Below, one piece after another: positions 1-64,000 of a stretch of DNA of 64,000 bases. The stretch comes from Candidatus Eiseniibacteriota bacterium. GTDB taxonomy: Bacteria > Eisenbacteria > RBG-16-71-46 > CAVPCR01. Position 1 is the stretch's first letter. The number at the start of each line of letters is the position of its first letter. The notes below the pieces were generated by a model. That model had not been told where the DNA came from. It was given only the letters and a program-made list of their open reading frames with translations, and ran no database searches. The position numbers were made by a program, and so were the translations under genes. The stretch lies in contig CAWGMA010000001.1 of the NCBI GenBank assembly GCA_963823555.1, positions 64,001-128,000 on the forward strand, read 5' to 3'.

Positions 1-459
1 ATCATGGAGGACGGCGCCCCACTCGCTGTTATTCATGAAGATGCAGTTGATGATATCCGTCGCGTTGCGGTTGATCTCGTCCATGTAGAGGCCCCAGAGG
101 TTGCCGTAGAAGACGCAGTTCCTCACGTGGCCCTCGCTGCCCGCGGCATAGACCAGCGCGGCGGTCGACCGGAGCGGCGGTCCATTCATCAGCACGCAGC
201 CATCGATGTCGAGCCGAGTGCGGAAATCGAGTACTCGGATCGCCTCGCCGGCGAGGTCGAGGATGGCGCCGTGGCCGCGGATCGCGTTCGTCCCCGTGGT
301 CAGGTAGAGGCCGCCCGTGTAGACGGCGAGGCTGTCCAGGTGGAGGATGCGGTCGTAGCCGCTGCCCGGCCCGGCCTCGCTGGCCCAGACCGCGGCGAGA
401 TCCTCGCCTCGCACGGGCGTGGCCACGACGATGAGAAGGACAAGCAACGTCATGCGCAT
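1..459 (-). CDS. Secreted protein with right-handed beta-helix-like repeats; runs off the left window edge (partial)
   Basis: Not in the ORF track. GGGAG RBS then ATG at 459 gives MRMTLLVLLIVVATPVRG (signal peptide); later VRNCVFYGN and IINCIFMNN repeats are typical of parallel beta-helices; frame open to position 1. Confidence 0.7.
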   Translation of the reverse strand, partial: MRMTLLVLLIVVATPVRGEDLAAVWASEAGPGSGYDRILHLDSLAVYTGGLYLTTGTNAIRGHGAILDLAGEAIRVLDFRTRLDIDGCVLMNGPPLRSTAALVYAAGSEGHVRNCVFYGNLWGLYMDEINRNATDIINCIFMNNSEWGAVLHD

Positions 460-491
460 GGCTTGGTCTCCCTGCCGTGCCGGCGCAGCGC

Positions 492-2000
492 TCAATCGAG
501 CCGCACGAGCTTGCCCCTGATCGGCGGCTCGTGGCGCCCTCCAGCACGGCCGAGTTCGATCGCGTAGAAGTACACTCCGGGGGCGGCCGGCCCACCGCCG
601 GTGGCGCGGCCATCCCAGACGATTTCACCACGGCCGTCCAGACGCGCCACGACGCGTCCGGCGGCGTCCATGATCCGGACCGCTCCCGGCCCCGGCCCGA
701 TCGCGAAGGCCACGCTTCCCGCGAACGGATTGGGGCCGACGTCGAGGTGCACGGGGGCCGGCTCGGGGGTCGCCACGGCCACCGGCGGCTCCAGCTGGGC
801 CAGCTCGGCGACCGCCGCCAGCGCGCCCCGGGCCATCTCGGTCGCATAGTCGACATCGAGCGTCACGAGAAGGTCGGCGATCGTGTGGTAGTTGTAGTTC
901 CAGTCCGGCGCCTGGCGCATCTGGGCATCGATGTCGAAGACCGCTGGATAGCCATGCACGGCGAACCAGTAGTGGTCGCTGGCATACAGCGGATCGGACT
1001 GCACGATCAGGTGGAGGACGCAGCTGGTATAGGTCTGTACGCAATCGCCCACGTGCTGGGCGAGCGGCTGGGAAACGGTCGCGTCCGTATACCAATTAGC
1101 ATCCCATTCCGGATAGCTGGGATGGACGAAGGCGATCATGTCGAGATTGACAACTCCGCGCAAATCCTCGTTGTGCGGCATGACTCGCTGCTCAACATAG
1201 AACTTGCTGCCGACGAGCCCCAGTTCCTCGGCCCCGAAAGCGATGAAGCGGATGGTCGCCTGGCAAGAATAAGGCGCGAGGACACGGGCGCATTCGAGGA
1301 CCGCCGCGGTGCCGCTGGCGTTGTCATCGGCTCCCGGTGCATTGGCCAGCGGTTGTCCGGAGATGGAATCGTAGTGCCCGCAGAGGATGTAGATCTCATC
1401 CGGCCGCGTCGTCCCACGCTTCTCCGCAATGACGTTGAAGCTGGTGCCATCCCCGGCCGGGAAGGGATCCAGCTCGACGGGGAGTCCGAGCTCGGCAAAG
1501 CGGCCGGCAAGATACTCGGCGGCGGCCAGAGCGCTGTCGCTCTGGGCATGGCGCGTCACGAAGTCCTGGAGGCGCTGGATGGTGGCCTCCATCTCGGCTG
1601 CCGACATGGCGGCGACGAGGCCGGCCACCAGCGGATCCGCTGTGTGCTCCGGGGGCGGAGCAGCCAGGACCGGTGCCGGAGCGGTGCGAGAGACCATCGC
1701 CGGGTGGGGTGGCTCACGGGCGCCGTCCTCGAGCCGGACGAGGTCGAAGCCGCGAGCGGCAAGCGACTCCGCGGATCTCGATCCGGCGACGATGACGGCG
1801 CCGGGGGTCACGGTGACGATGCGCACGCCCGAGGGCAGGGGAGCCAGTTCCCCGGGCTCGGCGAAGATGAGATAGGTGGGCTCGCCATCCGGGGCCGGAT
1901 GAGCTGTCGCCAGCGCGACGAGGCCGGCGCAGAGGATGGCGGCCAGGCTCGCCGGGAGCGCGAGGCGGGGGGGGGCCCTTCCGGGGAGGCTCTGCTTCAT
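492..2000 (-). CDS. Secreted M28-family aminopeptidase with C-terminal FlgD-Ig/T9SS-type domain
   Basis: Signal peptide; GHYDS, APGADDNASG, GAEELGLVGS, NLDMI, SDH and YHT motifs; C-terminal PNPF...WDGR...PGVYF. Confidence 0.9.
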   Translation of the reverse strand: MKQSLPGRAPPRLALPASLAAILCAGLVALATAHPAPDGEPTYLIFAEPGELAPLPSGVRIVTVTPGAVIVAGSRSAESLAARGFDLVRLEDGAREPPHPAMVSRTAPAPVLAAPPPEHTADPLVAGLVAAMSAAEMEATIQRLQDFVTRHAQSDSALAAAEYLAGRFAELGLPVELDPFPAGDGTSFNVIAEKRGTTRPDEIYILCGHYDSISGQPLANAPGADDNASGTAAVLECARVLAPYSCQATIRFIAFGAEELGLVGSKFYVEQRVMPHNEDLRGVVNLDMIAFVHPSYPEWDANWYTDATVSQPLAQHVGDCVQTYTSCVLHLIVQSDPLYASDHYWFAVHGYPAVFDIDAQMRQAPDWNYNYHTIADLLVTLDVDYATEMARGALAAVAELAQLEPPVAVATPEPAPVHLDVGPNPFAGSVAFAIGPGPGAVRIMDAAGRVVARLDGRGEIVWDGRATGGGPAAPGVYFYAIELGRAGGRHEPPIRGKLVRLD

Positions 2001-2071
2001 GATGGATGCCCTCGAGTGGCAACCAGCCGGCCTGCCGGCGTTGGCGAGATCCAGAAGATCCGGACGCTTGC

Positions 2072-2521
2072 CTAGGAGAAGGCCACGCCGAGCTCGCGAG
2101 CCACCGTCTCCTGCACGAGCACGGTCTCGCGATGCTCGTGGTCGCGCAACCGGGCCAGGAGAGCGATCAGGCTATCGCGCACGTCCTCGACCAGATTCTC
2201 CTCACGCTGGCTCAGCGCACGATCAAGGATAGCACGCATTTCGGCCAGGATCTCCAGGTGCTCGCGGCGGAAGATGGCGAGGGCTGGAATCAGCTCGCGG
2301 CGATCGGCGGCGAGGATCCGCAGGAAGCTATTTTCCTCGGCCTCGTAGTGGTGCTCCAGGGCACCGTGCAGACGGTAGATCTCGCCCCGCAGGGTCGCGA
2401 TCTCGGTTCTTGGCGTGGACCGAGCCTCCGCGGCGCCGATCAGTTTCTCGACCCGCTCGATGCTTCGCAGAAGCTCCCGGTGCTCCTCGAGCACCGATCG
2501 CCAATCGAGGTGCTCCGACAC
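2072..2521 (-). CDS. Hemerythrin/HHE cation-binding domain protein
   Basis: GGAGGAGG RBS before GTG at 2521; EEH...HHYEAEE...EH...HEHRE helical metal-ligand pattern. Confidence 0.75.
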   Translation of the reverse strand: MSEHLDWRSVLEEHRELLRSIERVEKLIGAAEARSTPRTEIATLRGEIYRLHGALEHHYEAEENSFLRILAADRRELIPALAIFRREHLEILAEMRAILDRALSQREENLVEDVRDSLIALLARLRDHEHRETVLVQETVARELGVAFS

Positions 2522-2560
2522 GGTCCACCTCCTCCCAGCATCCAGGCGCCCCGGGACCGT

Positions 2561-2580
2561 TGTTGAGGATAATTTCAACA
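2561..2580. promoter_or_regulatory. Palindrome TGTTGA-N8-TCAACA, candidate operator
   Basis: Perfect 6-bp arms in an AT-rich patch just upstream of the hemerythrin gene. Confidence 0.45.
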
Positions 2581-2598
2581 GCTATCTCCATGTAATTC

Positions 2599-2614
2599 TG
2601 CAAGATGCATGCCG
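2599..2614 (-). promoter_or_regulatory. Sigma54 -24/-12 promoter for the hemerythrin gene
   Basis: Minus strand reads CGGCATGCATCTTGCA, matching YGGCAYG-N4-TTGCW with exact GG-to-GC spacing; weaker second copy TGGCACCCGGACTGCT at 2626-2641. Confidence 0.55.
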
Positions 2615-2888
2615 CAGGCGCGGCGAGCAGTCCGGGTGCCAGATATGGGGTTAGACCAGCGAGGGTGTCGATCACGCTGACAGTCTGTCCCTCCTGCGGC
2701 CGGATGCGGTTCCGAGTGGCAGTGCGGTGATCTGGGGAGTCTCCACCGATCTGGAGGTCAGGATCCGGGCCGCTACCTTCGCCAGTTCAGCCCCGGCCCC
2801 GCACCCGCCGGAGTTGCGGCATAATGGTCCCTCGCGACCAAAACCACCCTCGCGGCAGACTCCTGAACTCCCAACCAACGAGCACCGC

Positions 2889-3656
2889 ATGATCTCGAGT
2901 CCGACCACGCACAAGGGCACCCACCCCGATCGCATCCCCTGCTTGATCTGTGGCCGACCTGGTTCCGAACTCCTGTGCTGTATCCAGGCTCCCCGACTCA
3001 TCCGGCTCGAGTCCGAGGGCCGCGTTCAGAGCTATGGGCCCGGACAGGTGATCTTCCATGCCGCAACGCCGCCGCTGGCCCTCTACTGCCTGTGTGAGGG
3101 ACAGGTCAAGATCTTCACGACGGCGATCAATGGTGTCGTCCAGATCCTCCGCTTGCGGGGTCCAGGTGATCTCCTGGGCTATCGCGCCCTGCTCGCAGGC
3201 GAGCCCTATGCGGCCACCGCTCAGGCGATCACCGAGGTCAAAGTAGTCACGATCAAGGCTGAGCACGTGCATGCCGTGATTCGAAAATCACCCGGCGTGG
3301 CGTCCTGCTTCCTGCGTTTGCTGGCTCGCGATCTGCGCGTGTCAGAGGAGAATCTGGTCGCGTGTACACAGCTTCCGGTCCGCCGCCGTACCGCGCGCTT
3401 TCTCCTCTCTCTCCTCGGCAGCGCGCTGCATCCCCGAAAGGCCGGCGGCACGGTCTCGTTGAAGCTCCCGATCTCCCGGATCGAGATGGCGCAGGTACTG
3501 AGTACGACGCCGGAGACGTTGTCTCGCGCGTTGCGGTCGCTCGCGGAAAAGGGCGTCATCTCGGTCCAAGGGAATCAGCTCGTCGTGCGAAGCGTTTCCG
3601 GCCTGGTCGCGGCGGCCGGCCCCGACTACCACCGGCGCTTGAGCAGGAAGCACTAG
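2889..3656 (+). CDS. Crp/Fnr-family transcriptional regulator (FNR-like)
   Basis: N-terminal CLIC-x8-CC cysteine cluster; cNMP-binding fold (GQVIF, GQVKI, GPGDLLG); HTH with TTPETLSR recognition helix. Confidence 0.9.
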   Translation: MISSPTTHKGTHPDRIPCLICGRPGSELLCCIQAPRLIRLESEGRVQSYGPGQVIFHAATPPLALYCLCEGQVKIFTTAINGVVQILRLRGPGDLLGYRALLAGEPYAATAQAITEVKVVTIKAEHVHAVIRKSPGVASCFLRLLARDLRVSEENLVACTQLPVRRRTARFLLSLLGSALHPRKAGGTVSLKLPISRIEMAQVLSTTPETLSRALRSLAEKGVISVQGNQLVVRSVSGLVAAAGPDYHRRLSRKH

Positions 3657-3748
3657 AACGCTCTCCTGCGGATTCGTCGAGTCATCCCTTCGCCGCTTCC
3701 CCGGGGCGGGCCCATCGGGGTCGGGTGCGGCCAGGCTTGGACTGGATC

Positions 3749-3762
3749 TTGATATAGATCAA
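3749..3762. promoter_or_regulatory. FNR box TTGAT-N4-ATCAA
   Basis: Perfect consensus TTGATATAGATCAA; TATAAA -10-like hexamer at 3807-3812; upstream of the multicopper oxidase. Confidence 0.85.
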
Positions 3763-3879
3763 GTAGCAGGATGACATCGGGCATGGCGCGGAAGCCGGTG
3801 GTCCCTTATAAACAGCATCCCCGCGATTGAACTCCCGCTGGCCGATCTCCCTCCTGGCCGCGGTTCTTAGGAGGATCCC

Positions 3880-5937
3880 ATGACCCGCAAGCATTCGTGC
3901 GCCCTGGCTGTCCTGGCCGCGGCGATCCTGGCCCATCTCACCCTGGGGAGCACCGGGGCCACGGCCCAGCTCCTTCTCGATCCCCTCACCCAGCCCAAGT
4001 TCGTGAACCCACTCCCGGCCCCCGGGGTGATCGACGCCACGCAGGGCGGGACGTTCGAGGTCACGATGTCGCAGTTCGAGCAGTGGCTCGGTCTCGTCGA
4101 TCCGGTGACCGGCGCCTCCATGATGACGACGGTGTGGGGATACGATGGGAGCTACCCGGGACCCACTTTCGAGGTTCGCTCTGATGTTCCTGTCGACGTG
4201 CGGTGGGTCAACGGGCTCGTTGACGGCAACGGGGCACCGCGGCCGCACCTCCTGCCCGTGGACACGAGCCTGCACTGGGCGCATCCCAGCGGCTGGCCCG
4301 CCAGCGGCGTGCCCACGGTCACGCATCTCCACGGCGGCCACACCGAGTCGGCGAGCGACGGCCTACCCGATGCCTGGTTCACGCCGGGTTTCGATCAGCG
4401 CGGCTCGGGCTGGGTCAAGGAGACCTATCACTACGACAACGATCAGGAAGCGGCGACCATCTGGTATCACGATCACGCGCTCGGCATCACGCGCCTGAAC
4501 GTGTACGCGGGCCTCGCCGGCTTCTACCTGATCCGGGACGACTGGGAGCTCTCGCTGAACCTCCCGAGCGGCGCCTACGAGGTGCCGATCGTGATCCAGG
4601 ATCGCATGTTCACGGCTGACGGCGAACTCTACTACCCCTCGACGCCCGAGGAGCCCGGAGCCCCCGATCCGAGCGTGCTGCCTGAGTTCTTCGGCGACGT
4701 GGTCCTTGTCAACGGCATGGCGTGGCCGTACCTGGACGTCGAGCCGCGGAAGTACCGCCTTCGCTTCCTGAACGGGTCCGATTCCCGTTTCTACTCCATG
4801 TGGATCGCTGGCGGGCCGATGCTGACGCAGATCGGCACCGACAACGGGCTCCTGTATCAGCCGGTGCCCGTCGACAAGCTCACCCTCGGACCGGGCGAGC
4901 GGGCGGACGTCGTCGTCGACTTCTCCAACTGGGCTGGCCGCACGTTCACTCTCCGCAACAACGCCAAGTCTCCCTATCCGGGTGGAGAAACGGTCGATCC
5001 GCGCACTGCCGGCCAGCTCATGCAGTTCCGTGTGAGCCCGACCCCGGTCGAGGATCCGAGCTCGCTGCCGGCGATCCTGCGCGAGGAGCCGATCGAGCCG
5101 CTGGGTCCAGCGGTACGCACGCGGAAGCTCCTTCTCTTCGAGGGCACGGACGCGTACGGACGCTTGCAGCCTCTCCTCGGGATCGTCGATCCCGACCGCC
5201 CCGATCTGGACGGCACGCTTCTCTGGGACGAGGAGATCACCGAGAACCCGATGGTCGACGACATCGAGATCTGGGAAGTCTACAACGCCACCATGGATGC
5301 GCATCCCATTCACCTTCATCTGGTCGCCTTCCAGATCCTGGGCCGGCAGAAGTACACGGGCACCATTGCCGCAAAGCAGAACATGCAGGGCACGGTGGGA
5401 GGCGTGCTCTCAGACATCCGCCTGCGCGGAAACGAGAAGCCGCCGGCTGCGAACGAGCGCGGATGGAAGGACACCGCCCAGATGCTCCCCGGTGAGGTGA
5501 CGCGGGTCATCGCCAAGTTCGATCGCGAGGGCCTCTACGTCTGGCACTGCCACATCCTCTCGCACGAGGATCACGAGATGATGCGGCCGTACTACGTGGG
5601 TGCGATGCCGAGTGAACTGCAGACCGCGGTGGACGATACGCCGGCTGGTACGCAGCCGCCGGTGGTGGCGCTCGAGGCGAACCGTCCCAATCCATTCAAT
5701 CCGCATACCGAGATCGGTTTCCTGGTCCCCCGGCGGGGACGGGCCGAGGTGACGGTCTACGACACCGCCGGGCGTGTCGTGCGCAAGCTCGCCGACCGTG
5801 AGTTCGAAGCGGGGCGGCATGCGCTGGTATGGGATGGTCGCGACGCCGGCGGTTCACCCGTGGCGAGCGGCGTCTACATCTACGAGCTCCGGAGCGGAGA
5901 CCTGGTGAAATCGGGCAAGATGACGCTCGCCCGCTAG
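3880..5937 (+). CDS. Secreted multicopper oxidase (CotA/bilirubin oxidase type) with C-terminal FlgD-Ig domain
   Basis: AGGAGG RBS; all four Cu motifs HLHG, WYHDH, HPIHLH, HCHILSHEDHEMM; C-terminal PNPFNP...WDGRD...SGVY. Confidence 0.95.
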   Translation: MTRKHSCALAVLAAAILAHLTLGSTGATAQLLLDPLTQPKFVNPLPAPGVIDATQGGTFEVTMSQFEQWLGLVDPVTGASMMTTVWGYDGSYPGPTFEVRSDVPVDVRWVNGLVDGNGAPRPHLLPVDTSLHWAHPSGWPASGVPTVTHLHGGHTESASDGLPDAWFTPGFDQRGSGWVKETYHYDNDQEAATIWYHDHALGITRLNVYAGLAGFYLIRDDWELSLNLPSGAYEVPIVIQDRMFTADGELYYPSTPEEPGAPDPSVLPEFFGDVVLVNGMAWPYLDVEPRKYRLRFLNGSDSRFYSMWIAGGPMLTQIGTDNGLLYQPVPVDKLTLGPGERADVVVDFSNWAGRTFTLRNNAKSPYPGGETVDPRTAGQLMQFRVSPTPVEDPSSLPAILREEPIEPLGPAVRTRKLLLFEGTDAYGRLQPLLGIVDPDRPDLDGTLLWDEEITENPMVDDIEIWEVYNATMDAHPIHLHLVAFQILGRQKYTGTIAAKQNMQGTVGGVLSDIRLRGNEKPPAANERGWKDTAQMLPGEVTRVIAKFDREGLYVWHCHILSHEDHEMMRPYYVGAMPSELQTAVDDTPAGTQPPVVALEANRPNPFNPHTEIGFLVPRRGRAEVTVYDTAGRVVRKLADREFEAGRHALVWDGRDAGGSPVASGVYIYELRSGDLVKSGKMTLAR

Positions 5938-6014
5938 GCGCGGCGGAGTCCAGCAACCGCGGTCGCACCCTGCGCTCGATCCGACGCCGGGTGCGGCCGC
6001 GGTCCCATTTCGTG

Positions 6015-7142
6015 CTAGCGGTACTTGAGTCCGGTGCCGGTGTTGAAGATGACCGTGCGCGTGCCGGAGCCGATCCATCCGTCGCGGCGCAGGTTCTGGA
6101 AGGCGGCCCAGGCCGCGCCCGCTTCGGGGCAGATGTCGAGACCCGTGGCCGCGGCCAGCGCGCGCGTGGCGGCGGGGATATCGTTCTCGGCGATGGCCAC
6201 TGCGGTGCCGTTCGTGTCGCGGAGCGCTCTGAGACAGATGAATCCCGCGATGGGCGAGGGCACGCGCAGGCCGTAGACCAGGGTCTCGGGGGTGGGCCAT
6301 GGCTCGGTGCGCTCGGCGCCGGCGAGGAAGGCGCGGACGATGGGCGCGCAGCCGGCGGTCTGTGCTGAGACCAGCCGCGGCCAGGGCCGCCCGATCCAGC
6401 CGAGTGCGGTCATCTCGCCGCATGCCTTCCACATGCCGACGAGCCCGGTGCCGCCGCCGGTCGGATAGACGATGACGTCGGGCAGCGTCCCATCCATCTG
6501 CTCGAAGAGCTCGTAGGCCATCGTCTTCTTGCCTTCGACGCGATAGGGCTCCTTGAGCGTGGAGACATCGAACGCATCCTCCGGCCCGCGATCACGCAGG
6601 AAGCGCCCGCAGTCGGCGATCGTTCCCGGGATCAGGTGCACGTCCGCTCCATAGAACCGGGACTCATCGATGAAGATCCGCGGGGTATCGGCGGGCATGG
6701 CGACCGCGACCGGCAGCCCGGCTGCCGCCCCATAGGCCGCGAGTGCCCCGGCGGCGTTGCCGGCGGAGGGTGCCTTGAGGCTCCGGGCGCCGAGAGCCCT
6801 GGCCATCGATACGGCAACGCTCATGCCACGGGCCTTGAACGAGCCGGTCGGATTCCGCGACTCATCCTTGATCCAGATCGTGTCGTCGATCTGGACGAGC
6901 GGCGTGAATCCCTCGACCAGGCTCACGGCGGCGGCGGGGGCGATGGGCAGCACCTCGTGGTAGCGCCAGAGGGAGGGCGGCCGTCCGGCGAGATCGGACG
7001 GCGCGAAGCCCGTGGAGTCGAGCCGGTAGTCGGCTCGCAGCGGGAGTCCGCACTCGTTGCAGACCGTGTTGAGCCGGTGCGGATCGTGCTCGACGCCGCA
7101 ATCGAAGCAGGTGAGGATCTGGAGTGCGGAGTTGATGGACAC
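6015..7142 (-). CDS. thrC: Threonine synthase (fold-type II PLP enzyme)
   Basis: N-terminal CxxC...CxxC, NPTGSFKARG PLP-lysine motif, SAGNA, EGKKT, PTGGG, NTGTGLKY; start taken at GTG 7142. Confidence 0.88.
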   Translation of the reverse strand: MSINSALQILTCFDCGVEHDPHRLNTVCNECGLPLRADYRLDSTGFAPSDLAGRPPSLWRYHEVLPIAPAAAVSLVEGFTPLVQIDDTIWIKDESRNPTGSFKARGMSVAVSMARALGARSLKAPSAGNAAGALAAYGAAAGLPVAVAMPADTPRIFIDESRFYGADVHLIPGTIADCGRFLRDRGPEDAFDVSTLKEPYRVEGKKTMAYELFEQMDGTLPDVIVYPTGGGTGLVGMWKACGEMTALGWIGRPWPRLVSAQTAGCAPIVRAFLAGAERTEPWPTPETLVYGLRVPSPIAGFICLRALRDTNGTAVAIAENDIPAATRALAAATGLDICPEAGAAWAAFQNLRRDGWIGSGTRTVIFNTGTGLKYR

Positions 7143-7334
7143 GGGTGCCCCTCGCTGGATCGGCCCGGTGAGTGGAGCAGCATAGCAGGGCGCCGCTTTC
7201 GGTGCCATCGCTCCGGATCGGGCGCGGATCCGGGCCGGCTCATGTAGAATCCGCATCGCAGCGCGGGCCCGGACCGTTCGCTGATCGTGCCGCGGCCCGT
7301 GACATCGACCGGCGCCGAGAGAGGGATATTCCGC

Positions 7335-8225
7335 ATGAGCGAGCGCGACACTGTTTTCGATCCAGATGCGCAGAAAATGACGTCGGCGCCGCGGCCGCCG
7401 GCCGGAACCTATCTTCGTCCCGATCTGTTCAACGGCCAGAGCGCGCTGGTCACGGGTGGTGGAACCGGACTGGGGCTCGAGATCTCCCGGGCGCTGGCAT
7501 CGCTCGGGGCGCGGGTGGCGATCGCGAGTCGAGATCCCGCGCATCATGAGCCGTTTCTGGCGGCGGCGGCCGCCGCCGGCTGGACCGCCCGCGCCGACGT
7601 GCTCGATGTCCGCGATGCCCGCCAGGTGCGCCGGGTCGTGGAGGCGATCGCGGCGGATTGGAACGGGCTCGATCTCCTGATCAACAATGCCGCCGGCAAT
7701 TTCGTGCGGCCCGCGCTGCGCTTGCCGCCGCGGGCCTGGCAGTCCGTGATCGATATCGCTCTCTCCGGGGTCTTCTACTGCTCCCAGGCTGCCGCTCGGG
7801 TCATGGGTGCGGGGGGGCGCGGTGGGGCGATCCTCAACGTGGTCGCGCCGTATGCGTGGAGCGGGTGTCCGGGGGTCGTGCACTCGGCGGCCGCCAAGGC
7901 CGGCGTTCTCGCCCTCACGTACACGCTGGCCGTGGAGTGGGCGCCGCTCGGGATCCGGGTCAACGCGGTGGCCCCGGGTCCCTTCGGTAGCCAGGGCGCC
8001 GAGAGTCGGCTGTGGCCGAGCGCCGAGATGGAGGAGCGGGTCCGGGCGCAGATCCCCGCCGGACGCTTCGGCGAGGCCCGGGAAGTGGCGGACGCGGCGC
8101 TCTATCTGCTCTCGCCCGCTGCAGAGTATGTCACCGGATCCTGCCTCACCGTCGACGGCGGGTGGTGGTTGGGGAAGGGGCTGTTCGGAGCGGGGGAGGT
8201 GACCAAGGTCGAGCGCCGCCGATAG
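7335..8225 (+). CDS. SDR oxidoreductase, 2,4-dienoyl-CoA reductase-like
   Basis: TGGGTGLG, NNAAGNF, HSAAAKAGV, LAVEW, VDGG motifs; alternative start at 7377. Confidence 0.88.
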   Translation: MSERDTVFDPDAQKMTSAPRPPAGTYLRPDLFNGQSALVTGGGTGLGLEISRALASLGARVAIASRDPAHHEPFLAAAAAAGWTARADVLDVRDARQVRRVVEAIAADWNGLDLLINNAAGNFVRPALRLPPRAWQSVIDIALSGVFYCSQAAARVMGAGGRGGAILNVVAPYAWSGCPGVVHSAAAKAGVLALTYTLAVEWAPLGIRVNAVAPGPFGSQGAESRLWPSAEMEERVRAQIPAGRFGEAREVADAALYLLSPAAEYVTGSCLTVDGGWWLGKGLFGAGEVTKVERRR

Positions 8226-8265
8226 CTGTGTATAGACGCAGATTGTTGTCAAGGACTGGAAAGGA

Positions 8266-9033
8266 TCAGCCGGCGAGGGTGCGTCCGCCGAGGAGGATCA
8301 CCACCACCGCGAAGGCGATCACGCTCGCCAGCTCCTCGAGACCGATGGTCCTCAGCGCCCGCTCCGCCCGGTGATCGCGGACCAGTCGCAGGAAGCCGAT
8401 AGCCAGGATGGGAAGGAGGGCCGCCACCAGCCGGGGATCGAGGCCCAGGGCGACGATCGCGATTCCCCACAGCCCGAACGCGAACGCGGTGGCTGCGAGC
8501 GGCAAGGCAGGGGAGACGGCGCGTGCGGCCCGCCCGGCGATATGGGTCCGTACCAGAGCGAGCCGGACACCGAAGAAGCCGATGTAGAGTAGATAGAGGG
8601 CCACAGCCGGGCGCTCGGCCACGCCGCCGGCGAGGAGAAGCGTGGGCAGGGAGAGGCCGAGAAGGCCCATCCCGAGCACCTCGCGCGACGCTGGACGGCC
8701 GAGCAGCTTGAACGGCGGGAGCAGGCGGGCCAGCGCGAGAACGCCGCCGGCGGCGACGGGGAAGACGAGATCGGGGAGTGCCAGGTGTCCAAGAGAGAGG
8801 GCCAGGAGCGCGAAACCGGCCAGGCCATAACCGGCGATCCAGAAGGGGAGCGTCCGGCGCACCTGCCGGGTCACGCTTCCCGGTTCGAGGCAACCCAGCG
8901 CCAGGAAGGCGAAGAGGATCGCGCCGGCGAGCGGCAGGCGGGTGGGCGTGGCCGGAGCGAGCGCGAACCCGGGCCCCAGGGCGGCGCCGAGGAGGCCCCA
9001 GGCCCCATGGAAACGCGGCAGCGGGATCGTCAT
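8266..9033 (-). CDS. YwiC-like membrane protein
   Basis: N-terminal HGAWGLL motif, multiple TM segments, C-terminal IGLEE; start 9033 or 9045. Confidence 0.7.
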   Translation of the reverse strand: MTIPLPRFHGAWGLLGAALGPGFALAPATPTRLPLAGAILFAFLALGCLEPGSVTRQVRRTLPFWIAGYGLAGFALLALSLGHLALPDLVFPVAAGGVLALARLLPPFKLLGRPASREVLGMGLLGLSLPTLLLAGGVAERPAVALYLLYIGFFGVRLALVRTHIAGRAARAVSPALPLAATAFAFGLWGIAIVALGLDPRLVAALLPILAIGFLRLVRDHRAERALRTIGLEELASVIAFAVVVILLGGRTLAG

Positions 9034-9116
9034 GACGGGCGCCATTGTCGCAGAGGGAGAGGCTCCTCGCACGCGGCTTCCCGGGCAGCGCGCGCGCCGG
9101 GACCGGGAGGCGGGCC

Positions 9117-10232
9117 ATGAATCGGCATACCATTCCCGTCGGCCGCATCCTCGGCATCCCGATCACACTCGACATCTCGTGGTTCCTCGTCTTCGTGCTC
9201 TTCACCTGGATGCTTGCGGGGAGCTACTTCCCCGAGGAGTTTCCGGGATGGCCGGCGGCGCAGTACTGGGTGGTGGCGGCGGTGACCGCTCTTCTCCTCT
9301 ATGTCTGTGTTGTTCTTCACGAGCTGGGGCATTCCGTCGTGGCGATGCATTTCCGCACCCGGGTCAGGAGCATCAACCTCTTCGTGTTCGGGGGTGTGGC
9401 TCAGCTCGAAGGTGAACCACCGAGCGCGCACGCAGAGTTCTGGATTGCGATCGCCGGACCGATCGTGAGCTTCGCCCTGGCCCTCGTGTTCCTTGCCGCC
9501 GAGCGCAACCTGGCCCCGGTTCCAGCCCTCTTCGCCGCGGCGAAGTACCTCGCCCTGATCAACGGCTCGCTCGCCGTCTTCAACCTGATTCCGGGATTCC
9601 CGCTCGACGGCGGTCGCGTCTTTCGCGCCATCGTCTGGGCGGTGCGGAAGGATTTTCAGCAAGCAACGCTGGTCGCGGCCGGTGTCGGCCGTTTCATTGC
9701 CTTTCTCTTCATTCTTGGCGGCGTGTTCCTCATGTTCAGCGGGAACCTGGGCGGCGGCTTGTGGATCGCCTTCATCGGCTGGTTTCTCGACTCGGCTGCC
9801 GTCATGCAGGTGCACCATGTCCTGGTTCGCGGGCTTCTGGCCGGGCATCGTGTCGCCGATGCTCTGAGTCGAGACTATGTCTACGTCCCGGATGATCTGG
9901 TTCTCCAGGAACTCATCGACAACCACATCCTGGGTGGACGCCGCGCCTTCATCGTCAAGCGCGGCGATGACATCGTCGGGTTGCTGACCCTGCACCACAT
10001 GCAGCGCGTGGCGCGCGAGGCATGGCCCGGGACAACCGTAGGCGCCGTCATGATTCCCATCGCCGAGGTCAAGTCGGTGGAGCCGGAATCGGGGCTGGAT
10101 GAGGCCCTCGAGCTCATGGATCGGTCAGGTGTGAACCAGCTTCCGGTGATGACTCGCGGCCGCATGGTGGGCATGCTGAGCCGCGAGGATCTGATCAGCT
10201 TCCTGCGGCATCTGAAGACCCGAGCCCGTTGA
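9117..10232 (+). CDS. Site-2 (M50) intramembrane metalloprotease with tandem CBS domains
   Basis: GGGAGG RBS; HELGH, IAIAGP and NLIPGFPLDGGR motifs; C-terminal CBS pair. Confidence 0.93.
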   Translation: MNRHTIPVGRILGIPITLDISWFLVFVLFTWMLAGSYFPEEFPGWPAAQYWVVAAVTALLLYVCVVLHELGHSVVAMHFRTRVRSINLFVFGGVAQLEGEPPSAHAEFWIAIAGPIVSFALALVFLAAERNLAPVPALFAAAKYLALINGSLAVFNLIPGFPLDGGRVFRAIVWAVRKDFQQATLVAAGVGRFIAFLFILGGVFLMFSGNLGGGLWIAFIGWFLDSAAVMQVHHVLVRGLLAGHRVADALSRDYVYVPDDLVLQELIDNHILGGRRAFIVKRGDDIVGLLTLHHMQRVAREAWPGTTVGAVMIPIAEVKSVEPESGLDEALELMDRSGVNQLPVMTRGRMVGMLSREDLISFLRHLKTRAR

Positions 10233-10304
10233 CCGGAGCCGCGGGATTCCAGCTCGCTTGCCCGCCTGCCGGGGCGTGGGCCGCCCGCGGTGTGCTGGAT
10301 GCTC

Positions 10305-11111
10305 CTAGTGACGGCGGGCGGCCAGGGCGGCCGCGAAGGCACTGGAGGTCGCGCACTCGAGCTGGGCGTCGGCCTCGGCTCCCAGTGCCTCGGCCAGGCT
10401 CCGGAATCCGCTCTCCCGCACCAGGTGCCGGGCCAGGCGAGCCGCAGGCCGCGGTGTGGCGGCCAGGCGGCCGGCCAGTTCCCGTGCGGTGGCGACGAGA
10501 TCCTCGGGAGCGACAACGCGATTGAGGAGCCCGGCATCGAACGCCGATTGGGCGTCGAGCGCTTCCCCGAGGAGGATCATCTCCAGGGCGCGCCCGGTGC
10601 CGATGAGGCGTGGCAGGTGGTAGGTCCCGCCCCCGTCGGGGACGAGGCCCATGTTGACGAAGGCCGAGGCGATCTTCACCCGGTTCGTGGCCACGCGGAG
10701 ATCGCAAGCCAGGGCCAGATCGAGACCGGCTCCGGTGGCGAATCCGTTCATGACAGCGAGCGTCGGTGCTGCAAAGTCGCTCAGCCGGCGAATCACTCGC
10801 TGGAAGAGCGGGAGCAGGGTGAGGAAGCGGAGCCTCCGGGATTGGGCATCTCCCGCATCGAGGGTGCCGAGATCGGCACCGAAGCAGAAGGCCCGACCCG
10901 CACCGGCGATGACGAGCGTCTTCACGCGCTCCACCCGGGCTTCCGGCTCCAGCCGCGCAATGGCCTGGTCGAGAGTGGTGAGAAGCGCTTCATCGAGTGC
11001 ATTGAGCGCCCGGGGCCGATTCAGCGTGAGCCAGACGATCTCACCGTCGCGCGTCTCGAGGAGCACCTCTTCCGCCTGCACCTTGCCGCCTGTCGATTCT
11101 TTCACCGCCAT
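10305..11111 (-). CDS. Enoyl-CoA hydratase/isomerase family protein
   Basis: LNRPRALNAL, AFCFGADL, GAGLDLALACD and GLVPDGG motifs. Confidence 0.92.
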   Translation of the reverse strand: MAVKESTGGKVQAEEVLLETRDGEIVWLTLNRPRALNALDEALLTTLDQAIARLEPEARVERVKTLVIAGAGRAFCFGADLGTLDAGDAQSRRLRFLTLLPLFQRVIRRLSDFAAPTLAVMNGFATGAGLDLALACDLRVATNRVKIASAFVNMGLVPDGGGTYHLPRLIGTGRALEMILLGEALDAQSAFDAGLLNRVVAPEDLVATARELAGRLAATPRPAARLARHLVRESGFRSLAEALGAEADAQLECATSSAFAAALAARRH

Positions 11112-11112
11112 C

Positions 11113-11526
11113 TCAGATCCTCTGGTGATCAAGACGCCCCAATCGGTTCTCGATCTCGAGCGCACCGCCGAACAGGAACTCGATGCCGATCAGGTGGCCG
11201 GCACCGTCGAAGTCGAGGATGGCATCCCAGGGCAACACGCTCGCCGGTTCCTCGAGTGCCCAGCGGAAGGTCAACACGTTGCGCCGTTCATCGTGCTCCG
11301 TCGTGATCTCGGGAGCGTTCTTGCGCACGTGGGTGAGAGCCGGTACCAGATCGATGACCGTTCCATCGGGCATCGGCTCGATGATCTCGAAGCCGATCCA
11401 TTGATGCTCTACATCGAAAAGCATGCGCATCGGTACTTCGGGCAGCGAGCGCTCGGCCACGCCCGGATTGACCGTCGTGAAGTAGATGTAGAGGTCCTTG
11501 CCCTCTGGGCTGTACGTCACCACCAT
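11113..11526 (-). CDS. Tandem DUF2283-like domain protein
   Basis: GAGGAG RBS; two repeats (TYSPEGKDLYIYF...FDVEHQWIGFEII and EHDERRNVLTF...DFDGAGHLIGIEFL); the real gene is only the 3' end of track ORF 11113..12975. Confidence 0.65.
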   Translation of the reverse strand: MVVTYSPEGKDLYIYFTTVNPGVAERSLPEVPMRMLFDVEHQWIGFEIIEPMPDGTVIDLVPALTHVRKNAPEITTEHDERRNVLTFRWALEEPASVLPWDAILDFDGAGHLIGIEFLFGGALEIENRLGRLDHQRI

Positions 11527-11742
11527 CGGCCGCTCCTCGGCCTCCCCCGCGAGGCCTGGCCCCTGGTCCGCTTCTCTGGTCAAATGTGCTCGAGCAAGAG
11601 CAAGGTAGCGGGTTCTCGGCGCCCTGAGAACCGGAAAGATGCCGGGCATGAGCTGAGAGTCCTCATGACATCGGGGGCCTTGATGCGTGGTAGGATACGA
11701 GCCGACGCCCCCCCGAGCTCCACGTAACCACGGCCATCCATC

Positions 11743-14640
11743 ATGATTCGAGCGTTCAGTTCCGCCCGCATTCTCGTCATGCCGGTTCTCTTGACCGCCG
11801 GGATCCTGCTGCCCGCCGCCCCCGCCGGGAGCGATCAGGCGACCGGTCGCACGGCGATCGCCGAGGCCCGGATGGAGATCCGCCACGGTCGGGAGAGCGC
11901 CGCGCTTCGTCTCCTTGCTCCGCTCTTCGGTGATCCCGTGGTCGGTGGCGAGGCGGGCGGTGCGGCCCTCTGGGCCATGCGCCAGGCCGGTCAGTGGAAT
12001 GAGCTCCGGGCCCTCGCGGCGTCGGTTCCGCCCGATGCGGATCCGCGGCTCGTGGGGAGGGCCGCCGAGTCGCTGGCAGACCTGGGTGATGATGCAATGG
12101 CCGAGTCGCTGCTGGAACAGGCCCTGGCCATTCACAAGGAAGCCAGTCCCCCGTATCAGGTTCCGCTCCACGTCGCCCGCGGTTACATCGCCGAAGGTCG
12201 CGGTGAGCGCGCCCGGGCCCGAGCCGCGTACGCCCTGGCGCCTGCCGGCGCTCCCGACTCCCTGCCGGACACGTTCTCTTCGCCGCTCGGCGCGGCCCGG
12301 GTTCTGGCGCCCGCCGATTCCGCAGCACCCGGCCCCAAGCTGGATCTCGATGCCGCACAAAGGGCCGATGCGATCGTGCTCGCCGGTCGTGCTGCCCGGG
12401 GGCGCGGCGAGTTTCAGGAGGCCAAGAATCTCTTCGAGCGAGCGCGAGAGATCGATCCGGGCCATGAAGAGGCACCTCTGGTGCTGGCCGCCCTTCTTCT
12501 GGAGAAGCACGAGACGCAGCTGGCGCGCACGGCCTTGCGCTCGACTCTTGGGGCCAACCCCCGGAACGCCGATGCCGGCCTCTTGCTCGCGCGCACGCAT
12601 CTTGCCGATGGGCGCTATCGAGAAGTCGAGGCTACCAGCCAGAAGGTGCTCGCCATCGACGCCCATCACCCGGGAGCGCTCGAGCTCCTGGCCATGCTCG
12701 ACCTGGCTGATGGGGACCTGGATGCCGCCGAGGAGCGCATCAGCGCCGCCCTGGCCGTGGTTCCCGAGAGGCGCTCCATGCTCGCGCTCCGGGCCGGGCT
12801 TCGTGTCCAGAGCGGAGAACGGGCCCGTGGCGAGCGTGAGATCGAGACCATCCTGGCCGCGGCACCGAGCTATGCCGATGCCTACTACATCGTCGGCGGT
12901 TGTCTCGATCGGTTGCGACGCTACCGCGAGGCGGCGGAGTTCTACGAACGAGCGCTGGTCATCGATCCCGAGCATGCTGCTGCCGCCAATGCGCTCGGTC
13001 TGTCGGCGATGCGTGATGGTCGCGAGGAGGACGCGGCCAGGTGGCTCGATCGCGGATTCGCCCTCGATTCATTCAACATCCGCACCTACAACATGCGGCT
13101 CCTGCTGAAGAAGCTCGAAACCTATCACCGGTTCGAAACCCCGCATTTCATCCTGAAGCTCGATGAGCAGGACCTCGCGCTGGCGCCGCTCCTCGGCTCG
13201 TACATGGAGGAAGTCCATGCCGACCTCTGCGCCCGCTTCGGTTTCCAGCCCGAGCGCAAGACGACGATCGAGATCTTCTCCGAACCCGATCTCCTGTCCG
13301 CGCGCCTGATCGGCCTGCCGGGTATCGAGGGCATTCCCGGCGCTTGCTTCGGACCGGTCATCGCCATGGACTCGCCGCGATTGTGGAACGGGAAGATCAA
13401 CTGGCGAACCGTGGCGCGCCACGAGTTCGGCCACGTGCTCGCGCTCACCGAAACCGAGAAGCAGGTCCCTTTCTGGTTCACGGAGGGGCTCTCCGTTGTG
13501 CTCGAAGGTTACCCGCCCTCGATCGCCGGCGACCGTGTCGCTCGCTGGGCCCTGCTCGAGGATGAGCTCATTCCCTTCACCGAGCTCAATCACGGCTTCA
13601 CCAGGCCGAAGACCCCGCTGCATCGCACGCTCGCCTACTATCAGTCGTCGTTCGCGGTGCGGCGCCTCATCGACCGCTACGGCTTCGATGCCGTACTCGG
13701 TCTCCTCGATGAGTATGCCGCCGGGAGCACCAACGCCGAGGCCATCGCCAACCGCTTCCACATCACCGAGGCCGAATGGGCGGCTGATGTCGACCAGGCG
13801 ATCCGAGCCCATGTCATGACGCTACCGGTGTGGGCGCTCGGATCCGGTGAACGACTCACCGAGCGCGTGCACGAGGCGGAAGCCAGACCAGGGGATCTCG
13901 ACGCTCGCACGCGCATGGCCGAGGAGTGGTTCCAGTCGGGGGAGCTCGAGACCGCGGTCAGCGAGGCGCTTGCCGTGCTCGAAGCCGACTCGACCCAGAC
14001 CGAGGCCCGGCTCCTCCTCGGTCATGCCCTCATGCTCGAGGGCGATTTTGCCGGCGCTGCCCAGCATCTCGGGCGTCTACTCGATCGCCACCCGGTGAAC
14101 TACCTCGTCGTTCGCGACCTCGGCATCATCTATGCCGAGCTGGGCGAGGATGAGGCCGCGATCGCATACCTCACGGAAGCGATCCGCGCCTATCCCGTGG
14201 ATCCCGAGCCCTATCGGAAGCTCGCCGCCGTCCATGAGCGGGCCGGGGAGTTCAAGAAGGCGGTACATGTCCTGGCCGAGCTGGCGGCGGTGGAGGAGGC
14301 TCCGAGCGATGACCTCGCGGCCCTGGCTGCGCTCTGCCGGGAGCAGGGGCTCCGGGACGAGGAAGCGGCGGCACTCGAGCAGAACCTCGCCGTGCGCCCG
14401 TTCGATCGGGATACGGTGAGCCGGCTCGCGAACCTCTATCGCGAGACGGGGGACGCCGCGCTCGCCGTACGCACCTACGAGGTGCTGTGCCTCCTCGATC
14501 CGGACAGCGTGGAGGCGCACACCGTCCTGGTCGAGCTCGCCCTGGCTCACGGACCACAGGAAACCGCCCGGCGCTATGCCGGGCGGCTCCAGGAGCTCGA
14601 TCCAGCGAACGACCTGGCCCGGCGCGTCCTCACCCAGTGA
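11743..14640 (+). CDS. Secreted TPR-repeat protein with central peptidase MA-like (gluzincin) domain
   Basis: Signal peptide; many TPR-like helices; HEFGH followed by PFWFTEGLS and LAYYQS. Confidence 0.85.
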   Translation: MIRAFSSARILVMPVLLTAGILLPAAPAGSDQATGRTAIAEARMEIRHGRESAALRLLAPLFGDPVVGGEAGGAALWAMRQAGQWNELRALAASVPPDADPRLVGRAAESLADLGDDAMAESLLEQALAIHKEASPPYQVPLHVARGYIAEGRGERARARAAYALAPAGAPDSLPDTFSSPLGAARVLAPADSAAPGPKLDLDAAQRADAIVLAGRAARGRGEFQEAKNLFERAREIDPGHEEAPLVLAALLLEKHETQLARTALRSTLGANPRNADAGLLLARTHLADGRYREVEATSQKVLAIDAHHPGALELLAMLDLADGDLDAAEERISAALAVVPERRSMLALRAGLRVQSGERARGEREIETILAAAPSYADAYYIVGGCLDRLRRYREAAEFYERALVIDPEHAAAANALGLSAMRDGREEDAARWLDRGFALDSFNIRTYNMRLLLKKLETYHRFETPHFILKLDEQDLALAPLLGSYMEEVHADLCARFGFQPERKTTIEIFSEPDLLSARLIGLPGIEGIPGACFGPVIAMDSPRLWNGKINWRTVARHEFGHVLALTETEKQVPFWFTEGLSVVLEGYPPSIAGDRVARWALLEDELIPFTELNHGFTRPKTPLHRTLAYYQSSFAVRRLIDRYGFDAVLGLLDEYAAGSTNAEAIANRFHITEAEWAADVDQAIRAHVMTLPVWALGSGERLTERVHEAEARPGDLDARTRMAEEWFQSGELETAVSEALAVLEADSTQTEARLLLGHALMLEGDFAGAAQHLGRLLDRHPVNYLVVRDLGIIYAELGEDEAAIAYLTEAIRAYPVDPEPYRKLAAVHERAGEFKKAVHVLAELAAVEEAPSDDLAALAALCREQGLRDEEAAALEQNLAVRPFDRDTVSRLANLYRETGDAALAVRTYEVLCLLDPDSVEAHTVLVELALAHGPQETARRYAGRLQELDPANDLARRVLTQ

Positions 14641-14670
14641 GAGACGGGGCGCGCCGCGAGTTCAATCGGA

Positions 14671-15522
14671 CTACGGCTCCTTGAGTTGGGCGGCCAGGAA
14701 CGCCTGCACTTCCTTCCAGGCCGCGCCGGCGTTCTTCTGGTCGTAGTTGCCGCTCGACGGGTTGGCGAAGGCGTGATCGGCGTCGTAGCGCAGGATCTGA
14801 TGCGAAACTCCAGCCAAGGTGAGGGCGGCGTCGAAATCGTTGACCGTGGCCGCGGGAATGCTCTCGTCGCGATTGCCGAAGATGCCCAGAACATCCGCCT
14901 TGATCAGCTTGACCTGATCGGCCTCGGTCACCAGGCGCCCATAGTAGATCACGGCGGCATCCAGCTGTGACGCATGGAGCGCCAGTTGCAGGGACATGCC
15001 GCCACCGAAGCACCAGCCGATGGATGCCATGCGCTCGGCCTGGACGCGCGGATCGGTGGTCAGGAAGTAGAGCGCGCCCAGCATGATGTCGAGGGCCTGC
15101 TTGTCATCCACCGCGCGCATATAGGCCATCGCCGAGTCGGCGGTGGCGGCCACCTTGCCGCCGTAGAGATCCACGGCCAGCGCTGCGTAGCCTTCGGCGG
15201 CCAGGCGATCGGTCCAGTGCTTGATGTGGTCGTTGAGTCCCCACCACTCGTGGATGACGATGATGCCGGGAAGCGGAGCCTTGGCCTGCGGCGGGAGGCT
15301 CAGGTAGGCGTGACCGCCGGCGAGATCGATCATCTCACCCTTGGCTGCCGGCGCCTTCTCGGTCGTGAGGCTGTGCAATGCCTTGAACTCCTCCTCGGAG
15401 ACCGAGCCGGTGAGGCCGCCGTATCCGACGTGTTCCGTCTGGGCCTCGCTGGCGGGAGGCCACGATCCGATGGCGCCCAGGGTGAGCGCGGCAAGCAAAC
15501 CATACCGGAACATAGCGTGCAT
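14671..15522 (-). CDS. Exported dienelactone hydrolase family protein
   Basis: GGAGGT RBS; signal peptide; HEWWGLN, GWCFGG nucleophile, HAFAN. Confidence 0.92.
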   Translation of the reverse strand: MHAMFRYGLLAALTLGAIGSWPPASEAQTEHVGYGGLTGSVSEEEFKALHSLTTEKAPAAKGEMIDLAGGHAYLSLPPQAKAPLPGIIVIHEWWGLNDHIKHWTDRLAAEGYAALAVDLYGGKVAATADSAMAYMRAVDDKQALDIMLGALYFLTTDPRVQAERMASIGWCFGGGMSLQLALHASQLDAAVIYYGRLVTEADQVKLIKADVLGIFGNRDESIPAATVNDFDAALTLAGVSHQILRYDADHAFANPSSGNYDQKNAGAAWKEVQAFLAAQLKEP

Positions 15523-15791
15523 CTCATTTACCTCCGGTCGATCAAGGGCGCCTGGCGGCGGCTCCTCGGCGGGACTCAGGTGGATCCAAGCTGACTGAGA
15601 TCGCATGGTATCACGGGCCGAGGGAGTTCGGGGTCGCGACGGGGCGGACCGCATGCTAGCCTCATTGGCGGCCGCGTCCAGGACGCAAGGACGGCGCCGC
15701 CCTGGAACGCCGGTCTCCCCGGCGTCTCGTTCCCGGATCCGTTCCCGACCTCAACCTTCACTCCGCCCCGTTTGTGGGCTTCGAGGCTGTC

Positions 15792-16976
15792 ATGACCAGC
15801 GAAGCCAATTCGCACTCGCCCATACCGCCTTCCCTGGTGCCCGGCCTCGCCGGCGTTCCTTGCGCCGAGTCGGCGATCAGCTTCATCGACGGCGAGCACG
15901 GGATTCTCGAGTACCGTGGGATCCCGATCCAGGAGCTGGCCGAGAACTCGACCTTCGAGGAGACGACCTATCTCCTCCTCTTTGGGAAGCTACCGACATC
16001 CGCCGAGCTCGAGAAGTTCACCCACGACCTCGTCTACCACCGGCGGATCAAGTTCCGTATCGTCGATCTTCTCAAGTGCCTCCCCGAAACCGGTCACCCC
16101 ATGGATGCGTTGCAGGCGGCGGTCGCAGCCCTCGGCATGTTCTATCCAGCCAAGAACGTGAGCGATCCCGAAGTGGCCTACATGTCGGCCGTACGCCTCA
16201 TCGCCAAGCTGCCGACCATCGTGGCGGCATTCCATCGCATTCGCCACGGTGACGATCCCATCCCGGCGCGGCGAGACATTCCGCATGCCGCCAATTTCCT
16301 CTTCATGCTGTCGGGCCAGGAGCCTGAGCCGCATATGGCGCGGATCATGGATGTCGCCCTGATCCTGCATGCCGATCACACGATGAATGCGTCGACCTTC
16401 TCCGCTCGCGTCGTGGGGTCGACCCTGGCCGATCCCTTCAGTGTCGTCTCGTCGGCGATCGGCTCCTTGACGGGTCCCTTGCACGGCGGTGCCAACGAGC
16501 GAGTCCTCGACTTCCTGCGTGAGATCGCCACCCCCGACCGCGTGGCTCCCACCATCGACGCCGCGCTGGCGCGCAAGGAGAAGATCATGGGGCTCGGCCA
16601 CCGCATCTACCACGTCAAGGATCCGCGCGCGGTGATGCTGCAGAAGCTCGCCGAGGGGCTCTTCACCCGCACCGGAAGGGAGCCGCTCTATGATCTGGCG
16701 GTGGAAGTGGAGCGAGTGGCTGCGGACCGGCTCGGGCCGCGCGGGATCTTCCCCAACGTCGATTTCTACTCGGGTGCCGTCTACGCGAAGATGGGGATCC
16801 CCCAGGATCTCTTCACACCGATCTTCGCCATCGGCCGTGTCTCCGGCTGGCTCGCCCACTGGCTCGAGATGCTGAAGAACAACCGCATCTACCGTCCCGG
16901 TCAGATCTATGTCGGCGAGCACGGCCGGTCCTGGGTGCCGATCGCCGAGCGCGTCGGAGACGCCGCGGACCGCTAG
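15792..16976 (+). CDS. Citrate synthase (short CitZ/PrpC-type)
   Basis: LHADH, GPLHGGANE, GLGHRIY and PNVDFYSG motifs. Confidence 0.95.
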   Translation: MTSEANSHSPIPPSLVPGLAGVPCAESAISFIDGEHGILEYRGIPIQELAENSTFEETTYLLLFGKLPTSAELEKFTHDLVYHRRIKFRIVDLLKCLPETGHPMDALQAAVAALGMFYPAKNVSDPEVAYMSAVRLIAKLPTIVAAFHRIRHGDDPIPARRDIPHAANFLFMLSGQEPEPHMARIMDVALILHADHTMNASTFSARVVGSTLADPFSVVSSAIGSLTGPLHGGANERVLDFLREIATPDRVAPTIDAALARKEKIMGLGHRIYHVKDPRAVMLQKLAEGLFTRTGREPLYDLAVEVERVAADRLGPRGIFPNVDFYSGAVYAKMGIPQDLFTPIFAIGRVSGWLAHWLEMLKNNRIYRPGQIYVGEHGRSWVPIAERVGDAADR

Positions 16977-17066
16977 ACTTCAGGGCTCGATGCTCCGCGG
17001 AACCCGGGATCGGGTTCCGCTCGGGCCGCCGAGGAGCGCCACCGCGACCAGAGCGAGGCGCAGCAG

Positions 17067-17100
17067 AAGAGCCCCCACCGCGAACGCGCCGGGGGCTCTT
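17067..17100. terminator. Hairpin terminator between convergent genes
   Basis: Inverted repeat AAGAGCCCCC...GGGGGCTCTT. Confidence 0.7.
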
Positions 17101-17145
17101 GTCTCTTGCGTGCGTCGTGACAGCGATCGCGTGCCGACGCTCGAA

Positions 17146-20100
17146 TCAACGTAGCATCGTCAATTTCTGCGTCGCGGTGAAGTCCCCGATCTGGATGCGG
17201 GCGAAGTAGACGCCCGAGGCCTGCACCGCCCCGCTCCCGCCGCGACCGTCCCAGGCCACGGTCTGCTGCCCGGTTTCCACCAATCCGTCCACCAGCCGGC
17301 GCAGGAGCCGGCCGTTGACATCATAGATGTCGAGCGTGACCTGTCGCGCTCCTCCCGCCTCGCCGGGGACGTCGAAGGCAAGCGTCGTCGCCGGGTTGAA
17401 TGGATTCGGACGCGCCGGATGGAACGCGGCTGTGGCGACCAGAGGCGCCGCCGCCGGCTCCTCGATCCCGATCTGCTGAGTGGGGGTGGTGAAACGACCC
17501 GTATTGCGGGTGTCGTGGCGGAAGAACGGCCACGGCAGAAGACTCGGGTTGAACGCCCCCGGCACCTCCCAGACATAGACCGTGGCATCGTAGCCCGCGA
17601 CCGCCACCTCGAGCAGCCCGTCGCGGTCGACATCCCAGAGGGCCGGCGTGCCGCGGACCTCGCCGTTGATCTGGATGGGGAAGCCGTTGGTCAGCGTCCC
17701 GTCATGATTGTAGCCGTGGAGTTTCCCCTTCTCGTCACCGAAGAGGATCTCCAGGCGACCGTCGCCGTCGATGTCGCCCACGGATGGAGTCGACTGCGTG
17801 GTCTGTGACGCCTGATCCGGCGTGTAGGCCACGGGGAAGCCGGGAAGCGGCGAGCCCGAGCGATTCCAGGCGCGGAGCATGCCGTCGGTGTCCGCGAAGA
17901 CCACGTCGAGATAGGTGTCGGCGTCGATATCAGCGACGACCGGGGATGGGAGGCGGGCGTCGGGCGTGTACGCCGGGGCGAACTGCGGCCAGCCCGCGCG
18001 CACCGATCCGTCGCGGCTCAGGACGTAGACTCTCCCGCCGTCGCGCTCGGCGGAGAAGATCACCTCGTCCGTGCCGTTGCGATCGATGTCCGCCACCGCG
18101 ATCGACGAACTGACCTGCGATGGATTCTGAGCGCTGCCGCTCAGGAAGGGCCAGCCGAGGACTCCGGTGCCGTCGATGTTGAAGGCATAGACGGCTCCTG
18201 TGTTCCCCGTCGAGTAGTTGGCGGAACAGAGGATCTCGAGCTGGGGATCCTGATCGAGCTGGGCGACGGCGGCGCTGCCATAGCAGAAGGAGATCCCGGT
18301 GACCTGGGCGAGGACGCCGTTGGTCGCCGGATTGTTGTCCCCGTTGGCGACTTCCTGCCCGGTGTGGTGCCAGGCGAAGAGCCGACCCCCACCGGCGGCC
18401 CAGACCACGATCTCGAGATCGCCGTCGCCGTCGAGGTCCGCCATCAAGGGCGATCCCCAGTTGAGATCGTCCATGACCCACTTCGGCCAGCCAGGAAGCG
18501 GTACGCCGCGGAAGTCCCACAGGAAGAGGCTGTCCGCCGTGAAGCCGACGTTGGCGACTTCCTGGAAGCCGTTGCCGTTCACGTCTCCCACGGCTGGCGC
18601 AGCCGCGAAGCCCGCGGTGATGCTCCGTTTGCCGAGGAGCGAGAAGGGCCCGTTGGTGCGCGGATCCTCATCACCGTCGGTGACCTCGGTGCCGTCCCCG
18701 TGCCAGGCGTACTGCATGTCGGACCCCACCAACATCTCGATATGCTGGCCCTGATCGATGTCGGCAACAGTGATCGAGGATGAAGTCTGCTGAGTGACTT
18801 CCTGGGGCCAGCCGCTCGCGATGGCAGGGTTGGTCGTGCCGGAGAAGACAGGGGAGGGCACCGACTCGTTGTACGAGGAGTCCCGGGCCACGATCTTGTA
18901 GTAGAAGCGAGTGAGGCCGGGCAGGTTCAGGTCCTCGAATGCCGACGTTCCATCCACGGTGAAGTTGTTGATGCGGTTGAATGGGCCGCCCGCGGCATCG
19001 GCTCGATAGATGTCATAGCCCCTCACGTCCGTCGCCGGCGAACGCTTCCAGGTGAGGCGGATCGCCGAGGGCGAGCCAAAGGCATTGAAGCTATCGGCGG
19101 CGGCCGGGGCGAGTACATCGAGGTACTGGAGCGGGGCCTGGCCCAGGGCGTCCGCGAGTCGCAGTTCGAGAAGCACGGTGGTTGGATCGGCCTGTCCGCT
19201 CAGCGTGAACGCGAACCGATCTCCCTCTGTCTCCTGGCCTGCGCCCAGCGTCCCGAAGCTCGATGTCCCGTCCGTCACCGTGACCTCGGGGTGCGGTTGA
19301 CGGTCCGAGACGCGCAGCGCCCGGAGCGTACCGGTCACACCCACGGCACGGTCCTGACCCGTGTTCCTGAGTGTCACGCGGTAGTAGATCTCTTCTCCGG
19401 CCTCGATGACTCCGTTGCCGTTGCCGCGCGGCGCGGCGTCGTCCGCGACGTGCTTGTAGTGCTCGAGGTATGGGCGGCGGATCGGCAGTACGAGAGCGTC
19501 GGTCCATGTGCCCTGGCCCCCGCTCGCCGCCAGGGTGAACACCGGCTGATAGGCCACCGGGGCATTGACCGCGATCGAAACCAGGAAGGCCGCTGTACCC
19601 TGGGAGCTGCCTCCCGGAGAGATCGTTCCGTAGTTGACCGTGGGTTGCAGGATGGTGATGGCGTTCTCTGGATCGTTGTCGGCCAGCGTGCCCACCAATC
19701 CCGTCACCTGGGCGCCGCCCGAATTGCGCAGCGTCACCCTGAGCTCGATGGTCTCGCCGGCATCGGCCTGGCCGTCACCGTCGCCGATGCTCTGGCCGAT
19801 GTTGTCATCATCGACCACAAAGGACGCCACGTGCACGTAGGGTCCGCTGCCCGCCGCCACGCCGATCTGGCCGCTGTAGGCCTTGTAGTAGCTCTTGTGA
19901 ACCGTGAGCTCCATGAACCCCTGAGTCTGGGCCTCGATGGGGAGCTGCGCCAGGCCGCTGGCTGCCGTCACGCCCCGGACATAGGTCTCGGTTCCCTTGA
20001 GCAAGGTCACCGTCGCCCCGGCCACCGGACTGCCCTGGGCCGTCACCGTGACCGCCAGCGGCGATCCGCCGATGGCGACCGACGACGCGTGCGCTACCTG

Positions 20101-22017
20101 CATGGGGACCACCGCATTGGTGTAGAGATCCACCTCCGGATCTCCGAGCAGCGTCGTCGCCATCAGGTTCCAGCGGTTGGGGCCGTCGAAATCCGATCCC
20201 GGGATGAGAGAGGCGCGCGCCATGTCGGTGGCGGGGCCCAGTGAACGGGCGGAATCCTGCCACACGGTCTCGAACCAGGCGGTCTGGTAGGTGCGAGAGG
20301 CGGTGACGAAAGCCAGGCGGGAGGTCCCGATGTAGGCGATCGACCCCCCGTTCGCGTTCTTCACCCAGCGCTCGCCGATCGAATTGAAATCGATCGAGGC
20401 GGAGCTGCAGTTGATGGCGAACACCACCGAGTTCTTCGGTGCGTTGATGAGCCCATCGGAGTCGGCATTATTGAGCGTTCCGGAACCCACCGACATGGTG
20501 TTGCGATAGCCGTGGCCGACGTGGTGCACGATGCCGAACCCGGCGTTGATCGAGTCGATGGCGGCCTCTTTCGTGAGCTCGATGGATCCGGGGTAGCTCG
20601 CCGACTCCTCGTAGAGACGCACCTTACGGATCCAGGACGGCACCAGCGCCAGCGCTTCCTGGGCGATGTCGGCACCATGGGTGGTGGGGAAGAGCCGCTC
20701 GGCGAGAGTCAGGATCGACGCGGGATAGCGCGCGAGCATGGGTGCGTTCTGCTCGTACAGAAGCGTCTTGTCGACAAACGTGGCTGCCTGGCTCACGGTG
20801 GACACGGGAGCCCGGCCGATATTCACCTCGTTGTAGAAGTCCACCTCGTCGCTCGAACCGCCCGGTTCGACCCCCTCGCCGAACAAGGCGTCTCCATCGG
20901 CGTTCCAGTTGCCGTCGAGACAGCCGTAGTAGATGTCCGAGGGGATGAACTCCCCACCATAGAAGATGGTGTAACCGTAGCGGGGCGGCACGATGTCGGT
21001 GTCGCCACCGAGGAGCACGTAGCGCGTCCCCCAGTTCTGATACGCATCACGGATGAAGAACCGGACCCGCTCCGCCCGGTCCACCCCGTTCGGGTACGTC
21101 TGGTCGATCCACTCGACCGTCCTGACCGCCGCCTGCACCCCCTTCAGCGTCTTCCAGCCCGCCAGCCGCTGGAACTCCCCCGCGAGCGCCGCCGACGTCA
21201 CCACCACGTACTCCACCGCGCTGCCGTCCGTCGTCGGCCGGAACGTCGGCTGGTACGGCCCCGGACCCGCCGGACCGCTCCCCGCATCGCCCCCACCCTC
21301 GGTCGCCGCCGCCGGGGTGAACCCGCGGATCCACTTCGATGCGTCCGCCTCGAACTTCGACTCGATCGCCGCCGACACCCGCCGCCGCTCGACCGCCTCC
21401 GGCATCCCTGCCGGCCGCCCCGGCTCGAGGACGAGCTCGACCTCGACCACGCTCGCCCGCTCGAGCTGACCCGTCCCCGGCGACCACCTGACCGGCGACA
21501 CCAGCACTCCCGCCAGCTGGTGACCGCGGAGCGTCCCCTCGCTCCCGAGCCGGGCCCACTCCCCAGGCACCGGCCCCGCGCTCCCGTACACCTCCGCGTC
21601 CGCCACCGCCGCCTTCTCTTCGTCGCTCACGCGCACGTCCGGCGCCACCGGTCGCACCCGCACCACTCCCAGCTCCGCCACCCCCTGGGCCCGGCTCTTG
21701 ACCCCCACCACCCGCATCCCCGATGGCACCTCGATCCACACCGGCACGAGCGGTAGATCCGGCGACCCGGTCGGAGACGCCGCCGCTCCCGGGTAGCGCA
21801 CCACCACCGTGCCGTCCGCCTGTTCCTCCAGCCGGAGATCGCCTGCCTCGAAGCGCACCTCCTCGCGGACCACGGTGGAATGAGGAGCGCCGCTCGCCTC
21901 ACGGGCGTCGATCGACCCCATGCTGGTTGCGGCAAGGGCGATGAGGAGAGTGGTGAGAAGAAGATTGGGGCGAGTGCGAAGTCCAGGTGCGAACAGGGCA
22001 CCGGAAGCACAACTCAT
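17146..22017 (-). CDS. Large secreted C25 (gingipain-like) cysteine peptidase: propeptide, C25, Ig/FN3, FG-GAP propeller, FlgD-Ig CTD
   Basis: GGAGG RBS before ATG 22017; YVLLGGD, SDIYY, IGRAP, catalytic VGHG and INCSS, LLGDP; repeated DxDxDG (FG-GAP); C-terminal PNPFNP...WDGR...SGVYF. Confidence 0.92.
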   Translation of the reverse strand: MSCASGALFAPGLRTRPNLLLTTLLIALAATSMGSIDAREASGAPHSTVVREEVRFEAGDLRLEEQADGTVVVRYPGAAASPTGSPDLPLVPVWIEVPSGMRVVGVKSRAQGVAELGVVRVRPVAPDVRVSDEEKAAVADAEVYGSAGPVPGEWARLGSEGTLRGHQLAGVLVSPVRWSPGTGQLERASVVEVELVLEPGRPAGMPEAVERRRVSAAIESKFEADASKWIRGFTPAAATEGGGDAGSGPAGPGPYQPTFRPTTDGSAVEYVVVTSAALAGEFQRLAGWKTLKGVQAAVRTVEWIDQTYPNGVDRAERVRFFIRDAYQNWGTRYVLLGGDTDIVPPRYGYTIFYGGEFIPSDIYYGCLDGNWNADGDALFGEGVEPGGSSDEVDFYNEVNIGRAPVSTVSQAATFVDKTLLYEQNAPMLARYPASILTLAERLFPTTHGADIAQEALALVPSWIRKVRLYEESASYPGSIELTKEAAIDSINAGFGIVHHVGHGYRNTMSVGSGTLNNADSDGLINAPKNSVVFAINCSSASIDFNSIGERWVKNANGGSIAYIGTSRLAFVTASRTYQTAWFETVWQDSARSLGPATDMARASLIPGSDFDGPNRWNLMATTLLGDPEVDLYTNAVVPMQVAHASSVAIGGSPLAVTVTAQGSPVAGATVTLLKGTETYVRGVTAASGLAQLPIEAQTQGFMELTVHKSYYKAYSGQIGVAAGSGPYVHVASFVVDDDNIGQSIGDGDGQADAGETIELRVTLRNSGGAQVTGLVGTLADNDPENAITILQPTVNYGTISPGGSSQGTAAFLVSIAVNAPVAYQPVFTLAASGGQGTWTDALVLPIRRPYLEHYKHVADDAAPRGNGNGVIEAGEEIYYRVTLRNTGQDRAVGVTGTLRALRVSDRQPHPEVTVTDGTSSFGTLGAGQETEGDRFAFTLSGQADPTTVLLELRLADALGQAPLQYLDVLAPAAADSFNAFGSPSAIRLTWKRSPATDVRGYDIYRADAAGGPFNRINNFTVDGTSAFEDLNLPGLTRFYYKIVARDSSYNESVPSPVFSGTTNPAIASGWPQEVTQQTSSSITVADIDQGQHIEMLVGSDMQYAWHGDGTEVTDGDEDPRTNGPFSLLGKRSITAGFAAAPAVGDVNGNGFQEVANVGFTADSLFLWDFRGVPLPGWPKWVMDDLNWGSPLMADLDGDGDLEIVVWAAGGGRLFAWHHTGQEVANGDNNPATNGVLAQVTGISFCYGSAAVAQLDQDPQLEILCSANYSTGNTGAVYAFNIDGTGVLGWPFLSGSAQNPSQVSSSIAVADIDRNGTDEVIFSAERDGGRVYVLSRDGSVRAGWPQFAPAYTPDARLPSPVVADIDADTYLDVVFADTDGMLRAWNRSGSPLPGFPVAYTPDQASQTTQSTPSVGDIDGDGRLEILFGDEKGKLHGYNHDGTLTNGFPIQINGEVRGTPALWDVDRDGLLEVAVAGYDATVYVWEVPGAFNPSLLPWPFFRHDTRNTGRFTTPTQQIGIEEPAAAPLVATAAFHPARPNPFNPATTLAFDVPGEAGGARQVTLDIYDVNGRLLRRLVDGLVETGQQTVAWDGRGGSGAVQASGVYFARIQIGDFTATQKLTMLR

Positions 22018-22312
22018 CGGGAATCCTCCGGGGTAGGGGAAGCTGGTTGTCACCTAATGTCAACTCGTCCGCGGCGTTATCACAGCTAGACGCTGTGCCG
22101 GTGGGACGCTCGGGGGCAAGATTCTGGGTATGGGCGACCCAGGAACGCCCGCCAGCAGATGGGCGGGCGGGCGTTCGACCGCGTGGCAGGCGCCCAATAG
22201 TGTACCAGAAGGAGGGCGGCCGGGGGTCAAGGGAAACCCAGGCCGCCGAGCCCGGGTTCCTGCTCGGCGCGGCGCCGGGCGCGGCGGCGGCCCATGGAGG
22301 GATGGAGCCAGT

Positions 22313-23863
22313 TCAGGGGACGATGGCGACCGAGCGGCGGGAATGCCCCTCGCCACCGTCGAGATCGACATAGTAGACGCCGGCGCTCAGACCGCTGGTA
22401 TCGATCCGGCTGAAGTGGACCCCGGCGGCCCCGGACAGGGGTCCGCTCGTCCGCACCACCTGCCCACGCGCATTGGTCAGGCGCGCGGTCGCAGATCCGG
22501 GCCTCGTGATCCGGTAGCGGATCACGACCGCCTCTCCCCGCTTGATCGGGTTGTGGAGCACGGCCATCATTCCATTCCCGCGGCCGTCGCCGGCCAGGGG
22601 ATCGAGAACCACGTCCGCCGGGTCCGGCATGGCATCCCAGACCGCCACCAGGTCGGGGAATGGGCCCACCAGACCGGGAGTGTGGTCCGTCGTGATCACG
22701 CAGTCGATGCCGAGCGTCCGGCAATCCGCCATGAGCTGATCGAAGTCGGGAGCCTGGGGTGCATCCGGGGACAGTGGCGTGTGCTGGTGGAAGAAGACCC
22801 GGATCGGGATCAGATCGCCGAGGACGTCTGCTGCGTACTGGTTGGCAAAGGTGCCCGGTCCGGTCGGCAGGATGGGAGAGGTGAAGAAGACCTGCTTCGA
22901 GCGGCAGGACCACGTGTTCCAGTCGCCGATGAGCGAGTCGCCGTAGGCGAACCAGAAAAGGAAGCGCTCGCCTCCCGGCAGCGCCGACAGCGGGAAGGAG
23001 GCAACGGCGGTGTTCTCCCAGGTCGCAATCGGCGTGATCTCGCCCAAGGGACCTCCTGGAGTTCCTGCCCAGAGTTGCACGTGCCGGGTGGGACTGGTGA
23101 GCGTCAGCGAGGCGGCGATCGAATCGAACTCGGCACTCACGAAGCGTGAATAGCCCACCGTGCCCAGGGTGCGCCGTGCGCGCACGGCAGCGAAGACTTC
23201 CGCCATGGCTTCCGTGGCTGGCAGCTCGTGCCAGTCCGGGCGCACGAAGACCACGGTGCACGGAGCGCCGCAGCCGAAGTAGAAGACAGTGGGGGAGAGG
23301 TGGAAGTCGACCTCGAGAAGGAACGCCGGGATCTGCTCGGTGGCGACGGTCGTGCTGTAGACCTGCCCCATCTGGATCGACAGCTGACGCCGCCAGTTCG
23401 AGTCCCCGTTGTAAGTGGGGGAGACGCCCACGTTGAGGAGGGCGATGGCATCGGGATACCAGGTGTCCTGAGTGGCGTGGATGATGCCGAGGAGATCCGT
23501 GATCTGGCGTTCAGGGGGGTACACTGGATCGCGCCAGTTGGGATGGGCGAACCACCACAGCGGATCGCTCCCTTGACGATCCAGGTTCATGATGTCAGCG
23601 GCCCGCTGCTGGTAGGGCGGGATCGGTTGACCCTGCCAGGCGTAGGTCGCGAGCGGCGCTCTGACTCCAGCCACGCCCAGGTGCACCCAGTCGGTGGTGT
23701 ACTCGAGGCCGGTGACGAGGAGAACGCGGGAGTTGTCACCCGGTTCGGGATCGGCGCCGGCGTTGCCCGTCGTGAGACCGAGCAGCGAGATCCCGATGAT
23801 GCCGGAGCAGAGGAAGGCGGCCGAACAGCGGTGCCGGGGTCCGGAGGGGAGACCCAATTTCAC
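22313..23863 (-). CDS. Secreted PHP-family (CehA/McbA-like) metallohydrolase, apparently circularly permuted, with C-terminal sorting-type domain
   Basis: Signal-like N-terminus; motifs in order GLEYTT..H, AHP, DFH, HQHT..SPD, GIDCVITTDH; C-terminal NP...GLSAGVYYV; start uncertain (GTG 23863 chosen). Confidence 0.72.
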   Translation of the reverse strand: MKLGLPSGPRHRCSAAFLCSGIIGISLLGLTTGNAGADPEPGDNSRVLLVTGLEYTTDWVHLGVAGVRAPLATYAWQGQPIPPYQQRAADIMNLDRQGSDPLWWFAHPNWRDPVYPPERQITDLLGIIHATQDTWYPDAIALLNVGVSPTYNGDSNWRRQLSIQMGQVYSTTVATEQIPAFLLEVDFHLSPTVFYFGCGAPCTVVFVRPDWHELPATEAMAEVFAAVRARRTLGTVGYSRFVSAEFDSIAASLTLTSPTRHVQLWAGTPGGPLGEITPIATWENTAVASFPLSALPGGERFLFWFAYGDSLIGDWNTWSCRSKQVFFTSPILPTGPGTFANQYAADVLGDLIPIRVFFHQHTPLSPDAPQAPDFDQLMADCRTLGIDCVITTDHTPGLVGPFPDLVAVWDAMPDPADVVLDPLAGDGRGNGMMAVLHNPIKRGEAVVIRYRITRPGSATARLTNARGQVVRTSGPLSGAAGVHFSRIDTSGLSAGVYYVDLDGGEGHSRRSVAIVP

Positions 23864-24033
23864 AAACCTCAATGAGCGCTCGACGCGCTCATTCAGGGAA
23901 TGCCGGCAAGAGGGACCGGCGAACGTTCGGGACGTAACCCGCATCCATTGTAGCACCGGCGATGGCCTCCCGGGGCAACGGTGAAATCGGGTTGCACTCG
24001 CACCACCAGGTGAGCTTCGCTATGCTCCGCACG

Positions 24034-25005
24034 ATGAGCGTGTCCAAGAGCTTCCGTCATCCCCGCCGGAATCGGCAGCGTCTGGCCTGGGCTCTTCCGG
24101 GGCTCGTCCTGGCCAGCCTGTGGCTTCAGATCCCGGCCGCCGCCCAGGTCCCGGCCGACTCCCTCCTTCTCGCTCCCGGGCCGGTCGACAGCCTGGGCCG
24201 ACCGCTCGAGATCTGGCGCGTGCCGGCCCTTGCCGTCGAGGACACCTTCGGGGTGCGGGTCCGGTACGCGCTCCGCACCGTGGAGGTCCAGGGCAAGCGG
24301 CTCACACTCAGGGATATCCTCGAGCGAGCACGCGAGGGCGAGCGCCGCCGCCGCGAGGCGATCGAGGACGTGAGCTACACGGAGCAGGTGCGTGTCGTTC
24401 TCGCCGGGAGTCGCACCGATAAGGACAGGCGGCGCATCTTCGAAGAGCGGAGTCGCACCTACTTCAAGCCTCCCGACCGATCGCTTCGGGTCGAGCTCGC
24501 TGAACGCGAGTACGGCGATCAAGACGAGCGCGAAGACCTGAAAGTCAAGGCCCAGGTCTCGATCAGTGTCGATGACGCTCTGGACTTCGCTCAGGGTCCG
24601 TTCTATCTCGAGGACATCGACTCGTATCGCTACGAGATCCACGATCGAAAGCTGTTCCCCGATCGCGTGCTCTACGCGGTGACATTCACTCCGCGCTCGG
24701 ATTTCGATCCCTTGCCTGAGGGTACGTTCTGGATCGACACCGCGGACTTCGTCATCGTGCACGAGGAAATGGCTTTTGCCCGCAACCCGCTGCCGCTGAT
24801 CCTCAAGTCGATCGATGAGATCGTGCGCGAGCGGCGTCTCGTCGATGATCACTGGGTGGTCACGCGGCTCCAGGTGAAGGCGGAGGTGCTCTCGGCGCTC
24901 GTCTTCGGCTTCAAGAAGGTGGAGGTGGAGGCCCTGTTCAGCGATTTCGCCTTCGATCAGGGTCTCGAGGACTCCCTCTTCGAAGGTCGAGGGAGCGCGC
25001 GGTGA
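24034..25005 (+). CDS. Exported beta-rich protein resembling the N-terminal half of DUF5686 proteins
   Basis: Signal peptide; YRYEI...VTFTPR...EGTFWIDTADFVI...FSDFAFDQGL pattern; 4-bp overlap with next gene. Confidence 0.5.
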   Translation: MSVSKSFRHPRRNRQRLAWALPGLVLASLWLQIPAAAQVPADSLLLAPGPVDSLGRPLEIWRVPALAVEDTFGVRVRYALRTVEVQGKRLTLRDILERAREGERRRREAIEDVSYTEQVRVVLAGSRTDKDRRRIFEERSRTYFKPPDRSLRVELAEREYGDQDEREDLKVKAQVSISVDDALDFAQGPFYLEDIDSYRYEIHDRKLFPDRVLYAVTFTPRSDFDPLPEGTFWIDTADFVIVHEEMAFARNPLPLILKSIDEIVRERRLVDDHWVVTRLQVKAEVLSALVFGFKKVEVEALFSDFAFDQGLEDSLFEGRGSAR

Positions 25006-26411
25006 GACGCCGCATCGCGGTCGTCCTCATGATCGGCGCCATCGCCGGGCTGGTGCCACTCCACCGGGTCCGCGCCGATCTGGGAGATGAGGTCGAGGCC
25101 CCCATCCCCGCCGAGCAATCCTTCGAGAGCTTTCTCGACAGCCTGCAGACGCGGGACGCGACCGTGTCACGGCAAGGCGTGCGTGAGGAATGGCCGGCCG
25201 CCGATAGTCTGGCCGCTCTCGTGATCGAGCGTGGGCCCGCCGTTGCCGATTCGCTCTCTCAGTTCCCGCCGCCCAAGCGGTTCCAGTTCGACGGCGGGCC
25301 CAGTCTCATCACCTACAACCGCGTCGAGGGCTTTCGTCTCGGTGCCCGCCTCGAACTCAAGGGGGATCGGTTCTCGCTCACGGGCGCTGCGGGCTACGCC
25401 TTCTCCGCGGAGAGGTGGCGCCACCGCGAAGAATGGCGCTTCAATACAGAAAGTGCCGGGAGCTTCTTCGCCCACTATCGCGATCTCGTCGAGCCCTACG
25501 GTCTGCGGTTGCCCGAGGCGGCGAACAGCGTCTACGCGTTCTTTGCCGGTGCCGACGACATGGACTACCTGAGGCGGGAGGGATTCGGTTTCGGGTGGCG
25601 CGTGGGCGCGCAGCGGCGCTCCCTGGAGGCGGAGTTCGCAGTTCACGACGAATCGAGCGAACCCGCCCGCACGGACTGGAATCTGTTCTCCCGCGATCGC
25701 GGGCCGCGTCCGAATCCTGCCATCGACGAGGGGACGGCGCGCCGGATCATGATCACGGCTCGCTCGGCCCACGAGGTGCCCAGCCTCCGCGGGGCCGCCA
25801 TCGATCTCGACCTCGGCGTCGAGATCGCCGGCTATGGGCTCGGCGGTGACTTCGACTATGACCGCTACCAGCTCGAGATCGAGACCGACTTCCATGCGCT
25901 GGCCCGGGACGACGCCCGGCTGCGGCTTCTGGCCGGCGGCGCGCGCAACGGACTGCCCGTGCAGTCGCGCTTCTATCTGGGTGGTCCGGCGGCGCTCCGC
26001 GCCTATGGCGTGAATGAATTCTCCGGAGACCGCTTGCTCCATGCCTCGCTCGATTACCTGGTCGGCACCGATCCGATGGCGCGTCTCGGTCTCCGCCGGA
26101 TCCAGATCCAGTTCGTGCCCTTCGCGGAGATCGGAGCCGCCTGGTTCGATGACGACGGGCGCGGTCTGTTCTCGGAGCCGAGATCATCTGACTGGCGGAG
26201 CGATGCCGGCATCGGCTTCCAGCGCAACGTGTTCTTCGGCGCCACCCTCCGCTTCGATCTCGCCTACCGCCTCGACCGCGGCTCGGATCGCCTGACGACG
26301 CGCTTCGCCTTCAAGGCCCCGCTCTTCGATCGTCTGGCCGGCGAGGAGATGGAAGGTGGACGGCGGCGGGAGGAGAGACGGGAACGGCGCCGGGGCTCGG
26401 GGGACGACTAG
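25002..26411 (+). CDS. Outer-membrane beta-barrel protein (DUF5686/Omp85-like)
   Basis: Signal peptide; YNRVEGFRLG; Omp85-like LGGPAALRAY loop; amphipathic strands ending LRFDLAY. Confidence 0.65.
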   Translation: MRRRIAVVLMIGAIAGLVPLHRVRADLGDEVEAPIPAEQSFESFLDSLQTRDATVSRQGVREEWPAADSLAALVIERGPAVADSLSQFPPPKRFQFDGGPSLITYNRVEGFRLGARLELKGDRFSLTGAAGYAFSAERWRHREEWRFNTESAGSFFAHYRDLVEPYGLRLPEAANSVYAFFAGADDMDYLRREGFGFGWRVGAQRRSLEAEFAVHDESSEPARTDWNLFSRDRGPRPNPAIDEGTARRIMITARSAHEVPSLRGAAIDLDLGVEIAGYGLGGDFDYDRYQLEIETDFHALARDDARLRLLAGGARNGLPVQSRFYLGGPAALRAYGVNEFSGDRLLHASLDYLVGTDPMARLGLRRIQIQFVPFAEIGAAWFDDDGRGLFSEPRSSDWRSDAGIGFQRNVFFGATLRFDLAYRLDRGSDRLTTRFAFKAPLFDRLAGEEMEGGRRREERRERRRGSGDD

Positions 26412-28345
26412 CCGTTGCCCTTCACCGGCGAGGTCGCCGCGACCTGCGCCGCATCCGGGGCCGGCGCGCCGGAGCGAGTCGACTTGAGCTCCGAAACCGA
26501 GAGCTTGCGCAGCATCGAGCGCTTCTTCTGCTGATGGAGTTGCATGCGATGCAGCACGTTGTTGAGGAAGCGAGCAGCCTCGACGACATGCTGGCCCTTG
26601 TTGAGCATCACGCACTCGGCCCGTCCGCTCATGGCGGCGTCGGTCACCTCGGCGCGTGAAGGCGTGCCCTTCTGTGCCAGGTTCTCGAGCACCTGGGTCG
26701 CCCAGATGACCGGGACGTGCGCCGCCTCGCACAGCCAGAGGATTTCCTCCTGGACCTCGGCCAGGCGGTCGAAGCCCACCTCGACCGCAAGATCCCCGCG
26801 TGCCACCATGACTCCGATGGGTGGCGACTTGAGCCCCACCAGCAACAGACGCGGCAGGAGCTCGAACGCGCTCCGGTTCTCGATCTTGAGCATGACGCCG
26901 AGGTGAGCTCCGCCCCGCCGTGCCAGCTCGTCCTGAAGAAGCACGAGATCCTCCGGCGTGCGGACGAAGGACAGACCCACCATATCCGCATGCTTGACGG
27001 CCACATCGAGGTTGGCAAGGTCACGGCTCGTGAGCGGCGGGAGGCGGAGCCGGGAGTCCGGCAGATTGATGCCGCGGTCGGAGCGCAGCTGTGATCCCTT
27101 GCGGCGTGCCTGCTGGATCTCGACTCTCACTTCCTTCGCGCCCGCGCTGCGGATGACTCCGCTGATCCGGCCGTCGTCGAAGAAGATGCGCTCCCCGGTC
27201 TTCAAGTCGGGAAAGACCTCGGCCAGCGTGCAGGGGATGCGGGCCGGGATGGTCGTGCCGTCCGCCTGCGCGAGCGCCGGGCGGGCCGGCTCATCGGCGC
27301 TGGTGAGGATGACGGTATCCCCGGGGCAGATCCGGATCGGTTCCTCGACGAAGGGGAGGTTGCCGACCCGGCCCCATGCCACGGTCGTCCCCTCACGCTG
27401 CAGCTCGAGTGCGGTGCCCTCGAGCACGTAGGCACCGTGCTCCGCCTCCCCCCAGAGACCAGGGATGGCCTGGCTGTCGCTCGTCCCGGTGATGGTGAAG
27501 CCGCGCTCCTTGCCCCGGCAGTCGATGAAAGCCACGAAATCGCCTGGGCGTGCCCTGGCTACCAGCTCGGCGTCGATGGGAATCGCGGCGTCTGCCTCGG
27601 GAGGGGTGGCCGGGGACTCACCGCTCGAGTCGAGCCAGACCCGTGCCGGGGCCGCCATCCCGCCGCCTACGTTGCGCCGGGGCTTGATGCGGACCACATG
27701 TCGCCCCCCGGCGATGGTGCCGGTACGGAGCCTTGGGCCGGCGAGATCCATGAGCACACGGCAACTCCGTCCCTCTTCCTGCTCGGCGCGGCGCAGATGG
27801 GCGATCATGCGCATCCAGTCCGGGGCGTCGTCGTGGGCGCAGTTGATGCGCATGACGTCCATGCCGGCGGCGAGAAGCCCGCGCACGATCTCGTAGCGGT
27901 CGGCAGCCTCGCTTGGCATGGTGACCATGATGCGCACGTCGCGTCCCTTGGGTGGGGGACCCAGCAAGCGCGCGGCATGATCGGCGAGGAGCGCCGGCCC
28001 GGTGGTGAAATCGACCGGCGGGATGTCCCCCGGCGGTCGCGTCATCTCGAGCCCCGCCAGGCGGTGGAGGGCTTCCAGCACCGAATCGAGGCCGGCGAGG
28101 GTATGAGCCTCGGTCCGTCCCAGCGATGAGAGGCCCAGGGAGACGAGATCACGCTGCAGATCCCGGAGCTCGTTCTGGCGCAAGCCGAGGTAGTGGAGGA
28201 GATTGCGTGCACTCGGACGATAATCGGGGGCGACCTGGTCGACCTCGGCGGTGAATGAACGCTCGACGGCGAGGCACTCGTCCCGGATCTCGGTCAGGGC
28301 TCGGATCAGCGGGTTCAGATGAGGCGGGGTGAAGAGTGTCGTCAT
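26408..28345 (-). CDS. pyk: Pyruvate kinase (long form with expanded B domain)
   Basis: IMVT, RINCAH, DLAGP, LSFVR, LKIE, MVARGDL, WATQVLE, RAEVTD, CVMLN. Confidence 0.93.
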   Translation of the reverse strand: MTTLFTPPHLNPLIRALTEIRDECLAVERSFTAEVDQVAPDYRPSARNLLHYLGLRQNELRDLQRDLVSLGLSSLGRTEAHTLAGLDSVLEALHRLAGLEMTRPPGDIPPVDFTTGPALLADHAARLLGPPPKGRDVRIMVTMPSEAADRYEIVRGLLAAGMDVMRINCAHDDAPDWMRMIAHLRRAEQEEGRSCRVLMDLAGPRLRTGTIAGGRHVVRIKPRRNVGGGMAAPARVWLDSSGESPATPPEADAAIPIDAELVARARPGDFVAFIDCRGKERGFTITGTSDSQAIPGLWGEAEHGAYVLEGTALELQREGTTVAWGRVGNLPFVEEPIRICPGDTVILTSADEPARPALAQADGTTIPARIPCTLAEVFPDLKTGERIFFDDGRISGVIRSAGAKEVRVEIQQARRKGSQLRSDRGINLPDSRLRLPPLTSRDLANLDVAVKHADMVGLSFVRTPEDLVLLQDELARRGGAHLGVMLKIENRSAFELLPRLLLVGLKSPPIGVMVARGDLAVEVGFDRLAEVQEEILWLCEAAHVPVIWATQVLENLAQKGTPSRAEVTDAAMSGRAECVMLNKGQHVVEAARFLNNVLHRMQLHQQKKRSMLRKLSVSELKSTRSGAPAPDAAQVAATSPVKGNG

Positions 28346-28615
28346 ATCGGTCCGCGCGGGCAGTACCGCGACCGGGGCGAAGGTCGCTCCTGCCTCGACG
28401 CGATAGATGATCCCTCCATTGAGGATAGAGCCATAGCTCGCGGCGGGCAACCGGGGGACGGGCCGGTTCGGGGCAGCCCGGACGGGTTCCGAAGTGAGCC
28501 GACCAGGCCAGGTCGAAAGGTGATAAACTCATGTGAGATAGTGCGGCGATCCGGCCTCCGGTGGCCTGGCCCTGGCGGGGATCGCCCGCCTGCCATTGAC
28601 CCGAGGAGGCCAACG

Positions 28616-31612
28616 ATGCTCGTCACTGCGCCAGCCCCTCGCGCGGGCGCTGGAAAGCCCGCGCTGCTCCACCGCCTTGCTCTGCTCCTCTCCCTGGCCG
28701 CATGCCTCGTCCTCAACTTGACGGGCACTGCCCTTGCCGGTCAGATCGACCCGGATTACGAGCGCTACCTGTCGACGCTGGATGACCAGGCCATGGTCTC
28801 GGTCATCATCTACCTCGCCGACCAGGCGCCCCTCGCCGCCATCGATGCTCAGCTCCGTGCCGATCAGGCGACCCTCGTCGCACGCCACGAGCTCGTCGTG
28901 ACCACGCTTCAGGATGTGGCTGCCCAGACCCAGCCCGGACTCCTCGCCGATCTCGCGGCGCGGCAAGCGACGGGCAAGGTCGTGGGCTTCACGCCCTACT
29001 GGATCGCCAACCTGGTCGTGGCCCAGATGACCGTCGAGGCCGTGCGCGAGGTGGCGGCGCGGCCCGAGGTGGGTACGATCTACGCCAACTTCACCGTGTC
29101 CTTGATCGAGCCGGTGGGCGGGACGCCGGTGGCGCCGCCTCTTGGCGAGGAGCCCCAGCAGCTCGTGAACGCGGCCACCCCCGGCCTGCAGGCCATCAAT
29201 GCGCACCGGGTCTGGTACGAGCTCGGGATCACCGGCGCCGGCCGGCTCATCTGCGGCCTCGACACCGGGGTCATGGGGAGCCACGTGGCGCTGGGCTCGC
29301 GCTGGCGCGGGACCCATGTGCCGTGGCAGCACGCCTGGCTCGATGTCATCGGTACCAGCACCCAGTTCCCGACCGATACCCACGGCCACGGCACGCACAC
29401 CATGGGCACCATGACGGGCCTCGGTGTCGCCACCGGGGATACGGTCGGCGTGGCCTTCGGCGCCGAGTGGATCGCCTGCAACGCGATCAATCAGGGCGTG
29501 AGCTCCGAGTTCGACAACGACGTCATCACCGCCTTCCAGTGGATCGCCGATCCGGATGGCGACCCGCAGACGGTGGATGATGTGCCGGACGTGGTGCAGA
29601 ACTCGTGGCGCATCAACGAGAGCTTCCCCGGCGGCTATCAGGATTGCGATCCGCGCTGGTGGGCGGTCATGGACGGCTGCGAGGCGGCCGGCTGTGCCGT
29701 CGTCTTCTCGGCCGGGAACGAGGGACCGAGCGCGGGTACGATCGGTTCACCGCCTGACCGCATCACGACCCCGACCAATGCCTATGCGATCGGCGCGGTG
29801 AGCGCGCAGGCCGGGCAGCCCTTCCCGTTCACGATCGCCAGCTTCTCGAGCCGCGGCCCCTCGGGATGCCCGGGCACGGCCCAGGAGAAGATCAAGCCCG
29901 AGGTGTCAGCGCCAGGCGTCGAGGTCTACTCGACCACGAACAACGGCGGCTACCAGTCCTCGGGCTGGAGCGGCACCTCGATGGCCGGCCCCCATGTCTC
30001 GGGCATCTTCGCTCTCCTCCGTGAGGCCAACCCCAACCTCGACGTGACCACGATGAAGCAGCTCATCATGGACACGGCGCGGGATCTGGGCACCGCCGGC
30101 GAGGACAACACCTACGGCTGGGGCATCCCCGACGCCTACGCGGCGGTGAGCACCGTGCTCCAGGGCGTGGGCGAGATCTCGGGGGTCGTGACCCATGCCA
30201 CCCTTGGCATGCCCATCGCCGGCGCCACGGTCACCGTCGTCGGTGCCAACCGCACCTACACGACGAATGCCAGCGGGGAGTACCGCGGGTTCGCTCCGGC
30301 CGGCACCTACGACATCACGGCGAGTCATCCGGCCTTCGTGACCGGCACCCAGGCCGGTGTCGAGCTCGTGGTCGGGACGCCGACCACGGTCGACTTCGCA
30401 CTCACCGCGGCTCCCGATGGCGTGCCGCCCGATGTCAGCGGCACCACCTGCTTCTACGCCACGGATGATGTCGTCGGGCCTTACCCGATCGAGGCCACGG
30501 TCACCGACAATCTCGGCTTCATCGCCGGGGTGAGCCTTTTCTACCGCACGGCGCAGACCTGGATCGAGGTGCCGATGCCGCTCGTCGGTCCCAACCTCTA
30601 CCGGGCGGCGATCCCCGGCCAGCCGCTCGGGACCACGGTCGACTACTACGTCGAGGCCCGGGATGCGGCGCTCAATCCGGGTACGGATCCGCCGGGCGCG
30701 CCGAACACGACCTACAGCTTCGTCGTGGCCAATGCCAACCAGGTCTTCGCCGACGATGCGGAGCTGAACCTGGGCTGGACGCTCGGCCTCCCCACCGACA
30801 CCGCCACCACCGGGCGCTGGGTGCGCGAGGATCCGGTGCAGACGGTGAGCTCGACCAACCCGCAGCTCATCTACCAGCCGGAGGACGATCACACGCCCGC
30901 TCCCGGAGTCATCTGCTTCGTGACCGGGAACGGCGTACCGGGTGGAGCCCCGGGAGATCAGGACGTGGACGGCGGTTGCACGACCCTCGTTTCGCCCATC
31001 TTCGATGTCTCAGGCGCCCACGAGGCGATCGTCCGCTACTGGCGCTACTACACCAACGAGACCACGCTCGATGACATCTTCCAGGTCGACATCTCCTCGG
31101 ATGGCGGCGCCACCTGGCAGCCGCTCGAGCGCGTCGGCCCGGGGAGCGCGCATCCATGGCGCGAGTTCGAGAAGCAGCTGCGCTGCCTGGTCGACCTGAC
31201 GAGCCAGATGCAGCTCCGCTTCATCGCCTGCGACCAGGGCGGTGGATCGCTGACCGAGGCGTTGATCGATGACGTGTTCATCGGGCGCATCGATCTCGGC
31301 TCGACGGCGGTGAGCCCGGTGGACGCTCCCACCGGCCAGTTCCGGCTGGCGGCGGCCAAGCCGAACCCGTTCAACCCGGCGACCTTCGTCACCTACGAGA
31401 TCGCCACCCGGGATCATGTCGGGTTGCGCATCTATGACGTGAAGGGACGTCTGGTGCGCACGCTCGTCGACGGCATCGTCGATCCGGGCGTGTACACGGC
31501 GCTCTTCGACGGACGGGATGCCGGTGGGCGTGACCTCGCCAGCGGGACCTACTTCCTCCGTCTCGAGTCGAACGGAAACCGGGAGACGCAGAAGATAGCG
31601 CTCGTTCGCTAG
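28616..31612 (+). CDS. Secreted S8 subtilase (bacillopeptidase F-like) with carboxypeptidase-regulatory-like domain and FlgD-Ig CTD
   Basis: GAGGAGG RBS; catalytic triad motifs DTG, HGTHTMG, GTSMAGP; C-terminal PNPFNP...DGRD...SGTYF. Confidence 0.95.
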   Translation: MLVTAPAPRAGAGKPALLHRLALLLSLAACLVLNLTGTALAGQIDPDYERYLSTLDDQAMVSVIIYLADQAPLAAIDAQLRADQATLVARHELVVTTLQDVAAQTQPGLLADLAARQATGKVVGFTPYWIANLVVAQMTVEAVREVAARPEVGTIYANFTVSLIEPVGGTPVAPPLGEEPQQLVNAATPGLQAINAHRVWYELGITGAGRLICGLDTGVMGSHVALGSRWRGTHVPWQHAWLDVIGTSTQFPTDTHGHGTHTMGTMTGLGVATGDTVGVAFGAEWIACNAINQGVSSEFDNDVITAFQWIADPDGDPQTVDDVPDVVQNSWRINESFPGGYQDCDPRWWAVMDGCEAAGCAVVFSAGNEGPSAGTIGSPPDRITTPTNAYAIGAVSAQAGQPFPFTIASFSSRGPSGCPGTAQEKIKPEVSAPGVEVYSTTNNGGYQSSGWSGTSMAGPHVSGIFALLREANPNLDVTTMKQLIMDTARDLGTAGEDNTYGWGIPDAYAAVSTVLQGVGEISGVVTHATLGMPIAGATVTVVGANRTYTTNASGEYRGFAPAGTYDITASHPAFVTGTQAGVELVVGTPTTVDFALTAAPDGVPPDVSGTTCFYATDDVVGPYPIEATVTDNLGFIAGVSLFYRTAQTWIEVPMPLVGPNLYRAAIPGQPLGTTVDYYVEARDAALNPGTDPPGAPNTTYSFVVANANQVFADDAELNLGWTLGLPTDTATTGRWVREDPVQTVSSTNPQLIYQPEDDHTPAPGVICFVTGNGVPGGAPGDQDVDGGCTTLVSPIFDVSGAHEAIVRYWRYYTNETTLDDIFQVDISSDGGATWQPLERVGPGSAHPWREFEKQLRCLVDLTSQMQLRFIACDQGGGSLTEALIDDVFIGRIDLGSTAVSPVDAPTGQFRLAAAKPNPFNPATFVTYEIATRDHVGLRIYDVKGRLVRTLVDGIVDPGVYTALFDGRDAGGRDLASGTYFLRLESNGNRETQKIALVR

Positions 31613-31641
31613 AATCTACGAGATCGGCCAGTGGTCAGCGC

Positions 31642-31672
31642 GGGGCCCGGCGGAGTGGATCCGCCGGGCCCC
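31642..31672 (+). terminator. Hairpin terminator after the S8 gene
   Basis: GGGGCCCGGCGGA-loop-TCCGCCGGGCCCC perfect 13-bp stem. Confidence 0.75.
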
Positions 31673-31881
31673 TGTCGCCTCTCCGGACACCGCCTGGCGC
31701 TCGCCCCCGCGACGCGGGCTCCCCGGCCGGGGTCCGAGTCTGTGCTAGGCTTTGGTTCGTACGCCCAGGCGATCCTCATCCTCCCCCCCTGCCCTGGCCG
31801 CCGATTCAAGCGGAGAAACATGATCGTACGTGGTGTGACCGCTCTTGGAACGAGCTGCCATGAGGCGGCTCCGGAGATCGG

Positions 31882-32955
31882 ATGATGTCGCGCCGGGGTT
31901 GGATCCTCGCCGGTGCCCTGCTCCTGATCGGGGCGCTCGCCGTCATTCGTGTCACGGTCCTCAGCAGTGGCCCGACCGGACCGGCGACTCGCTCGCCTGG
32001 ACGCGGTGGCGGTGGGGAGCCGATTCCGGTCTCCACGTGGGTGGTGCAGTCCAAGCCGGTGACGGATCGCGTCGATGCGATCGGCACCATCCAGGCCAAT
32101 GAAGAGGTCCAGATCCGGAGCGAGGTCCCCGGTCGCATCGAGCGGGTCGAGTTCCGCGAGGGCTCGCGGGTGGCCCGGGGGGATCTCCTCCTCAAGGTCA
32201 ACGACGCCGAGCTCCAGGCTCAGCTGGCCCGCGCCCGGGCGCGGCAGGCGATCGCCGAGTCCGAGGCCGAGCGCCAGCGGCAGCTCTTCGAGAGGGGCCT
32301 GACCAGCGATCGCGAGCATTCGGTGGCGGTGAACGAGGCCGACGTGGCCCGGGCTGAGGTGGACCTCATTCGCGCCCAGCTCAGGAAGACCGAGATCCGG
32401 GCCCCCTTCGCCGGGGTGATCGGGCTCCGGTCGGTGAGCGAGGGCAGCTATCTCACGCCCGCGACCCTGGTGGCATCGATCCAGGACGACACCCCGGTCA
32501 AGATCGACTTCACCGTGCCCGAGCGCTATGCGGGCCGGATCGCCGTCGGCGATCGCATCACGTTCTCGGTGGCCGGGCACACACAGGAGTTCACGGGGAC
32601 GATCTATGCACGCGAATCCGCCATCGATCCGGTGACCCGCACCCTGCGCCTGCGGGCCACGAGCCCCAATACCGACGGCGCCCTCATCCCGGGTGCGTTC
32701 GCCAACGTCGGGGTGGTGTTCGACGAGCGTGATGCGGTCCAGGTCCCGGCGTTCGCCGTCGTGCCCGAGCTCGGGGGACATCGCGTGTTCGTGGTCCACG
32801 ATGGCAAGGCCGTGGGCCGGAGCGTCGACATCGGCACCCGAACCGACGATCGAGTCGAGATCGTGAGTGGACTCGCGGCGGGCGATACGGTCATCACGTC
32901 AGCCATCCCGCAGCTCCGGGACGGCTTGCCGGTCCTGATCTCCTCCGACCGGTGA
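31882..32955 (+). CDS. RND efflux periplasmic adaptor subunit
   Basis: N-terminal TM anchor; IRAPFAGVIG, IDPVTRT, GLAAGDTVI. Confidence 0.93.
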   Translation: MMSRRGWILAGALLLIGALAVIRVTVLSSGPTGPATRSPGRGGGGEPIPVSTWVVQSKPVTDRVDAIGTIQANEEVQIRSEVPGRIERVEFREGSRVARGDLLLKVNDAELQAQLARARARQAIAESEAERQRQLFERGLTSDREHSVAVNEADVARAEVDLIRAQLRKTEIRAPFAGVIGLRSVSEGSYLTPATLVASIQDDTPVKIDFTVPERYAGRIAVGDRITFSVAGHTQEFTGTIYARESAIDPVTRTLRLRATSPNTDGALIPGAFANVGVVFDERDAVQVPAFAVVPELGGHRVFVVHDGKAVGRSVDIGTRTDDRVEIVSGLAAGDTVITSAIPQLRDGLPVLISSDR

Positions 32956-32967
32956 CAAGGAGCCGCC

Positions 32968-35900
32968 GTGAGCCTCTCCGCCACCTCGATCCAGCGCCCG
33001 GTGCTCACTCTTGTCTTCTCGATCGTCATCGTCATCTTCGGCGTCATCGGGTTCACCTTCCTGGGCGTGCGGGAGTATCCCAACGTCGATCCCGCGGTGA
33101 TCACGGTCACCACCGACTACACGGGGACGAACGCCGACATCATCGATTCCCAGATCACGCAGCCGCTCGAGGAGGATCTGTCGAGCGTGCCGGGGATCCG
33201 GGCCATGAGCTCGGAGAGCCGTGAGGGGCGGAGCCGGATCACGCTCGAGTTCGAGCTGGGCGTGGATCTCGACACCGCCGCCAACGACGTCCGCGACAAG
33301 GTCGCCGGCGGGGTCGGCTCGCTCCCGCCGGATGTCGATCCGCCGCGGGTGGCCAAGGCCGACGCCGATGCCTTCCCGATCGTGGTCCTCAACATATCGA
33401 GCGCCGAGCGCGACCTCCTCCAGCTCAGCGATCTCGCCACCAAGCTGTTCAAGGAGCGCCTGCAGACGATCCCCGGAGTGAGCGAGGTCCGCATCTTCGG
33501 CGAGAAGCGCTATGCGATGCGGCTGTGGATGGATCCGGAGAAACTCGCCGCCCACGGCGTGACCGTGGGTGATGTGCGGGCGGCGCTGACGGCCGAGAAC
33601 GTCGAGCTGCCCTCGGGGCGGATCGAGGGCAATGACGTCGAGCTCCCGATCCGGACCCTGAGCCGGCTCACGACCTCCGAGCAGTTCAACGACCTCATCG
33701 TGCGCGAGGACGACGGGCGCATTCTCCGTTTCCGCGATGTCGGCACCGCGGAGCTCGGTCCCGAGAACGAGCGCCAGGTATCGAAGGGGCTGGCCGGTCC
33801 CCGGGTCGCGGTGGCCCTCATCCCGCAGCCGGGCTCGAACCACATCGCGATCGCCGACGAGTTCAACCGCCGGCTAGAGCTCCTCGAGCAAGAGGCGCCC
33901 GACGACATCGTCCTCGGCGTGGCCTGGGACACCACGCGCTACATCCGCAAGTCGATCCACGAGGTGGGGGAGACGCTCGTTACCGCCTTCATCCTCGTCG
34001 TGCTCATCATCTTCGCCTTCCTGCGCGACTGGCGGACGACCTTGATTCCGGCCCTGGCGATCCCCATCTCGCTCATCGGGGCCTTCGCCGTCATGTACTT
34101 CGCCGGGTTCTCGATCAACGTCTTGACGCTCCTCGGGCTCGTGCTCGCCATCGGCCTCGTTGTCGATGATGCGATCGTCATGCTCGAGAACATCTATGCC
34201 AAGGTCGAGGCCGGGATGGCGCCCATTGCGGCGGCGCTCGCCGGGTCGCGCGAGGTCTTCTTCGCCATCATCGCGACGACCATCGCACTCGTGGCCGTGT
34301 TCATGCCGCTCGTGTTCCTGCAGGGGTTGACCGGCCGGCTGTTCCGGGAGTTCGGGGTCGTGATCGGCGGCGCGGTCGTGGTTTCATCCTTCGTGGCGCT
34401 GACCTTGACGCCGATGCTGAGCTCGCGTCTCCTCAAGCCCCACGCCCGCCACTCCTGGCTATACCGCCGCACCGAACCCTTCTTCGAGCAGATGAACGCC
34501 GGGTACGGCCGGCTCCTCGCCGGCTTCCTCCGCCGGCGCTGGGTGGCGGCCGCGATCATCGTCGTCGCCGCCGGGCTGTCCTGGTTCTTCCTGGCGCGGT
34601 TGCCGCGGGAGCTGGCGCCACTCGAGGACCGGAGCCGGCTCCGCATCACGGCGACCGCACCCGAGGGCACGTCCTTCGAGCGCATGGATCGCTACATGGA
34701 CTCGGTGGTGGATCTGGTCCGGAGGGAGGTGCCGGAGGCCGATGTGGTCCTGGCCAACACATCCGGCTACGCCGGCGGGGCCAACGCCGGCAACTGCACG
34801 GTGACCCTGGTCGAGCCGGAGGATCGCGAGCGCTCGCAGCAGGAGATCGCCGCCGCCCTCTCCGGATCCCTGCGCCGGCTGACCGATGCCCGCACCTTCA
34901 TCACCCAGGAACAGTCGATCAGCGTGGGCGGTGGGAGGGCGCGCTTCGGGCTTCCGGTGCAGTACGTGGTCCAGGCGCCGACGATCGAGAAGCTCGAGCA
35001 GATCCTGCCCCGGTTCATGGACGAGGCCGGAGCCCGCCCCGAGTTCGACGCCGTGGATCTGAACCTCAAGTTCAACAAGCCCGAGCTCCTGATCGAGATC
35101 GACCGCGACCGCGCCCGGGCCCTCGGCGTGTCGGTGCGGGACGTGGCCCAGACGCTGCAGCTCGCGCTCAGCGGCCAGCGCTACGGCTACTTCAACATGG
35201 AGGGGAAGCAGTACCAGGTCATCGGACAGCTCAGGCGCGTCAATCGCAACGACCCGCAGGACCTGGCATCGATCTTCGTGCGGAGTGGGGATGGCCATCT
35301 CGTCCCGCTGGACAACGTGATCCGGATGAGCGAGCACTCGAATCCCCCCGAGCTCTATCGCTTCGATCGCTATGTCTCGGCGACCGTGTCGGCCGGCCTG
35401 GCGCCCGGCTACACGCTGGGCGACGGCATCGCCGCGATGGACGAGATCGCAGCCCGGGTGCTCGATGAGTCCTACCGGACGTCCCTCGCCGGCGCCGCCC
35501 GCGATTTCTCGGAGAGCTCCTCGAGCCTGGTCTTCGTCTTCATCCTCGCGCTCGTGCTCACGTACCTGGTGCTGGCAGCCCAGTTCGAGAGCTTCCGGGA
35601 CCCCTTCATCACCATGCTCACGGTGCCGCTGGCGGTGGCCGGAGCGTTGCTCTCGCTCTGGTATTTCAATCAGACCATCAATATCTTCAGCCAGATCGGG
35701 ATCATCATGCTGATCGGGCTGGTGACCAAGAACGGCATCCTGATCGTCGAGTTCGCGAACCAGCGGAAGATCGCCGGCATGCCCCGGGCCGAGGCCATCC
35801 GGAGCGCGGCCGTGGCGCGTTTCCGGCCCATTCTCATGACGAGCTTCTCGACCATCCTCGGGATCCTGCCCGTGGCGCTCGGGCTCGGCGCCGGTTCCGA

Positions 35901-36066
35901 GAGCCGGGTCAGCATGGGGATCGCCGTCGTCGGGGGAATGGTCTTCGCGACCGGTCTCACGCTGTTCGTGGTCCCGGCGGTCTATGCGGTCCTGGCGCGG
36001 GAGACCGCGGGCGCGCCGCCGCGAGCTGTTGCGGGCGAGACGACCGAAGCGCTACTCGTACCGTAG
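32968..36066 (+). CDS. RND efflux permease (AcrB/AcrD/AcrF family)
   Basis: AAGGAG RBS; 1032 aa; GLVVDDAIVMLEN, KNGILIVEFA, RFRPILMT. Confidence 0.96.
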   Translation: MSLSATSIQRPVLTLVFSIVIVIFGVIGFTFLGVREYPNVDPAVITVTTDYTGTNADIIDSQITQPLEEDLSSVPGIRAMSSESREGRSRITLEFELGVDLDTAANDVRDKVAGGVGSLPPDVDPPRVAKADADAFPIVVLNISSAERDLLQLSDLATKLFKERLQTIPGVSEVRIFGEKRYAMRLWMDPEKLAAHGVTVGDVRAALTAENVELPSGRIEGNDVELPIRTLSRLTTSEQFNDLIVREDDGRILRFRDVGTAELGPENERQVSKGLAGPRVAVALIPQPGSNHIAIADEFNRRLELLEQEAPDDIVLGVAWDTTRYIRKSIHEVGETLVTAFILVVLIIFAFLRDWRTTLIPALAIPISLIGAFAVMYFAGFSINVLTLLGLVLAIGLVVDDAIVMLENIYAKVEAGMAPIAAALAGSREVFFAIIATTIALVAVFMPLVFLQGLTGRLFREFGVVIGGAVVVSSFVALTLTPMLSSRLLKPHARHSWLYRRTEPFFEQMNAGYGRLLAGFLRRRWVAAAIIVVAAGLSWFFLARLPRELAPLEDRSRLRITATAPEGTSFERMDRYMDSVVDLVRREVPEADVVLANTSGYAGGANAGNCTVTLVEPEDRERSQQEIAAALSGSLRRLTDARTFITQEQSISVGGGRARFGLPVQYVVQAPTIEKLEQILPRFMDEAGARPEFDAVDLNLKFNKPELLIEIDRDRARALGVSVRDVAQTLQLALSGQRYGYFNMEGKQYQVIGQLRRVNRNDPQDLASIFVRSGDGHLVPLDNVIRMSEHSNPPELYRFDRYVSATVSAGLAPGYTLGDGIAAMDEIAARVLDESYRTSLAGAARDFSESSSSLVFVFILALVLTYLVLAAQFESFRDPFITMLTVPLAVAGALLSLWYFNQTINIFSQIGIIMLIGLVTKNGILIVEFANQRKIAGMPRAEAIRSAAVARFRPILMTSFSTILGILPVALGLGAGSESRVSMGIAVVGGMVFATGLTLFVVPAVYAVLARETAGAPPRAVAGETTEALLVP

Positions 36067-37347
36067 CGCGGCGATCGGGTCGAGGCGGGCGGCGCGGCGC
36101 GCCGGCACGATGCCGAAGAAGAGACCCACCGCCACGCTGAAGAGGAAAGCGAGACCGATGGCCGCGGGCGACAGCGAGGTGTTCCATCCGGCGAGGCGGC
36201 TGAGCAGCATCGAGGCGGTGGCGCCGCCGGCGATGCCGAGGACGCCGCCGAGGAGGCAGATCGTGAGCGCCTCGATCAGGAACTGGAGGAGGATCGTCGA
36301 GCGGGTGGCGCCGATCGCCATCCGGATCCCGATCTCGCGCGTGCGCTCGGTCACCGAGACCAGCATGATGTTCATGATGCCGATGCCGCCGACGAGGAGG
36401 CTCACGCCGGCCACCGCGGCGAGGAGGAAGGAGAGAGTGCGGGTCGTGTCCTGAGCGGTGGTCAAGAGCTCGGCCCGGTTCCGGATCCGGAAGTCCGAGG
36501 GCTGGTCCGGGCGCAGGTGGTGCTCGCGGCGGATCACCTTCTCGATCTCGAGCATCCCCTGCTCGGGGCTGGCGTCGGGCGCCAGCTTGACGTTGATCAC
36601 GCGCAACCTGTCGTCACCGGCCACGCGATACTGCGCCGTCGAGATGGGAATCACGATCTGATCGTCGGGGTTCATCCAGCCCTGCTGCCCCTTGCGCTTG
36701 AGAATGCCGAGCACCTCGAAGCTCAGGCCCCGGATGCGGATGGTCCGACCCAGGATGTCGGCGGGCTTCATGTTCAGTGCCTCGAGAACATCGGGTCCGA
36801 CGACGGCGACTCGGCGCCGGGCCTCGACATCCTTGGCGTCGAAGAAGTGCCCGCGATCCAGCTCGAAGCGGTTGACCGCGAGATAGCTCGGGGTGGTGCC
36901 GACCACCATGGTCTCGGCGTTCTTGTTCAGGTACTCGACCTGCACCGAGCGCGAGAGCTCGGGAGCGATATCGACGACACTCGGGCTCCGCTCGAGGATG
37001 GCGTAGGCGTCATCGATCGTGAGATCCACGTCGGCTCGCGACACCCCCCTCCTCATGTGATGTCCGCCCATGACGCTCAGGACATCGGTGCCGAGGGCGG
37101 CAATGCGCTCCTCGACGGCGCGGCGGGCGCCCTGGCCGAGGGCGATCATCGTGATCACGGCGCCGACGCCGATGATGACGCCGAGCATGGTGAGGAGCGA
37201 GCGGAGCTTGTTGGCGCCGATGGCGGCCATGGCGACGCCGAGGATCTCGGGCAGGAGCGCGCCGATGGGCGGGCGCCGGATCCGCCGGCCCGCGTGCTCG
37301 GGGATGCGTGGCGCCGCCGGGGCGGCGAGGGCGGGAGGATGCGCCAT
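36052..37347 (-). CDS. MacB/FtsX-type ABC transporter permease (no fused ATPase)
   Basis: RSLLTMLGVIIGV, GGIGIMNIMLVSVTERTREIG, LDPIAALRYE. Confidence 0.95.
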   Translation of the reverse strand: MAHPPALAAPAAPRIPEHAGRRIRRPPIGALLPEILGVAMAAIGANKLRSLLTMLGVIIGVGAVITMIALGQGARRAVEERIAALGTDVLSVMGGHHMRRGVSRADVDLTIDDAYAILERSPSVVDIAPELSRSVQVEYLNKNAETMVVGTTPSYLAVNRFELDRGHFFDAKDVEARRRVAVVGPDVLEALNMKPADILGRTIRIRGLSFEVLGILKRKGQQGWMNPDDQIVIPISTAQYRVAGDDRLRVINVKLAPDASPEQGMLEIEKVIRREHHLRPDQPSDFRIRNRAELLTTAQDTTRTLSFLLAAVAGVSLLVGGIGIMNIMLVSVTERTREIGIRMAIGATRSTILLQFLIEALTICLLGGVLGIAGGATASMLLSRLAGWNTSLSPAAIGLAFLFSVAVGLFFGIVPARRAARLDPIAALRYE

Positions 37348-37349
37348 GG

Positions 37350-38810
37350 CTACCGGCCTCCCTGGCCCTGACCTTGCTGCTGCTGTCGTTGCAGTCCAGG
37401 GACGCCCGTCACGTTCTGGATCCGCTGGCGGAAACGGGCCTGGTCCTGGAGGGTCTGGGTGCTCGGCAACAGGGCCACCTTCTCGCCCTCGTCGAGCCCG
37501 GAGAGGATCTCGGTATCATCCCAGTTACGAACCCCGATCGTGACCGGGTGCGCCACGAGATGGTCGCCGTCGACCACGAAGACGAACGCTTCGCGGCCGG
37601 TCCGCCCCGCTTCGCGCCGCCCACCGCCGCCCTGGCCGGCGGGCGCCGCCTCGGCCGTGCCCGGTCGCCCGCCCTCATGATTGCCTCGTCCCCCGGCGCC
37701 ATCGGTTCGTCTCCCGCCGGCATCGCCTCGTTCCCCGCCGGCATCGCCTTCCGATTCCAGGCCTGCCACCTGGATGCCGAGGGCGGCCGCGGTCTGGCGG
37801 GCCTCGACCGGCGTCCGCACCGCCTCGTTGGGCACCGTGAGGGCGGCGTCGCGGCGGTGGATCTCGATCTCCACCTCGCAGTTCATCCCGGGCAAGAGCA
37901 AGCCGCGATCGTTCGGGATGCGCACCAGCACCGGGAAGGTGGTCACGTTCTGCTCGACCACGGCCGCGGGCTCCACCTTGAGCACGGTGCCCGTGAAGTG
38001 CACGTTGGGATAGGCATCGACGACGATGCCGGCCTCCTGACCCTCGTGGATGCGGCCGATGTCGGTCTCGTCGACGAGCGTGCGCACCTGGACCTCATCG
38101 AGATCGGCCATGCGCATGAGCGTGGTGCCCCCGGTCACCTGCGACGTCGCCGAGCTGATGATCTGTCCCTCCTCGACGCTCTTCTCGATGATGACGCCGG
38201 CCGAGGGGGCGCGCACGGTGGCCTCGATGAGTCGCTCCCTGGCCAGGTCGAGATCGATCTCCGCCTTGACCAGGGCGGCGCGGGCGTTGGCGTGATCGAG
38301 GACGACCTGCTCGTGTTCCTCGCTCGACACCACCTCGCGTGCCAGGAGCTGCTTCGAGCGCTCGAGCCGGCCCCCGACGATCCTGAACCCGGCCTGGGCG
38401 ACTTCGAGCTCCGCCTCGGCGCGGGCCACCCCGTTCTTCGGATCCTTGGGATCGATCTGGGCGAGGAGCGCTCCCTTCTCGACGCGGTCGCCGGATTCCA
38501 CGGGCAGCCTCAAGATCTCACCCGAGGCCTTCGATTTGACCTCGACGATGCGCACCGGTTCGAGCACGCCGGTCGCCGCCGCGGAGACGATGAGATCCTT
38601 GCGCGCCACCGAGCCAACTTGATAGGCGCGGGCGGCTCCGCCGGAGGGTTCCCCGTTCTTCCTCCCGCCGCAGCCGGCAGTGGTGAGTACCGCCACGCCG
38701 AGGAGCGAGGCCATGAAGAGGGTGAGCGACGGCCAGGCAAAACTCCGGCACGGTGACAGAGGCCTCGCCGGGGCCTGGCGACGGGCGCCCTGGAGACAGG
38801 AATCGAACAC
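37350..38810 (-). CDS. MacA-like periplasmic adaptor subunit
   Basis: GAGGTG RBS before GTG 38810 (alternative ATG 38714); VKSKASGEI, VRAPSAG, VDETDIG, LLPGMN. Confidence 0.9.
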   Translation of the reverse strand: MFDSCLQGARRQAPARPLSPCRSFAWPSLTLFMASLLGVAVLTTAGCGGRKNGEPSGGAARAYQVGSVARKDLIVSAAATGVLEPVRIVEVKSKASGEILRLPVESGDRVEKGALLAQIDPKDPKNGVARAEAELEVAQAGFRIVGGRLERSKQLLAREVVSSEEHEQVVLDHANARAALVKAEIDLDLARERLIEATVRAPSAGVIIEKSVEEGQIISSATSQVTGGTTLMRMADLDEVQVRTLVDETDIGRIHEGQEAGIVVDAYPNVHFTGTVLKVEPAAVVEQNVTTFPVLVRIPNDRGLLLPGMNCEVEIEIHRRDAALTVPNEAVRTPVEARQTAAALGIQVAGLESEGDAGGERGDAGGRRTDGAGGRGNHEGGRPGTAEAAPAGQGGGGRREAGRTGREAFVFVVDGDHLVAHPVTIGVRNWDDTEILSGLDEGEKVALLPSTQTLQDQARFRQRIQNVTGVPGLQRQQQQGQGQGGR

Positions 38811-38870
38811 GGATCACCTCGGAAAGGGGCAAGAGCACCTGGGGGGCCGGCTCAACCGGCTGACCATGAA

Positions 38871-38897
38871 GACACCGCCCGGGGAGCGGGCGTTGAA
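38871..38897 (-). promoter_or_regulatory. Predicted ECF-sigma promoter TTCAAC-N15-GGTGTC
   Basis: Same bipartite motif as the two copies flanking the ECF locus; correct orientation about 60 bp upstream of the macA-like start. Confidence 0.65.
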
Positions 38898-38984
38898 TGG
38901 GCCGCGATCTCTCCTCGTGGCTCAGGCTACGCCGGGAGCGTAGCACAGGGCGGGGAATGGTCCGGACGTGCCCCGGCCGGAAAG

Positions 38985-39022
38985 CGGGACGCCGGAAGCC
39001 TCAAGAGGCCACCGGCGTCTCG
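38985..39022. terminator. Long stem-loop, probable terminator
   Basis: GACGCCGG/CCGGCGTC stem with inner GCCTC/GAGGC; followed by CTTT on the minus strand; strand ambiguous. Confidence 0.6.
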
Positions 39023-39548
39023 TGTCCTTATCCCCGCCGTCCCGCGGACTGGCTCTCGGGTTCTCGGTCCCGATCGAGTGCGCGAAGCACTCAGTGCCTG
39101 CTAAGGCTCCGGGTGAACGTTCGAGCTCCCGCTCGCGGGACATGAGGGGCTATGTGGTGTGGGTCCAGAGGAGTCGATTGGTTCGCACCCTCCTTTCCGC
39201 TCTCGAGCTCAGCGTTTCGCGGCAGCGTGGTGCGAGCGGGTTACCGGCCCACTCGCTGGCCGCTCACGTTGGGATCGCGCATCCGTTCCAGGCCGCCGGC
39301 GGTAAGTCCGACAGTGTGGCGTTCTTCGCCCCCTGCCGGTCCGGCGGTTGCCGTGATGCACACCCGCGGCAACGCCGAGCGAGTCTCGTCCGGGCCTTCC
39401 ATTATCAAGCCCCCCCGGTTCCGCCGCTTCGTAGCCCCGATGCCCACTTGTAGGCTGTCCGGCAACGAAAGCGTTCCGGACCGGGTCCGGTTCACGATGA
39501 CGGTCGGGCCGCGGGGGATTCAACCCATTCCACGATCCGCCCGGACGT
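38985..39548 (-). ncRNA. Candidate structured non-coding RNA of unknown family
   Basis: No credible ORF; several stem-loops; upstream sigma54 element; downstream terminator-like hairpin; internal AAAGGAGG with no properly spaced start codon. Confidence 0.45.
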
Positions 39549-39558
39549 TCATAAGTTT

Positions 39559-39574
39559 TGCACATGTCGTGCCG
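39559..39574 (-). promoter_or_regulatory. Sigma54 -24/-12 promoter
   Basis: Minus strand CGGCACGACATGTGCA (one mismatch to YGGCACG-N4-TTGCA), followed by AT-rich AAACTTAT. Confidence 0.6.
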
Positions 39575-39784
39575 CCGGGCAATACCGGCGTGTGCCCGGT
39601 CGAGTCAACTCGATCGGCAGCCGGGCGCCTCGCCATGTGTCGGTCCCGCCATCATCAAGAGCTCGGAGTACGGCTCGGCGCCCGCGCCACTTGCTCGAAT
39701 GGGACCAGATCGATACAGAGGCTCGATCCGTTCGGTGGACAAAATGACCGCGGGCCAAACCGGGGGCTCGCCTTCGTGTCCTGC

Positions 39785-41519
<1,735 letters not shown>

Positions 41520-41636
41520 TGGTCCCGTCCTTGTCTGGCGAATGGGCTCGATGGATGCAAAGTCTACTCAAGCCGCTACCTGCCTGGCAAGGACGCTCGC
41601 CTGTCTGAACGGGTCAACGCAAGCCCTGGAGTCGCC

Positions 41637-43199
41637 CTAGGGTACGGTCGCCGGTTCGGCCACGGGCTGTGGCGCCGGGAGCTCGAGGCAAGATCTCACG
41701 TCGGGGGCCCGGATGTAGGCGGGCGGCCGATCGTAGTTGCACATGACGAAGCCGAGGGTCGAGGGCGCCGCCAGATTGCCGTGCGTCCCGGCGAGATCGA
41801 CCACGAAGTCGAAGAACTTGCTGCCGTAGAAGTGCGTCTCGTCGAAGCTCAGGAGCACCGTGGCGGTGTTGTCGACATGGTTCGTGGCGCCCTCGAACAC
41901 GCGGCGCACCGCATCGGGGTAGTAGTGGCTCGTCGTGTGCTCGAACCAGTCGGCGTCGGCCACCATGCCGCGCTCATCGACGAGCCCCTCCGCCGCCAGG
42001 TTGCGAGCGATCGCGGCGAGCCCGAGCGGATCGCCCTCCTCGGCCGCGTAGCGATAGCGGTTCGCCGCCGGGTCCAAGGTGATGCGCGCCCGCCCGCGGC
42101 CGCCTGAAGCCAGCACCCGCGCCGCCCCCTCCTCGGCGTAGACCGCGAGATCGACGCCCGGGATCGAGAGCGCCGATTCGGCGAAGGCGGCGGCCCGGGT
42201 CGAATCGAGGTAGGCGGCGGCGAAGCCGACGAGCCCGTAGGCCGGGATCACCACCGACGTCGAATCGATGACGCGATCGGCGAGCTTGAATCCGCGGGCC
42301 GCGAGCTCTTGTTCGAGATCGATGCGATGGTTCGGCGTGTAGTTGTTGCCGTGATCCGAACCGAACACGATCCTCAGGTGCCCGCGGTGCGCAAAGATGA
42401 ACTCGCGGAGCAGACGGTCGATCTCGACGAGGATATCGCGGATCCCGGCTTCGCCCAGCTTGTGCGCCACACCGTCGGTGGTTCCCATGTAGGCGATGGC
42501 CAGGTTGGCCCCGTTGGAGTCGAAGTGGTGCATGGCGTTCTTGAGATCCTGGCGCGCCGTCGTATGGGTCGTGAAGTAGATGAGCCCCGAGTAGAGCGAG
42601 GGCTGCTTGTAGCCGAAGACCTTGAGGAACGACTCGTTCTTCTTGACGTTGTACTCCTCGTCGAAGCCGAGGTGGGCCCCGAGGCCGCCCTTGAGCTCGT
42701 TCTTCGCGCGGTCGTAGTAGAGCTCCTCGTAGCCGGGCGGCACCGGGGTGCCGAGCATCTGCGAGAAGCTGAGATACGTCATGGACGGGAAGGGGCTCAC
42801 CATGGCGCTCGGCGGGAAGAACTCGCGAAAGTAGCCCTCTTCCCACATCGCCTTGAGCTGCCGGTCGGGGATGCCGTCGACGAAGAAGATGAAGGTGCGG
42901 TCGTTCTCGACGCTCATGCCCTCGCGGCTGGTCACGTAGTCCGGGGCGCCGTCATCGTTGGTGTCGAACTGGTACAGATCGACGGTCCCATCCCCATCCC
43001 GGTCGATCTCCCAGAAGTCGTCCCGGCCGTCCTCGTCGATGTCGTAGACCCACTCGCCGCCGGCCGGCGACACCGCCTCGATGGGGTCGAACTGGCGGGT
43101 GGCGAACTTCGGGGCGCAGCCGGCGGCGAGGACGAGGCCGAGGGCAAGCGCGGCGACCTCGGCTCGAGCAACGGCTGCGATCGGACGGCGCCCCGCCAT
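41637..43199 (-). CDS. Lipoprotein of the alkaline phosphatase superfamily (type I phosphodiesterase/NPP-like) with N-terminal DxDxDG repeats
   Basis: Lipobox LAAGC; VDG, FPSMT nucleophile, DGVAH, SDHG, GTHG metal ligands; TGATG overlap with the upstream gene. Confidence 0.8.
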   Translation of the reverse strand: MAGRRPIAAVARAEVAALALGLVLAAGCAPKFATRQFDPIEAVSPAGGEWVYDIDEDGRDDFWEIDRDGDGTVDLYQFDTNDDGAPDYVTSREGMSVENDRTFIFFVDGIPDRQLKAMWEEGYFREFFPPSAMVSPFPSMTYLSFSQMLGTPVPPGYEELYYDRAKNELKGGLGAHLGFDEEYNVKKNESFLKVFGYKQPSLYSGLIYFTTHTTARQDLKNAMHHFDSNGANLAIAYMGTTDGVAHKLGEAGIRDILVEIDRLLREFIFAHRGHLRIVFGSDHGNNYTPNHRIDLEQELAARGFKLADRVIDSTSVVIPAYGLVGFAAAYLDSTRAAAFAESALSIPGVDLAVYAEEGAARVLASGGRGRARITLDPAANRYRYAAEEGDPLGLAAIARNLAAEGLVDERGMVADADWFEHTTSHYYPDAVRRVFEGATNHVDNTATVLLSFDETHFYGSKFFDFVVDLAGTHGNLAAPSTLGFVMCNYDRPPAYIRAPDVRSCLELPAPQPVAEPATVP

Positions 43200-44101
43200 C
43201 ACCAGCCCATCGGGTGCCACGCCGTCTTGGTCTCGGTCAGCCGCTCGATCCAGTACGGGCTCTGGGCCTCCCGGCTCGACCACCAGGCCGGCGCCACCGG
43301 CGGATGCAGGTGGACGCGCTTCACGTTCTCGGCCCCCTCGGCCGCCAGCTCGCGCGCGGCCTCGCCCTCGATGTCGTACACCTCGAGCGCGTTCACATCC
43401 ATGTGCCGGGCGAAGTGGGGGAGGAGATCGGCGGGCCGGCCGGTCAGGAGATTGAAGGCGCCGGCGGGCAGATCGCTCGTCGCCGCGCACTCGGCGAAGG
43501 CCACCGCCGAGAGCGGATCCCGCTCGGAAGCCAGGGCGACCACGGTGTTCCCGCTCGCGAGCGCCGGCAGCACGGTCGACACCAGACCGAGGAGCGACGG
43601 CAGGGGTGGGGCCACGACCGCGACCACCCCCGTCGGCTCCGGCACCGAGAAGTCGAAGTAGGAGCCGGCGACCGGATTCACGCTGCTGAAGAGCTGCACG
43701 TACTTGTCGCACCAGCCGGCATACCAGACCGTGCGATCGACGGCGGCCGCCACTTCGCCCCCGGCTTTCTTCTCCGCCACACCCAGCGCCCGGGTGATCT
43801 CGGCGGCGATCTCCGACCGGCGCAGCTCCATCATCTCGGCCAGCCGGTAGAGGATCTGGCCGCGGTTGAACGCCGTACGGCCGCTCCATCCGGGGAAGGC
43901 GCTCCGCGCCGCCTTGACCGCGTCCCGGAGGTCCTTCCGCGACGCACGCGAGGCGCGCGCCACGATCTCGCCGCGCGCGTCCTTGATGGCCATCGTCCGC
44001 CCGCCCTCGGTGCGGGGAAAGGCGCCGCCGATGAAGAGCTTGTAGGTCTTCCGCACATCGAGCCTGCCGGCGCGCGCCGGGCTGCGCTTCGCCGCCGCCA
44101 T
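43199..44101 (-). CDS. Short aldehyde dehydrogenase-like subunit (NAD-binding-like domain, no catalytic Cys segment)
   Basis: KTYKLFIGGAFPR, EPTGVV, HMDVNAL, ETKTAWHP; TGATG coupling on both sides. Confidence 0.85.
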   Translation of the reverse strand: MAAAKRSPARAGRLDVRKTYKLFIGGAFPRTEGGRTMAIKDARGEIVARASRASRKDLRDAVKAARSAFPGWSGRTAFNRGQILYRLAEMMELRRSEIAAEITRALGVAEKKAGGEVAAAVDRTVWYAGWCDKYVQLFSSVNPVAGSYFDFSVPEPTGVVAVVAPPLPSLLGLVSTVLPALASGNTVVALASERDPLSAVAFAECAATSDLPAGAFNLLTGRPADLLPHFARHMDVNALEVYDIEGEAARELAAEGAENVKRVHLHPPVAPAWWSSREAQSPYWIERLTETKTAWHPMGW

Positions 44102-45681
44102 CACACGAGCTCCACGTAGGCGGCGAGCCCCTGCCGGCCGCCTTCCCGCCCGAAACCGGATTCCTTGTAGCCGCCGAACGGCGACGACGGATCGAACTTG
44201 TTGTAGGTGTTCGCCCACACGACGCCGGCGCGGAGCCGGCGGGCGACGGCGAAGATCTTGGCACCCTTGTCGGTCCATACTCCGGCGGCGAGCCCATAGG
44301 GCGTGTTGTTGGCCCGCTCCAGCGCCTCCTCCGGGGTGCGGAAACTGAGCACCGAGAGCACCGGACCGAAGATCTCCTCCCGTGCTATGCGATGCGACTG
44401 CGCGACCCCGGTGAAGAACGTGGGCGGGAACCAGAACCCGCGGGCGGGCAGCCGGCAACGCGACTGGTGCATGGTGGCACCCTCCGCGGCGCCGATCTTG
44501 ACGAGGCGGCGGATCTTCTCGAGCTGGGGGCGCGAGTTGATGGCCCCGATATCGGTGTTCTTGTCGAGCGGGTCGCCCAGGCGGAGGGTCTGGATGCGAT
44601 CCTCGAGCTTCCGCACGACGACCGGGAGGACCGACTCCTCGACCAAGAGCCGGGATCCCGCACAGCAGACATGTCCCTGGTTGAAGTAGATCCCCTGGAT
44701 GATGCCCTCGACGGCCTGGTCGAGGGGGGCATCGGCGAAGAGGATGTTGGCCGACTTGCCGCCGAGCTCGAGGGTGAGCCGCTTGCGCGTGCCGGCGACC
44801 GCGCGCTGGATCTCCTTGCCGACGGCCGTCGACCCGGTGAAGGCGATCTTGTCGACGTCGGGATGGCGGACGAGCGCCGCCCCGGTGGCGCCGCCGCCGG
44901 TCACGATGTTGACCACCCCCGCGGGCAATCCCGCCTCGGCGCAGATTTCGGCGAAGTGGAGGGCGGTGAGCGGGGTCGTCTCTGCCGGCTTGAGCACCAC
45001 CGTGTTGCCGCAGGCGAGGGCCGGCGCCACCTTCCAGGCAAGCATGAGGAGCGGGAAGTTCCAGGGGATGATCTGTCCGGCCACACCGAGCGGACGGGCG
45101 CGCCGCCCCGGGAAGGCGTACTCGAGCTTGTCGGCCCAGCCGGCGTGATAGAAGAAGTGGGCGGCGACGAGCGGCAGATCGATGTCTCTCGACTCGCGGA
45201 TCGGCTTCCCGCCGTCGAGGGTCTCGAGCACCGCGAGCTCGCGCGCGCGGTCCTGCACGAGCCGGGCGATGCGGTACAGGAACTTCGCGCGCTCCTCCGG
45301 CCTGGTTCTGGCCCAGACCGATTCCTGCGCGCGGCGGGCGGCGCCGACCGCGCGATCGATGTCCTCGGGGCCGGCCTCGGCCACCTCGGCGAGCACCTCC
45401 TCGGTCGCCGGGTTCACGGTCGGGAAGGTGCGCCCCGAGCGCGCCTTGACGAACTCCCCGCCGATGTAGAGATCGTAGCGCGGCTTGATCTCCACCTGGT
45501 CGCGCGCCTCGGGCGCCGGCGAGTAGTCCCAGGCCGTGCCGAAGTCGAGCCGGCGCGCGTTGACGGCGGCCAGGGCCGGCGCGGTGGCTGCGCTTCCCGG
45601 CGCCGGGCTCCGGCGTTTCGACGCGGCCCGAGCGCGGGCTTCTGGCGTCCCCGTCCGGCGGGTTCCTTCCGCTTGTCCCAT
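44101..45681 (-). CDS. Aldehyde dehydrogenase (likely acetaldehyde)
   Basis: IIPWNFP, FTGST, LELGGK, NQGHVCCAG, EEIFGP. Confidence 0.95.
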   Translation of the reverse strand: MGQAEGTRRTGTPEARARAASKRRSPAPGSAATAPALAAVNARRLDFGTAWDYSPAPEARDQVEIKPRYDLYIGGEFVKARSGRTFPTVNPATEEVLAEVAEAGPEDIDRAVGAARRAQESVWARTRPEERAKFLYRIARLVQDRARELAVLETLDGGKPIRESRDIDLPLVAAHFFYHAGWADKLEYAFPGRRARPLGVAGQIIPWNFPLLMLAWKVAPALACGNTVVLKPAETTPLTALHFAEICAEAGLPAGVVNIVTGGGATGAALVRHPDVDKIAFTGSTAVGKEIQRAVAGTRKRLTLELGGKSANILFADAPLDQAVEGIIQGIYFNQGHVCCAGSRLLVEESVLPVVVRKLEDRIQTLRLGDPLDKNTDIGAINSRPQLEKIRRLVKIGAAEGATMHQSRCRLPARGFWFPPTFFTGVAQSHRIAREEIFGPVLSVLSFRTPEEALERANNTPYGLAAGVWTDKGAKIFAVARRLRAGVVWANTYNKFDPSSPFGGYKESGFGREGGRQGLAAYVELV

Positions 45682-45722
45682 GCCGTTGTCGCCCTCTCGC
45701 CAACTACTGCGTCATAACGCAG

Positions 45723-46631
45723 CTAGTCGCGGGTAAAGTAGTCCTCGCTCTGGTAGCGACCGCTCGCCTGCTTGACCAGCTGCATGAGCAGGTCATTGGC
45801 CAGCGTGCTGGCCCCGATTCGGAACCGTTCCGGCGTGAGCCAGGCGTCGCCCAGGGTCTCCTTGACGAGCACGAGATAGTGCAGCGCCTGCTTCGCCGTG
45901 CGAATGCCACCTGCGGCCTTGACCCCGACGCGGCGTCCGGTGGCGATATAGAAGTCGCGGACCGCCTCGAGCATGCAGAGGACGACTGCCGGGGTGGCCG
46001 CCGGGCTCGTCTTGCCGGTCGAGGTCTTGACGAAATCGGCTCCGGCCGCCATCACGATCTCGCTCGACTGCCGCACGCGATCGTACGTCTCGAGCTCGCC
46101 GGTCTCGAGGATGACCTTGAGCACGGCGGCGCCGCCGGCCTCCTTCATGGCTGCGACCTCGTCATGAACGCGTGTCACTTCGCCGGCGAGAAAGGCGTTG
46201 CGGTTGAGAACGACATCGATCTCGTCCGCTCCGAGCTCGGCAGCGCGCCGGACCTCGGCGAGCCGGATCGCGAGCGGACTCTGTCCACTGGGGAAGGCGG
46301 CCGCCACCGAGGCCACCCTGACCTTCGACCCTTCGAGCGCGCGGCGGGCTACCGGCACCAGCGTGGAATAGACGCACACGGCAGCGACCGAGGGGATCGT
46401 CGCGTCGCTCTCCAGCGGGCGGACGGCCTTCCGGCACAGGGCTTCGACCTTGCCCGGGGTGTCGCGGCCCTCGAGGGTCGTCAGGTCGACCATGCTCAGG
46501 GCCAGCCGCAAGCCCTGCTGCTTCGACTCGGCCTTGATGCTGCGGCGGCCGAGCGTGGCCGCCCGCTCCTCGAGCGCCACCTGGTCCACGCGGGAGTCGC
46601 GGGCCAGATACGAAGGGGGAATCGGGTTCAT
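45723..46631 (-). CDS. deoC: Deoxyribose-phosphate aldolase
   Basis: GAGGAG RBS; DLTTL, AAVCVY, DEIDVV, LKVILETG, FVKTSTGK, KAAGGIR, RIGAS. Confidence 0.95.
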   Translation of the reverse strand: MNPIPPSYLARDSRVDQVALEERAATLGRRSIKAESKQQGLRLALSMVDLTTLEGRDTPGKVEALCRKAVRPLESDATIPSVAAVCVYSTLVPVARRALEGSKVRVASVAAAFPSGQSPLAIRLAEVRRAAELGADEIDVVLNRNAFLAGEVTRVHDEVAAMKEAGGAAVLKVILETGELETYDRVRQSSEIVMAAGADFVKTSTGKTSPAATPAVVLCMLEAVRDFYIATGRRVGVKAAGGIRTAKQALHYLVLVKETLGDAWLTPERFRIGASTLANDLLMQLVKQASGRYQSEDYFTRD

Positions 46632-46647
46632 GCTGGCTGCGTGCTCC

Positions 46648-47610
46648 TCAACGCATCGAGCGCGGCGCGATCTGGAAGACGGCCTTGCCCTCACTGAACA
46701 GCGTGACGCGCCCGGCCGTCTCCGAGACCACGATGGCCATGGCGCCGGTCTCCCGGCTGATGAAGGCGGCCGCCTGATGGCGCGTACCGAGCCCCTTCAC
46801 GATATGGGTCTCGCCCGGCGGCACGAGCAGATAGCGTCCCGCCGCCATCACGCTGCCATCGGCTTCGATGATGATGGCGCCGTCCATCAGCGCGAAGATC
46901 TTCAGGCTCTCCCGCACCTCGGGTAGCTGTACGTTCCGGCTGCGCTCGGAATAGCCATGATAGGGATTGAAGGTGAGCTGGCGCGAGCGCCGGAGCACCT
47001 GCCGGTCCGCTCCGTAGACCATGATGGTCCCGACCGGCTTGCCCTCGAATCCGAAGCGGCCGATCTCGACCGCCACGTCGAGGAGCGTGGTCAGGATGTC
47101 GATGCGCCCGCCCTGCTCGATCAGGTAGCGCTCGACGTGGCTGGCCTCATCGAACTCGCGGGCGAGATCGACGTCGAGCACCGAGTTGAGCTGGTTCGAG
47201 CCCGATGGCGCGCTGACACAGATGACGTGACCATCGGCCGGGAGCAACGAGGCCGCGCGTGCGCGGAAGATGGCGTACTGCACCCGTGCCGTGCTCGAGG
47301 CGAAGGATCCCGGCGAGAGGATCGCGAGCATGCCGGCTTCGGTGTAGTGGGGGATCATCTTCTCGTCGGTGACGCCGAAGATGAGCTGAATATCTTCCGG
47401 AGCGTGGGACAGCGCATCGACGGGCAGGCGGCCGTCCGCGAGAACGAGGACCTCCTGGGCGCCGCGCTGGCGAGCGAGGAAGAGGGCCGCGTCGAGGGCG
47501 GGCAATCCCGTCAAGCCCTCGCCGCGACCCTCTTCCGCTTCCGCCTGCCGACCTTCCGGCGGCTTCTCGCCCTTTCGCTCGCGCCCGGCGCGGCCCCGCG
47601 TCGAATCCAT
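46648..47610 (-). CDS. Soluble diadenylate cyclase (DisA_N domain, DacZ/CdaZ-like architecture)
   Basis: EGKPVGT, MDGAIII, GLGTRHQAA and VVSE motifs; N-terminal alpha/beta domain; no TM helices. Confidence 0.85.
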   Translation of the reverse strand: MDSTRGRAGRERKGEKPPEGRQAEAEEGRGEGLTGLPALDAALFLARQRGAQEVLVLADGRLPVDALSHAPEDIQLIFGVTDEKMIPHYTEAGMLAILSPGSFASSTARVQYAIFRARAASLLPADGHVICVSAPSGSNQLNSVLDVDLAREFDEASHVERYLIEQGGRIDILTTLLDVAVEIGRFGFEGKPVGTIMVYGADRQVLRRSRQLTFNPYHGYSERSRNVQLPEVRESLKIFALMDGAIIIEADGSVMAAGRYLLVPPGETHIVKGLGTRHQAAAFISRETGAMAIVVSETAGRVTLFSEGKAVFQIAPRSMR

Positions 47611-47651
47611 GCGCCGGAGCATAGCAGAGCGCGGCGGGCTGATCAGGCCGG

Positions 47652-48758
47652 CTAGGGCTTGAGGATCCGGCGCAGGAGATGGAGGCCGGGGCGCGCCCGC
47701 TCGAGCTGCTCCGGGGTCAGGAGCGCGATCACCTGATCATGAAGACGGACGAGATCGGCGCGGAACGCCTCCGGATCGTATCCAGCCTGGGTCAGCGCCG
47801 CCGTGAAGTCGTCGCGCAGATGAGGGCCGAGTCCCAGCCCTGAACCTGTCGAATCCCCGGCACACGGACCACGTCCGCCGCGAGGGCCTGGTCCCATGCC
47901 GGCGCCTGGTCCCATGCCGGCGCCTGGTCCCATGCCGGCGCCTGGGCCCATGCCGGGTCCAGGGCACTCCCCGTTCCCAGGCCCCGGACCGGCTCCCGGG
48001 CCCGGGCCGAAGCCCTGCCCGCGCCCGCCGCCACGCCCACCGCGGCCGCCGCCACGTCCGCCGGGCCAGCTGTCGCCGAGCTGGGCGATCACTCCCGTGA
48101 GCGCGGCGATCTCACCTTCGTGACTCCCGCGAAATTCCGTGATCAGGCGCTGAATTTCACCTTCCTGCTCCGCAGTGAGCTCCAGATCACGGACGACGCG
48201 CTCTCGCCAGGCGTGCCGCCCACGGCGCCCCTGGCGCCACTGCTCCTGCAGGCGCTCGCGCTGCTCGGGAGTGAGCGCTTCCGCGATGGCGTCGTGGAGT
48301 CCCCGCATCTCTTCCCGCAGCGCTCCTGGCGTGAGTCCTTCCTCGGCAAGGAGCGTGTGCCAGCGCTCGCGATCCGGCGGGTTCCCCTGGTTGGCCTCGG
48401 TCCGGGCGTTCTCTCGTGCTCGCTCGAGACGCCCGAGCTGGTCGGCGTTCTCCGCGGTGAAGTCCGCAATCAGCCGGTCCACCTGCTCGCGCTCGGCGGC
48501 CGGGATCTGGGCGGCATCGAGGACCGTGGTCAGGTGCTCGATCGGGTCACGATCGTAGAAGCGGGGTCGGGTTGCGTCGTCCGTTGCTGCGGAGGGCATG
48601 CCCTCCGGCCCGGCCAGGTCTCCGGTCAGGTCGTTCTCATCGCCCCCGCACCCGGCAAGGGCAACGGCGAGTCCCGCGAGGGCCAGGGTCAGAATTCCCA
48701 GCCGCAGATCGAGAGCGAGGCTCCGGCCGGCTGGCCGGGCATGTCGTTGGCGTGGCAT
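47652..48758 (-). CDS. Spy/CpxP-like helical lipoprotein with Gly/Pro-rich insert
   Basis: AGGAGG RBS; lipobox LAGC; repeated LTPEQ/LTAEQ motifs. Confidence 0.75.
   Translation of the reverse strand: MPRQRHARPAGRSLALDLRLGILTLALAGLAVALAGCGGDENDLTGDLAGPEGMPSAATDDATRPRFYDRDPIEHLTTVLDAAQIPAAEREQVDRLIADFTAENADQLGRLERARENARTEANQGNPPDRERWHTLLAEEGLTPGALREEMRGLHDAIAEALTPEQRERLQEQWRQGRRGRHAWRERVVRDLELTAEQEGEIQRLITEFRGSHEGEIAALTGVIAQLGDSWPGGRGGGRGGRGGGRGQGFGPGPGAGPGPGNGECPGPGMGPGAGMGPGAGMGPGAGMGPGPRGGRGPCAGDSTGSGLGLGPHLRDDFTAALTQAGYDPEAFRADLVRLHDQVIALLTPEQLERARPGLHLLRRILKP
47886..47957. repeat. Four tandem 18-bp units encoding (GMGPGA)n
   Basis: GCCTGGTCCCATGCCGGC x3 exact plus one degenerate copy. 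Confidence 0.9.
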
Positions 48759-48841
48759 AGTGGCCTCCTAGGAGGGAGGTGAGTGGCCTGCCCATCCTCC
48801 CGTAGATCCAATGGGCGGTCCAGGGGGACTTCTACCGGCAA

Positions 48842-48869
48842 GACACCCCGGATCGGGCCAGGTGTTGAG
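48842..48869 (-). promoter_or_regulatory. Predicted ECF-sigma promoter CTCAAC-N16-GGTGTC
   Basis: Upstream of the Spy/CpxP lipoprotein gene; motif shared with 48936-48962 and 38871-38897. Confidence 0.65.
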
Positions 48870-48935
48870 CCCTCTTGCTCGCGGCCGGGAACGGGGTGGG
48901 GAGCGGCTTTGTGTGACACGGGGCCGGGCCGTCGC

Positions 48936-48962
48936 CTCAACGGCAGGCCTGCCGCCGGTGTC
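48936..48962 (+). promoter_or_regulatory. Predicted autoregulatory ECF promoter CTCAAC-N15-GGTGTC
   Basis: About 45 bp upstream of the ECF sigma gene; AAC/-35 and GTC/-10 cores typical of ECF promoters. Confidence 0.65.
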
Positions 48963-49007
48963 GAAGCAAGTAGCGGTGGAAGCCGCCTGGAGGACGATGG
49001 GGGCATC

Positions 49008-49577
49008 TTGACCGAGCCGCACGCGACGACCGACGCCGAGCTCGTACAGGCCTCGCGACGCGGTGACCGCGCGGCGTTCAGCCAGCTCGTGGCCCGCCAT
49101 GCGGCGCGGGCGGTGCGGGTGGCGGAGGCCATCCTCGGCAATCGAGCCGAGGCCGAGGATGCCGCTCAAGATGCCTTCATCCGAGCCCTCGAGCGACTCG
49201 ACGGGCTGCGCCGCCCGGAGTCCTTCGCACCATGGTTATTACGGCTCGTGACGACGGTGAGCCTCAATGCGCGCCGGGCTCGCGGCCGGCGCCGCGAGGA
49301 GGAGATCGATGACACCTTGCCGCTTCACGACCCCGATCCGGCGGCCATCGCTGCCGCGGAGGAACTGCGGGAGGCCTTCGGACGGGCGCTGGGCCGGCTG
49401 CCCGAGGAGCGGAGAGTGGCGGTGGTGCTCTGCCTCGTGGAGGGCTTGAACGCGACCGAGGCGGGCCGGATCATGGGCATTCCTCCGGGGACGGTGCGCT
49501 CCCACCTGCACCACGCTCGGAAGAGGCTGCGCGAGGAGCTCCAGGCCTTTGCGCCGGTGAGAGAAGAAGAGCCATGA
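49008..49577 (+). CDS. ECF RNA polymerase sigma factor
   Basis: DAELV...GDRAAF, AEDAAQDAF, FAPWL, GTVRSHLHHAR; start uncertain (TTG 49008). Confidence 0.92.
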   Translation: MTEPHATTDAELVQASRRGDRAAFSQLVARHAARAVRVAEAILGNRAEAEDAAQDAFIRALERLDGLRRPESFAPWLLRLVTTVSLNARRARGRRREEEIDDTLPLHDPDPAAIAAAEELREAFGRALGRLPEERRVAVVLCLVEGLNATEAGRIMGIPPGTVRSHLHHARKRLREELQAFAPVREEEP

Positions 49578-49978
49578 GAGAAGACAGAGACGACTTCGAG
49601 CGAAGAATGGCCCATGTTCTCGGCGACCTCCGGCCGTCTGACGAGACGCCGGCGCCGGGATGGGAGCGGCAGTTCGCGGCCCAGGTGGCGGCGCGAGCCT
49701 CTGCCGAGCTCGATCGCCGTGCTTCGGGCCCGTCGTTCTGGCAGCTTCTTGCCCGCTGGCCGGCGCCCCTCCTTCCAGCAGCTGCCGCGGCGATCGCTCT
49801 TCTCATCGTGCTCACCTCCGGTGGCGGGCTCACCATTCCAGGTTCCGGCGAGGGCGGCGCGGCGGTGCAGGTCATCCTGAGCGGCGATCCTCTCGATGCC
49901 GTGATCGCCGATCCGGTCCTGTCGCTGATCGGGAACACGCCCGCCGGCGAGATCACACCGGGGGAGGTGACGCAGTGA
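49574..49978 (+). CDS. Putative membrane-anchored anti-sigma factor
   Basis: ATGA overlap with the sigma gene; short cytoplasmic N-terminus and a single TM helix. Confidence 0.65.
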   Translation: MREDRDDFERRMAHVLGDLRPSDETPAPGWERQFAAQVAARASAELDRRASGPSFWQLLARWPAPLLPAAAAAIALLIVLTSGGGLTIPGSGEGGAAVQVILSGDPLDAVIADPVLSLIGNTPAGEITPGEVTQ

Positions 49979-50517
49979 ACCGCGGCCCGGCGCTGAAAGC
50001 TACGTTGATGCTCTTGCTGGTGCTCGCGAGCGGCATCCTGCTCGGCATCGTTCTCGATCGCTCTTTCCTGGCCCGGCGCGGCTCGCTGCCCCCAGGGGAG
50101 TTCATGTCGCCGTGGCGCATGGGCCGCATCCTTCACGGGCTCGACCTCTCACCGGAGCAGCGAGCAAGGGTGGACTCGATCCTCGCCGAGCGCCGTATCG
50201 AGCTACACGCCCTGCGCGAGAAGGTGGGCCCGGAGATCGAGGGCATCCGCCACCGCACCGAGGCGGATCTCAGGGCGGAGCTCACTCCCGAACAGGCTCA
50301 GCGCTTCGATCAGAACCTCGAGCAGATCCGGCGATTCGGACCGGCCGGGCGCTCCGGCCGCCACGGGCCCGATGGCGGCGGCCCCGGAGGATGGGGCCCC
50401 GATGGCCGGCGGGGCCACGGCCCGCGGGGGCCGGGCCCGCACGGTCCAGGCCCGCATGGGCCCGGTCCGGAGGGCCATGAGGAACCGCCGCCGGGACCCG
50501 AGGGCGGTGGGTCGTAG
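49975..50517 (+). CDS. Spy/CpxP or periplasmic heavy-metal-sensor-like protein
   Basis: GGAGGT RBS and GTGA overlap; N-terminal TM; LDLSPEQ and LTPEQ motifs; GPHGP-rich tail. Confidence 0.75.
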   Translation: MNRGPALKATLMLLLVLASGILLGIVLDRSFLARRGSLPPGEFMSPWRMGRILHGLDLSPEQRARVDSILAERRIELHALREKVGPEIEGIRHRTEADLRAELTPEQAQRFDQNLEQIRRFGPAGRSGRHGPDGGGPGGWGPDGRRGHGPRGPGPHGPGPHGPGPEGHEEPPPGPEGGGS

Positions 50518-50637
50518 GGAAGCCCCTTCGTTCCGATCGATGCTAGACTCGCCGCGCCCCAGCTCGAGGCGCGAGCAGAGTGCGCGCAGCCGTCCGCTTT
50601 CCTTGACGACCCATCCCGTTAACGGCCAATCGACAAG

Positions 50638-52080
50638 ATGACATCGAACCTGGACGCGCACTTGCCGCCTGAAGCGACCTTCATTGCCCGTTTCCGCCAG
50701 CGCGCCAGACTGACCTGGGTGCTTCTCGTCTTCACCCTCGCCTACAGCACCCTGGCGCTCCTCGATGGCAGGCTCAACGGCAATCCAGCGAGCCTGATCG
50801 AGTTCGGGGCCAAGGATCACCTGCTCATTGCCTCCGGAGATTGGTGGCGCCTGTTGACCGCCGCTTTCCTCCACCAGGGCGTGCTGCATCTCGCCATCAA
50901 CGGCTACGCCCTGTGGATACTCGGGAGCTTCTGCGAGGTCATGTATGGGCGTGCCCGTTTCCTCCTCATCTACGTCGGGGCTGCTCTTGGCGGCTCGCTC
51001 GCGAGCAACTACCTCACGCCCCAGAATGCGGTCGGAGCCTCGGGGGCCATCTTCGGCTTGCTCGGGGCGGCGCTCGTCTTCGGGTTCCGTCACCGATCGC
51101 GAATTCCTGCGCTCATGGGCAGGAGGCTGCGCGGGTCGCTCATGTTCTGGCTTGTCGTCAATCTCGCCCTCGGCGCGATCATTCCGGTCATCGACAACTG
51201 GGGGCATCTGGGCGGTCTGGCCGCCGGCACCTTGATCGCGCTCATTCTGGGCGATGCCGCCTTTGCCCGGCCGGGGCCACACGTCTTCTTGCGCGCTGCC
51301 GCGGTCACCGCGGCCGGCTTCGCGCTCCTCGCCATGGGTCTCGGGATCTGGAACCGGCTCACGGTGTCCTATCCGACCCTCGCTGCCTGGGTGATCGCAT
51401 CGCAGGAGCTCGCCGCCGAGGACCCGGTGGGAGCCCTGGCCACGCTCGAGGAAGCGGCGGCGTCGGCGCGGGGACGGGAGCCCTGGCTGCTATTGATCCA
51501 GCTCGAGCACGTCCGGGCCCTCGAGGCGATCGGGGCCGGCACGCAGGCGGCCGCCATGGTCGAGGAAGCGGCGAACGGAGCGGCCTTCGCCCACGCCCGG
51601 CACCCGTGGGCCGGTGGCGCGGCCGATCAATTCATGGAATGGAAGCGCTATGCCGATGCGGAGCGGCTCTACCGGCGCGTGCTGGCCACCTCGAACTCGC
51701 CGGAAGCGGCGAACAATCTGGCCTGGATGTACCTCACCGCCGCGGACTCGACCTTCATCCGCCCAGCGGCGGCCTTGCCCCTGGCGGAGCGTGCGGTCGC
51801 CGCCGAGCCCGAGAACCCCTTCTATCTGGGCACGCTCGGCACGGCGCAGCTTCGCCTGTGGCGCCACCAGGCCGCGGCGGAGAACCTGCTCAAGGCCATC
51901 CATCTCCACGAACCGGGCAACGAGGGGACCGATCTCTACCTGCTCACGATCGCGCTGGCCGGGATGGGACACGGGGCCCAGGCCGAGACGGTCCTCGAGG
52001 AGGCCGTGGAGCACTTTCCCGAGGATCCCTTCCGTGAAGAGGCGGAGCGGGCCCTACGCCGGAAGTCACTCGCGATCTGA
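50638..52080 (+). CDS. Rhomboid intramembrane serine protease with C-terminal TPR domain
   Basis: WWRLLTAAFLH, HLAIN, GASGAIFG, GHLGG; TPR ANNLAW. Confidence 0.92.
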   Translation: MTSNLDAHLPPEATFIARFRQRARLTWVLLVFTLAYSTLALLDGRLNGNPASLIEFGAKDHLLIASGDWWRLLTAAFLHQGVLHLAINGYALWILGSFCEVMYGRARFLLIYVGAALGGSLASNYLTPQNAVGASGAIFGLLGAALVFGFRHRSRIPALMGRRLRGSLMFWLVVNLALGAIIPVIDNWGHLGGLAAGTLIALILGDAAFARPGPHVFLRAAAVTAAGFALLAMGLGIWNRLTVSYPTLAAWVIASQELAAEDPVGALATLEEAAASARGREPWLLLIQLEHVRALEAIGAGTQAAAMVEEAANGAAFAHARHPWAGGAADQFMEWKRYADAERLYRRVLATSNSPEAANNLAWMYLTAADSTFIRPAAALPLAERAVAAEPENPFYLGTLGTAQLRLWRHQAAAENLLKAIHLHEPGNEGTDLYLLTIALAGMGHGAQAETVLEEAVEHFPEDPFREEAERALRRKSLAI

Positions 52081-52104
52081 TCTCTCCGAGCCTCTGAAGA
52101 TCGC

Positions 52105-52446
52105 CTAGACGGAGTCGAGCTCGACTGCGCGCCCGAGCTTCTCGCTGATCAACCTCCCGAGGCAGGCAAGGAGCTCCTCGCCCTCCTGAGCTGTCGATAC
52201 GAAGCGGCCGCCGCGCGGCGCGAAGTGCCAGGCGCGCCGGTTGGCGGAAAGCCATATCTCCTGCGCCGGCCCGTTCAGGTTCAGGAGGAAGTGATCCCCG
52301 CTCTCGAAGCTCAACGTCAGCACGTTCTCCTCGAGATCGGTTTCGATCTCGTCGGCGTTGAGGCGATCGATCGCTTCCTCGACCGCCATCAGAGCGCGGC
52401 GGGCGCTCTCCTCGAAGTCGCGCGGCGTTATCTCGGGGGCCATCAT
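52105..52446 (-). CDS. cyaY: Iron donor protein CyaY (frataxin family)
   Basis: Acidic N-terminal helix, VLTLSF, LLN...QEIWLS...WHF. Confidence 0.85.
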   Translation of the reverse strand: MMAPEITPRDFEESARRALMAVEEAIDRLNADEIETDLEENVLTLSFESGDHFLLNLNGPAQEIWLSANRRAWHFAPRGGRFVSTAQEGEELLACLGRLISEKLGRAVELDSV

Positions 52447-52477
52447 CAGTTTGCGACCTTCCTTGGGTTGATCCTGG

Positions 52478-54004
52478 TCAGTCCTTCGCCTCCGCCGCGG
52501 CGAGCGGCGCGAGGAGGGTTGCGGCCTGGTCGAGGCGGGGGAGGCAGATCTCCTTACCGATGATCGCCATGCTCTCGAAGAGCGGGGGGCTCACCGACTG
52601 CCCGGTGATCGCGACCCGCAAGATGCCGAAGAGCTGGCCCGGCTTGAGCCCGAGCTCATCCGCCAGCGCTCGGAGCACGGGCTCGGTGGTCTCGTGATCG
52701 AAGTCGGGGACCTTGGAGAGCGTGACGCGTGCTCGCTCCAGGGCGCGAAGCGAATCGGCTGCGGTCAGTCCCCTGGCAACGAGATCGGCCGCATCGGGTT
52801 GCACATCGGCACGGAAGAAGAACCCGGCCATCTCGACGGCATCGTCGAGGGTGATGATCCGCGGCTGGATGAGCGGGGCAATGCGGATCAGCATCTCCTG
52901 ATCGGTGGCGATACCGGCCGCGGCAAAGAACGGCTGCACCCGTATCGCCAGATCGGCAGGCGCGAGTCGTCTCAGGTAGAGGCCATTGAAATGGTCCAGC
53001 TTCTCGTAGCTGACACGCGCCGGGGCTGGGTTCAGGCGCTCGAGGCGGAATCGCTCGCTCATCTCGGCGACCGTGAGCACGTCCTCGTCGTCGCCGAAGC
53101 TCGCACCCATGAGCGCGATCCAGTTCAAGATCGCCTCCGGCACGTAACCGAGCTCACGCAATCCGACCGTGGCCGGATGATCCCCGCTCTCCTTCCAGCC
53201 CAGCACGAAGATCGATTGCTCGCTGGTCACATCCCGCTTGCTCATCTTGCCCTTGCCGGATGGTTTCAGGAACACCGAAAGATGGCACCAGGTCGGTTCC
53301 TCCCAGCCGAAGGCGCGGATGACGAGTGCGTGCAGCGGGAAGGTGCCCAGCCACTCCGCACCGCGCAGGACGTGGGTGATTCCCATCAGGTGATCATCGA
53401 CCATGGCGGCCAGGTGGTAGACAGGGAGGCCGTCCGATTTGACGAGGATCGAATCATCGAGCGTCGAGTTGTCGATGGTGATCTCGCCGCGGAGACGGTC
53501 CCGGACCGTGGTGATCCCGGAGTCCGGGGCGCGAAAGCGGATCGTGTGCGGTTCACCCGCTCGGGCGCGCTCCTCGGACTCCGCCGCAGTCAGCCCCCGG
53601 CAGGTGCCGTCATAGCGCGTGTTCCGCTTGGCCGCAGCCTGGCTCTTGCGAACCGCGTCCAGGCGCTCCCGAGTGCAGAAGCAGCGAAACGCATGTCCCG
53701 ATGCGATGAGCCGAGACGCGTGCTCCGCATAGATGGCCCGGCGCTCGCTCTGCCGGTATGGCTCCCCCGGGCCGCCCCGGTCCGGACCCTCGTCCCACTC
53801 GATCCCGAGCCACGAGAGCGCGGCCATGATCTCGGCTTCATGCTCGGGGTTCGAGCGTCTCTGGTCCGTGTCCTCGATACGGAGGATGAAGCGGCCGCCG
53901 GTCTGCCTGGCGAACAGGAAGTTGTAGAGCGCGGTGCGCGCGCCCCCGATGTGAAAATGGCCCGTGGGGGAGGGTGCGAAGCGAACGCGAACGAGTTCGG
54001 ACAT
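52478..54004 (-). CDS. gltX: Glutamate--tRNA ligase
   Basis: RFAPSPTGHFHIGG, LRIEDTD, ITHVLRG, KMSKR, SPPLFE. Confidence 0.97.
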   Translation of the reverse strand: MSELVRVRFAPSPTGHFHIGGARTALYNFLFARQTGGRFILRIEDTDQRRSNPEHEAEIMAALSWLGIEWDEGPDRGGPGEPYRQSERRAIYAEHASRLIASGHAFRCFCTRERLDAVRKSQAAAKRNTRYDGTCRGLTAAESEERARAGEPHTIRFRAPDSGITTVRDRLRGEITIDNSTLDDSILVKSDGLPVYHLAAMVDDHLMGITHVLRGAEWLGTFPLHALVIRAFGWEEPTWCHLSVFLKPSGKGKMSKRDVTSEQSIFVLGWKESGDHPATVGLRELGYVPEAILNWIALMGASFGDDEDVLTVAEMSERFRLERLNPAPARVSYEKLDHFNGLYLRRLAPADLAIRVQPFFAAAGIATDQEMLIRIAPLIQPRIITLDDAVEMAGFFFRADVQPDAADLVARGLTAADSLRALERARVTLSKVPDFDHETTEPVLRALADELGLKPGQLFGILRVAITGQSVSPPLFESMAIIGKEICLPRLDQAATLLAPLAAAEAKD

Positions 54005-54186
54005 GATGGGCGCATTCTAGACGCGTGGTGGCCGGGGAGGCAAACGGCCGCGTCCCACAGAGAGGTGGCCCGCGTCCCCTTCGTGGGCTATGCTCTCATC
54101 ATCCGGCGCCGCTAGACCGGCCCCCCGATCCCCTCCGGTTTCTCCCAGCGCGCAGCCCGAACCCAGCTATCCACGGAGCCCGATCC

Positions 54187-55920
54187 ATGCGTGCCCTGCT
54201 TCGATCCCTGGGCGGCCCCTGCCGCGATGGCGCTGGCGTCATGGTCCGCGTGGCCTTCGCTCTGGGCCTCGCGCTTCTCGCCCTGGTCATTTCCGGCCGC
54301 TCCGCCACCGCAAGCGAGGCTTTCCACCTGACCCGGCTCGATCACCTCGCGCTCGGCCCTCCGGAGACCGTGACCGACGTCGACATCGAAGCCGGGTTCG
54401 CCTATGTGGGGCGCGGGCCCGAAGGACTCTCGATCATCGACGTCTCCACGCCGGGCGCCATCCAACGGGTCGCCGATTTCAACCTCGCCGGCCAGCTCGT
54501 CGTCAACGATGTCGCCGTCGCCGGCGGGCGGGCCTACCTGACCAACGAAGGACACAACGGAGTCGCGGTCTACATCCTGGATGTGCGGGTGCCGGCGGCG
54601 CCGGCCGTGATCGGAGCCATCATCGCCCCTGTGCTCAACATCGCCCACAATCTGTTCATCGACGGCGATGTGCTCTACGTGGTCGGGCACGAGGGGGTGC
54701 GGGGCTGGCGAACGCGCATCTTCAACGTGCGCGACCCCCTGGTGCCCGTGCTCCTCGCCGAGCTGACAACGCCCGGAGCGCACGACATCACGGTCCTCGA
54801 CGGGGTTCTCTATGAAGGAGGGGGGTGGGGCGGGCTGCATCTCTGGGATGTGCGCGATCCGGCGCACCCCGTGCACCTGGCAGCCGCCGATACCAACGAG
54901 GGGCAGCGGCCCCATTACCACGCCCACAGCGTGTGGCCCAGTGCGGATCGCCGCCACGTCCTCGTCATGAACGAGATCGAGAGCTGGTGGCCGGGCGGCA
55001 TCGTCGCCGGGGGCATGCGCGTCTTTCGCTGGGACGGGGGAGAGCGCCTCGAGCTCGTCGCCACGTGGCGGCCGGACGTGGCCCAGGGCTCGCCGCTCAC
55101 GGCGATCCACAATGTGGTCGTGCATGGCCAGCATGCCTTCATCAGCCACTATCAGGCCGGGGTGCGCGTTCTCGATATTGCCGATCCCGAGCATCCGGTC
55201 GAAGTTGGCTTCTTCGATACCTATCCAGGAGAGCCGCGGGCGCTGTTCGGAGGTTGCTGGGGTATCGATCTCGGCTCCGAGGCGGAGCCTCTCATCTATG
55301 CCAGCGATCGCGATCGTGGTCTGTTCCAGCTGCGTTTCGACGGCGCTCGGCAGGCCGATCTCGCGGGCAGCATCATCTCGGCAGCGGGCGGGCTTCCGGT
55401 TCCCGGAGCCATCATCCGCCTTCTTTCTGCCGGTCGCATGACCGTGAGCGATGGCGCTGGCCGCTTCCAGGTGGCGACAGCAGAGGGTTCTCACCGGCTC
55501 GAGATCCGGGCGCCCGGCTACCGGCCGCTCATCCTCGAGGTCGACCTGTCACCGGGTCCACAGCCGCCACTGACGATCCGCCTCTCACCGCTGCACGGGA
55601 CCGACGTGGTCGAGGCCCCCGCGGTCTCGCCTGCGCCGAGCCTGGAGGCCAGCTATCCCAATCCCTTCCGCAGCTCGGTGGCGATCCCCTTCGTCCTCGG
55701 CACCCAGGTGGTGAGCCCTGTGTCGGTCCGGCTCACCGTCCATGACCTGAACGGGCGCTGCGTGCGCATCCTCCTCGATGGGCCGGCTTCCGGCGGGAGA
55801 CAGGTCGTGCGCTGGGATGGGCGCGATGATCGCGGGCGTCCGGTTGGCACGGGAGTCTACTTCGCGCGGCTGGTTGTTGATGGGATGACGGCCACGCGCC
55901 GCCTGGATCGCCTGCGGTAG
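54187..55920 (+). CDS. Secreted LVIVD-repeat (choice-of-anchor B-like) beta-propeller with carboxypeptidase-regulatory-like domain and FlgD-Ig CTD
   Basis: GLSIIDVS and GVRVLDIADP repeats; His motifs AHN, AHD, AHS, IHN; C-terminal YPNPF...WDGRD...TGVYF; start 54187 or 54241. Confidence 0.82.
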   Translation: MRALLRSLGGPCRDGAGVMVRVAFALGLALLALVISGRSATASEAFHLTRLDHLALGPPETVTDVDIEAGFAYVGRGPEGLSIIDVSTPGAIQRVADFNLAGQLVVNDVAVAGGRAYLTNEGHNGVAVYILDVRVPAAPAVIGAIIAPVLNIAHNLFIDGDVLYVVGHEGVRGWRTRIFNVRDPLVPVLLAELTTPGAHDITVLDGVLYEGGGWGGLHLWDVRDPAHPVHLAAADTNEGQRPHYHAHSVWPSADRRHVLVMNEIESWWPGGIVAGGMRVFRWDGGERLELVATWRPDVAQGSPLTAIHNVVVHGQHAFISHYQAGVRVLDIADPEHPVEVGFFDTYPGEPRALFGGCWGIDLGSEAEPLIYASDRDRGLFQLRFDGARQADLAGSIISAAGGLPVPGAIIRLLSAGRMTVSDGAGRFQVATAEGSHRLEIRAPGYRPLILEVDLSPGPQPPLTIRLSPLHGTDVVEAPAVSPAPSLEASYPNPFRSSVAIPFVLGTQVVSPVSVRLTVHDLNGRCVRILLDGPASGGRQVVRWDGRDDRGRPVGTGVYFARLVVDGMTATRRLDRLR

Positions 55921-56574
55921 GGGCCAAGTTCCTCCGGTGCTTGCCGTTCAGCCCTGCCCTCGCACCGCTGGTCCCTCGCTCCGGTGCCCCGAAATCCAGC
56001 TGGGACCGGCCGGTCAATTTCTCTTGAAGCCCCCTTCGGGGCCGTGTTAACCTGCGCCCGCCTTAGGGCGGTTTCTCGCCCTCTTGGCAACCCTGGATAC
56101 CCAGCGACCTGGTTTTATGTCCCCTATGGTCATCTCGGGCCATCCAGCTCGGTTTAGGTTTCTTGAGGGACGGTGCCGGGCCGAAGTCGGACCGGGCCCG
56201 GACAAATACAACTATCCTCGAGGCAGCTCACTGCGTGAGCTGAACGGAGCCGAAGGCTCCGTTGTTGCTCCCGCCGGCCAGGTCATCTGACCGCGGTCGG
56301 TCCGAATCCCCCGCTGAGGCGAGCCTTCAGGGCTCGTCGGATTTCAGGGAAGAAGCGGCGCGGGTGCAAGTCGCCCGACGCCTTCCTCAACTGGCATGAA
56401 GCGGCTCTGACCGCTGTCCGCACCGGGGACCGCGATGCCCGGTGTCACCGCATGGAATGCGCAGCATGGATGCGGACGGCGGTTCGAAGGCCGGTCGGGT
56501 GACGGCAGCTCCTGGCCATCTTTCGATCGCTTCTCTAGCCTACTCGCTCTGGACCATTCCGGAGGACTTGCTAC

Positions 56575-58953
56575 ATGATGCAGATCTCTCCCCCTTCCCC
56601 GGCCCGACTCAGTCCCCATCGCATATTCCGCACTACCTCCAAGGTCTCCACCACGTTTTTCGCTCTCCTCTTCGCTCTCCTCGTCGTTGTCGGGTGCGCC
56701 GAAGATCGCACCCCACCACCCGAGGAGGTGTCCGCCCCCGAAAACGGGCGCCTCATGGAAGGAGCCCACGGCTCCGATGGCGACAGCTATGACGAGTTCT
56801 TGACGGCCGAAGGCTCCGTCGTCTACGAGGACCAGACCGAGTCCTGGAACGACTGGAGCATCTCCGTTCCCGAGCAGACCTGGATCGAACCCGGCAAGGG
56901 CAAGTGGATCGATTTCGGCGCCGGGGTCAACGAGGCCTTCTCCCCGGCCTTCGAGCACGGCTCGCGCGAGGTCCGGGTTCGTTTCTCCCTCTTCCTACCG
57001 GAGAACTTCCCCGTCTTCGGGCATCAGAGCTTCATCACCCCCCGCCAGCTATTCGGCCTCTCATCGAGCAACGAGGTCCTTCACCCGGAGGATCCCTTCT
57101 CGGCTCTCGAGGTCGAGCTGAGTCAGGCCCGCTGGCACATCGTGCCGCGCTGGCGCAGCCGGTCCGGAGGGGAAGTCGTCTCCGGACGCACCTTCGAGAT
57201 CCCGTGGGCGTTCACGAGCGGCTGGAACCAGATCGAGCTCGTGGCGCGCGTGCGCGACGGCGGGGCCAACGATGACCTCCAGCTGCGAATCGGTTCCAAG
57301 CGCTTCCTGTGGAAGGGAGTGGACCTGACGGCGGATCAGAACCCGTTCCGCTACTTCCATCTCGGTCGCTGGGAGCCGGGAGCAGGCGACCAGCTGGTCG
57401 CCGTGCGCAACCTGGAAGTGTTCGATATCTCCCAGAGCAGCAAGGCCATGTCGGATCCTCCGACCGGCGTCGACTACGCCAGCGGCGGCTACCGCGTGTC
57501 TGGCGGATTCTGGGATGGCTGGATGGTGCGCCGGCACTCCGACAACTGCGGGTCATCCCCCTGTGTCCGCTTCTACGATCGAGACGGCTACGGCGCCATG
57601 CGGGACCACACCCGTGGTGTGATCTGGATGGGCCCCGGCGTCGAGACCGAGGGTTCGGCCTCGATGCGTGTCCGGTTCCACGGATCGCAGCTGAACTCGA
57701 CCGACCACTCGCGCCAGCTGGCGTCGATCACGTCGCGACCGCTGGGTTTCACGCCGTCGGAGTACGGCCTCGAAAACCTGACCAAGATCACGTTCGATGA
57801 TCCTCGGCCCGGCAGTGTCCGCTTGATGCTCATCAACATCGTCGACGGGGTGCGCATCAACGATGGCCGGTGGCCCAATCGGCGGGTCGATGTCCCCTTC
57901 GCCAGCGAGGAGTGGGCGGACCTCGCGGTCAGCTGGCGGATGGAGGGCGCACGGCTCGCGGTGACGGTGAACGGGCAGTCGGAGACCTTCGATCTGCTTC
58001 GTGGGTCCGAGGCTCCCGGGGTCTATCTGAGTCTCGGCAACATGGATCCAATCTCGGGTGTGATCGACTTCGATGACATCCGCGTCGACGGCGAGAATCC
58101 CGACCCGGGCCCCGATCCCGATCCGGATCCCGATCCTCAGCCGCCGCCTCCGGATCCAGATCCCGATCCTCAGCCGCCGCCTCCCGACCCGGATCCCGAT
58201 CCTCAGCCGCCGCCCCCGGATCCCGATCCCGATCCGTTGCCGCCGCCACCACCGCCGCCGCCGGCGGGGACGGTGCTCTACCAGGAGAACTTCGAGGGCA
58301 GCGAACCGTTCCGCGGCTGGGTGGGGCGCAACGTGCGCTCCAACCTCCGGGTCATCGATCAAGGCGGGAACAAGATCGGACGGCTGGTCTATGACCCGCA
58401 CTCGGACTGGCTGGTCTCGTTCCTGCCGCGCCGCCAGGGCGTGATGGATCTCGAGGTCGAGTACTCGGTCCGGCTCCCGGTCGGCTTCCGCTACAAGCGG
58501 GATCAGAACGGTCAGATCATCGGTGGCGGCAAGCACTTCTGGCAGCTGACTTCCATCAATCGCTATCTCGGCGAGACGGTGGAGGCCGACGGCCGGACGC
58601 GCCTCGACTTCGGGGCGGCGAGCGACTTCGGCGACTGGAACATCACGGCCTACCGCAACACCGTGGGTGGAGGACGGCCGGGCGAGTTCGCCATGTGGTT
58701 CGATCGCGGCAATTACTTCACGCCGGGTCGCTGGCATCGCCTTCGCTGCCGCGTGCACATCAACCCGCGTCCCGGGGACAACTCGGGTCGGCTCGAGCTG
58801 TGGATCGACGGCGATCACAAGGGGACCTTCGGCGGTGAGTTCAACGTCGTGGGCCCGACCGGCGGGATCCGCGTCCTCGGGTTCGGCAATCTCGACAACA
58901 TCGAGGGTGCCCCCTACGTCGAGGTGGACGACATCCGCGTCATCGCCCGCTAG
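56575..58953 (+). CDS. Multi-domain lipoprotein: tandem beta-jelly-roll domains, Pro/Asp linker, C-terminal polysaccharide-lyase-like domain
   Basis: GGAGGA RBS; lipobox VVGC; C-terminal ENFE...GGGKH...PGRWH...GRLELWIDG...VDDIRV. Confidence 0.65.
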   Translation: MMQISPPSPARLSPHRIFRTTSKVSTTFFALLFALLVVVGCAEDRTPPPEEVSAPENGRLMEGAHGSDGDSYDEFLTAEGSVVYEDQTESWNDWSISVPEQTWIEPGKGKWIDFGAGVNEAFSPAFEHGSREVRVRFSLFLPENFPVFGHQSFITPRQLFGLSSSNEVLHPEDPFSALEVELSQARWHIVPRWRSRSGGEVVSGRTFEIPWAFTSGWNQIELVARVRDGGANDDLQLRIGSKRFLWKGVDLTADQNPFRYFHLGRWEPGAGDQLVAVRNLEVFDISQSSKAMSDPPTGVDYASGGYRVSGGFWDGWMVRRHSDNCGSSPCVRFYDRDGYGAMRDHTRGVIWMGPGVETEGSASMRVRFHGSQLNSTDHSRQLASITSRPLGFTPSEYGLENLTKITFDDPRPGSVRLMLINIVDGVRINDGRWPNRRVDVPFASEEWADLAVSWRMEGARLAVTVNGQSETFDLLRGSEAPGVYLSLGNMDPISGVIDFDDIRVDGENPDPGPDPDPDPDPQPPPPDPDPDPQPPPPDPDPDPQPPPPDPDPDPLPPPPPPPPAGTVLYQENFEGSEPFRGWVGRNVRSNLRVIDQGGNKIGRLVYDPHSDWLVSFLPRRQGVMDLEVEYSVRLPVGFRYKRDQNGQIIGGGKHFWQLTSINRYLGETVEADGRTRLDFGAASDFGDWNITAYRNTVGGGRPGEFAMWFDRGNYFTPGRWHRLRCRVHINPRPGDNSGRLELWIDGDHKGTFGGEFNVVGPTGGIRVLGFGNLDNIEGAPYVEVDDIRVIAR
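58098..58263 (+). repeat. Degenerate 30-bp and 6-bp tandem repeats encoding (PDPDPQPPP)n linker
   Basis: CCCGATCCTCAGCCGCCGCC recurs three times at 30-bp spacing. Confidence 0.9.
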
Positions 58954-59000
58954 CGGCACGGCGGTCATTCCTTGATCGACCGCGCGAGCGGTCAGAACCG

Positions 59001-59036
59001 GAAGGGGCCTCGCAGCATGAGCTGCGAGGCCCCTTC
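59001..59036. terminator. Hairpin terminator between convergent genes
   Basis: Perfect 16-bp stem GAAGGGGCCTCGCAGC/GCTGCGAGGCCCCTTC. Confidence 0.85.
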
Positions 59037-59061
59037 TCTCGTGCGCCCGGCTGGTCTCGGG

Positions 59062-60849
59062 TCAGGGTGTCAGCACGATCCGACCATGCGCCTCGGCCTC
59101 GGGGGTGACGAGGCGGTAGAAGTAGACCCCGGCCGGCACCCGCCCCCCGCTCGTCCCGCGTCCGTCCCAGATCACCGCATGAGTACCGGCACGCTGGGGC
59201 CCCAGGTCCAGACGGCGGACGACGCGTCCGCTGGCATCCACGATCGTCAATCGCAGCGGAGCCTCGTGATCCAGGGTGAGCGCGAGGTGCAGGGGGGCGG
59301 GGCCGGGGGAGGCCAGGGGCACGACCTGGATCCCGGCGGACGGCGCCGATGAGCCGGCGGGAAGGCTGGCCACGGGTGGGTCATCGGTCTCGCGGATCCA
59401 GTCGACGTTCACGTGTCCCGTGGTGGCCAGATCGGCGATCTCGAGCAGGACCGCGGCTCCGCGGAGTCCGCGCAGATCCCAGACCGCTTGCCGCAAGATG
59501 TCCCCGCTGTACCCGGTGGCTCGCCTTAGCTCCAGACCATCGGTCCGCACGAGGCGCATGTAGAGACTATCCGCGTTGCTCCCGCCCCCGATCTGGAACG
59601 CGAGGTAGTCGGCTTCCACGATGAACGGGCGCGAGCGGAGAACTCCGGTCCTGGACTCGTCGGGCGGGCACTCGGGACAGCCGTAGCCGATAGGGCCCGC
59701 ATGATCCTCCGCGGTTGCGATCCAGAAGAAACCTTCGATGCCTGAAGGGGGACCACCGCGCTCTGCGGGCCGGTCGCCGAAGGTGGGCTGCATGTCGAAG
59801 GCGTCACCCCAGACGATCGTCCAGTCCTCGAACATCCGGTTCTCAGGGCCGATGATCGGGGTTGCGCCTTGCCAGAGCAGCGGATCGACCTTGATCCCGA
59901 GGATGGGGAGTCCATTCCACACACCATCGCGTACGCGCGCGAACAGCCACTGGTTGTTGCGCATGAAGACCTCGGCGGCGAATCCTTCGTATTCTAGGAG
60001 CTGGGCCGTCGACTTGTCCCAGTTGGAGAACTGCTGGCTCGATGTCATGTAGTGCACGCCGGGGATGCCCTGCTCGTTGTAGAAGAGGTAGTGGATGCCG
60101 TTCCGCTCGGTCATGTACGTCGACTCCAGAACGCGATAGGAATCGTTGATGAAGAGCGGCTGTCCGGCGTCTTGCCATGCGCTCGGGTTGAAGCCCGGGG
60201 CAAAGGCCAGCGAGACGGCCCCCCGACTGTCCGGCATGCCCAGGTACCCGGGCTTGGTCGAGGCGGTGGTCAGCATCGCAAACTGGAAGCCCTGGGTGAG
60301 GCGGGCGACGAAGGGATCCCGGCAGTTCGACCATTGCCCAGGCTGCCACAGCGCCCAGGTGGTGTCCGGGTGGTAGATCGGGTTGTCCGGGTAGTCCTCC
60401 CAGGTGAAGAGATCCGGCGAAACAGAGATGCCGATCTGTTGCACGATGGAAGAGTCGACCCCGGTGAAGAAGATGAGATGATCGCCCGTGAAGCTGCTCA
60501 TGATGTGAGGGGCCCACACATTGCGTTCTTTCCAGCCGGGCGCCGCGGTCGAAAGCAGCCGCGGATGGACGGTCCAGTGCACGAGGTCGGAGGAGGAAGC
60601 ATGGCCGAAATCGATCATGTTTCCGGGCTGTCCCCATCCCTGGCCCTGGATACCGACGGTATAGATCAGGTGGTAGTCGCCGTCGGTGACGAGGATGGCA
60701 TGGTCGGCGGCGATGAGCCCGGGCTCCATGAAATAGCGCTGCTCGAAATCGAACTCGGTGAGGGCGGAGGCACTGGCGGGGAGGAGCATGAGCAGGGCCA
60801 GGGCGGTGGTGGGGAGAAGGGGACGGATGTGCTGATCGCGGGTCTGCAT
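59062..60849 (-). CDS. Secreted five-bladed beta-propeller glycoside hydrolase (GH32/clan GH-J-like) with CBM-like domain and FlgD-Ig CTD
   Basis: Signal peptide; ADH, GHASSSDLVHW, WAPH, RDPF, LES; TGVLRSRPF...IGGG...GHVNVD accessory domain; WDGR...AGVYF. Confidence 0.8.
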   Translation of the reverse strand: MQTRDQHIRPLLPTTALALLMLLPASASALTEFDFEQRYFMEPGLIAADHAILVTDGDYHLIYTVGIQGQGWGQPGNMIDFGHASSSDLVHWTVHPRLLSTAAPGWKERNVWAPHIMSSFTGDHLIFFTGVDSSIVQQIGISVSPDLFTWEDYPDNPIYHPDTTWALWQPGQWSNCRDPFVARLTQGFQFAMLTTASTKPGYLGMPDSRGAVSLAFAPGFNPSAWQDAGQPLFINDSYRVLESTYMTERNGIHYLFYNEQGIPGVHYMTSSQQFSNWDKSTAQLLEYEGFAAEVFMRNNQWLFARVRDGVWNGLPILGIKVDPLLWQGATPIIGPENRMFEDWTIVWGDAFDMQPTFGDRPAERGGPPSGIEGFFWIATAEDHAGPIGYGCPECPPDESRTGVLRSRPFIVEADYLAFQIGGGSNADSLYMRLVRTDGLELRRATGYSGDILRQAVWDLRGLRGAAVLLEIADLATTGHVNVDWIRETDDPPVASLPAGSSAPSAGIQVVPLASPGPAPLHLALTLDHEAPLRLTIVDASGRVVRRLDLGPQRAGTHAVIWDGRGTSGGRVPAGVYFYRLVTPEAEAHGRIVLTP

Positions 60850-60980
60850 GCTGGGGATTCCTGCCTCAAAGGCTCGTCGATGCGGCGGCGGACGACAACA
60901 CCTAGTATGATTGTCGCTCATTGGCTGAAGACGAGCAAGGGACGGAGTTCCACCCTTTCGCAGGGGAGAGAGAGCCGAGA

Positions 60981-63078
60981 ATGCTCGACACACCGAACAG
61001 GAACGCAGCAGGCACGGAGGTCGGTGCCGGCCGTGCGTTCACATTCACCGATCTGATCGGCCTCGCGCGCATTGGTGATGTCGTCACAGTCCCTGGAAGC
61101 GATCGCCTCATCTTTGAAGTGGCCCGCCATCGACTGGACCGTAACCAGGTCGTGAAGGAACTGTGGATGGTGCCGGCGAGCGGCGCCGGGGGGGCGCGAC
61201 CGCTGGTTCGCGGGCCGCAAAGCAACGGCTCGCCACGCCTCTCTCCGGACGCGAGCGTGCTGGCCTTTGTCTCCGATCGCTCGGGATCACCCCAGATCTG
61301 GCTCCTGCCCATGGCCGGCGGCGAGGCGGTCCAGCTCACCGATCTACCGTTCAAGGTGGGTGGCCCGCGCTTCACGCCGGATGGCAAGACGCTGGTCGTG
61401 GCCGCCACCGTGGATCCAGGAGCACCACTGGACGGCCGCGCCCGATCGGTTGACCCGGCCGGACGGCGAGCCCACGGGGCCACGCCCGCGGCTCGAGCGT
61501 GGGCTGCTCTTCCGCCACTGGGATTCCTGGCGCGACGGAAGGCGGAACCACCTGCTGGCCGTAGGCCTCGCCAGCGCTCACGTGCGCGATCTGACGCCCG
61601 GGGACCGCGACGTGCCGCCGGTTGCCCTCGGCGGCGCCTGCGACTATGACATCGCTCCGGGCGGGGACGAGATCGCCTTTGCGCGCAACGACGATCCTGA
61701 GGTCGCGCTCAGCACATCGAATGGCATCGTGATCGCGGCTCTGGACGGGCAGGGTGCTGAGCGCCGCTTGACCGCGAACCGCGGTTGCGAGGCCAACCCC
61801 CGCTACTCGCCCGACGGCCGCTGGGTCGCCTTTCTCGCCATGTCTCGCGCCGGTTACGAGTCCGATCGGCGCGAGCTCACGGTGATCGAGCGCTCCGGGG
61901 GTGCGGCCCGTTCGCTGACCGCGGACCTCGATCGATCGATAGGCGACTTCGCCTGGGCGCAGGACTCCCGGACACTCTTCTTCCATTCCGAGGAACGAGG
62001 GCGAAAATCGATCTGGCGGGTGTCGGTTGCTGGTGGCGAGCCGGAGCGACTCACGAGCGGCGCCTACGACGAGCTCAAGGCCCTGGGTCACGACAGCCGC
62101 ACCATCGTCTTCACCCGTCAGGACGCGACCCGGCCCGCGGAGCTCCATCGCCTTGACCTGGAGGGCGGGGCCGTGACCCGCCTCACCGGGCTCAATGACG
62201 GTCGCCTCGAGGGGATCGCCCTCGCTCCGGCCGAGGACTTCGAGTTCACGGCGGAGGATGGGGCGGTCGTCCATGGATTTATGGTCTTCCCGCCGGATTT
62301 CGCTCCGGAGCGCCGTTATCCGCTGGTCGTCTTGATCCATGGCGGACCCCACTCGGCGTTCTGCGATCAGTTCCACTACCGGTGGAACCCGCAGCTCCTG
62401 GCCGCTCCCGGCTACGTCGTCGCCATGTTGAACCCGCGCGGGTCGAGCGGTTACGGCCAGGCATTCTCCGACCAGATTCGCAATGACTGGGGTGGGCGTT
62501 GCTACACGGATCTCATGCGAGGTGTCGACTACCTGCTCGACACCTGCAGCTTCATCGATCGCGATCGCGTGGCGGCCGCAGGAGCTTCGTTCGGGGGCTA
62601 CATGGTGAACTGGATTGCAGGACACACCGATCGTTTTCGGGCCCTCGTGTGCCACGCCGGCATCTTCAACCTCGAGAGCATGTACTATGCCACCGAGGAG
62701 CTGTGGTTCCCGCACTGGGAGTTCGCAGGGAGCCCCGCCGAGAAGCCCGAGGCCTATGCTCGCTGGTCACCCGACCGCTTCGTCGAGAACTTCCGGACCC
62801 CGACCCTCGTCATCCACGGCGAGCAGGACTTCCGCTGCCCTGTCGTCGGCGGGATCGCCATGTTCACCGCACTCAGGACCCGGGGCGTGCCGGCCGAGCT
62901 CCTCTATTTTCCGGATGAGGGGCACTGGATCGAGAAGCCGCAGAACGCAGCGACCTGGTACGCGACGATTCACGCCTGGCTCGAGCGCTGGCTTGGACCA
63001 GGCCCCGCCACTGATCGCGAGCGGGCTCAGCCCTGGTCGACACTGGCCTCGCCGACATCGCCCTCGGGAAGAAGGTAG
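60981..63078 (+). CDS. S9-family dipeptidyl/acylaminoacyl peptidase with one frameshift near 61420-61490
   Basis: N-terminal propeller (SPD...AFVSDRSG) in one frame; FRHWD, IHGGP, GASFGG, DFRC, DEGH in the next frame. Confidence 0.88.
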
Positions 63079-63998
63079 ACGACCTCGGCGGGTGCGAGCC
63101 GGAGGCGCGGCCAGCCATCTTCCGCTGGGGCTCCATCGACGCACACGCGCAGCGCCAGCGTGCGCGGCAGGTGATCGAGGGAGACATCCTGGGATGAATG
63201 CCTGTCTTTGTTGACGGCTAGCCACGCCCGCGCGCTCCCGGCCTGTTTCTCGAGGAGGAGCGTCGGCTGGTCGAGATCGCTGATTGCGGTAACGGTCTCG
63301 CCGGCCAGTGCCGGATGGATCGCCTTGGCGGCGTTCACCTGCATGATGAACGCACGGAGGTCGCAAGCCGGTTTCTCCCAGTCGGTCGCCCTGGTCGTGA
63401 CCACGTCGAGCTTCCGGCGGGCTCCGAACTCGTAGCCGATCGGCATCATGACCGCGCTCGAGAAGGCAGCGGCGAAGGCGTAGCGCTGGCGCTGGGCGGC
63501 GATCGAGCTGCCGGTCTCGGCCATCAGGCGCGGGGTGTCGTGCGATTCAGGGAAGCTGACGGAGGGGGCGATCGCCGAGTGGGCCTGTTGCTGCTCCAGG
63601 CACCACGGGGCGCTGAAATCCCACCACTTCGCGCTGGAGAAGAGAAAGTCCAGGCCAGCGGGCCGAAGCGCCGTGATCTCCTCGAGGCGGGCACCGAGCG
63701 TTTCAGCGAAGAAGGTGGCCCCGGGACGCACGGTCCGGGCGCGGGCGATGAGCCTGGACCACAGATCGGCAGGGACCTTGTAGGCGGCATCGGCGCGAAA
63801 CCCCTCGAAGCCCAGCTCGGCGTAGAACTCGACGAGATCCTCCCAGTGCCGCCAGAGTCGATCGCGATCGGGCGAGTGATCGTTGTCGACCTCGGCGAGA
63901 TCCCCCCACACCGTCACGCGCCGGGCATCGGCAGGGTCGATGGCCCGCGGACTCTCGACCTCTCCCGCGGCGTCACGCCGGTACCACTCGCGGTGCTC
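63027..63998 (-). CDS. GH13 alpha-amylase-family glycosidase (5' partial)
   Basis: WGDLAE, GFRADAAY (nucleophile), FFAE (acid/base), ESHD; frame open to the right edge. Confidence 0.88.
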   Translation of the reverse strand, partial: EHREWYRRDAAGEVESPRAIDPADARRVTVWGDLAEVDNDHSPDRDRLWRHWEDLVEFYAELGFEGFRADAAYKVPADLWSRLIARARTVRPGATFFAETLGARLEEITALRPAGLDFLFSSAKWWDFSAPWCLEQQQAHSAIAPSVSFPESHDTPRLMAETGSSIAAQRQRYAFAAAFSSAVMMPIGYEFGARRKLDVVTTRATDWEKPACDLRAFIMQVNAAKAIHPALAGETVTAISDLDQPTLLLEKQAGSARAWLAVNKDRHSSQDVSLDHLPRTLALRVCVDGAPAEDGWPRLRLAPAEVVYLLPEGDVGEASVDQG

Positions 63999-64000
63999 GC

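Follow-up and report, generated by a model that had tools for sequence, protein, structure and literature searches.

Introduction

CrcZ is an RpoN-dependent, abundant standalone RNA that binds protein, and the CrcZ/CrcY group is defined by Hfq in the genome together with AANAANAA-type motifs. OLE, ROOL, GOLLD and raiA are large structured RNAs of several domains, and Rfam holds models of these four and of Pxr. Pxr of Myxococcus xanthus is a standalone structured RNA of three stem-loops under a sigma54 response regulator/kinase pair (PMC10217877). CsrB and RsmZ are abundant standalone RNAs that bind protein (PMC7652899). On the side of signal input, the NmpRSTU system of M. xanthus joins a protoglobin kinase and an NtrC-like activator to sigma54 promoters and a hemerythrin target; in the main text of its description the activator site is GCGCA-N5-TGCGC, the globin kinase is predicted to be active in oxygen, a second kinase inverts the signal and the term "small RNA" is absent (PMC11841059).

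In this study, a locus in a Candidatus Eisenbacteria genome (G000) was analysed within a stretch of 64,000 nucleotides, called the window, in which an earlier sequence-only reading had proposed a standalone sigma54-driven structured RNA. That proposal is supported by the limits of conservation, covariation, contigs from RNA libraries, the presence of rpoN and a separate promoter-like element downstream: the element is a real non-coding RNA gene on the minus strand, from about 39548 to 38980. It resembles Pxr in being a standalone structured RNA, and it is predicted to depend on a sigma54 response regulator/kinase pair, but it has four domains in place of three stem-loops, matches Pxr neither in sequence nor in Rfam, and lies between glnS and a membrane-fusion gene with no adjacent regulator; a short processed form is not seen, though the contigs cannot exclude one. 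Like CsrB and RsmZ it may be a protein-binding RNA, but it has long helices and three-way junctions and no repeated loop GGA. The CrcZ/CrcY definition does not cover it, as Hfq was found in 0/5 genomes and A-rich motifs number 0-1 per RNA. With OLE, ROOL, GOLLD and raiA it shares a large size, here over 500 nt, and its several domains, but not its narrow range, its predicted control by sigma54 and an oxygen sensor, or a place in Rfam, and no covariance-model match to any of the four was found in the window or in the homologous loci L002 and L060. With NmpRSTU it shares the predicted input, whereas the site here is GACA-N3-TGTC and no inverting hybrid kinase like NmpS was seen among the neighbours scanned. 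Among sigma54-driven bacterial non-coding RNAs the element forms a new family, distinguished by its size, its fold and its probable control by a globin sensor. No publication on it was found in the literature covered.

The locus and its neighbours

The window corresponds to G000:C1:64001-128000 of a genome of 4.6 Mb and 67% GC. The RNA lies in a gene-free gap of 974 bp (38811-39784) whose neighbours, glnS and a MacA-like gene, are likewise encoded on the minus strand. This gap is the largest in the window, as had been stated; the only longer interval by the ORF filter used, 40337-41636, is the frameshifted glnS. The glnS gene itself (window 41571-39785, minus strand) is broken over several frames, likely by long-read errors. 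In the second species of the genus (G001, locus L002), the ortholog of the membrane-fusion gene occupies the same position with 74% identity, and a gene on the opposite strand separates glnS from the RNA, so that the RNA is not a glnS tail. This extra gene (L002:697-1203, minus strand) encodes a secreted protein without a Pfam match, and a short tandem repeat lies 3' of the 3' hairpin in the same species (L002:2145-2200).

Downstream, an extended -10-like element stands about 130 bp before the start codon of the efflux operon in both genomes, and its distance from the 3' hairpin differs between them, at about 40 against 160 bp. A leader role for the RNA is unlikely because the downstream operon thus has its own conserved -10-like element. 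The genome encodes 17 full sigma54 activators, none of them within the window. The features of the locus are collected in Table 1.

Table 1. Features of the RNA gene and its surroundings, in window positions
Feature	Position	Strand	Basis
sigma54 -24/-12 element; predicted start 39548	39559..39574	-	rpoN present; kept in G001
Non-coding RNA, about 570 nt	38980..39548	-	BLAST match to G001, RNA contigs, covariation
Conserved TTGACTC at about -60, possibly a site for a DNA-bending protein	39602..39608	-	same offset in G000 and G001
Candidate activator site GTCATTTTGTC, one mismatch from GACA-N3-TGTC	39738..39748	-	common to G000 and G001
Degenerate second activator site, GACA half-site (putative binding)	39770..39780	-	G000 and G001
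Domain I, rod closed by P1 from +2, three-way junction cap	39387..39547	-	hand-built
Invariant hairpin GCCUA-CAAG-UGGGC	39442..39455	-	identical in 3/3 homologs
Domain II: closing helix P7, long interrupted hairpin, hairpin P14	39210..39377	-	two-sided changes
Hairpin P14, self-complementary loop CCGGUA	39233..39255	-	sequence and fold comparison
SD-like GGAAAGGAGG region, partly in hairpin, no conserved start codon	39168..39198	-	invariant
Conserved C-rich linker CCACA.C.CAUAGCCCC, mostly single-stranded	39146..39162	-	3/3 homologs
Domain IV, rod, three-way junction cap with two short hairpins	39032..39149	-	folds
3' hairpin, likely terminator (short U tail)	38985..39022	-	pair probability about 1.0 in G000 and G001
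Extended -10-like element belonging to the efflux operon downstream, outside the RNA	38937..38945	-	TG.TA...T in both genomes
Neighbour: glnS, 3' part	39785..40450	-	Pfam PF03950/PF20974
Neighbour: membrane-fusion (MacA-like) gene, then MacB-like permease	37350..38810	-	Pfam

Conservation and coding potential

A BLAST search of 61 genomes yielded one real match, in G001 (69% over 39582-38981), and three short weak ones. Identity between G000 and G001 is 65% inside the RNA and 46% in each flank. A third copy, L060, lies on a metagenome contig and was the one real match among 29 metagenome-pattern loci; the genome-pattern search gave 42 loci, of which one was real, with a sequence identical to that of G001. 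Conservation in relatives, for which a check had been advised, is therefore present in G001 and L060. In L060 the similarity sets in at the predicted +1/+2 and breaks off shortly ahead of the 3' hairpin, so that this copy is probably a joined transcript contig. This fits better than a mobile insertion, which was considered owing to a fragment of a papain-like gene that adjoins the RNA there.

Wider searches did not extend the family. A 20-mer search allowing 2 mismatches in 206 genomes of the class returned G000, G001, 1 chance match and nothing else. Two models (R1 and R2), each applied to 151 and to 5 genomes, gave weak matches and no convincing homolog; these large searches scored 17-18 candidates per genome, and distant homologs may be missed. 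The 12 weak matches inspected comprised 9 in coding-like ORFs, 1 simple repeat and 2 that stayed unexplained, and none of the 12 had a sigma54 site upstream. The model match L126 lies antisense to a transporter-like gene. Viral contigs gave 0 matches in both searches and phages 0, while one 30-nt match in plasmids was attributed to chance. There is no paralog in G000, no such RNA in the DNA 3' of glnS in G004 and G008, and no match listed by the profile search at the glnS locus of G003; absence from G002 is uninformative, since that assembly is without glnS. Among the 206 class genomes searched by sequence, the RNA was found only in one genus.

Reading frames are lost between the homologs, and 0/5 of the ORFs overlapping the RNA have a Pfam match above the cut-off. 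These two results uphold the claim that no protein-like ORF occupies the gap, and the former also answers the suggested check for a conserved small ORF. The indels between G000 and G001 point the same way, with 2/16 being multiples of 3; read errors in G000 do not explain them, because RNA contigs confirm about 520 nt of its letters. On the antisense strand the three homologs have an ATG and an SD-like run in common, and the frames that follow diverge at once. A cmscan against Rfam 15 (4227 models), as had been advised, assigned the window, L002 and L060 to no family: there were 0 matches at the gathering threshold and 6 at E 1.7-10, all far below gathering. That the element lacks the hallmarks of RNase P, tmRNA, SRP and 6S RNA agrees with a full gene of each elsewhere in G000. 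The GGG-UGCGA-ACC stretch was considered as a T-box and rejected; the T-box motif UGGN is missing and the synthetase gene lies upstream.

Occurrence in RNA libraries

The stretch is present in 20/23 listed sequencing runs, 17 of which are RNA runs from sediment and water, and the top share of the 801-bp query in these 17 is 0.68, about the share that the RNA has of the query. The runs were found using the RNA's own stretch, and many are sediment samples of one year, maybe of one campaign. Contigs were examined from six RNA runs (X1, X2, X6, X10, X12 and X20) and two DNA runs (X7 and X18). In 6/6 RNA runs the RNA occurs as a single contig confined to 39014-39535. The contigs of X1 (39033-39532, depth 338, adapter at both ends), X2 (39014-39535, depth 31) and X6 (39025-39531, depth 8) have no mismatch, cover 500-522 nt in a single piece and end 13-17 nt inside the predicted start; those of X10, X12 and X20 span 39019-39358, 39027-39425 and 39014-39438. 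All six end at 39014-39033, the foot of the 3' hairpin.

In the DNA run X7, clean pieces of low depth extend over the flanks, and one of them crosses the 3' end. The DNA run X18 has clean pieces only inside the RNA, as in the RNA runs, and in X1 one piece of depth 2 runs across the promoter (39533-39683). Such contigs reveal neither strand, ends nor level, and the absence of RNA contigs over the flanking genes was not taken as silence. Alone, the contig stops are a weak hint; they gain weight because they agree with the limits of conservation. The RNA occurs in RNA libraries as a discrete piece.

Fold and covariation

The folding z-score is -4.1 on the minus and -3.1 on the plus strand in G000 and -2.9 against -1.6 on the other strand in G001; for L060 by itself neither strand reaches significance (-1.5 and -1.2). 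The helices of a hand-built model contain 33 G-U against 6 A-C cells, which favours the minus strand. Together with the z-scores of G001, this count better resolves for the minus strand the G-U evidence that had been described as mixed. Folded separately, G000 and G001 adopt largely the same layout, in which domain I, closed by P1 at +2, is followed by domain II, an SD-bearing hairpin, the C-rich linker, domain IV and the 3' hairpin; the free fold of G000 shifts register inside domain I.

Covariation was assessed by folding one species alone and reading its pairs on the other through a sequence-only alignment. The pairs of G001 read on G000 gave 13 two-sided changes against 6.2 expected (p 0.004), compared with 5 against 3.7 on the opposite strand (p 0.30). 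Reading G000 on G001 was marginal (8 against 4.2, p 0.049), and there the pairs of the opposite strand are likewise better retained than under the null (p 0.003). On L060 the G001 pairs showed 0 two-sided changes against 1.5 expected. The hand-built model has 120 pairs with 16 two-sided and 14 one-sided changes and 349/359 cells paired; selected by eye, it lies above the free fold by 7.8 kcal/mol in G000 and by 30 in L060. An automated pair count on alignment A3 was not above shuffles (215/500). With only three sequences, two of them 83% alike and thus too few for covariation at the R-scape level, the covariation check that had been recommended came out in favour of the fold between the two species but not in L060.

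In the hand-built model the two-sided changes fall in P1 (3), P2 (1), P7 (3), P10 (2), P12 (3) and P14 (1), and one P2 position reads C-G, U-A and A-U across the three homologs. The P14 loop could pair with the invariant ACCG at 39303-39300, a possible tertiary contact whose bases, being invariant, offer no covariation. The individual stems predicted by the sequence-only reading fared unequally. Those at 39232-39256 and 39076-39092 are present in the homologs that cover them, that at 39457-39481 is kept as a 4-bp core only, and the hairpin at 39347-39373 is absent from the folds of G000 and G001, its bases lying in longer-range helices. The terminator-like stem at 38985-39022 recurs in the homologs covering it, but with 3 U behind it was not flagged by a terminator scan. 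The start-less SD-like run was correctly recognized: GGAAAGGAGG at 39198-39189 is invariant over 10 nt in 3/3 homologs and complementary to the 16S tail of G000, and no conserved start codon lies behind it. Its proposed pairing with CTCCT is likewise found, as GAGG/CCTC, in the homologs covering it.

The predicted sigma54 promoter and the candidate upstream activator site

The sigma54 element CGGCACG-ACAT-GTGCA is present at 39574-39559 on the minus strand as had been claimed. By itself the element is weak, with 2 mismatches to the sigma54 consensus, and 354 sites in G000 are equal or better, but it is retained in G001. The promoter (39582-39549) is 76% identical between G000 and G001, and the suggested search for rpoN found an intact gene in G000. 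Sigma54 very probably uses the predicted promoter.

Farther upstream, GTCATTTTGTC is the only 11-mer common to the upstream regions of G000 and G001, at -200 and -201, and in both genomes a GACA half-site lies 32 bp upstream of it; the two upstream sites of a cytochrome promoter are 33 bp apart. A perfect GACA-N3-TGTC precedes 5/153 intergenic sigma54-like sites against 0.33% of control windows, an enrichment of about 10-fold for a motif that was fixed after the first matches had been seen. The common upstream motif of the set is G(A/T)CA-N3-TGTC, and the genes behind palindrome and sigma54 site include two hemerythrins and a multiheme cytochrome cluster. Across the 206 genomes, the combination of site and promoter occurs at 12 places in 10 genomes against 1 control match. 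Several of these places lead to redox genes, as read from translations (a cytochrome ortholog, a Rieske protein, a UbiB-like kinase and a ferredoxin-bearing reductase), and others do not; the 10 places other than the two of the RNA itself yielded no comparable RNA.

Only 1/17 activators carries the paired motif before its own gene, namely the receiver-AAA-Fis activator (G000:C3:119331-120857) that lies beside a histidine kinase of the protoglobin-HisKA type. The two genes adjoin each other in G000, G001 and G003, and the sensor domain of the kinase matches HemAT 1or4 (E 3e-13). Similar sites stand upstream of the activator in G001, and more degenerate ones in G003. On these grounds the protoglobin-linked activator is the somewhat favoured candidate for binding the RNA's upstream site, although other activators could read it. 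The RNA is likely a member of an oxygen/redox regulon, because its upstream site, which the sequence-only reading had not noted, resembles the palindrome of the redox genes. As no inverter was seen among the neighbours, it could be induced by oxygen rather than by the loss of oxygen.

Some further loci were noted alongside. At G000:C3:117000-120900 (L139; L162 in G001, L163 in G003) the kinase is convergent with the activator, and this is likely the head of an oxygen/redox regulon that also shows at promoters in other genomes of the class. Within the window, a hemerythrin gene (2072-2689, minus strand) with palindrome and sigma54-like promoter is divergent from a regulator of the Crp/Fnr family (2727-3656, plus strand), and the pair adjoins a multicopper oxidase gene. 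Divergent multiheme cytochrome clusters with three activator sites lie at G000:C4:289600-297200 (L140), and in their G001 ortholog the promoter is of the CGGCACG-N4-GTGCA variant seen at the RNA. Another palindrome lies ahead of a gene for a universal stress protein, which has a 2-oxoacid oxidoreductase as its neighbour.

Other RNA candidates in the genome

A second apparent RNA, at G000:C1:171498 to about 171790 on the plus strand (L168), lies directly behind an activator gene and combines a sigma54-like promoter with a terminator and long hairpins whose loops read CCUCC. Its rough z-score is -9.4, it has no Rfam match and it is not alignable to the RNA of about 570 nt, so that it is probably a separate non-coding RNA. 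At G000:C3:122729 to about 123085 on the plus strand (L139), a sigma54-like site is followed by a structured stretch rich in GGA (18) and a terminator-like hairpin; this stretch, 1.9 kb from the protoglobin-linked activator, is a candidate CsrA-binding RNA. Sigma54-like promoters followed by structured, apparently non-coding stretches also occur at G000:C1:2128004 (plus), C1:1496614 (minus) and C3:300102 (plus). The CsrA gene (L133:1501-2265) shows an apparent Arg/Pro/Ser-rich C-terminal extension of 200 residues, which could be a read error at the stop codon.

Discussion

The reading preferred here is tentative and falls somewhat short of even odds as a whole: a standalone sigma54 RNA, activated by an NtrC-type regulator paired with a protoglobin, that folds into a stable multi-domain structure holding proteins. 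An oxygen-sensing protoglobin kinase would signal to the NtrC-type activator, which, bound at the -200 site, would switch on the sigma54 promoter; the transcript of about 570 nt would fold into a stable multi-domain particle that binds and holds proteins and neither codes nor pairs with mRNAs. For the last step, action through protein partners, elimination and anatomy together make a case that comes close to an even chance. Invariant sequence lies mostly in helices and junctions and both ends of the RNA are closed by helices, which suggests a folded particle that is recognized by a protein. Hfq and ProQ were found in 0/5 genomes (81-99% complete in the Hfq search).

That absence counts against a trans-acting RNA, whole or processed in the manner of Pxr, whose C-rich linker (an anti-SD plus CAU) would block the ribosome-binding sites of respiratory and redox mRNAs. 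The linker is conserved and mostly unpaired in 3/3 homologs, its complement is an SD-like run plus AUG, and the start region of a nuoJ-like gene, so labelled by reading the protein, ranks second of 3098 for it; Pxr itself arises by the processing of longer forms and requires a sigma54 regulator (PMC10217877). However, the best and second-best linker duplexes lie within the range of shuffles (12.5% and 32.5% of 40), and the nuoJ duplex weakens from -31.8 to -22.8 kcal/mol in G001. The RNA contigs, moreover, are long single pieces. Base pairing is thus unlikely, and the suggestion of a processed sRNA like Pxr could not be sustained, as nothing matches Pxr, no kinase/activator pair adjoins the gene and three of the contigs span 500-522 nt unbroken, although contigs cannot exclude processing. 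The sequence-only reading had also raised a GGA-type protein sponge, in which the RNA would titrate the genome's CsrA. A csrA gene is present in 5/5 genomes of the order (fliW was found in 0/5), GGA occurs 21, 21 and 24 times in the three homologs against 17.3, 14.7 and 14.6 in shuffles (p 0.14, 0.013 and 0/300), and both G001 and L060 carry four GGA in succession as well as a CAGGA loop. Yet GGA is not preferentially conserved (6/19 against 0.26 for all trinucleotides), ANGGA is not enriched (4, 3 and 2 against 3.5, 2.4 and 2.6 in shuffles) and neither is CANGGA, most GGA lie at helix ends, the CAGGA loop reads AAGAA in G000, and a scan of the genome for CsrB-like clusters found nothing above background. 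CsrB itself uses repeated CAGGA(U/A/C)G in loops, and the SELEX hairpins were weak (PMC7652899). The sponge is therefore quite improbable.

Two other readings would retain the sensor and the promoter. The RNA could be a ribosome decoy that, upon a redox change, sequesters 30S subunits by pairing of its start-less GGAAAGGAGG with the 16S tail, an idea to which the invariance of its 10 nt in 3/3 homologs, its complementarity to the 16S tail of G000 and the missing start codon lend themselves. In G001 and L060, however, most of the motif is predicted to lie in base pairs, so that its conservation may be structural, and the decoy has a slim chance. Alternatively, the RNA could form an RNA-only oligomer, joined through its self-complementary CCGG loop, for which its size, its multi-domain fold and the near-invariant palindromic loop would speak; RNAs of the OLE, ROOL and GOLLD type form protein-free multimers through kissing loops (PMC12286853). 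Against this, there is no Rfam match, the RNA occurs in one genus only, and the loop could pair intramolecularly in a contact without covariation, so that the oligomer is equally hard to credit. A chain from globin sensor through sigma54 to an RNA that acts in either of these two ways is, taken together, rather improbable; it would make the RNA a redox-switched machine in an uncultured phylum. Least credible is that the element is not standalone but serves the efflux operon as its leader or riboswitch, extends glnS at the 3' end or is the mRNA of a small protein. In G000 the genes on either side run in the same direction as the RNA, the U tail of the 3' hairpin is short and ORFs of 73-328 aa overlap the gap; but a gene on the opposite strand separates glnS and RNA in G001, the efflux operon has a conserved promoter-like element of its own, frames are not kept and the RNA contigs stop at the 3' hairpin.

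The range of the RNA is narrow, comprising three sequences and, in the material searched, a single genus. Large bacterial RNAs with several domains are rare, and for most of them no trigger is known; this one has a predicted input with a defined DNA site, so that its induction is directly testable. The analysis further brings to light a likely oxygen/redox regulon under sigma54 in Candidatus Eisenbacteria.
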